Positions 1 through 27,543 of a stretch of 27,543 nt of DNA are shown piece after piece (position 1 is the stretch's first letter; every line of letters begins with the position of its first letter). Below the pieces are notes generated by a model. The model saw only the letters and a list, made by a program, of their open reading frames with translations. It searched no databases and was not told the origin of the DNA. This DNA comes from an uncultured virus (IMG/VR IMGVR_UViG_3300048839_000486) (Duplodnaviria; Heunggongvirae; Uroviricota; Caudoviricetes). The DNA is taken from the IMG/VR virus record IMGVR_UViG_3300048839_000486. The stretch is one strand, 5' to 3'. A program made the translations under genes and the position numbers.

Positions 1-2
1 CC

Positions 3-971
3 AAACTGCCCCTTGAAGGACCAGTAATCAACGTCGATGTGCTTGGCTCCGGTCGAGTCCGTCTGGACATAAAACCACGGATGGCCGTTCGCGGCGTCGG
101 TCCAGAACGAAGACCCATCCGCGATGGTGAGGTCGCAGCCCGACACGCAGGCCGTGATCGGGGTGCCGCTGTCGAGTTGCGCGTAGACCTTTTTGTTCGT
201 CCCGTCTGTGTAGACCCGGAAGGTGTGCCATGCCGTGTCCAGCGCCACCCCGGTCGAGACGGATGCCTGCTCACCGCCCGCGCCCCAGACCACTTCAAAG
301 TTCCCGGTTACTGGCCGCAGCCCGATCCCGCGCGACACGCTCAGTCCGTTCGATGCCCACACCCCGAACGCGATTCGGAAGGTGATGTCGGCGGACTGCC
401 CCAGTCGGAAGATCTTCTTCTCCTCCCAGATCTTCGTGGTGTCGGTGTAGATGTTTCCGAAGATCTGAGATCCTGTTGGGGACAAAGACACTACCCCGTT
501 GTTTCCACTCGTCGCGCCCGACGCCACCCGCAGAACACCGTAATAGGGGCGCGCGCCCGTCTGGAGAGAGACGGTCGCGTTCGAGTTGAACCATCCGAGC
601 GCCCCGATCTGGAGCGAGGTCGTACCGCCGCTGACAAACTCTTCAGCGGCGCAGACCCACCGGGCATCACCCGGCAGGCAAGGCACGTCCGAGAGTTCAA
701 TCCCCCCTCCGCCGCCGCTCGTCACAGCGGTCCAGGTATTCGCCGCCGTACACAGCATCAGGTTTGAGCCGGCTTCCGCATCCGAGTCGAAAAACTGCTC
801 ACCTACGGTACACGTCGCCGGAGCCGTCGTCCCCACCTTCGCAGGAATGGTCCAGAAAGAATCCGAGGCGTCCCAATATCCCTTCAGGACTCTCGACCCA
901 TTGATTGTTTCAACGCTGCCCCAAAGAAGGGCGACGATGCCCAGAAACAGAAAAATCAGTGTGCGCTTCAT
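3..971 (-). CDS. Signal-peptide-bearing adhesin/receptor-binding-like protein, probable C-terminal beta-sandwich (lectin/LamG-like); runs off window
   Basis: Not in the ORF track; translated by hand from ATG at 971: MKRTLIFLFLGIVALLWG-SVETING...PATCTVGEQFFDSDAEAGSNLMLCTAANTWT...WHTFRVYTDG...HIDVDYWSFKGQF, open to the window edge. Starts 2 nt after the upstream stop. Confidence 0.75.
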   Translation of the reverse strand, partial: MKRTLIFLFLGIVALLWGSVETINGSRVLKGYWDASDSFWTIPAKVGTTAPATCTVGEQFFDSDAEAGSNLMLCTAANTWTAVTSGGGGGIELSDVPCLPGDARWVCAAEEFVSGGTTSLQIGALGWFNSNATVSLQTGARPYYGVLRVASGATSGNNGVVSLSPTGSQIFGNIYTDTTKIWEEKKIFRLGQSADITFRIAFGVWASNGLSVSRGIGLRPVTGNFEVVWGAGGEQASVSTGVALDTAWHTFRVYTDGTNKKVYAQLDSGTPITACVSGCDLTIADGSSFWTDAANGHPWFYVQTDSTGAKHIDVDYWSFKGQF

Positions 972-973
972 CG

Positions 974-2881
974 CTAGAAACTCCTCACAATCGTTGCCCC
1001 AAACTGGAACCCATTCGCGACCGCAATCCCCGCTCCGGTGAAATTGCAGATCTTCACCGTCATCTGGTCGATGCCGGCCACGTAGTACTCCACGATCAGA
1101 CTGGCAGGCAGTCCCGCCGGCCTGGCTCCCGCTACCGAATCCCCAGACAGCGCCCCCGGGAATGCATACGTCTGCGTCGGACACGCGCCCGCCGCGATCG
1201 TCCCCCAATCGTTCACCGTGGCTGCCACCTTCAGAAACATCGGCACCAGCGCCGGGTTGACCCCGAGCGGGGCTCCCTCACTGCCATCCCCCACCAGCGA
1301 CTCGTCCGTCACCACGGTGCCCGACCCGCCTTCGCCGCCGCCCGTGTTGGTGATCGTGATGATGTCCATTCCCTCTGTCACGCTGATTCCGGTTCCCGCC
1401 ACCAGAGTCCGCGCCGTCACGTTCGTCCCGGTCTTCAGTACCTGCGCACCGGCGCCCGAATTCGCAACGCTTGTCGTATCGCCGCTCCCACTACCACTGC
1501 TGCTCCCGCCGCCGCCTGACACGTTGACAGCGAACGCCCCGGACTGCGGAACCGCGAACGTCAAGCGGGATTCATTGTCGCTGAGGTGTTGCAGTGAGCC
1601 AGCATCCACACTCGACCCGCCGCTGTCGTACACCTGATACACCAGCGCCCGGTGTCCCGCATTGTGCTCAATGTCGATCGTCGTCACATTGTCCAGAGGA
1701 ATCCAGAGATTCGGCGATGACCCGGACCCACCACCAGGGATCAGCAATAAACGACCCGCCTGCGCCACCGCAAACGGGACCGTCACGTCAAACTGGCCTT
1801 CCCCCGCATCGGTCTGGCACTCGCCGGCGCCGGCGGCCACGACCTTGACCCCAGTGGAAGTCGCCTCCTGCGTCACGATCGCGAAGTCACAACTCCCGAT
1901 CCCATGCTCCGCCGCCGTAACAGTCCAAGTGGTAGCTGGCTCCGTGAATTCCTTAACGAACGTCGCCGTCGTTGTCGAACCTTCAACACCCCCCACCCCA
2001 CACGCAGCCGCTGCGACCTCCAGCGATTGTCCGTCTGCCGCCACTTGCACGCACCGGCCCGCCGTCCAGGACGTGCGCCCTGTTCCACCCATGTTCACGC
2101 CCAACGTGGAAGACAGACCCCCGGCTGTTCCTGTCGTATTCTGATTCAGCGTCGGAAAGTTCGTCAGATTCGCCGCGCTCACCGCCGGCAGTTGCCCCGA
2201 CTCATTCAACTGCACCAGATTGTTCGCCGCCGCACCAACCGTGTACGACGTGCCCCACGCGCTACCCGTCGAATTCGGAACGCCGGCTCCGGGATAGATC
2301 ATCTCCCCGCCACCGCTGCTCCCGCAAGCGGCTCCCGCACTCTCCAATTGCGTTCCGTCCGCGCTTACTTGAACACACCGGCCCGCTACCCACGTCCCCT
2401 GGTTTGTGCCGCCACGCGCCAGCGGGATTGTCCCTGTGGCGATTTTGCTCGCGTCCAGCGCCGGGATGCGTGCCGCATCGAACGTCCCGCTGGAAATCTG
2501 CGAAGCAGCCAACTCAAGCGCAGACTCAACAACATCCCAATCGATGTAATTGCCACTCTCGGACACAGTGACTCGCGCACTACCGGCCCGCGCACGTCGA
2601 AACTGCAAATCCACCGAATTCTTCGAGACGAAGAAGCTCGCCGCCCCAGTCCCCAAATTCGATGCCGTGTTCGCTTCGCCTCCAGTGGCGCCAGGAGCCG
2701 TGGCGCACTCAATCCGGCCCGTTGCTGTGTTCAGCGTGAGGAAGTTGTTCGCGCCGACGCAAAGAGAAAGATTCCCAACAGGCTTGCCGCCCAAGGCGTT
2801 CCCGCCGCCGCCGCCGACCCCCATTTGTCCGAATACCCCGATCGCCGTCAAGGCTGCCAACAGAAGCAATCGCTGGAACAT
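974..2881 (-). CDS. Tail-fibre-like mosaic protein with N-terminal signal peptide
   Basis: 635 aa, Gly/Ala/Thr/Ser-rich. Fibre-type motifs ASNLGTGAASFFVSKNSVDLQFR, IPALDASKIATGTIPLAR, NLVQLNESGQLPAVSAANLTN; duplicated WxAGRCVQVxADGxxLExAxAACG module; RBS GGAG. Confidence 0.75.
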   Translation of the reverse strand: MFQRLLLLAALTAIGVFGQMGVGGGGGNALGGKPVGNLSLCVGANNFLTLNTATGRIECATAPGATGGEANTASNLGTGAASFFVSKNSVDLQFRRARAGSARVTVSESGNYIDWDVVESALELAASQISSGTFDAARIPALDASKIATGTIPLARGGTNQGTWVAGRCVQVSADGTQLESAGAACGSSGGGEMIYPGAGVPNSTGSAWGTSYTVGAAANNLVQLNESGQLPAVSAANLTNFPTLNQNTTGTAGGLSSTLGVNMGGTGRTSWTAGRCVQVAADGQSLEVAAAACGVGGVEGSTTTATFVKEFTEPATTWTVTAAEHGIGSCDFAIVTQEATSTGVKVVAAGAGECQTDAGEGQFDVTVPFAVAQAGRLLLIPGGGSGSSPNLWIPLDNVTTIDIEHNAGHRALVYQVYDSGGSSVDAGSLQHLSDNESRLTFAVPQSGAFAVNVSGGGGSSSGSGSGDTTSVANSGAGAQVLKTGTNVTARTLVAGTGISVTEGMDIITITNTGGGEGGSGTVVTDESLVGDGSEGAPLGVNPALVPMFLKVAATVNDWGTIAAGACPTQTYAFPGALSGDSVAGARPAGLPASLIVEYYVAGIDQMTVKICNFTGAGIAVANGFQFGATIVRSF

Positions 2882-2897
2882 TTGACTCTCCTAGTAC

Positions 2898-3239
2898 CTA
2901 ACGAATGTGCGCGGACACCAGCCCAGCATCCCCGTTGTTATCCGCATCCAGGTACAAGTCATGCGGCTTGATCGTGTTCAGGGCGTTGTACTCGCCAAAC
3001 GCCCAAGTGCTGCCCTGTGGGATGATCGCCAGGACGCCGGCCAGCGTGGTCCGATTCATGTCTGCGTACCCCAAGTACAGCGGGCCGGTATTGTCCGTGA
3101 GCGCCTGGATATTCAGCTTGCTCACAACCATCTGCTCGAACTCGCTGTCGGATGGGAAGTTCGCCGTCAATCGAACCGGCGTTCCCGCCGCAGCCACAGC
3201 CACTTTCCCTAATGGAACGGGGTTCATCGTAATCGGCAT
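2898..3239 (-). CDS. Small beta-rich putative virion/structural protein
   Basis: 113 aa, strong RBS GGAGGT, directly upstream of the fibre genes. Confidence 0.7.
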   Translation of the reverse strand: MPITMNPVPLGKVAVAAAGTPVRLTANFPSDSEFEQMVVSKLNIQALTDNTGPLYLGYADMNRTTLAGVLAIIPQGSTWAFGEYNALNTIKPHDLYLDADNNGDAGLVSAHIR

Positions 3240-3292
3240 ACCTAATACCTCCCCTCCGAACTAGCACAAAAAGGCAATCGGCTCAATCCAAT

Positions 3293-3325
3293 AAAAAACC
3301 CGGCGAGCCAAGAAGACCCGCCGGG
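3293..3325 (-). terminator. Rho-independent terminator
   Basis: Minus strand CCCGGCGGGTC-TTCTT-GGCTCGCCGGG-TTTTTT. Confidence 0.8.
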
Positions 3326-3368
3326 GACCCGAAAGGAGGAGGATTGGGGTAAATCTGATCTCCGCTGG

Positions 3369-4172
3369 TTACTTGCCGCCCCGGATGAAGGCCATCTCTT
3401 CAGGAGATCGGCTTGCGCGCCACATTGCCGCTTTCTCGGCGCCCGACTGTGCGGCCTCATCCGCATCACCACCAACACCACCCCGCCCCGATTGCGGGTC
3501 AAAGGCCCGGATCGGCTCAATGCGAGGCTTGACCTCTCTGTGTCCAACAAAGAATCGGGAGCGGGCCGCGTCCTTGATCTCGCGAATCTTCTCGCTGAGG
3601 CCGATCTTCTCCTGCGTGGTGGCGAAGATCGCGTAAGGCCCATCCTGGCTGCCTTCTGGGTTATACGCCAGCCGGACGATCTTGAGCCCTTCGTCCGGGC
3701 GGATCTGCCGGAACAAGCGAAGAGGCGCCTCCTCCCCCATGTCAACATCGAGAATCGGGGGCGCGGAGTTCTCCAGATGATCGCGGATGGTGTCCACGTC
3801 GAAGTACTCAAAGTCAGCCGGACGAACCGTATCCACCCGGACTCGGCGCGGCGGCGCGATCGGCTCATCATCCGCCAGTGACACTGGCACCGTCACCCCG
3901 GCGTCCGACGCCGGATGTACTGAATGAACCTTGAACGACTTCTCCTCTGCCGAAATCACCCGGCCTGGATCGTCCCGACAGGCGCCGGGGAGCGGGGGGC
4001 GAGGGGCGAGGCTAGCCTGCGCCGGCACCGCCGCCAGAACCCCGCTCCCCATGATCTGCTCCGTGATCTGAATGCTTCTGGCAATCTCTTCCGCAATCTC
4101 GCTCGCCGTGGCGCCGGCGGGGACCCGCCCCAACGCGCCCGCGATCACTGTCTTCAACGTGCCAAAATCCAT
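3369..4172 (-). CDS. Hypothetical protein
   Basis: Long ORF; ATG at 4172 (MDFGTLK) preceded by GAAGGAG. Confidence 0.75.
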   Translation of the reverse strand: MDFGTLKTVIAGALGRVPAGATASEIAEEIARSIQITEQIMGSGVLAAVPAQASLAPRPPLPGACRDDPGRVISAEEKSFKVHSVHPASDAGVTVPVSLADDEPIAPPRRVRVDTVRPADFEYFDVDTIRDHLENSAPPILDVDMGEEAPLRLFRQIRPDEGLKIVRLAYNPEGSQDGPYAIFATTQEKIGLSEKIREIKDAARSRFFVGHREVKPRIEPIRAFDPQSGRGGVGGDADEAAQSGAEKAAMWRASRSPEEMAFIRGGK

Positions 4173-4186
4173 CTCAACTCCTTCCG

Positions 4187-4669
4187 TTACTCGAAGCCCG
4201 GCGTTTTTTTTTCGCTCCACGCGCCGGACTCATCCATCCCTTCCGTGTTCAAGCGGAAATCAGCGTTGGTGTGCTGGACGTAAAGAGCGTCCCGGTCCTC
4301 TTCCGTCAAAACCTGGACCTGCTCACGATCATCCGCTGGAGGTGCGTCGCGCACAATGACATCGACAAACCGGCCAATGGACTTCTCCAGGCGAAGTGCG
4401 GTTTCACCCGCCGTCTGGAATGCCTTCATCATCCCTTCCGCGTACCGATCGCCATTACGATAGGACTCAAGGAGTCCGGTCATGATGACCGTAAGAGCGG
4501 CCTGCGATTCGGCCAACTGCTTCGCGGACGCAACGAGGTCGCGAAGCAGTTCCGTCCGCTGTGCCTCACGAGACTGCATGTACTTGCGGACGCGGGGAAC
4601 CACAAGAAAAACCAAGAGAATAAGCGCCAGATTGGCTGTCGCTATGACCCAAAATGCTGAACCTTGCAT
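4187..4669 (-). CDS. Single-pass membrane protein with coiled coil (possible lysis accessory)
   Basis: N-terminal TM AFWVIATANLALILLVFLVVP followed by an amphipathic helical region; ATG 1 nt after the upstream stop. Confidence 0.65.
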   Translation of the reverse strand: MQGSAFWVIATANLALILLVFLVVPRVRKYMQSREAQRTELLRDLVASAKQLAESQAALTVIMTGLLESYRNGDRYAEGMMKAFQTAGETALRLEKSIGRFVDVIVRDAPPADDREQVQVLTEEDRDALYVQHTNADFRLNTEGMDESGAWSEKKTPGFE

Positions 4670-4670
4670 G

Positions 4671-5159
4671 TTATCGAGACTCCTTCTGTCTCCCGCGCCG
4701 CGCCTCATTCAGCCGGCACGATTCGTCGTGGTCCATTGGGCAGTCCTGTCTTTTGTCGTAAGCCGACTGCACCATGTCTGCCATCAACTCAAGGCTCCTT
4801 GAGATGTTGACTTGAGCCACCGTGTTCTCCTTGATGACAACAGCCAAGTTGGCGGCCAACCGATTGTCGGCCTCGCGAATGCGATCCTCCCTCTCCCTCG
4901 TCGCCTTCGTATCCTCCCGCCAGTACTTGAACATGACGAGAACCAGGGAAAACATCAAAACAGCGAAAGTCTGCTCCGAGATCCATTGGGCATTCGGGAT
5001 GCCGACCCCGGAAACGAAAAGAGAGAGCATACCCATGGGCGGGACCACGTATGGGGCAGCATCCTTCAAAAATAAGAGCACAGGCAGAAGCCCTCCTGTG
5101 TCTGAACTAGCACAATTGCTTAGTCTGGGCAATGATTCACGGGTAATTGCTGCCGGCAT
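4671..5159 (-). CDS. Membrane protein, holin-like
   Basis: Hydrophobic segments, then WISEQTFAVLMFSLVLVMFKYWREDTKATREREDR...VIKENT, resembling BhlA/UviB-type holin architecture. Confidence 0.55.
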   Translation of the reverse strand: MPAAITRESLPRLSNCASSDTGGLLPVLLFLKDAAPYVVPPMGMLSLFVSGVGIPNAQWISEQTFAVLMFSLVLVMFKYWREDTKATREREDRIREADNRLAANLAVVIKENTVAQVNISRSLELMADMVQSAYDKRQDCPMDHDESCRLNEARRGRQKESR

Positions 5160-5165
5160 TTTTTG

Positions 5166-5723
5166 CTATACCCCCGTTGACCCAAAGCCCCCCTCGCCCC
5201 TATCCGAATCCGACAAAGATTCACCATCCACGGCGACTTCAACGTCTGGCGCGAGGTACGGCATGAAGACGATTTGCGCGACGCGGGACCCTGCGGGAAT
5301 GAGCTTCTCGAAACCCATCTCACCAGTGCCGTCCATCCGGTTGAACGTCATCCCGGACCACACCAAGATGACCCCGACATCGCCCCGGTATCCGGGGTCA
5401 ATCGTGCCCGGCGAGTTGAAAACGCAGACGCCTTCCTTGAGGGCGAACCCGCTTCGACTGCGAACCTCTGCCTGCACGCCGGCGGGCAGTTCCATCCTGA
5501 GTCCCGTCTTCACGAGCACCGGGACATGCGGGCGGAGAACCACCTCCTCGATCGAGAACAGGTCCATGCCGGCGTCTTCACTCGGCCCATGCGCGAATCT
5601 TGGGATCTGCGCCAAAGGCGATGTCTTCAGAATCCGGACTTTGAGCGGCGGCGGGATCGGCGCGGTTTGCGACTCCGCGACCTGCGCTTGCGCCTGAACT
5701 GCTTGCGTGCCCTTACTCTTCAA
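5166..5723 (-). CDS. dut: dUTPase (trimeric)
   Basis: All five motifs present: AGMDL, RSRSG, GTIDPGYRG, RVAQ, RGEGGFGSTG. TTG start after GGAGGT. Confidence 0.96.
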   Translation of the reverse strand: MKSKGTQAVQAQAQVAESQTAPIPPPLKVRILKTSPLAQIPRFAHGPSEDAGMDLFSIEEVVLRPHVPVLVKTGLRMELPAGVQAEVRSRSGFALKEGVCVFNSPGTIDPGYRGDVGVILVWSGMTFNRMDGTGEMGFEKLIPAGSRVAQIVFMPYLAPDVEVAVDGESLSDSDRGEGGFGSTGV

Positions 5724-5751
5724 CCTAGTACCTCCATTCGTAGTTAGATCT

Positions 5752-6435
5752 TCACTTCCGCTTTTGCGGTTTCAACCTGAGTTTCCGCTCCCGGCACATC
5801 GCAGAATTGCACTCGATGCACATGGACATCCAGACGCCCGTTGCGTACCGATAGAACTCACCGATCGGGCGAAGGGCTTGCGACTTTGGGCAGCGGGTAC
5901 AGATCTTGTAGTTCATGCCAAACCGCCGGATTCCGAAATCCTCGTAAAAAGCCCAGCATGACTCTTCTTCACTGTACGCGGCGGCGAGGCGCTTACGCTT
6001 CTTAGGGATGTCGGCGCCAAAGCGCCGCATCACTTCAGCGTACTGAATCGTCTCCAACTCGACCCGCTGAAAAAAGTAACCCTTGATTCGGGCGAGGCTT
6101 TTTTGAGACGGGCCATCGCGCAAGTCGTACAGGCTCGCCACCGCGATCGACGGGAACTTGGCGGCCAAACATTGCGCCGCTTTTGCCCCCATCAAGGCAA
6201 GCGCCTTGCGGTAGGTCGCATGAGCCCGCTGCCTGGAAACGCTACGGAACCCGAACCCGCCAAGAGCCTCACCAACTTGCGTCATGCTGAGCGGGGTCCC
6301 GTCATGGTACACCCCGCATCTCAACTTAACGACAAGCTCCTGCGCGGGGCTCAACGGCATCACAGCCAAGGCCATGCACTCAGCCACGCGAAGATCGAGC
6401 GCCTCCACGTAGCCGGGGCGCCGGGCGGCGATCAC
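5752..6435 (-). CDS. Sigma70 region-4-like HTH protein with C-terminal Cys4 zinc finger
   Basis: LSPAQELVVKLRCGVYHDGTPLSMTQVGEALG...VSRQRAHATYRKAL matches the sigma70 r4 pattern; C-terminal CTRC...EFY...CIEC. GTG at 6435 overlaps the upstream TGA (alternative start 6483). Confidence 0.7.
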   Translation of the reverse strand: MIAARRPGYVEALDLRVAECMALAVMPLSPAQELVVKLRCGVYHDGTPLSMTQVGEALGGFGFRSVSRQRAHATYRKALALMGAKAAQCLAAKFPSIAVASLYDLRDGPSQKSLARIKGYFFQRVELETIQYAEVMRRFGADIPKKRKRLAAAYSEEESCWAFYEDFGIRRFGMNYKICTRCPKSQALRPIGEFYRYATGVWMSMCIECNSAMCRERKLRLKPQKRK

Positions 6436-6602
6436 TTCAGACGCTTTATGTGTGGACCGAACCAAGGTTTCTCCTTCTGACATTCAGGACAGTACTTGCC
6501 AGTTCGGTTGTAGGTCCAAAAGACCTTACCGCACCGAACCCTATCCTTGCCAATACTCTCGCAGACTTTGCGAATTAGCTTCTTCGGGAATACGAATCCC
6601 AA
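6432..6602 (-). CDS. Small zinc-ribbon protein (56 aa)
   Basis: Hand translation from TTG: MGFVFPKKLIRKVCESIGKDRVRCGKVFWTYNRTGKYCPECQKEKPWFGPHIKRLK*; GTGA overlap with the next gene. Confidence 0.55.
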   Translation of the reverse strand: MGFVFPKKLIRKVCESIGKDRVRCGKVFWTYNRTGKYCPECQKEKPWFGPHIKRLK

Positions 6603-6736
6603 TCCTCATCCGCTCTGACATAGTCGCTTCCCTGGTTTGCGGCTACCGTATGTCAGATTTCAGTCCGCGTGCAGTATCCCTGCCAGCGAGCCAACCTATC
6701 ACATTCAACCTAACGCTTAACCCAGGGCCATCGTTG

Positions 6737-7111
6737 TCATGACCGCGACATCCGAGCCAGCTTGGCAACATTCTGAGACATATACTGGTTCACGCTCTTA
6801 ATCATCTGGGCGTGAACTTCGTACATCCAGTACGTGTTGCCAGAGTGAGCGTCGATATACCTTCGACGCTGCAACCGGCCCTCAACCCAAACCACATCAC
6901 CCTTGTCGAACTTCTCGACCCAGTCCTTGTTCCACGCGAGAACCTCGACAATATCGGACTCCCGTTCAACTCTTCCGCTGGATGCCTTCATCCACTCACG
7001 CTCGGTCTCAACCTCAAACCGAAAGTAGAATGAACTCGCCGAAATCGTAACCAATTCCGGCTTATCCAGCAAAGCCCCTACTAGAATCACTCGGTTCATC
7101 ATAAACGTCAC
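6737..7111 (-). CDS. ssb: Single-stranded DNA-binding protein homolog lacking the acidic tail
   Basis: MNRVILVG...PEL...VLAW...KGDVVWVEGRLQRRRY...YEVHA OB-fold motifs. Confidence 0.85.
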   Translation of the reverse strand: MTFMMNRVILVGALLDKPELVTISASSFYFRFEVETEREWMKASSGRVERESDIVEVLAWNKDWVEKFDKGDVVWVEGRLQRRRYIDAHSGNTYWMYEVHAQMIKSVNQYMSQNVAKLARMSRS

Positions 7112-7180
7112 CTTCTAGGGCTATTCGATTTATTGTGCAAGTGGCCTATCACTTACCGGCAGAATCCAATGCACATCCGT

Positions 7181-7209
7181 ATCGTACATTGAACCGCCGC
7201 TAAAGTCAA
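7181..7209 (-). promoter_or_regulatory. Sigma70-type promoter
   Basis: TTGACT-17 nt-TACGAT. Confidence 0.7.
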
Positions 7210-7263
7210 TAGGTCGCCTGCTGCCTTGGTTTTGTTACTCTGGGACTAGAGGCGACACTGGTA

Positions 7264-7710
7264 CTAAAATGGGACTTGGTCGTCGCCGAAGCCAGTGTCC
7301 CATGGCTCCGTCCCACCGCCATCGTGTCCACCGCCATCGTGTCCACCGCCAGCGTTTCGCGGCTGCGATCTCTCACCGGACCCGGACCCCGATCCGCAGA
7401 GGATCACATCGGAGGCGACAACATCGGTATAGTACCTCGTCTCCTCGCCCGGTTTCTCGACCTTCCGGTGAGCAAGCCGGCCCTCGACAAGCAACTTTGT
7501 CCCTTTGGTCAGGTAGCTGAGAAGACCTTCCCGCCCCCAGAGCGTGACTCGGTGCCAGTCGGTTTCATCGTGGTAGTTCTCGCCACGCTTGACCGACCTT
7601 GTCGTCGCCACGCTCAGGGCTGTCACCGGGGTCCCATCCTGCATGTAGCGGGTTTCCGCGTCTTTCCCGAGGTGCCCAAGCAATTGGACGCGATTCAATG
7701 ATTTCGACAT
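7264..7710 (-). CDS. ssb: Single-stranded DNA-binding protein
   Basis: SLNRVQLLGHLGKDAETRY...TDWHRVTLWG...LTKGTKLLVEGRL; Gly-rich linker; C-terminal DDQVPF. Confidence 0.96.
   Translation of the reverse strand: MSKSLNRVQLLGHLGKDAETRYMQDGTPVTALSVATTRSVKRGENYHDETDWHRVTLWGREGLLSYLTKGTKLLVEGRLAHRKVEKPGEETRYYTDVVASDVILCGSGSGSGERSQPRNAGGGHDGGGHDGGGTEPWDTGFGDDQVPF
7313..7350. repeat. 15-bp tandem repeat (2.5 copies) in the SSB linker
   Basis: CCACCGCCATCGTGT repeated, encoding GGHDG-GGHDG-GG. Confidence 0.85.
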
Positions 7711-7746
7711 CTAGTACCTTCTTCTCCTGGAACAATTCAAACAGTC

Positions 7747-7778
7747 AATAAGAGGGGCGGCGATTCACTCCCCGCCCC
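7747..7778 (-). terminator. Probable terminator hairpin after PNKP
   Basis: GGGGCGG-GGAGTGAATCG-CCGCCCC followed by TCTTATT. Confidence 0.5.
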
Positions 7779-7792
7779 AGAACAGAAGCCAT

Positions 7793-8698
7793 CTACGCGG
7801 GCAAGGGCTTGATCCCGTCCCGCATGGCGCCCACCAACTCGACATGGGGCATGTAATACTGCCGCAGGAAGGCGACAACAAGAGGGTCGTCGTCGTAAAT
7901 GCGGCTCACCTGGGCCGGGTCGCAGTACCGCTCCAGCATGTCCAACTTCACATCCGGCGCCGGACGCCGATCCCCCGTCGCCCGCATGACGAGCATTTCA
8001 GCGACTTCGTAGAGCCCGTGATGGCGAAGCCACTCCTCTGTGAGTTGCCGGCAGGACTCTTCGCGCCCTGTCATGTAGATGATGCGGTGCCCGGAGCGAT
8101 GATGCTCCATCAGGACTTCGATCATCTTGGGTATGGGCTTGTCGTTCGGAATGCCCGCCGCCGCCGCGTCCCAATCGAAATCTTCCTGGTCGCGGGCCTG
8201 CATCCGGTGGGAACTGTCAGCTAACGTCCCGTCCAAATCGAAGATGACATCAACGCCGTCATACTTCCGGCTCAGGTACTGCCTTGCCATGCCGGCGATC
8301 ACCGTCCGGCCTACCCGCGCATCACCGCGCACGGAGTCCCGCCGAACGCACTCCTCGAACGGGGTATTGACGAAGTCAATCTCCAGCGTGACACCGTAGT
8401 CGTCCGCAATCGCGGCCCACCCCGTTTGGTGTCGCCACCCCAGATTTGTGTCGTCAACGATCACCGACACCCCATTCGCGAGCGCCCTGGCGGCGATCGC
8501 GAACTGAGCGGATCGCGTGATTTCTTCCTGCTCGCGGCTCCAGGGACGGCCCGCGTGCAGCATCTCGCGCAAGGAGTCCTTATTCACGCGAATCGTGGGT
8601 GCCTTCGCGGCCTCCACTAGGGATCTCGCCCTGGTACTCTTGCCGCTCGCAGGCAGGCCGGAAAGAATGGTCAACCGAAGTTGGTCAAAGCCCATCAC
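7793..8698 (-). CDS. pseT: Polynucleotide 5'-kinase/3'-phosphatase (T4 PseT-like)
   Basis: P-loop GLPASGKST, RVNKDSLR, VIVDDTN; HAD domain FDLDGTLAD, MTGR, YDDDP. Confidence 0.92.
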   Translation of the reverse strand: MMGFDQLRLTILSGLPASGKSTRARSLVEAAKAPTIRVNKDSLREMLHAGRPWSREQEEITRSAQFAIAARALANGVSVIVDDTNLGWRHQTGWAAIADDYGVTLEIDFVNTPFEECVRRDSVRGDARVGRTVIAGMARQYLSRKYDGVDVIFDLDGTLADSSHRMQARDQEDFDWDAAAAGIPNDKPIPKMIEVLMEHHRSGHRIIYMTGREESCRQLTEEWLRHHGLYEVAEMLVMRATGDRRPAPDVKLDMLERYCDPAQVSRIYDDDPLVVAFLRQYYMPHVELVGAMRDGIKPLPA

Positions 8699-8800
8699 TC
8701 AAAAACCTCCATATCCAGAATGAGAAATCGCAAGATTTCCCCCTACAAGCATCGACCCATAGCCCGGCGATGACAAACCGGAACCAAAGGTATTACGCTT

Positions 8801-8829
8801 GTTATACAATAAATCACGGCACTTGTCAA
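8801..8829 (-). promoter_or_regulatory. Strong sigma70-type promoter
   Basis: TTGACA-17 nt-TATAAC. Confidence 0.8.
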
Positions 8830-8849
8830 CCAGTGATAGCTCTGAACTA

Positions 8850-9308
8850 CTATCGCTGCGCATTGTTTTCTGCCGCAGACAGCATTTTGATGCCGCTCTC
8901 CAGAAAGGCTTCGTAGAAAGTCTGCCCGTTTGGCGCCTGAGCGTAGGGCAGGAACACTTGATCCACCGTAACCATCCCGGTCTGAATCAGCGCAAGCTGC
9001 GCCTCCACCCAGCGAAGGATCTGCCTCCAAGCGACCCGAACGGCTTGCTGCCGGATTGCCTGCCGGTCACGCACGGACACCCGCTTCTTTCGCAGTGCAG
9101 ATTCGATGGGGTCGATATTGGCCGGCAGTGCGTAGCTGACCAAGTGCCCGCCAACGGGGACACTGAAGCAAACACCAGATACGTCGCCCTCAGGACTATA
9201 TGAATGGCTGATCTGCCGCGCCCCAGCCTCCACCAATTTTGTCGTGATCTCGCTAACCGTCTTAGACGCAGAGATTGAGGTTGTTTCCATGAAAATACGC
9301 TTAGGCAT
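8850..9308 (-). CDS. Conserved phage hypothetical protein
   Basis: 152 aa; QAVRVAWRQILRWVEAQLALIQTGMVTVDQVFLPY motif recalled as common in phages; RBS AGGAG. Confidence 0.8.
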   Translation of the reverse strand: MPKRIFMETTSISASKTVSEITTKLVEAGARQISHSYSPEGDVSGVCFSVPVGGHLVSYALPANIDPIESALRKKRVSVRDRQAIRQQAVRVAWRQILRWVEAQLALIQTGMVTVDQVFLPYAQAPNGQTFYEAFLESGIKMLSAAENNAQR

Positions 9309-9320
9309 GGTAGTTTTCTC

Positions 9321-9383
9321 CTATAAACTCACCAGCGCGTGCAGCGCCGGGGTGCGGTGGTGGAGGGTGGTCAGGTCAGGCAT
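9321..9383 (-). pseudogene. 20-codon gene stub duplicating the start of the upstream gene
   Basis: MPDLTTLHHRTPALHALVSL* versus MSDLTTLHHKKG at 9697. Confidence 0.5.
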
Positions 9384-9692
9384 CAAATCACCCTCCCTGA
9401 GTTGTCCACAAGTAGCCGCTGCATCTGCGTGACAGTGCGGCCAGCAAGCGGCGGAGTCACCATCGCCAGAACGTCCTCATTGCTCTCCCACCAGACGCGG
9501 TGTGGTGTCCCCGCGACGGTGGACGGTAAGCGGTCCGAGGGACAAAGAATGACGGTGAACGCCGTATCCCCCGCGTCCTCGATTCGCACCATTGCATTGA
9601 CTGGCGGATACCAGTGGAAGCCGAGGCGGGCGCCGCGGATGGTTTGGCCGAAGGTGGGGCGGCCTTTTTTATGGTGGAGGGTGGTCAGGTCA
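9358..9692. repeat. 21-bp exact direct repeat pair
   Basis: TGGTGGAGGGTGGTCAGGTCA at 9358-9378 and 9672-9692. Confidence 0.9.
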
Positions 9693-9697
9693 CTCAT
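9383..9697 (-). CDS. Hypothetical protein (104 aa)
   Basis: ATG overlaps the upstream TGA; RBS GGGGGTGGAG. Confidence 0.65.
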   Translation of the reverse strand: MSDLTTLHHKKGRPTFGQTIRGARLGFHWYPPVNAMVRIEDAGDTAFTVILCPSDRLPSTVAGTPHRVWWESNEDVLAMVTPPLAGRTVTQMQRLLVDNSGRVI

Positions 9698-10094
9698 GCT
9701 CCACCCCCATCGCGCAACCTGTACGGCGTGCGCTTCTCCCACCTCTCAAAGTGGCGTTCGTCGTTGGCGGTATCCACCCGGTAGGTGAATTCCCTTTGCA
9801 ATTTGTGCTTCATCAGATAGTTCATGATTTCCACCGCCACGGATTTCTTGACGCGGTATGTGGCCCATGCCCAATTCGCCGCGCCAGCCCATCCCTCATG
9901 CCGAAACTTTCGCCGCCCGATGCGCAGATGTTCGCCAGTGGACAGGAAAGCTGCGCCACGATCCCAGAAAATGCTTTCGACTTCAACGCCGAAGGCATCA
10001 AACCGCATCAAGTGATGCCCCTCAAACCCGTTGTCTCCCCCATGGCACACGTGAACGAGTACGACCTTTTCACTCACGCCCCACCCCCATCGCG
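9690..10094. repeat. 25-bp direct repeat pair (2 mismatches)
   Basis: TCACTCATGCTCCACCCCCATCGCG (9690-9714) versus TCACTCACGCCCCACCCCCATCGCG (10070-10094). Confidence 0.85.
9694..10077 (-). CDS. Hypothetical protein (127 aa), in frame with the upstream DUF5131 stub
   Basis: GTG at 10077 (VSEKVVLVHV...); could be translated as a fusion from ATG 10158. Confidence 0.65.
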   Translation of the reverse strand: MSEKVVLVHVCHGGDNGFEGHHLMRFDAFGVEVESIFWDRGAAFLSTGEHLRIGRRKFRHEGWAGAANWAWATYRVKKSVAVEIMNYLMKHKLQREFTYRVDTANDERHFERWEKRTPYRLRDGGGA

Positions 10095-10098
10095 GCGT

Positions 10099-10158
10099 GC
10101 ATCCGCGAATCGGGTTCCAGGTTGCGTCGGTCCATTCGATCTTGCTGTTTTCAGCCAT
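10099..10158 (-). pseudogene. DUF5131 (phage Gp37/Gp68) N-terminal remnant
   Basis: MAENSKIEWTDATWNPIRGC is the family N-terminus; similarity stops after about 20 codons. Confidence 0.8.
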
Positions 10159-10384
10159 TCGCTTTTCCTCCAAACCCGCTCCCACCAGGGCGACCTTCAC
10201 CGTCCGCCACCTCGATCTCGGACTCCCCAAGTTCAGCAACCAGCCGAAACTCATGGGACAGGTCGATCAATTCCTCTGCGAGTTCGGGGTACCGCCGGAG
10301 GTAGTTCTCAAGTGTTTGGCGGTCATGTTGCGGTTCTACCGAAAACGCGAACAAGACGTCTTCTGCCAGTCTTCGGTCAATCAT
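10151..10384 (-). CDS. Hypothetical protein (77 aa)
   Basis: 8-nt overlaps at both ends; RBS AAGGAG. Confidence 0.7.
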   Translation of the reverse strand: MIDRRLAEDVLFAFSVEPQHDRQTLENYLRRYPELAEELIDLSHEFRLVAELGESEIEVADGEGRPGGSGFGGKANG

Positions 10385-10568
10385 CTGCTTCTCCTTTGGG
10401 AGACAGGAGATCGCGGAGCGTCGCGTAGCAGTTCGCGCAGCCGGGGGAGATTTTCTGGCAGTGGTGGCCGATCTTGCCCGTCTCCAGGTTACGGAAGCGG
10501 ATGGGGTTGATGGTGTGGCCGCGTGATCCGTCGCGGTTCGTGACCCACTCGATCTTGGTTTCAGGCAT
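10377..10568 (-). pseudogene. Second truncated DUF5131 (Gp37/Gp68) gene
   Basis: MPETKIEWV...TINP...CQKISPGCANCYA (CxxxSPGCxNCYA motif), then an unrelated 14-aa tail and stop. Confidence 0.8.
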
Positions 10569-10575
10569 CGCGGCC

Positions 10576-10755
10576 CTCCGCCTGCGCGAGCGCGGCGCTA
10601 TCGAATCGAAATTGAGACATGGTTGAATATCCACCACAGAATGAACGGACTTCCCAATACCAGCAAGACGATAAACGCCAAGCCAAACCAAAGAATGATC
10701 TCGATTCCCTTGAATGGGTTCATGATTTCGACTACTCCGCCTGCGCGAGCGCGGC
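10576..10755. repeat. 21-bp exact direct repeat pair
   Basis: CTCCGCCTGCGCGAGCGCGGC at 10576-10596 and 10735-10755. Confidence 0.9.
10598..10723 (-). CDS. Small membrane protein (41 aa)
   Basis: MNPFKGIEIILWFGLAFIVLLVLGSPFILWWIFNHVSISIR; AT-rich relative to its flanks. Confidence 0.65.
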   Translation of the reverse strand: MNPFKGIEIILWFGLAFIVLLVLGSPFILWWIFNHVSISIR

Positions 10756-10932
10756 CGCCACAGCCGCGTCGAAGTCCGCGTCCTTTGCGCTGTACTCGCG
10801 CACCGCCTCCGGGGTGTCCAGCGTCAGGCACACATCCCAGACGCCAGCGCTGCGGATGCAGTAGGCGGCGCGGTATTGCGGGTCGGCGGCTTCCCACTTC
10901 TCCAGCCGCTCCTTCTGGGTCATGTCAGCCAT
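10732..10932 (-). CDS. Hypothetical protein (66 aa)
   Basis: MADMTQKERLEKW...AALAQAE; ATGGCTGA overlap, RBS GGAGG. Confidence 0.65.
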   Translation of the reverse strand: MADMTQKERLEKWEAADPQYRAAYCIRSAGVWDVCLTLDTPEAVREYSAKDADFDAAVAAALAQAE

Positions 10933-11215
10933 CCCGGGCCTCCCGCTTCCGCGCTGTGACGACCAGATCCATGTCGAGGCGGTCGAGCATCTGGGCGACC
11001 TCGGTGAAGGTGAGGTTGAATTTGCCCTGCATGAGTTGGATGATGTGCCAGTGGTTCGGCGAACCCGTTGCTTCGGCGAGTTGTCCCTCATCCCATCCGC
11101 GCTCCACCATCACGTCCGCGAAAAGTTGCGCCACGTCCATGCGTGCCTTTTCGTCCACGTACTTCCGGCGAAACTCCGGGTCTTTCAGCATGGTTTCGAG
11201 GGTGGTTTCAGCCAT
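10925..11215 (-). CDS. XRE-family HTH protein (HigA antitoxin-like)
   Basis: MLKDPEFRRKY...VMVERGWDEGQLAEATG...GKFNLTFTEVAQMLDRLDMDLVV; RBS GGAGG. Confidence 0.75.
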   Translation of the reverse strand: MAETTLETMLKDPEFRRKYVDEKARMDVAQLFADVMVERGWDEGQLAEATGSPNHWHIIQLMQGKFNLTFTEVAQMLDRLDMDLVVTARKREARDG

Positions 11216-11510
11216 TCTGGGCCTCCTCCGCGCTGAGCACGCTCTGCCGCTTGAGTTTCGTGATCTGCCCCTTGAGTGCTGCGATGCGGCGCTTGAGCCG
11301 TTCTTCGCGCCGGAGTGCGTCGTTGTACCAGCGCTTGTAGTCGTCGCGCTCCCTGATGATCCGGACATGGTACTCCGCCATCGCCTCCGTCGCGTTGGCG
11401 ATGCGCTGGAGGCAGCCCACTTTGATTTGGTCGTCGTTCAGCGTGGGGGACCGGTCGGGCCTGTGCCAAGCGACCTTGGATCGATCGATGTAGGATATGG
11501 TGTCAGCCAT
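11208..11510 (-). CDS. Coiled-coil hypothetical protein (100 aa)
   Basis: ATGGCTGA overlaps; C-terminal RRIAALKGQITKLK. Confidence 0.7.
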   Translation of the reverse strand: MADTISYIDRSKVAWHRPDRSPTLNDDQIKVGCLQRIANATEAMAEYHVRIIRERDDYKRWYNDALRREERLKRRIAALKGQITKLKRQSVLSAEEAQNG

Positions 11511-12198
11511 TCTGCTCTCCCTTCTCCGCGTCGAGGGCGGCGAGGGCGGCGCGAACCTGATTAACGTAGCCATTCCAAAGGGCATACTTGTCGTCGTCAT
11601 GCCCGGTGTCGCTGAACCTATAGCCCGGCAGCCCCCGCATCGCCTCCCGCTTGGCCTCGCGGCGGACGCGGGCGAGGATGGGGGCGGGGTCCGACAACTC
11701 CGCCAGTACGCCAGCGAAACGCGCCTCAGCATACGTTCCGGCGACGTCCTGCCGGCACGCCTCGATCTCCTGACGGGCGATGTCCAGCGCCGCCGCCAGC
11801 GCCGCCTCCCGCTCCCGCGCGGCGGCGAGGTCGTTGCGGTAGCCATCCACCTGCCCGCGCAGTTGCTCGATGGTCAGCCTGATATACTCCCCGATGGTGT
11901 CCACCGTGTCACCGTCTGGCTCGGGTTCAAATCCGACCGAAGAAGCAATACTGCGGAGTTCACGGGAGCAATCGGCCTCCCATTCGTCGAGATCGCGGCG
12001 CAGGGCGTGCGTTGCCTCCTCCGCTTGTTCTTCAGCCTGTTCTGCCCGCTCCTTCGCGGCGGATGATTCGGCTTCGAGGGCGGCAATGCGGGCCTCCAAT
12101 GGACCTGTGGAGGCGATGCAATTCACTACGCCGTTGTCGTCCACTGTGATGCCCCGGTTGGCGAGAATGGCTTTTTGCTCGGGGGTCAGTTTACTCAT
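11503..12198 (-). CDS. Coiled-coil phage protein (Ead/Ea22-like architecture)
   Basis: 231 aa from ATG 12198, ATGAGTAA overlap, RBS GGAGG. Confidence 0.7.
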   Translation of the reverse strand: MSKLTPEQKAILANRGITVDDNGVVNCIASTGPLEARIAALEAESSAAKERAEQAEEQAEEATHALRRDLDEWEADCSRELRSIASSVGFEPEPDGDTVDTIGEYIRLTIEQLRGQVDGYRNDLAAAREREAALAAALDIARQEIEACRQDVAGTYAEARFAGVLAELSDPAPILARVRREAKREAMRGLPGYRFSDTGHDDDKYALWNGYVNQVRAALAALDAEKGEQNG

Positions 12199-12559
12199 CG
12201 ACGGCCTCCAACTCCTCGCCCGTAACCGCCAGGTACGCGGCGCGGGCGGTCTGGGCGGGGGTAGCAGACAGTAAATCCCACATGTCTGTATACCCGGCCC
12301 CAACCATCTGCCAGTCCGAGCCCACAACGGCGGTCAGGGCGTCGATAAACTCAGAGATTCGCCGGAACTCCCTCACTCGCGCGCGCACCAGCGCGGCGGC
12401 GTTGTGGTCTGTGGCGAAGTCATACCCACGTTCCCAGTAATCAACACCATCCACGGAAATGCGATACCGATACCCCACTTCTCCCGCCATCGTAGACGGC
12501 TTTGTGTCCCACCCCATCACCCGCTCCGCAATCGCGACGTTAAAGTCTTTCTTCTTCAT
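12191..12559 (-). CDS. Phage ABA-sandwich (BC1872-like) domain protein
   Basis: NVAIAERVMGW...DFATDHNAAALV...ATPAQTARAAYLAV. Confidence 0.7.
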   Translation of the reverse strand: MKKKDFNVAIAERVMGWDTKPSTMAGEVGYRYRISVDGVDYWERGYDFATDHNAAALVRARVREFRRISEFIDALTAVVGSDWQMVGAGYTDMWDLLSATPAQTARAAYLAVTGEELEAVDE

Positions 12560-12885
12560 GGCTGGCTCCCGCCGCCAACCAGTTTCTCTTTCGGCGCCCG
12601 CAACTCCATGAGGATCTGCTGGTACTCCATCATAAGCTGCCCGTAGGCTTGCGCCACCATGGGCAGGGCGTGGAAAGTGTCCCCCCAACTGTGCAGGCTT
12701 TGCCCACCCAAAACCCGCCCATCGGGGTAGCGAGTGTCCGCTTTGGCAACCAGGACGACATCCTGGATTCCGAATTCTTCCCGCGCCGATGCAACGGCGG
12801 CATAGAAAGCGGCTAGCGCCGCATTGGTCTCCTCTGGGCCGTCGAATGGCGGCATGTCGGCTTTGGTTTTTTTCTTCTCACGCAT
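12556..12885 (-). CDS. Hypothetical protein (109 aa)
   Basis: Coupled overlaps at both ends. Confidence 0.7.
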   Translation of the reverse strand: MREKKKTKADMPPFDGPEETNAALAAFYAAVASAREEFGIQDVVLVAKADTRYPDGRVLGGQSLHSWGDTFHALPMVAQAYGQLMMEYQQILMELRAPKEKLVGGGSQP

Positions 12886-13165
12886 CTTCCTGTTCTCCTT
12901 TTCCTGCTGGTATCTCTTCTTCGCGCTTCACTTTCACTGAGATTGCATGGAAACTCTGGTCCAGCCAATTGGAGAACCGGAGAGCGCCTGGCGCGAAATG
13001 CAGAGAGATCTCGCTGCCGGCGGCGTCGTTTCTCTGTGTGACTGCCCGCACAACTTCGCCTTTGTCCATTTCGATGAGTGTAAACAGAACCTTTTTGCCT
13101 CCGTTGGCGACACCGGCGACGCGGAGACCCAGCATAATCAGGAGGGCTCCCAAGTAAATCAACAT
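12878..13165 (-). CDS. Membrane-anchored hypothetical protein
   Basis: N-terminal hydrophobic MLIYLGALLIMLGLRVAGV; RBS GGAGGAGG. Confidence 0.65.
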   Translation of the reverse strand: MLIYLGALLIMLGLRVAGVANGGKKVLFTLIEMDKGEVVRAVTQRNDAAGSEISLHFAPGALRFSNWLDQSFHAISVKVKREEEIPAGKGEQEDA

Positions 13166-13680
13166 GCCTCCTCCTTTTCGGGGGCACCTTCACCCGCTTC
13201 GCTTTCGGCGTCCGGCGCCGGATGTTCCGCCGGCTCAACCGTAGCGGACGCCAATTCGATCTTGAACGATGGGAGGGGGATCTTGCACGCGAACGGCTCG
13301 CCGTCCGGGCCGATTCCGGCGACACTCACGGAAGACATGTCTTTGCTTTGCGACCAGACGACCGTTCTGTCGTTAATGCCGGGATCGACATACACCTTGA
13401 GGCCGCCCAAGAGAGACGACAGAGCCGGGAGGCTCACCAACTCAAGGTTGCGGGCAATCTCAGAATTTGGATTGATCGTAGTGAATCTCTGGGGATCATC
13501 CGGGCTGGCGACTTGGCTGGCGCGCGCGCGGCATTCCTCTATCGCTTGATGCACCCCCTCCCAGAACGAGGTAAGAGGGGACACTCCTTTTGCTTCAGGC
13601 TGGTTCATCCCCCGATGGACCTCTCGCCCAAACTCAGTCAAGACGAACACGTCATCGGGATCATCCTTCCGTGTTGGCAT
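13159..13680 (-). CDS. Hypothetical protein (173 aa)
   Basis: RBS AAAGGA; acidic C-terminus. Confidence 0.7.
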   Translation of the reverse strand: MPTRKDDPDDVFVLTEFGREVHRGMNQPEAKGVSPLTSFWEGVHQAIEECRARASQVASPDDPQRFTTINPNSEIARNLELVSLPALSSLLGGLKVYVDPGINDRTVVWSQSKDMSSVSVAGIGPDGEPFACKIPLPSFKIELASATVEPAEHPAPDAESEAGEGAPEKEEAC

Positions 13681-13879
13681 TCGTGGTTCCTTTCTGCTTC
13701 TGCTCCTGCTCGGCTTTACGTCTGGATCGCTCTCTGGACTGAACCCGGTTCCACGTGGCGGCGCATGGCGGGCAACGCTTGGCGTTTCTGGCCGGGGACC
13801 GCCACGGCTGACCGCAATCGAAGCAATACACGACGACGGTGGGCACGATCGCGGGCATCGGCGGAGGTGCGGAACTCAC
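13661..13879 (-). CDS. Small zinc-ribbon protein
   Basis: CFDCGQPW...KRCPPC; GTGA overlap. Confidence 0.65.
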   Translation of the reverse strand: MSSAPPPMPAIVPTVVVYCFDCGQPWRSPARNAKRCPPCAATWNRVQSRERSRRKAEQEQKQKGTTNANTEG

Positions 13880-14382
13880 TTCCGGCTCTCGCTCTGTTCG
13901 CTGGGCTCTGGCTTGCCGGCATCCTCCAGTACTTTGACGACGGCGGCGTATTCGCGCGGGGACGGCTTGACGGAGCCGCGCACCCAGCAGCGGACGGTTT
14001 CCACCGACACACCGCAAGCGTCTGCAATGAACAGCACCGGGACGCCGGACTCTTCAATGCGGTCGCCGATGCTCTTCGTGTTCCGGACGCTGTTGGCGAT
14101 GTCGCGAGCGCGTTTTTTGGCTCCCTGGATTTGCGCCCACGCAGCATCCAGCGTCGCGCTGGTGAATTGCGCCAGCCTCTTCGGCACGCTGGGCGCCGGC
14201 CACTGGCGGATGCCGCAGAGGAACATTTCTAACGCGGCCCGGTTCACCTGATCGGACGCACTATGAGGTTGCGACGGCGCGGCGCCTTTGGGGTACATGC
14301 CGCAACCGTGGGTGATTGCCTTGCGGTGAACAAAATGAGCGGAGTTGACGCTCTCGCTATCTGCTTGCACTGGTTGATTCAC
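13876..14382 (-). CDS. Cro/XRE-type HTH domain protein
   Basis: C-terminal IEESGVPVLFIADACGVSVETVRCWVRGSVKPS; RBS GGAGGT. Confidence 0.75.
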   Translation of the reverse strand: MNQPVQADSESVNSAHFVHRKAITHGCGMYPKGAAPSQPHSASDQVNRAALEMFLCGIRQWPAPSVPKRLAQFTSATLDAAWAQIQGAKKRARDIANSVRNTKSIGDRIEESGVPVLFIADACGVSVETVRCWVRGSVKPSPREYAAVVKVLEDAGKPEPSEQSESRK

Positions 14383-14432
14383 TCAAACCTCCAATCCTGA
14401 AACCTTCAAACAATTACTCAGCCACTCGCATT

Positions 14433-14858
14433 TCACTCGTGCAGTTCTTCTGCCGCCATGTCGAACAAGCTCCCCCCGACAACTTCGGAGGCTGGCTCTG
14501 CCTCATCCGTCCGAACGATCCCCCCGCATAGGGTGTCCACGATGCCGGGGACATCGCCCGGCGCTTCAGACCGGGCCTGCTTGGAGCGTTCGATCTGTTT
14601 CAGTTTCTTGTCGATCGAGTCGAGGAGCCAGCCAGCGAGGATGATTTCATCGTGGAGCCCGAGCTTGAAACTGGAGGTCTGCAAACTTCCCGGCAGCGCC
14701 CACGCAACAGTCACAAACCTTGGGCCGGAAGCCTCCCGCGATTTTGTCGCCGGGGTGTATTCGACTCGGGTGATGGCCTGAAACGTCTGGTCAGATTTCG
14801 TGACCACGCCGCCCGGCAGGTCAATAATCAGCGTCTTGTTGTAGGGTCCGGCTCTCAT
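14433..14858 (-). CDS. Hypothetical protein (141 aa)
   Basis: MRAGPYNKTLII...; ATGA overlap. Confidence 0.65.
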   Translation of the reverse strand: MRAGPYNKTLIIDLPGGVVTKSDQTFQAITRVEYTPATKSREASGPRFVTVAWALPGSLQTSSFKLGLHDEIILAGWLLDSIDKKLKQIERSKQARSEAPGDVPGIVDTLCGGIVRTDEAEPASEVVGGSLFDMAAEELHE

Positions 14859-15277
14859 TGGTGGGTGCTCTCTTTCCTTCCTTCGCTGTCTTCGCGCTCT
14901 GCTTCTTCGATGAGTTGGTCGATCGCGTCCAGGCTTTCGCAGATTCCTTCGGACGGCCCCGGATTCGGCGGCATCTTGAATGGCTGGATCTCGACCTTGG
15001 GTGCGTCCGGCGTCGGACGCTGAATATGGATACCTGTCGCCGGCAGCCACTGGACCGCAGGCTGGTCGTCGGCACGGTCAGGGGCCGATTCGGGTTGGCG
15101 CACCTCCACGATGCCATGCACGTCCTCAAGGGAGGCCCAGTACATTTCGGAACCATCCTCGGGTTGCAGGAGTATCCATTTCAGATCGAGGTCGATCGCG
15201 GCGAGGGTAGCGCGACGCGGGGGCGAATCATTGCTACGCCACCGGATCTCAACCAACCGTCCAATCCAGGAAGCCAT
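14855..15277 (-). CDS. Hypothetical protein, N-terminal Sm/SH3-like beta domain possible
   Basis: MASWIGRLVEIRW...ATLAAIDLDLKWILLQPEDGSEMYWASLEDVHGIVEV; start uncertain (15277, 15313 or 15394). Confidence 0.6.
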   Translation of the reverse strand: MASWIGRLVEIRWRSNDSPPRRATLAAIDLDLKWILLQPEDGSEMYWASLEDVHGIVEVRQPESAPDRADDQPAVQWLPATGIHIQRPTPDAPKVEIQPFKMPPNPGPSEGICESLDAIDQLIEEAEREDSEGRKESTHQ

Positions 15278-15464
15278 GTCGTTCACGGCTCGGTTATGGC
15301 GATATGTGACCATATTTGCTAACCAATCAATCTTTTCAGTCCGGGTCGCGTTGTACCTTATCCTCGTTTTGCGAGTTTCGCGACCCGGTGCCACTGTCCG
15401 GTGGAGCCGGGTCGCGCCCGGCGCGCTGGCTGCAAGAGTGCAGCCGGAAACCGTAAAACTTGGC

Positions 15465-16331
15465 CTAGCTCAAAACCTGCACGCCTTGCTCCGGCGAAAG
15501 CACGCCAACGCCATAGAGCAGATCCACCGTGAACTGCTGCGCCAGCGTGTTCGGCTGGTAGCTCATCAGCACCCGCATGCCGAAGTTGCCCAGCTCCGCG
15601 TACTCCGCGAGCATGCCCGAACCGGGTTGAGGCTTCTGCAACCGCCGGATCGCCAGGCCGATCGCGCTCTTCGCGAACGCCATGTTGTGCGTCGTCACCG
15701 GGCTCGCCCCCGTCTTCGGCACGAAGTGCGACCGGAACACGTAGAAGTCCTTCAACTTCCCGATCGTCCCGTCCACCAGCGCCCGCAAACCGGCTTCGCC
15801 CGCCGTGTTGTACTCGCTGAAGTTCTTCATCTGCCTCAGATGCGAGTAAGCATATGGGTCCACCACCATGTACTTCGGCTCGTTGGTCGCCACGTTCGCG
15901 TTGAACAGCGTCGTCTCCGCCGCGTCAATCACGCCTTCCGCCAGCGGCGTCCCCCCCGTGCCCAGCGGCGCGTTCACCGTGAACTGGCTGTACAACCCCA
16001 GCAGATCGCTCTCCACCCGCTCCGCCAGCGCCACCATCGCGGGTTGCATGTACAGCCGCAGCAGGTCGGGCACCGCAATCACCTTCGTCACATCTGGGAT
16101 CTGGAAGGTCGCTTCGATATGGCGATCCAGGCTGATAGAGACATCACGCGGGAGTTCCGCTGCTGGGTTGAAAATCGGGATACCCACGTGGTCGCGGATT
16201 TGCGCCGTCGTCGGCTCGAAAACGCGGTAAACCAAGTTCCCCATCACGAGGTTCCCAATCAATGCCGGAAGCGCGTCCACCGCCACCAGCTTCACAATCG
16301 CATTCGCCAAATTGGCTGAGGTCCAGATCAT
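15465..16331 (-). CDS. P22-coat/HK97-fold major capsid protein homolog (isolated copy)
   Basis: 288 aa: TSANLANAIVKLVAVDALPAL...HIEATFQIPD...YMQPAMVALAERVESDLL...AFAKSAIGLAIR...GMRVLMSYQPNTLAQQFTVDLLYGVGVL, typical P22 coat-family features. Confidence 0.85.
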   Translation of the reverse strand: MIWTSANLANAIVKLVAVDALPALIGNLVMGNLVYRVFEPTTAQIRDHVGIPIFNPAAELPRDVSISLDRHIEATFQIPDVTKVIAVPDLLRLYMQPAMVALAERVESDLLGLYSQFTVNAPLGTGGTPLAEGVIDAAETTLFNANVATNEPKYMVVDPYAYSHLRQMKNFSEYNTAGEAGLRALVDGTIGKLKDFYVFRSHFVPKTGASPVTTHNMAFAKSAIGLAIRRLQKPQPGSGMLAEYAELGNFGMRVLMSYQPNTLAQQFTVDLLYGVGVLSPEQGVQVLS

Positions 16332-16336
16332 ACTCG

Positions 16337-16573
16337 TTACCCCTTCGACACGGCCTGCCACGCCTCGCTGTAGCGGTCCACCTTGTCCCGGCGAGTCCAC
16401 TCGTCGTAGGTGTAATCGCATTGCCAGTGGTAGCAGGAGTGCGGGTTATTGTTCGCGTAGGCGGAAAACCAGATCTTGTCTTTGGTTTCCTGGTACAACT
16501 CGTCATCGGTCAGCCGTTGCAGTTTTGCCTTGTACTCGGCTTTTTTCTCAGGTGTGTTGGAAGGGTTTTTCAT
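16337..16573 (-). CDS. Hypothetical protein (78 aa)
   Basis: RBS GAGG; WFSAYANNNPHSCYHWQCD motif. Confidence 0.75.
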   Translation of the reverse strand: MKNPSNTPEKKAEYKAKLQRLTDDELYQETKDKIWFSAYANNNPHSCYHWQCDYTYDEWTRRDKVDRYSEAWQAVSKG

Positions 16574-16584
16574 TTCGTCCTCTC

Positions 16585-16615
16585 AAAAAACGGGGGCGGG
16601 AGAAGGTCCGCCCCC
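16585..16615 (-). terminator. Rho-independent terminator
   Basis: GGGGGCGG-ACCTTCTC-CCGCCCCC-GTTTTTT. Confidence 0.85.
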
Positions 16616-16623
16616 TAACCGCT

Positions 16624-16935
16624 TCACTTCGCACCGTACAAAAAACACATCGCCACAAAAGCCATCCACCCTGCCGCCGCCGTCCACGCCGCATTGCGAA
16701 GCGCCGGGTGCAGCGACTCGCAGCCCGCCTCGAAGCCCGCGTCAAAGTCGTCTTGCTTGGCGTCCGGGATATTCCGCGTCAGCCGGGGCGGAACCTCGAC
16801 CGCGCCTCGGTTTGTTTCCCATGTGGACGGTGGCGCGTAACTGCCAGCCACGCGGCGTTGCGGGGGTACGTCGATCCCATGCAGGTCCGGGTCGATCCAG
16901 TCGGCGTGGTCCAACATGTCTCGCTCGTTGCTCAT
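16624..16935 (-). CDS. Protein with C-terminal TM helix (103 aa)
   Basis: MSNERDMLDH...AAWTAAAGWMAFVAMCFLYG; RBS AGGAG. Confidence 0.65.
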   Translation of the reverse strand: MSNERDMLDHADWIDPDLHGIDVPPQRRVAGSYAPPSTWETNRGAVEVPPRLTRNIPDAKQDDFDAGFEAGCESLHPALRNAAWTAAAGWMAFVAMCFLYGAK

Positions 16936-17087
16936 CTCACTCTCCTCGCTTCCTCTGCCAGTTCCTCTGCAATCTGCTCCAGTTTCGCCGGGGTCAAATT
17001 GGCGTCGATGGCGCACAGCCGCTCCGTGTCCCGTTCGCGCTGCCGCGCCGCGATGCGGGCTTCGACCTCGCGGGCTAGTCGGGTCAT
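16932..17087 (-). CDS. Small helical protein (51 aa)
   Basis: Hand translation MTRLAREVEARIAARQRERDTERLCAIDANLTPAKLEQIAEELAEEARRVR*; ATGA overlaps at both ends. Confidence 0.65.
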   Translation of the reverse strand: MTRLAREVEARIAARQRERDTERLCAIDANLTPAKLEQIAEELAEEARRVR

Positions 17088-17305
17088 AGCGCCTTCCCCC
17101 TCAAAGCCGCAATCCGAATTGCCTCAGCCAAACTCAGTGCCATGTCGTGCGGCAAGTTTTGCACGCAATTGATGTTGACGTACACATGAGCGGGTGCGCC
17201 CTCAACGTAAGCCGCACCGGGAGGCACTGGTTTATCGCTTGGAACGAACGGGTACACCTGAACGCTCCTGATGCCAAACTCGTCAAGCTCCACGATCTTC
17301 ATCAC
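17084..17305 (-). CDS. Hypothetical protein
   Basis: Coupled overlaps at both ends. Confidence 0.6.
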   Translation of the reverse strand: MMKIVELDEFGIRSVQVYPFVPSDKPVPPGAAYVEGAPAHVYVNINCVQNLPHDMALSLAEAIRIAALRGKAL

Positions 17306-17532
17306 ACCCACCCCCGCTTCCGCGCCTCGCGCTCGGCCCGGTGCATCGCGCCCAAGTACGTCCGGTATTCGCGGTATTCGTCGGCCGTCTCGCCGGAAAT
17401 CACCACCGGGAAATGCGCTGACCGCCCAAACGACTCGACTACCAGCAGCCGCCCGTTCCCCAGATCACACCGCCAACTGCTGCCGTACTCCGCCCACTCA
17501 AAGGGGCCGGATGTGGATGTCAGCTTTTTCAT
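17302..17532 (-). CDS. Hypothetical protein
   Basis: ATGA overlap; RBS GGAGG. Confidence 0.6.
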   Translation of the reverse strand: MKKLTSTSGPFEWAEYGSSWRCDLGNGRLLVVESFGRSAHFPVVISGETADEYREYRTYLGAMHRAEREARKRGWV

Positions 17533-17852
17533 GACCACCCCTCCGCTTTGGCGATGGCGGCAGCGATCATGACTTCCACGTCCCCCACCGTCTCACACCG
17601 CGCTCCACGCTGCTCCGGCGTGCGCCGCGTGCCATCAACGATCCAGCACTGCGCTTCTTGCAGCGCCATCAGCAGTTCCGGCGCCGCCGCCATCGCCCGT
17701 CCGTGGGTGTCGCGTACCTGGCGGCCCGCCTCATCGCGGACGGGGTACAGTCCAGCTATGGCAATGCGCCCGTCTTCGCTTTGGATCGTGCCATCCTCTT
17801 GGCTGTACCGCCAAGGGGTAGCGGTCAAATTGTGAACTTTCTCTATCGGCAC
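17529..17852 (-). CDS. Phage hypothetical protein (AAAPELL family)
   Basis: TATPWRY...RAMAAAPELLMALQ...AAIAKAEG motif common in phage early genes. Confidence 0.75.
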   Translation of the reverse strand: MPIEKVHNLTATPWRYSQEDGTIQSEDGRIAIAGLYPVRDEAGRQVRDTHGRAMAAAPELLMALQEAQCWIVDGTRRTPEQRGARCETVGDVEVMIAAAIAKAEGWS

Positions 17853-17943
17853 CTAGAACCTCCAAACACCTAGTACTCAATCCAGACAAACACGCAGCAA
17901 GTAATTCTGACTATTACGCGATATTGCTGCGGCTGTGGCCGGC

Positions 17944-18231
17944 TTAACCGACGCGGTTCTTGATCTCGAATCCAGGGACCACGCAAATGTGGTTCCCGGC
18001 TCCGTCTTCCTCGCAGAGATGAATGTTGACGGCCTGACCCTTGGTGGCGCCGGCAAACCTGTAAGCGAAAGTCCGAGCTTCTTCCGCGCTCTTGAACGGG
18101 GGCTCGTCGGGGGTATTGAAGTCGGGGATCGTATCGCCCCTCAGCAGGGCGCCGTCAACCCACTCGAAATGAATCCGGTAGCGCCGCTCAGACTTCACGC
18201 GGATGAGCTTCTTGGCCTCTTTCAGCGTCAT
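17944..18231 (-). CDS. Hypothetical protein (95 aa)
   Basis: ATGA overlap with the upstream gene. Confidence 0.65.
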   Translation of the reverse strand: MTLKEAKKLIRVKSERRYRIHFEWVDGALLRGDTIPDFNTPDEPPFKSAEEARTFAYRFAGATKGQAVNIHLCEEDGAGNHICVVPGFEIKNRVG

Positions 18232-18731
18232 CGCCAGCACCCCGGCGCTTCGGGTTTCTGTGCTTCAGTTCCTTGCGCTTCTGGTTCCAGCAAGGCGATG
18301 GCGGCGTCCACTTTGCTCCGGAACTCGTTCCACCCACGCCGGCGCCAAAAGGCCATGGCGTTTTTCTTGAGAAGGTCCGGGTTCTCCTTGACGGCTTTCG
18401 GCAATCCCCGCAGCGCTTCCTTCGCCCCAATGTTCTTCAACCGGGCATCACGCGCAGCCCGCGCAGCGAGAATGGCGGCGGGGTTGCCCAGTTTTTTGAT
18501 GATCGGCGCGACTTCTTCTTCCCACCCCTCCGCCAGGGACGCTACAGCCCACTTCGCGTATTCCACCGTCGCCATCCACTCCTCCCGCTCGGCACGAAGG
18601 GTGGCGATCTCGGCCTTCAGCCGGTCCACCTCAACCTCCCGCTGGCGCAGATCTCCGCGCAAACTACTCGCTATCCTCAACGCATCCTCTACTATGATCG
18701 CTTGCGGGGTCTGCCCACGATAGAAACTCAC
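18228..18731 (-). CDS. Coiled-coil phage protein
   Basis: 167 aa; shares the PAxILA...EAxRGLP module with 11503-12198. Confidence 0.7.
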   Translation of the reverse strand: MSFYRGQTPQAIIVEDALRIASSLRGDLRQREVEVDRLKAEIATLRAEREEWMATVEYAKWAVASLAEGWEEEVAPIIKKLGNPAAILAARAARDARLKNIGAKEALRGLPKAVKENPDLLKKNAMAFWRRRGWNEFRSKVDAAIALLEPEAQGTEAQKPEAPGCWR

Positions 18732-18816
18732 TATCCCTTCCTCCCTTGCACCTTCATCTCCTGAAACCTGATCTCCTAAAACCTCACAGCCAACCCAACT
18801 CAGGCCAGCCCAACCG

Positions 18817-19128
18817 TCAACAGCGGCCCAAAATCAACAGCACCGGCAACCCGACGATCACGGCCAGCGTCACCACCGTCTCTGTCTTCCGGACACCCGC
18901 CATATGATCCGCACCAGGCGCCCACGGACCCAACCCCTCCTCCCGCCGCCACCGCTCATGCTCCGCACTCCCAAGAACAAATCCGTGCCCCCTCATCTCA
19001 CCCCTCACTTCTACCCCACCCCGCCCCCCATCCAGAATCTGATCCAGGACGCTACCGGAACCCCCGCCCGAACCCCGGCCAGAACTTCTACCGACCTCTT
19101 CGTACTCGTACCACTGTTCGTTCTTCAT
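18817..19128 (-). CDS. Gly-rich protein with C-terminal TM; first gene of the leftward operon
   Basis: RBS AGGT; VVTLAVIVGLPVLLILG; directly downstream of the promoter. Confidence 0.65.
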   Translation of the reverse strand: MKNEQWYEYEEVGRSSGRGSGGGSGSVLDQILDGGRGGVEVRGEMRGHGFVLGSAEHERWRREEGLGPWAPGADHMAGVRKTETVVTLAVIVGLPVLLILGRC

Positions 19129-19150
19129 GTCTCACCTGCCTACACCCCTA

Positions 19151-19179
19151 ATCCTACAGCAATGCGCCCAACTTGTCAA
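19151..19179 (-). promoter_or_regulatory. Leftward sigma70-type promoter
   Basis: TTGACA-17 nt-TAGGAT. Confidence 0.8.
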
Positions 19180-19887
19180 TAATAAACGCCGAACGTCCGC
19201 GATTTTTTTTCTGGGAGGGTTCTGTGTGGTTCCCGCGTGGTTCCCGCCCACGCAGGGACGGGCGCAGCGACAAGCAACCCATCAATCAGTATTAGTAAAA
19301 CTAATTCTTCGGCACGGAGAATTAGTGTAGGTAATCCTCCGACCGCTCCGAATTGTATATTCATACAATGAGGCGCCGGGACCTCATTCACCCTCCTCTG
19401 GTCTCCACCCGGCATCTCGGCTGCCTTTTGCCCTAAAGGCCCTATCTTCAGATAGTGTACGCCTCGATCGCCCCTGCATAAACATACGGCAGAATGAATA
19501 ACCACCCAGAAATCTGCGCCCAGCGTAATCACATATAAGCGGCATTATTTTTTGTTTGGCTTTCTGTTTTGTTTTTTTATTGGGGTGGATGGGGACAAGC
19601 CTCCAATAAATCTCCCCGTCTGGCGGGCGCCCGGCCCCTGTGCAGATTCCGGCCCGGCCCACGCGCTAGCGCTAGTCCGCGCTACCCCCTCGACTCGCTC
19701 GCTGCGTCCCACTGGGCCGCTAGGCTAGCCCGCGCTAGTTCTCACCAGGGGATCACTGGAGCACTAGGGGCTTCCCTCGCGGCCACACTCTCGCCCCCCC
19801 CACACACTCGCCCCCCCCACACACTCTCTAGACCCCAGAATCTAGCCGCATCTAGCCAAACCATCATACAAATCAGCAATTTGGTAG

Positions 19888-19916
19888 TTGACATCTAGCG
19901 CGGACTAGCGCAAAAT
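19888..19916 (+). promoter_or_regulatory. Rightward sigma70-type promoter
   Basis: TTGACA-17 nt-CAAAAT; spacer contains CTAGCG twice. Confidence 0.7.
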
Positions 19917-20002
19917 AGGGGTAGGGGCATACCCCACACAACAAACCAGACCAAACCCAAGACCAAACCCAACAAAACAAAAGACAAAGGAACCCAAACA
20001 CA

Positions 20003-20350
20003 ATGACAATCAACGGTGGAAAACAGACCAAAATGACAGCAACGGAACTCTTCAACCAGATCGACCCTCGCATCACGGCAGTATGGGCAGCACTCAACCA
20101 ACCGAAACGCGCCAATATGGCCGCTCTCCTTCCCGGCTGCACCAATGAGGGGCTCATCCAGTACGGCTCATGGTTGTGGTTCCTTGACGGCGAGGACAAT
20201 GAAAACATGGCATGGGAAGCCTGCGCCAGTAGCGATTGGGGCAGGAGCGAGACCCATGAGTCCGGCATCCCCGCCGACACTCCCGCCGATGAAGTCGCCA
20301 AAGCCATCATGGAACTCGGACCCCACTCCAGCGAGGACAACTCGCTCTAA
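20003..20350 (+). CDS. Hypothetical early protein (115 aa)
   Basis: RBS AAAGGA, first ORF after the promoter. Confidence 0.7.
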   Translation: MTINGGKQTKMTATELFNQIDPRITAVWAALNQPKRANMAALLPGCTNEGLIQYGSWLWFLDGEDNENMAWEACASSDWGRSETHESGIPADTPADEVAKAIMELGPHSSEDNSL

Positions 20351-20420
20351 GCACTGGACACTGGAACCCCAACAAACCAAAGGTATTAGACAGTACTAGA
20401 AACAGGGAGGTGTTAGAAAA

Positions 20421-21794
20421 ATGGCAAAACTCACCAAAAGCTACACAGACAGCACTGAATGCCTTGAGTGCGGAAATAAGCTCCCTCAGGGCTCAATTTT
20501 CCGCTACACGAACAACGCCGGGTTCTCCCGGCACGGCAAGGGAATCTGCCTCTTACTGAACGATGGCACGCCGCAAGGTACGCCCGGTTGCGGCTGGAAC
20601 GATCTCTCAGATGATGATAGGCTCATTGCCCGCTCCAAGCTCTCTGGCGCATTCGAGGTATCCCAAACCATTGAACCTAAAGGCGAAAATGGGTACAGCA
20701 CGAACGGGCACAGCGCTAGCAGCGCGCCTAGCACGAATGGCACGAACGGTGGAAACGGCGGCAACTTGGACCTGCTGGGCATCATCGCGGGCTCAGTGGC
20801 CCCCATGGTTGCCTCACAGGTCACTACGCAAGTGGCGGAAAAGCTCAAGGGGCTCAATCTCTTGGACGAAGATCGGGTGTTGGACCTGTTCGAGCAAGCC
20901 ATGGCTCAGTACAAGCCCCCCGCCGACAAGCTCGAAGTCACCCTACCCAATGGCACAGTCAACACCGTGAACGGGTTCCGGCACGCCGCCTTTGAACCCC
21001 TCATGCGCCTAGTGCAGTCCCGTCTGGACACGCTCATCTATGGGGATGCCGGTGGTGGCAAGACCACGTTAGTGATGCAGGTAGCTGAGGCTCTGGGACT
21101 CCCGTATTACGCTGTCCAGCTATCCAAACTCGCCACGCCGACCGAACTCAAGGGGTTTATCTCCGCCTCTGAGAAGTACGTGCAGACCCAGTTCTATCAA
21201 TGGTTTACTGGTGGCGGCGTGATGGCACTGGAAGAGATCGGCGCGGCCAATGGCAATCTGGCAGTCACCCTGAACACCGCGCTCGACAATGGCATCTGTT
21301 CCTTCCCCGGCATGGATTCGCCCGCAAAACGTCACCCTGACGCCATCCTGATAGGGTGCGACAATTCAAACCTCTCTGGCGCTGACCAACTCTACAGTGG
21401 CCGCGTCGCTCAGGATGCCGCATTCCGTGAACGGTTCGTGTTCTGGAAGTGGGAATACGACGAACGCTTGGAGGATCTCATCGTTCTGGGACATACCACC
21501 AAACCCGCCCCCGTCTACAACTGGAAGCCCACGATGGACCCTGAAACATGGGTCCGGAACATTCAAGCACTCCGCAAGGCCATGCTCCAACTGAAGCTCA
21601 ACGGGCGCGTCGTCATTTCCCCTCGCGCCTCTATCAAGGGGGCGAAGCTCATTCAGATCGGCTTCCCCGGTCACATCGCTGAGGAAATGGTTGTCTGGAA
21701 AGGTCTTGACCCGGATACCCGCAAACGACTCCACGCTGAGGCCAAGATGCACGGCTACAGCGAACCCGCCCCCGCGTCTAAGTGGATGTCCTAG
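20421..21794 (+). CDS. MoxR/CbbQ/CobS-type AAA+ ATPase with N-terminal Cys motif
   Basis: Walker A GDAGGGKT, Walker B ALEEIG, YSGRVAQDAAFRERF, ISPRASIKG. Confidence 0.9.
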   Translation: MAKLTKSYTDSTECLECGNKLPQGSIFRYTNNAGFSRHGKGICLLLNDGTPQGTPGCGWNDLSDDDRLIARSKLSGAFEVSQTIEPKGENGYSTNGHSASSAPSTNGTNGGNGGNLDLLGIIAGSVAPMVASQVTTQVAEKLKGLNLLDEDRVLDLFEQAMAQYKPPADKLEVTLPNGTVNTVNGFRHAAFEPLMRLVQSRLDTLIYGDAGGGKTTLVMQVAEALGLPYYAVQLSKLATPTELKGFISASEKYVQTQFYQWFTGGGVMALEEIGAANGNLAVTLNTALDNGICSFPGMDSPAKRHPDAILIGCDNSNLSGADQLYSGRVAQDAAFRERFVFWKWEYDERLEDLIVLGHTTKPAPVYNWKPTMDPETWVRNIQALRKAMLQLKLNGRVVISPRASIKGAKLIQIGFPGHIAEEMVVWKGLDPDTRKRLHAEAKMHGYSEPAPASKWMS

Positions 21795-21837
21795 TCACAG
21801 GCATAGGCACACAGAGAACCCGAAAGGAATCAACATC

Positions 21838-22689
21838 ATGTCCGGTATCGCCTCACAAGACAATCAGATCCTCGCCGCTCTCAATGGCAACACGAAACGC
21901 TTGGTCCGCCACTACTCAATCTCTGAACTCGAACAGGAACTAGGCCCCCATCGCCTCCACCTTGCCACGCCCCCATCCGTCGCCCCCGATGACTGGGACA
22001 TGATTCAGCGCTACCGTGATTCTCTCTATCAACAGTTCCATGCCTCTATGGGCTCTAGTGAAGATGTCATGGCGGACGTTTGTGGCATCGACTACGATAT
22101 GGGCGAGATGCTTGCCGGGAACCCCGAATGCTGGCAATCCATCCAGATTGCCGATGCCCCGGTCTATCACATCGCCGTGAACCCCTCCAGCCACTTCACC
22201 AGCAATCTCAGGACCCTAGTGATGCGTGGCGCCGCCCTATGCGCCATCATCGACCTACTGGAGTCTCGCGGCAGTCGCATGAGTATCGAATACTGCTACG
22301 GCGAGTCGTTCGCGGGAACCCCGCGCAAGACTGACAGGTGGCACTATCGCCTAGTCCTCAAGCAACCAGACCAACCGCTCGATATGCGCCGCATTGCCGA
22401 TTGGATTGCCGGCACGATCATCTCGCCCGAACACCAAGAGGCGTTCTTCGGCCAGACCACCACCAATCCAACCACCCATGGCATACACCTCACTACAGCA
22501 CTTGCCCTTAATCGCGGCATCTACATCGCCCCGGCCTACCAGTTTCACAACTCTCCCGAACTCAATGGCGAGTTCGACATTGCCATGGACCGCATAGAAT
22601 CGTACTGGACTGAGGAATTCGCTGAAAATTGGATTCGTCAGCAGGTCGAACAACTCTCCAACCGCGAGCACGCCGCCCTAGCCCGGTAA
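21838..22689 (+). CDS. AAA+ partner protein, degenerate vWA-like
   Basis: DVCGIDYDMGEMLAGNPECW and MRGAALCAIIDLLESRG motifs recalled from phage MoxR partners; RBS GAAAGGA. Confidence 0.7.
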   Translation: MSGIASQDNQILAALNGNTKRLVRHYSISELEQELGPHRLHLATPPSVAPDDWDMIQRYRDSLYQQFHASMGSSEDVMADVCGIDYDMGEMLAGNPECWQSIQIADAPVYHIAVNPSSHFTSNLRTLVMRGAALCAIIDLLESRGSRMSIEYCYGESFAGTPRKTDRWHYRLVLKQPDQPLDMRRIADWIAGTIISPEHQEAFFGQTTTNPTTHGIHLTTALALNRGIYIAPAYQFHNSPELNGEFDIAMDRIESYWTEEFAENWIRQQVEQLSNREHAALAR

Positions 22690-22733
22690 CTCATCGCCCG
22701 CCTATTCAGCCTATTCACCTGTCAAAGATCCGG

Positions 22734-22770
22734 CCCGGAAAGCCCCCAAAGGCTTCCGGGCTATTTCTTT
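22734..22770 (+). terminator. Rho-independent terminator
   Basis: CCCGGAAAGCC-CCCAAA-GGCTTCCGGG-CTATTTCTTT. Confidence 0.75.
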
Positions 22771-23135
22771 CCCGCGTCCACCGTCGCGCCACTAGAAGGA
22801 CGTTCTACCCCGTGGCGCAAGCGTGACAGCGTCAACATCCTACTAGTGGCGCTAGATCCTACTAGAACTCCCACCGCGCCAGGCGTGCCAGGCGTCGCGG
22901 CCCCGGCGCCAGACTCCAGCATCGTCAACCGTGCCTCTATCGCGTCCATCCTGCTAAGAACCCGCGTCATAAGCCCCGCTAATCCCCGATCCGCCGCGCA
23001 TTGCGCCAGCTTATCCAGTGCCTTGCTCACTGTGGCGTCGGCACATCCTACTAGCGCCGCAATCTCAGACGGCGACATAGATGGATGCCGCAGAATGGCG
23101 TCCACCGCCCGCTCCACGTCCGCCGCGTGCGACAT
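22761..23135 (-). CDS. Putative HTH DNA-binding protein, antisense to its neighbours
   Basis: AILRHPSMSPSEIAALVGCADATVSKAL HTH followed by a short coiled coil; start 23135 or 23210. Confidence 0.6.
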   Translation of the reverse strand: MSHAADVERAVDAILRHPSMSPSEIAALVGCADATVSKALDKLAQCAADRGLAGLMTRVLSRMDAIEARLTMLESGAGAATPGTPGAVGVLVGSSATSRMLTLSRLRHGVERPSSGATVDAGKK

Positions 23136-23318
23136 CCTGCTAGGACGGCCAACACGGGCATTCTGCCCGGTGTCCGATCCATCTTGCCGAATTGTGCGCG
23201 ATACTGGCATCTTTTCAGTTCCGTCCGACGCCGGATGTTGTCCGGCTACAGCATAACCCTAGCACAATCAAGCACTTAGGTCAATACAAAACCTCAAAAC
23301 CAACACACAAAATAATGG

Positions 23319-23347
23319 TTGACATGTATACCGAATCAGTGTAAAAT
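23319..23347 (+). promoter_or_regulatory. Strong sigma70-type promoter
   Basis: TTGACA-17 nt-TAAAAT with an A-rich upstream tract. Confidence 0.85.
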
Positions 23348-23370
23348 CATCACAGGAGGCAGTCCACCCA

Positions 23371-23652
23371 ATGGCAAACACCCCAATCACCCCAATCAAT
23401 AAGCGGGCATTCCGGCGCGTCACCCGCGCTATCACTCTCAGGTTCCGCGCTGAGGGTCATCTTCCCGGCTACGCAGAGGCCATGTACCCGGCACTGGAGG
23501 CCGGACTCCTTGCGGCACACCGCGCCGGATTTGGACCCCGCGCAGCCGCCGTCATGGAGCTTGCGCGGCACAATGTCCTGTGTGGGACGACCCCCACGCC
23601 GCCGCTCCCCATCTATGCCGCGTTCGCGGGCGGATACAGAGGGGGGCGCTAA
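23371..23652 (+). CDS. Hypothetical protein (93 aa)
   Basis: RBS AGGAGG. Confidence 0.7.
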   Translation: MANTPITPINKRAFRRVTRAITLRFRAEGHLPGYAEAMYPALEAGLLAAHRAGFGPRAAAVMELARHNVLCGTTPTPPLPIYAAFAGGYRGGR

Positions 23653-23653
23653 C

Positions 23654-23986
23654 ATGGCCGCGCCCGTCTCGCTGTGCCGCACTGAACAACGGCACGTCAG
23701 CCCGGACACCATCGCAGTGTCGTTCTTCGATGTGGTTCTCGACTCTGACGGCGATCTGATCGCCACACTGGAAGGACCCACATTCCTCGCGCACGGCCTC
23801 AAATTAGTCGGCAACACTGCCCACCTCCAAACCGGAGACACCATTGTCGCAATCGCGGGACTGTGTGGAGGCCCCGACTCCCACGGATGGACACTTGACG
23901 CCGAAGCCCTCGCCGCCCTCCCCTACGCCGACGCCGAACGGTTCCGCAACCGTGCGTTCTCCGACATGACAGTGCGGCACATCTAG
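23654..23986 (+). CDS. Hypothetical protein (110 aa)
   Basis: ATG 1 nt after the upstream stop. Confidence 0.65.
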   Translation: MAAPVSLCRTEQRHVSPDTIAVSFFDVVLDSDGDLIATLEGPTFLAHGLKLVGNTAHLQTGDTIVAIAGLCGGPDSHGWTLDAEALAALPYADAERFRNRAFSDMTVRHI

Positions 23987-24050
23987 CCGCCCGTTCACAC
24001 GCTAACCCGTCCGAACCCCAAGGTCTGAAGGATTGAAGGTGCTAGAAGTC

Positions 24051-24203
24051 ATGCAGATCCCATTCACTCACATTCTCATCATCGCGGGCTCCATCGTTGG
24101 AGCACTCGCCGCATTCACCATCATCTTCGAGGCAATCCGGGCGCATCGCGCCGGAATCGCCGCCCGTGAAGCGGTCATTCGCCGCATTCTGGAGGCCCGG
24201 TAA
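24051..24203 (+). CDS. Small membrane protein (50 aa)
   Basis: Hand translation MQIPFTHILIIAGSIVGALAAFTIIFEAIRAHRAGIAAREAVIRRILEAR*. Confidence 0.65.
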   Translation: MQIPFTHILIIAGSIVGALAAFTIIFEAIRAHRAGIAAREAVIRRILEAR

Positions 24204-24206
24204 GCC

Positions 24207-24896
24207 ATGCGCCTCAACAACCCCAACGAACCCCTCCGCCCCGGCTCACACTCCCCATGGGGCAGCATCCAGCACGTCGAAACCATCGTGCCGGGACACG
24301 TTCACAGTGTCTCAACCGCCTCCCATGGCGGATGGAAGGTCAGCCCTGAGTACAACCGCCGCATCCCGGCCTACATGCGGAATCGCTCCGGATGGTACGA
24401 GGAGGATTGCGAGTGCAGCATCCCCATGCTTGTGTTCGCCGATGCCGTCACTGCCAACTACGCGGATCGGGAAGGCGGACCCGAATACACCGCCAAAATG
24501 CTCAAATGCGCTGAGGACACGCTCCGCAATTGGATGCCCGACGCCTATGAGAAGTGGTTCAAGCGCAAGCTCAAACCGGGCGAGTCCAGCACTCGCGATG
24601 AACAGGAATTCAAGACCCGCCACGCTCAGGACTGGCTGATGATCTCCGCCCATACGACTGCGTCGTGGGCTCCCAACATCCCGGAAAACTTCATGGGCGT
24701 CACTGCCACTATCGGCGGGAAAAACTCCGTCGCGGAACCCCCGATCAAGCGGTATTTCATCATTCCCACCGCCGAATACCGCGAGACCCGCAACCGGCCC
24801 GAAAATCGCGGGCACTTCGTCATCGACTTGGCCCGACACATCGAAACCTCGCCGGATTGGGTCCCTCTGGGACCCAGCCTAGAGGATTGCATCTAG
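24207..24896 (+). CDS. DUF7007-like protein
   Basis: SPWG...VSTASHGGWKVSPEYN...GWYEEDCE motif recalled from plasmid/phage early regions. Confidence 0.75.
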   Translation: MRLNNPNEPLRPGSHSPWGSIQHVETIVPGHVHSVSTASHGGWKVSPEYNRRIPAYMRNRSGWYEEDCECSIPMLVFADAVTANYADREGGPEYTAKMLKCAEDTLRNWMPDAYEKWFKRKLKPGESSTRDEQEFKTRHAQDWLMISAHTTASWAPNIPENFMGVTATIGGKNSVAEPPIKRYFIIPTAEYRETRNRPENRGHFVIDLARHIETSPDWVPLGPSLEDCI

Positions 24897-24919
24897 TCCC
24901 GGAAGAAGCGAGAGAAACC

Positions 24920-25571
24920 ATGCCAACAGAAACCACCATCACGCTCTACACCCTCGAAGAACTCAAAGCGAAGGGCGAGAACTCCAAAGGCTATCAGCGG
25001 GCACTCGCATGGATGCGCGAGACCGAATCCGAATTGTGGGAGGGTAGCGACATCCTCGAAGAATGGAAGGGGGCACTCAATGCCATTGGATTTCACGATC
25101 CCGACATCCACTACAGCGGATTTTGCTCTCAGGGAGACGGCGCTGGGTTCACCTGCAAACACATCTCCCTTGTTCGACGTGCTCTCTTTCCTGTCCGGCA
25201 AGGACCCGGACGGCTACGATTGGCCCGACTTGGCCGAATGCCGCCCGGACTACGATCCTCGCTGGATGCGGCTCAGGGTTCTCATGCCGTGGCTCGATCT
25301 GTCCATCTCCCATAGCGGGCGCTACTACCACAAAAACAGCTACACGCTGGAACACTCGCTCATGGTCAACCGCGAGTACCCGCGACTCGAAAAAATGCTC
25401 GCAGACTTCATTAGCGACACCCTCGAAAATTTCAGGGAACGCCTCTGCGACGCCATCTACCAGTGCCTAGAGTCCAGCTACGACGCCGCACTGGAAACCG
25501 AAAATCTGGAAGAACTCGCCGACGTGAACGGGTACACCTTTCTCGCGAACGGCGACCGATTCGACGCATAG
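24920..25571 (+). pseudogene. Conserved phage protein split by a +1 frameshift near 25165-25172
   Basis: N-half ...YSGFCSQGDGAGF in one frame; C-half RYYH...IYQCLESSYD...NGYTFLANG in the +1 frame. Confidence 0.7.
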
Positions 25572-25603
25572 CCCCCACCCAACACAGGAGAATCGAGGAC
25601 CCC

Positions 25604-25969
25604 ATGATTAACCACATCGAAGACATTGAAGACCTCATCGCCGCCCGCGCTGAACTCGCCGAGTACATCCGTGAGGGACGCAAGATTGGGCTCATCCAGC
25701 GCGTCCGGAAGAATCGCGACAGGGATTCATTCCGCCGCTATCTCTACGGTGGCTGGGCTCTCCGTGAATCGTGGCTCAGGACCCGCCCGACGCGGGCATC
25801 CCTCCGCACCCTTGCCGCATCCTACTCCGCCGCCGCCGAACGCATCCGCGCCGACGTGGCTACCAGCAACTACCCTTGCGGTCATGACGACATGCTCCTC
25901 GATACGGCAGACCACTACGCCAGCGAGTCCCGCCGCATCGCGGAGATGGCGAAACAGGCGCGGAGATAA
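25604..25969 (+). CDS. Hypothetical protein (121 aa)
   Basis: RBS GAGG. Confidence 0.7.
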   Translation: MINHIEDIEDLIAARAELAEYIREGRKIGLIQRVRKNRDRDSFRRYLYGGWALRESWLRTRPTRASLRTLAASYSAAAERIRADVATSNYPCGHDDMLLDTADHYASESRRIAEMAKQARR

Positions 25970-25979
25970 GAGGAACCCC

Positions 25980-26237
25980 ATGCGCCGCGCCCCCTTCTTC
26001 ACCCTGCCCGAAACGGGCGAATCCTACGCCCATGAGGCAATCCACCGCGTGCTCAGTTACTGCGAACGGCAGAGGGTAGAGCACTCCATCTATTCCGGCC
26101 CGCAACCGGACGAAACTCTCCACCGCGCCTACATTGAGGCCGGATACGTCATGCAATCGGCACTCCGCCGCAGCGTGGAAGCCGCCACCCTCAGCACTCT
26201 CAACACCCAACCGAAAGGAACCAACACCCATGCCTAA
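25980..26237 (+). CDS. Hypothetical protein (85 aa)
   Basis: RBS GAGGA; 8-nt overlap with the next gene. Confidence 0.6.
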   Translation: MRRAPFFTLPETGESYAHEAIHRVLSYCERQRVEHSIYSGPQPDETLHRAYIEAGYVMQSALRRSVEAATLSTLNTQPKGTNTHA

Positions 26238-26820
26238 ATCCAACGCCGACGCCCCCATCGTGGGCCTTCTTGTCACGCCCTGGCGGCGCCAACAGCACGA
26301 TAGCGACTCTAGCCGCTACTACGTCCTGCCCGTCGTCATCAGCAAAGTGGACGGCAAGCCCCGGAACATCTCCCGGTCATCCTCCTACGATCACCCCGAA
26401 GTCGGGATGCTAGAGGATCTGGAATTCGGTGTCCGCGTGACTTGGTACAAAGACGCCAACGGGGTGCCGGCATGGAAAGCCCATCTCCCCGGCAGCGTCG
26501 AATACCGTGGGCACATGGTTCTGGACGCCCATGACATCGCCTCAATGTCGAAGGGGATGGCCCGCGTCAATCGCGCCGTCGCGAAGTTTCCCGTCGCGCC
26601 CGCGTCGTTCGGTCAGTTCTGCGTCATGCTGGCACAGGCATTGGGGATCAGGCACGCGCTGTATGAGACCAGTGGACACAGCGCCTACAGCTACACCCAG
26701 TGCGAATACCTCACTCGCGACATTCGCGCCGCCGAACACTGGATCAATGAGGAGATCGAGAAAATCCGGCTGAAGGTGATTCCGGCAACGTCCGACGCCG
26801 GATGCGCCCACGCCGCCTAG
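26230..26820 (+). CDS. Hypothetical protein (196 aa)
   Basis: RBS GAAAGGA. Confidence 0.7.
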   Translation: MPKSNADAPIVGLLVTPWRRQQHDSDSSRYYVLPVVISKVDGKPRNISRSSSYDHPEVGMLEDLEFGVRVTWYKDANGVPAWKAHLPGSVEYRGHMVLDAHDIASMSKGMARVNRAVAKFPVAPASFGQFCVMLAQALGIRHALYETSGHSAYSYTQCEYLTRDIRAAEHWINEEIEKIRLKVIPATSDAGCAHAA

Positions 26821-26833
26821 TGCTCCAATCCTA

Positions 26834-26862
26834 GCTCACGGCTAGAACCCCTAGCCGTGAGC
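26834..26862. repeat. Perfect 12-bp inverted repeat
   Basis: GCTCACGGCTAG-AACCC-CTAGCCGTGAGC. Confidence 0.85.
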
Positions 26863-26941
26863 CTCGATGGGCGCACCGGGCAACCGGCCAGCGTGACCAG
26901 CGTGACAGAGACAGCAAGACAACGAAAGGTGCTAGACGAAA

Positions 26942-27541
26942 ATGCAGAACAATCTCATCGAAACCATTGACGCCATCGCCCGCGAATTGGGCAATGACTG
27001 GCAAACCACCCACGAATCTAACGCTTGGTGGCAAAACGGCATCGTCCACAAAGGGACCGGGCTCATCCTCAGCTACCGCATGGATCAAGGCAAGATCGTG
27101 TTTGCGGCGGGAGGCTGGCCCCAGGCGTCCCCATCGGCGGGATGGCGCGGAGACCTCACAGTCACGCCGGAATCCATCAGGGAAGACGTGTCCAGCGTCC
27201 GCATCAGCGCAGACAAGCCCGTCGAACGGATCGCGAAGGAACTCAAAACCCGGCTCGCAGAGAATGCCTTGCGCGTGTGGCACGCCTGCAAGGCCGAGGC
27301 CGACAAACATACCGCCCTGCACGAAAAAGCCGCCAGTCTCTACGGGAAACTGGCCGACACGCTGGGACCCGTTGGACGCAAACCCAGCGATGGCGCACGG
27401 GCGGGACACGACATCAAAATGTGGCTCCAACACCCCGACGTGTACGGCGACGTGACCGTCGCCTATCATGGCGAGAACGTCAACCTGCTCCTTCGCGCCG
27501 TGCCGCCCCACATCGCGGAGCGCATCTGCCAGATCCTCGCC
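26942..27541 (+). CDS. Hypothetical protein, runs off window
   Basis: Hand translation MQNNLIETIDAIARELGNDW...VRISADKPVERIAKELKTRL..., open to the end. Confidence 0.7.
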   Translation, partial: MQNNLIETIDAIARELGNDWQTTHESNAWWQNGIVHKGTGLILSYRMDQGKIVFAAGGWPQASPSAGWRGDLTVTPESIREDVSSVRISADKPVERIAKELKTRLAENALRVWHACKAEADKHTALHEKAASLYGKLADTLGPVGRKPSDGARAGHDIKMWLQHPDVYGDVTVAYHGENVNLLLRAVPPHIAERICQILA

Positions 27542-27543
27542 GA

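Follow-up and report, generated by a model that had tools for sequence, protein, structure and literature searches.

Here we report that a tailed phage of roughly 100 kb carries, well away from its own head genes, an extra capsid-protein gene captured from a GTA-like head-tail cluster of Bryobacterales. The gene lies in a 27,543-nucleotide stretch of an uncultured virus (IMG/VR record IMGVR_UViG_3300048839_000486; Caudoviricetes), the whole of which we call the window. Its product is recognisably the coat protein of those clusters, with a replaced and shortened E-loop, and patterns of substitution suggest that it has remained under some constraint on the phage.

A capsid gene among accessory genes

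The 288-aa ORF is intact and encodes an HK97/P22-type capsid protein, matching PHROG 283 ('major head protein') at E=1.5e-30 and the Pfam family P22_CoatProtein (PF11651) at E=7.3e-13, with 48.5 bits against a cut-off of 24. A longer, 318-aa reading starting at 16421 was dropped, as every relative aligns from the ATG at 16331. The model that AlphaFold2 gives from an alignment of 59 diverse relatives (pLDDT 96.7, pTM 0.92) has the elements of the HK97 fold, namely an N-arm helix (residues 2-27), an E-loop hairpin (strands 48-53 and 62-67), a spine helix (residues 89-116) and the P and A domains. Foldseek matches it best to phage coats, with E-values of 3e-13 or lower (Mycobacteriophage Douge gp8, cyanophages P-SCSP1u and A4, P22 and Che8), and encapsulin shells match more weakly, at E about 1e-10. 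In profile and in fold the protein belongs with the HK97-fold, P22-coat-like major capsid proteins (MCPs); its gene does not stand in a head module beside portal and scaffold genes. Nor does it have the marks of an encapsulin gene, the nearest relatives all lying in head-tail clusters and the neighbouring genes giving no match to a cargo-type family.

Apart from the capsid gene, none of the 150 window ORFs of at least 75 aa that were scanned matched a head or packaging family. When the 15 proteins of a reference cluster (L025) were compared with the window by tblastn, the capsid gene alone matched, at 68.6% identity, and the other 14 proteins found no match; in the reverse direction, with 47 window genes set against 119 related cluster loci (1.2 Mb), the capsid gene was again the sole one shared. 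The preliminary description had called the gene an orphan, P22-coat-like and with no portal, terminase, scaffold or protease in the window, and the family scan and the tblastn comparison agree with it. No cluster gene besides the MCP gene was found across the 57.6 kb of phage DNA that are known, which comprise the window and the overlapping virus record G001 introduced below.

The setting of the gene is one of small accessory and DNA-metabolism genes. Around it, small minus-strand ORFs follow one another closely (Table 1), and the other recognisable genes of the window encode a dUTPase, two SSBs, a polynucleotide kinase-phosphatase, an AAA_5 (CobS-like) ATPase, DUF7192 and DUF7007. The best cultured-phage match of the ATPase is Acidobacteriota phage Tunturi_4, at 32%; this Tunturiibacter phage was considered as a relative, weakly shares four genes and was not used further, and a related-locus search by way of the AAA ATPase found no viral relatives. 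The 78-aa ORF next to the capsid gene has nine relatives at 55-70% identity, and its family occurs in five other large IMG/VR phage contigs, with no capsid neighbour there and no match to any of the other 46 window genes. It appears to be a phage accessory family, and its candidacy as part of a capsid cassette was ruled out by these capsid-free relatives. On the other side of the capsid gene, the 151-nt spacer has a predicted fold with an MFE of -58.8 kcal/mol (z=-2.9), as stable a fold being reached by one of 200 shuffles; Rfam gave no family at gathering score in the whole window.

Table 1. Features of the window and of the overlapping virus record G001
Feature	Record	Position	Strand	Remarks
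Capsid-homolog gene	window	15465..16331	-	288 codons and TAG stop; start MIWTSANL
Replaced, shortened distal E-loop segment	window	16116..16200	-	85 nt against 127 nt in L083; 14 codons fewer
78-aa ORF with conserved SCYHWQC motif	window	16337..16573	-	RBS GAGAGGA; stop 5 nt before capsid ATG
Strong intrinsic-terminator-like hairpin	window	16592..16615	-	8 G-C pairs, then T run; just upstream of the pair of 78-aa ORF and capsid gene
Structured intergenic spacer, 151 nt	window	15314..15464	-	downstream of capsid gene; no T tract
Sigma-70-like promoter match TTGACA-17-TAGGAT	window	19151..19179	-	head of the minus-strand small-ORF block holding the capsid homolog
Divergent sigma-70-like promoter match	window	19888..19916		faces the 19179-19151 match
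Large terminase TerL, 752 aa	G001	24632-26887		PHROG 2, 1e-18
Portal, 622 aa	G001	21727-23592		PHROG 156, 1.9e-17; Pfam P22_portal
299-aa gene	G001			scaffold position; no family match
Major head protein, 360 aa	G001	18881-19960		PHROG 9953, 4.3e-22; GC3 0.85, the highest of 23 G001 ORFs examined
Two SU10_adaptor proteins	G001			head module; Pfam SU10_adaptor
1289-aa internal-virion-protein-like gene	G001			module
1264-aa protein	G001			module; weak, sub-threshold match to carbohydrate-binding module CBM_4_9
Amidase endolysin	G001			module

The promoter matches are matches to consensus only, three sites being found where shuffled sequence gives an expected 1.7. Expression of the capsid homolog ahead of the late genes is plausible, because host-type promoter matches lie close by and the head module lies far downstream on the same strand. 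The phage stretch was found in none of the public sequencing runs searched, the shares of sampled words being at most 0.12, and the contigs from public runs that aligned to it were host-cluster relatives covering the capsid gene alone. One RNA-library run (X19) contains host-type relatives of the gene, an observation that says nothing on the expression of the phage gene.

The phage's own coat lies elsewhere. The nearest virus record to the window, G001 (50,238 bp, rated 51% complete), is 100% identical by blastn over its positions 30064-50238 to window positions 1-20175 and continues for 30,063 bp past the left end of the window; the longest of the contigs with the identical 288-aa protein reaches 101,254 bp. 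In G001, the strand of the window capsid gene also bears a conventional module of head and tail genes, with those of the head in the canonical order of terminase, portal, 299-aa gene, MCP and adaptors and with TerL 5.4 kb left of window position 1. Homologs of the 360-aa head protein occur on many contigs of 95-111 kb, three of them being pre-annotated as PF17236 ('SU10 major capsid protein'). A PDB sequence search with the 360-aa protein family gave no match. The module is syntenic, at 29-59% identity, with that of G003, a 99-kb relative rated 100% complete, and the 360-aa protein is 59% identical to its counterpart there.

No similarity was detected between the 288-aa and 360-aa proteins (BLASTP E=3; hhalign probability 0.7%), and their genes are separated by ~25.6 kb, with DNA-metabolism and accessory genes between. 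G001 has its own terminase, portal, scaffold-like gene and unrelated 360-aa head protein, and the window gene is therefore a second, foreign capsid homolog and not the coat gene of the phage. The separate true MCP that the preliminary description had thought worth looking for was thus located, beside portal and terminase. The true structural genes of the carrier are of the same type as SU10-type podophage head modules, and the 288-aa gene stands wholly outside this module. None of four related records (G003-G006) yielded a homolog of the 288-aa protein in a search that does recover it in G001; this is weak evidence, because these phages have only the structural core in common with the carrier.

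The donor cluster and the capture

A search of 5.8 billion proteins returned more than 5000 homologs of the 288-aa protein. The best 120 are almost all exactly 303 aa long, at 67-79% identity, and many of these 120 come from Mb-size contigs named Bryobacteraceae, Paludibaculum or Solibacter; the likeness to a capsid protein of Acidobacteriota chromosomal clusters, which the preliminary description had noted, is borne out by them. A related-locus search of metagenome contigs recovered host-cluster copies only, the best of them (L083) at 78% protein identity.

The cluster is ~14 kb long and syntenic, encoding a large terminase, a portal, a 195-aa protein, the 303-aa capsid protein, several small proteins, two DUF2460 proteins and a 1306-aa Phage-tail_3 protein, and on contigs of 95-727 kb it shows this order, with ordinary host genes for neighbours. 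At the three loci where the flank was inspected, on the side upstream of TerL, the neighbours are varying and ordinary host genes (asparagine synthase, PMT_2 glycosyltransferase, phosphofructokinase, QueF and LPG synthase). Among the genome loci, 76 of 79 are labelled Acidobacteriota, and 58 of those 76 Bryobacterales. Sampling of 151 genomes in the order to which a Bryobacteraceae-labelled MAG belongs found the capsid gene in 98, almost always in single copy and in five in pieces. The length of the MCP is 303 aa in 172 of 185 copies from retrieved loci and 299-304 aa in all of them.

With head-tail genes but no replication or integration genes, vertical conservation and host flanks, the cluster has the gene content expected of a GTA. 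The pattern is the signature of a domesticated GTA-like head-tail element, a candidate producer of particles. No description of a cluster of this kind in Acidobacteria was found among the titles and abstracts that a literature search returned. Prophages have been reported in Acidobacteria (PMC5900883), and the Bryobacterales cluster goes unmentioned in the 12 of 22 passages of that paper that were covered. The host of the phage probably belongs to Bryobacterales/Acidobacteriota from soil and sludge, a placement that derives solely from the similarity of the gene to the cluster copies.

In a tree built without the loop columns, by a quick search with SH-aLRT supports and no bootstrap, the window protein pairs with P0004 (SH-aLRT 97), a 289-aa protein from a 1.3-kb contig, and the pair falls inside a clade of 303-aa proteins (P0005-P0008; SH-aLRT 99) that itself lies within the wider 303-aa family. 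The window tip has a length of 0.15 and the stem shared with P0004 one of 0.063; members of the 303-aa clade have branches of at most 0.01. The closest DNA relative is the cluster gene on metagenome contig L083, which blastn aligns at 90% over window positions 16322-16201 and at 89% over 16115-15465. Homology begins near codon 4 and stops exactly at the stop codon, the flanks are unrelated, and dS between the two genes is 0.24.

The nesting within the 303-aa clade, the ending of homology at the ends of the ORF and the dS together show that the gene passed from cluster to phage, as a bare ORF and fairly recently. A captured capsid had been proposed in the preliminary description, and both the boundaries of homology with the donor and the phylogeny against host chromosomal copies, in which the window protein and P0004 sit among 303-aa proteins, speak for it. 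Among the best 120 matches the short-loop lineage consists of these two members.

The phage protein resembles the cluster MCP (the 303-aa family; PHROG 283, P22_CoatProtein) at 68-79% protein identity and, outside the loop, at 89-90% DNA identity to the nearest copy; it has the same predicted fold and keeps 129 of 145 conserved positions. It is a member of the 303-aa family by phylogenetic placement, and departs from it in having 288 and not 303 aa, in a replaced distal E-loop 14 residues shorter than the family's 41-aa segment, in standing on a phage without cluster synteny and without the other 14 cluster genes, and in evolving several-fold faster.

The remodelled E-loop and selection on the gene

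Between the replaced segment and the corresponding 127 nt of L083 no nucleotide similarity was detected by blastn. Host-type contigs from four public runs show the same junction, skipping 88 letters and carrying 130 in their place. At the protein level, the segment from D47 to E73 comprises 27 aa in the window protein and 41 aa in its nearest relatives. AlphaFold2 keeps both base strands of the hairpin in both forms, with an excursion of 8 residues in the window protein and of 22 in the 303-aa protein P0005 (pLDDT of its model 96.2), and by HK97 topology, in which N-arm, hairpin and spine helix follow one another, the altered excursion is the distal E-loop. A remodelled E-loop some 10-15 residues shorter, in an otherwise conserved protein, had been described from the letters alone, and the 14 missing residues between flanks of 89-90% DNA identity match that description closely. 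So does codon usage, which had been said to favour A/T-ending codons in the loop over the 3' part: GC3 is 0.62 in codons 45-73 and 0.90 in codons 74-288 (0.894 for the L083 gene overall), and the 29-codon window of lowest GC3 in the gene starts at codon 52.

The loop of P0004 is, like that of the window protein, 27 aa long, and the two align without gaps at 48% identity, against 85.5% for the rest of the proteins. Across 3,615 pairs of 303-aa proteins at comparable divergence the loop has a mean identity of 83%, and in no pair does it fall to 50% or below. Searches for a donor of the short loop in other family members (blastp-short and blastn-short) returned nothing besides the loop of P0004, and a degenerate loop pattern had no match in metagenome contigs. 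The loop underwent a single remodelling, in an ancestor shared by the two short forms, and it has evolved fast since.

Among 59 diverse full-length relatives, taken as 50%-identity representatives, the segment measures 41-42 aa in 28 and 14-28 aa in about 23. Short E-loops thus appear to be normal somewhere in the family, and a short loop alone does not disable a coat protein. The preliminary description had allowed that homologs of equal loop length would speak against its proposal; the nearest relatives, at 41 aa, have the longer loop as it supposed, but these short diverse relatives take some of the force from the argument. One short form, P0113 (282 aa, with a 21-aa loop), comes from a phage-like contig of 41.8 kb that has no cluster genes, and may be the real coat protein of that contig. 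Its neighbours of 594, 242 and 383 aa had no family match, and the 594-aa one gave nothing against two portals by BLASTP and no usable match in the ESM Atlas.

With changes polarised by L083 and six outgroups, the window branch carries 25 synonymous and 36 nonsynonymous changes (omega about 0.50; one-sided binomial p=0.007 against neutrality) and the L083 branch 9 and 8 (omega about 0.31). Three-taxon estimates of omega are 0.41-0.50 for the window and 0.18-0.29 for L083, against a family background of 0.14-0.21; all of these come from simple counting methods, and the window branch also spans time before the transfer. Outside the loop, 145 columns have a conservation of 95% or more, and the window protein departs from the consensus at 16 of them. 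Eight of the 16 departures fall at positions 35-64, flanking the E-loop, and the changes at 202, 279 and 280 are common to P0004.

These counts indicate a gene that evolves faster and yet not neutrally. Neutral decay, which had been named at the outset as a finding that would tell against a repurposed capsid, is not what an omega of about 0.5 (p=0.007) suggests. The rise of omega, about 2-3 fold over background, would fit relaxed constraint and a new function equally well.

Possible roles of the captured coat protein

In HK97-fold shells the E-loop overlies the neighbouring subunit and stabilises the lattice. In light of this, the mechanism that best fits the analysis is dominant-negative interference with host-particle assembly, which we put forward tentatively, holding it at somewhat less than even confidence. 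The 288-aa protein would be made during infection and would still dock on the capsid subunits of the host cluster, since it retains 129 of the 145 best-conserved positions, but it would come without the long E-loop arm that reaches over the neighbouring subunit in such shells. As a result, mixed capsomers or shells of the host particle would form wrongly, lack stability or fail to mature, and the phage would gain from this should the cluster be a competitor or an antagonist during infection. More doubtful is the full form of the proposal, in which a lytic or large tailed phage uses an E-loop-clipped copy, probably expressed before the late genes, to poison or re-size the capsids of the GTA-like element of its host; if so, a phage-encoded capsid poison of the 'anti-GTA' or anti-satellite kind would be described for the first time.

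Signs of retained function are the intact ORF, the confidence of the predicted model (pLDDT 96.7), an omega below 1 and the recurrence of the 27-aa loop length in P0004. The preliminary description had read the gene as a captured capsid put to a new use, as a poison, a size modifier or an immune decoy; the capture, the separate coat and the non-neutral evolution are supported, the new use is putative, and the immune-decoy version is weakened because the protein does not resemble the coat that the phage itself encodes.

The logic of co-assembly interference is that of SaPI Ccm, reportedly an island-encoded staphylococcal capsid homolog that redirects the assembly of helper-phage capsids. In both cases one element encodes a homolog of another's coat, and here a homolog of the putative target's coat does stand on a different element. 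The direction is reversed, a phage with a full head module carrying the coat homolog of a chromosomal element; the modification here is an E-loop truncation, and an effect on co-assembly or size is here predicted only. Coat genes moving between phages and chromosomal elements are also a feature in common with capsid-forming PICIs, which a preprint describes as chromosomal elements with their own head genes (bioRxiv 10.1101/2022.09.08.507074). Those elements encode full head sets for their own packaging, whereas the coat gene of the window stands by itself, no portal, protease or terminase of like origin accompanying it.

The gene might instead be a passenger, an accidental and recent capture (a moron without a role) that is drifting under relaxed selection and will be lost, with the loop swap as a step of its decay, and this we consider unlikely though far from negligible. 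It would explain why the omega of the window branch, about 0.41-0.50, exceeds that of the L083 branch (0.18-0.31) and the background (0.14-0.21), why the lineage is so rare that the best 120 matches include one other member, why all four structurally related records G003-G006 lack the gene, and why its bulk GC3 of ~0.90 is still donor-like (L083 0.894) and unadjusted to the ~0.70-0.78 of its phage neighbours. A gene on its way out would not readily be expected, however, to have an intact ORF of 288 codons with an omega below 1 (p=0.007), 129 of 145 conserved positions retained, and a mere 5 nt between its start and a preceding ORF that has a good RBS; the equal loop length in two proteins that are 85% identical moreover points to persistence after the remodelling. 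A different use of the same protein, as an immune or regulatory decoy that binds or titrates a host factor sensing the cluster capsid, in defence or in lysis control, and never enters capsids, seems improbable to us. Capsid proteins can trigger bacterial immunity, as reported for CapRel-SJ46, and a fast-evolving loop would suit an arms-race surface. In Caulobacter the CARD-NLR-like system LypABC is needed for GTA-mediated lysis (PMC13236601), and GTA components and immune-like modules can therefore be coupled. No sensor gene was identified, however, and the titles and abstracts returned by searches on capsid decoys and capsid-homolog interference offered no phage-encoded copy of a host-particle capsid. 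A decoy for the phage's own capsid in particular is unlikely, because such a protein should resemble that coat, and no similarity to the 360-aa protein was detectable (BLASTP E=3; hhalign 0.7%).

Lower again we place a structural or compartment role for the phage, as a minor shell or vertex protein or as an encapsulin-like compartment. Some phages have paralogous vertex proteins, such as gp24 of T4, and the window protein has a complete HK97 fold that Foldseek also matches to encapsulin shells (E about 1e-10), but it is unrelated in sequence to the 360-aa coat, 25.6 kb separate its gene, which belongs to a series of small ORFs following a host-type promoter match, from the head module, it was not found in G003, which is rated 100% complete and has the head module, and no cargo-like neighbour was recognised. 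That the gene encodes the real MCP of the phage, with the remaining head genes outside the window, is hardly credible. Taken by itself the window would allow it, and head genes do lie just outside, TerL being 5.4 kb left of position 1, but the module in G001 has its own 360-aa head protein (PHROG 9953, 4.3e-22) in the canonical place, 59% identical to its G003 counterpart, and the window gene is ~25 kb away from that module. Interference with host-particle assembly remains the reading that we prefer.

Capsid-homolog interference is known from satellites acting on phages, and none of the titles and abstracts returned by literature searches describes a phage with a copied coat gene from a GTA or host particle. 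If the captured protein is functional, shell assembly would be a point of direct conflict between GTA-like clusters and phages, and clipping the E-loop while keeping the core would be a natural minimal recipe for disabling an HK97 shell. An anti-GTA poison, if that reading is true, would imply activity of the widespread Bryobacterales cluster in infected cells, at a cost to phages. The finding also draws attention to a conserved head-tail cluster present in 98 of 151 sampled genomes of the Bryobacterales order, and even if the gene is a mere passenger, it ties an uncultured phage lineage to Bryobacterales hosts.

Genes and folded spacer of the window

Three large ORFs (Table) lie between the terminase and the DNA-metabolism genes; none has a Pfam match, and only one has a PHROG match, which is weak. 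Among the DNA-metabolism genes we identified two adjacent genes for single-strand DNA-binding proteins (SSB). Each of two neighbouring ORFs has a match to PHROG 2045 / DUF5131 that covers just the initial 20-33 positions of that family; the two may represent an N-terminal fragment that has been duplicated or split. The AAA_5 ATPase is CobS-like and matches PHROG 249 (“porphyrin biosynthesis”); it and its DUF7192 partner also occur as a pair in the Tunturiibacter phage Tunturi_4, at 32% and 30% identity, respectively.

The spacer 3' of the capsid gene has a folding energy of -58.8 kcal/mol (z=-2.9), and CGCGACCCGG occurs twice within it, with its complement between the two copies. No Rfam family matched this spacer.

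Locations of features in the window and in related sequences
Feature	Location	Strand	Remark
Large ORFs (~350, 635, 923 aa)	window 3-2881 and G001 (longer virus record) 27277-30045	-	
SSB gene 1	window 6737-7111	-	Pfam SSB 1e-15
SSB gene 2	window 7264-7698	-	Pfam SSB 2e-25
T4-Pnk-like polynucleotide kinase-phosphatase	window 7793-8698		beside SSB pair
PHROG 2045 / DUF5131 ORFs	window 9694-10254, 10377-10691	-	neighbours
Intergenic spacer	window 15314-15464	-	unusually stable fold
AAA_5 ATPase and DUF7192 genes	window 20421-22689	+	
P0113 gene	L127 / G002:C7 5402-6247 (L224)		41.8-kb phage-like contig
Head-tail cluster	e.g. L025 1-14315		~14 kb

Another short-loop capsid homologue

P0113, a 282-aa member of the capsid family, has a loop of 21 aa that was shortened independently. 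Its contig carries genes for RecT, Gam, an invertase and a methylase and a tail-fibre-like gene, and is binned in a Saccharibacteria-labelled MAG, yet its GC content is 61%. We found no cluster genes near P0113, which may be the real coat protein of that contig's phage or another stray copy.

A conserved head-tail cluster in Bryobacterales

The cluster (loci L025, L083, L100, L102 and L107) consists of head-tail genes only, encoding TerL, portal, a 195-aa protein, a 303-aa major capsid protein (MCP), further products, two DUF2460 proteins and a 1306-aa Phage-tail_3 protein, and is flanked by ordinary host genes. It is present, mostly in single copy, in 98 of the 151 genomes sampled from the order (set G007-G159); the MCP is split into two pieces in five genomes of this set. 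Of 79 genome loci that carry a Bryobacterales-type cluster, three are in MAGs labelled as other phyla (Arcobacter for L155 and L175, Rhodospirillales for L169); transfer is a less likely cause of these cases than an error in binning or labelling. The cluster appears to be a GTA-like element of Bryobacterales that has not been described before.
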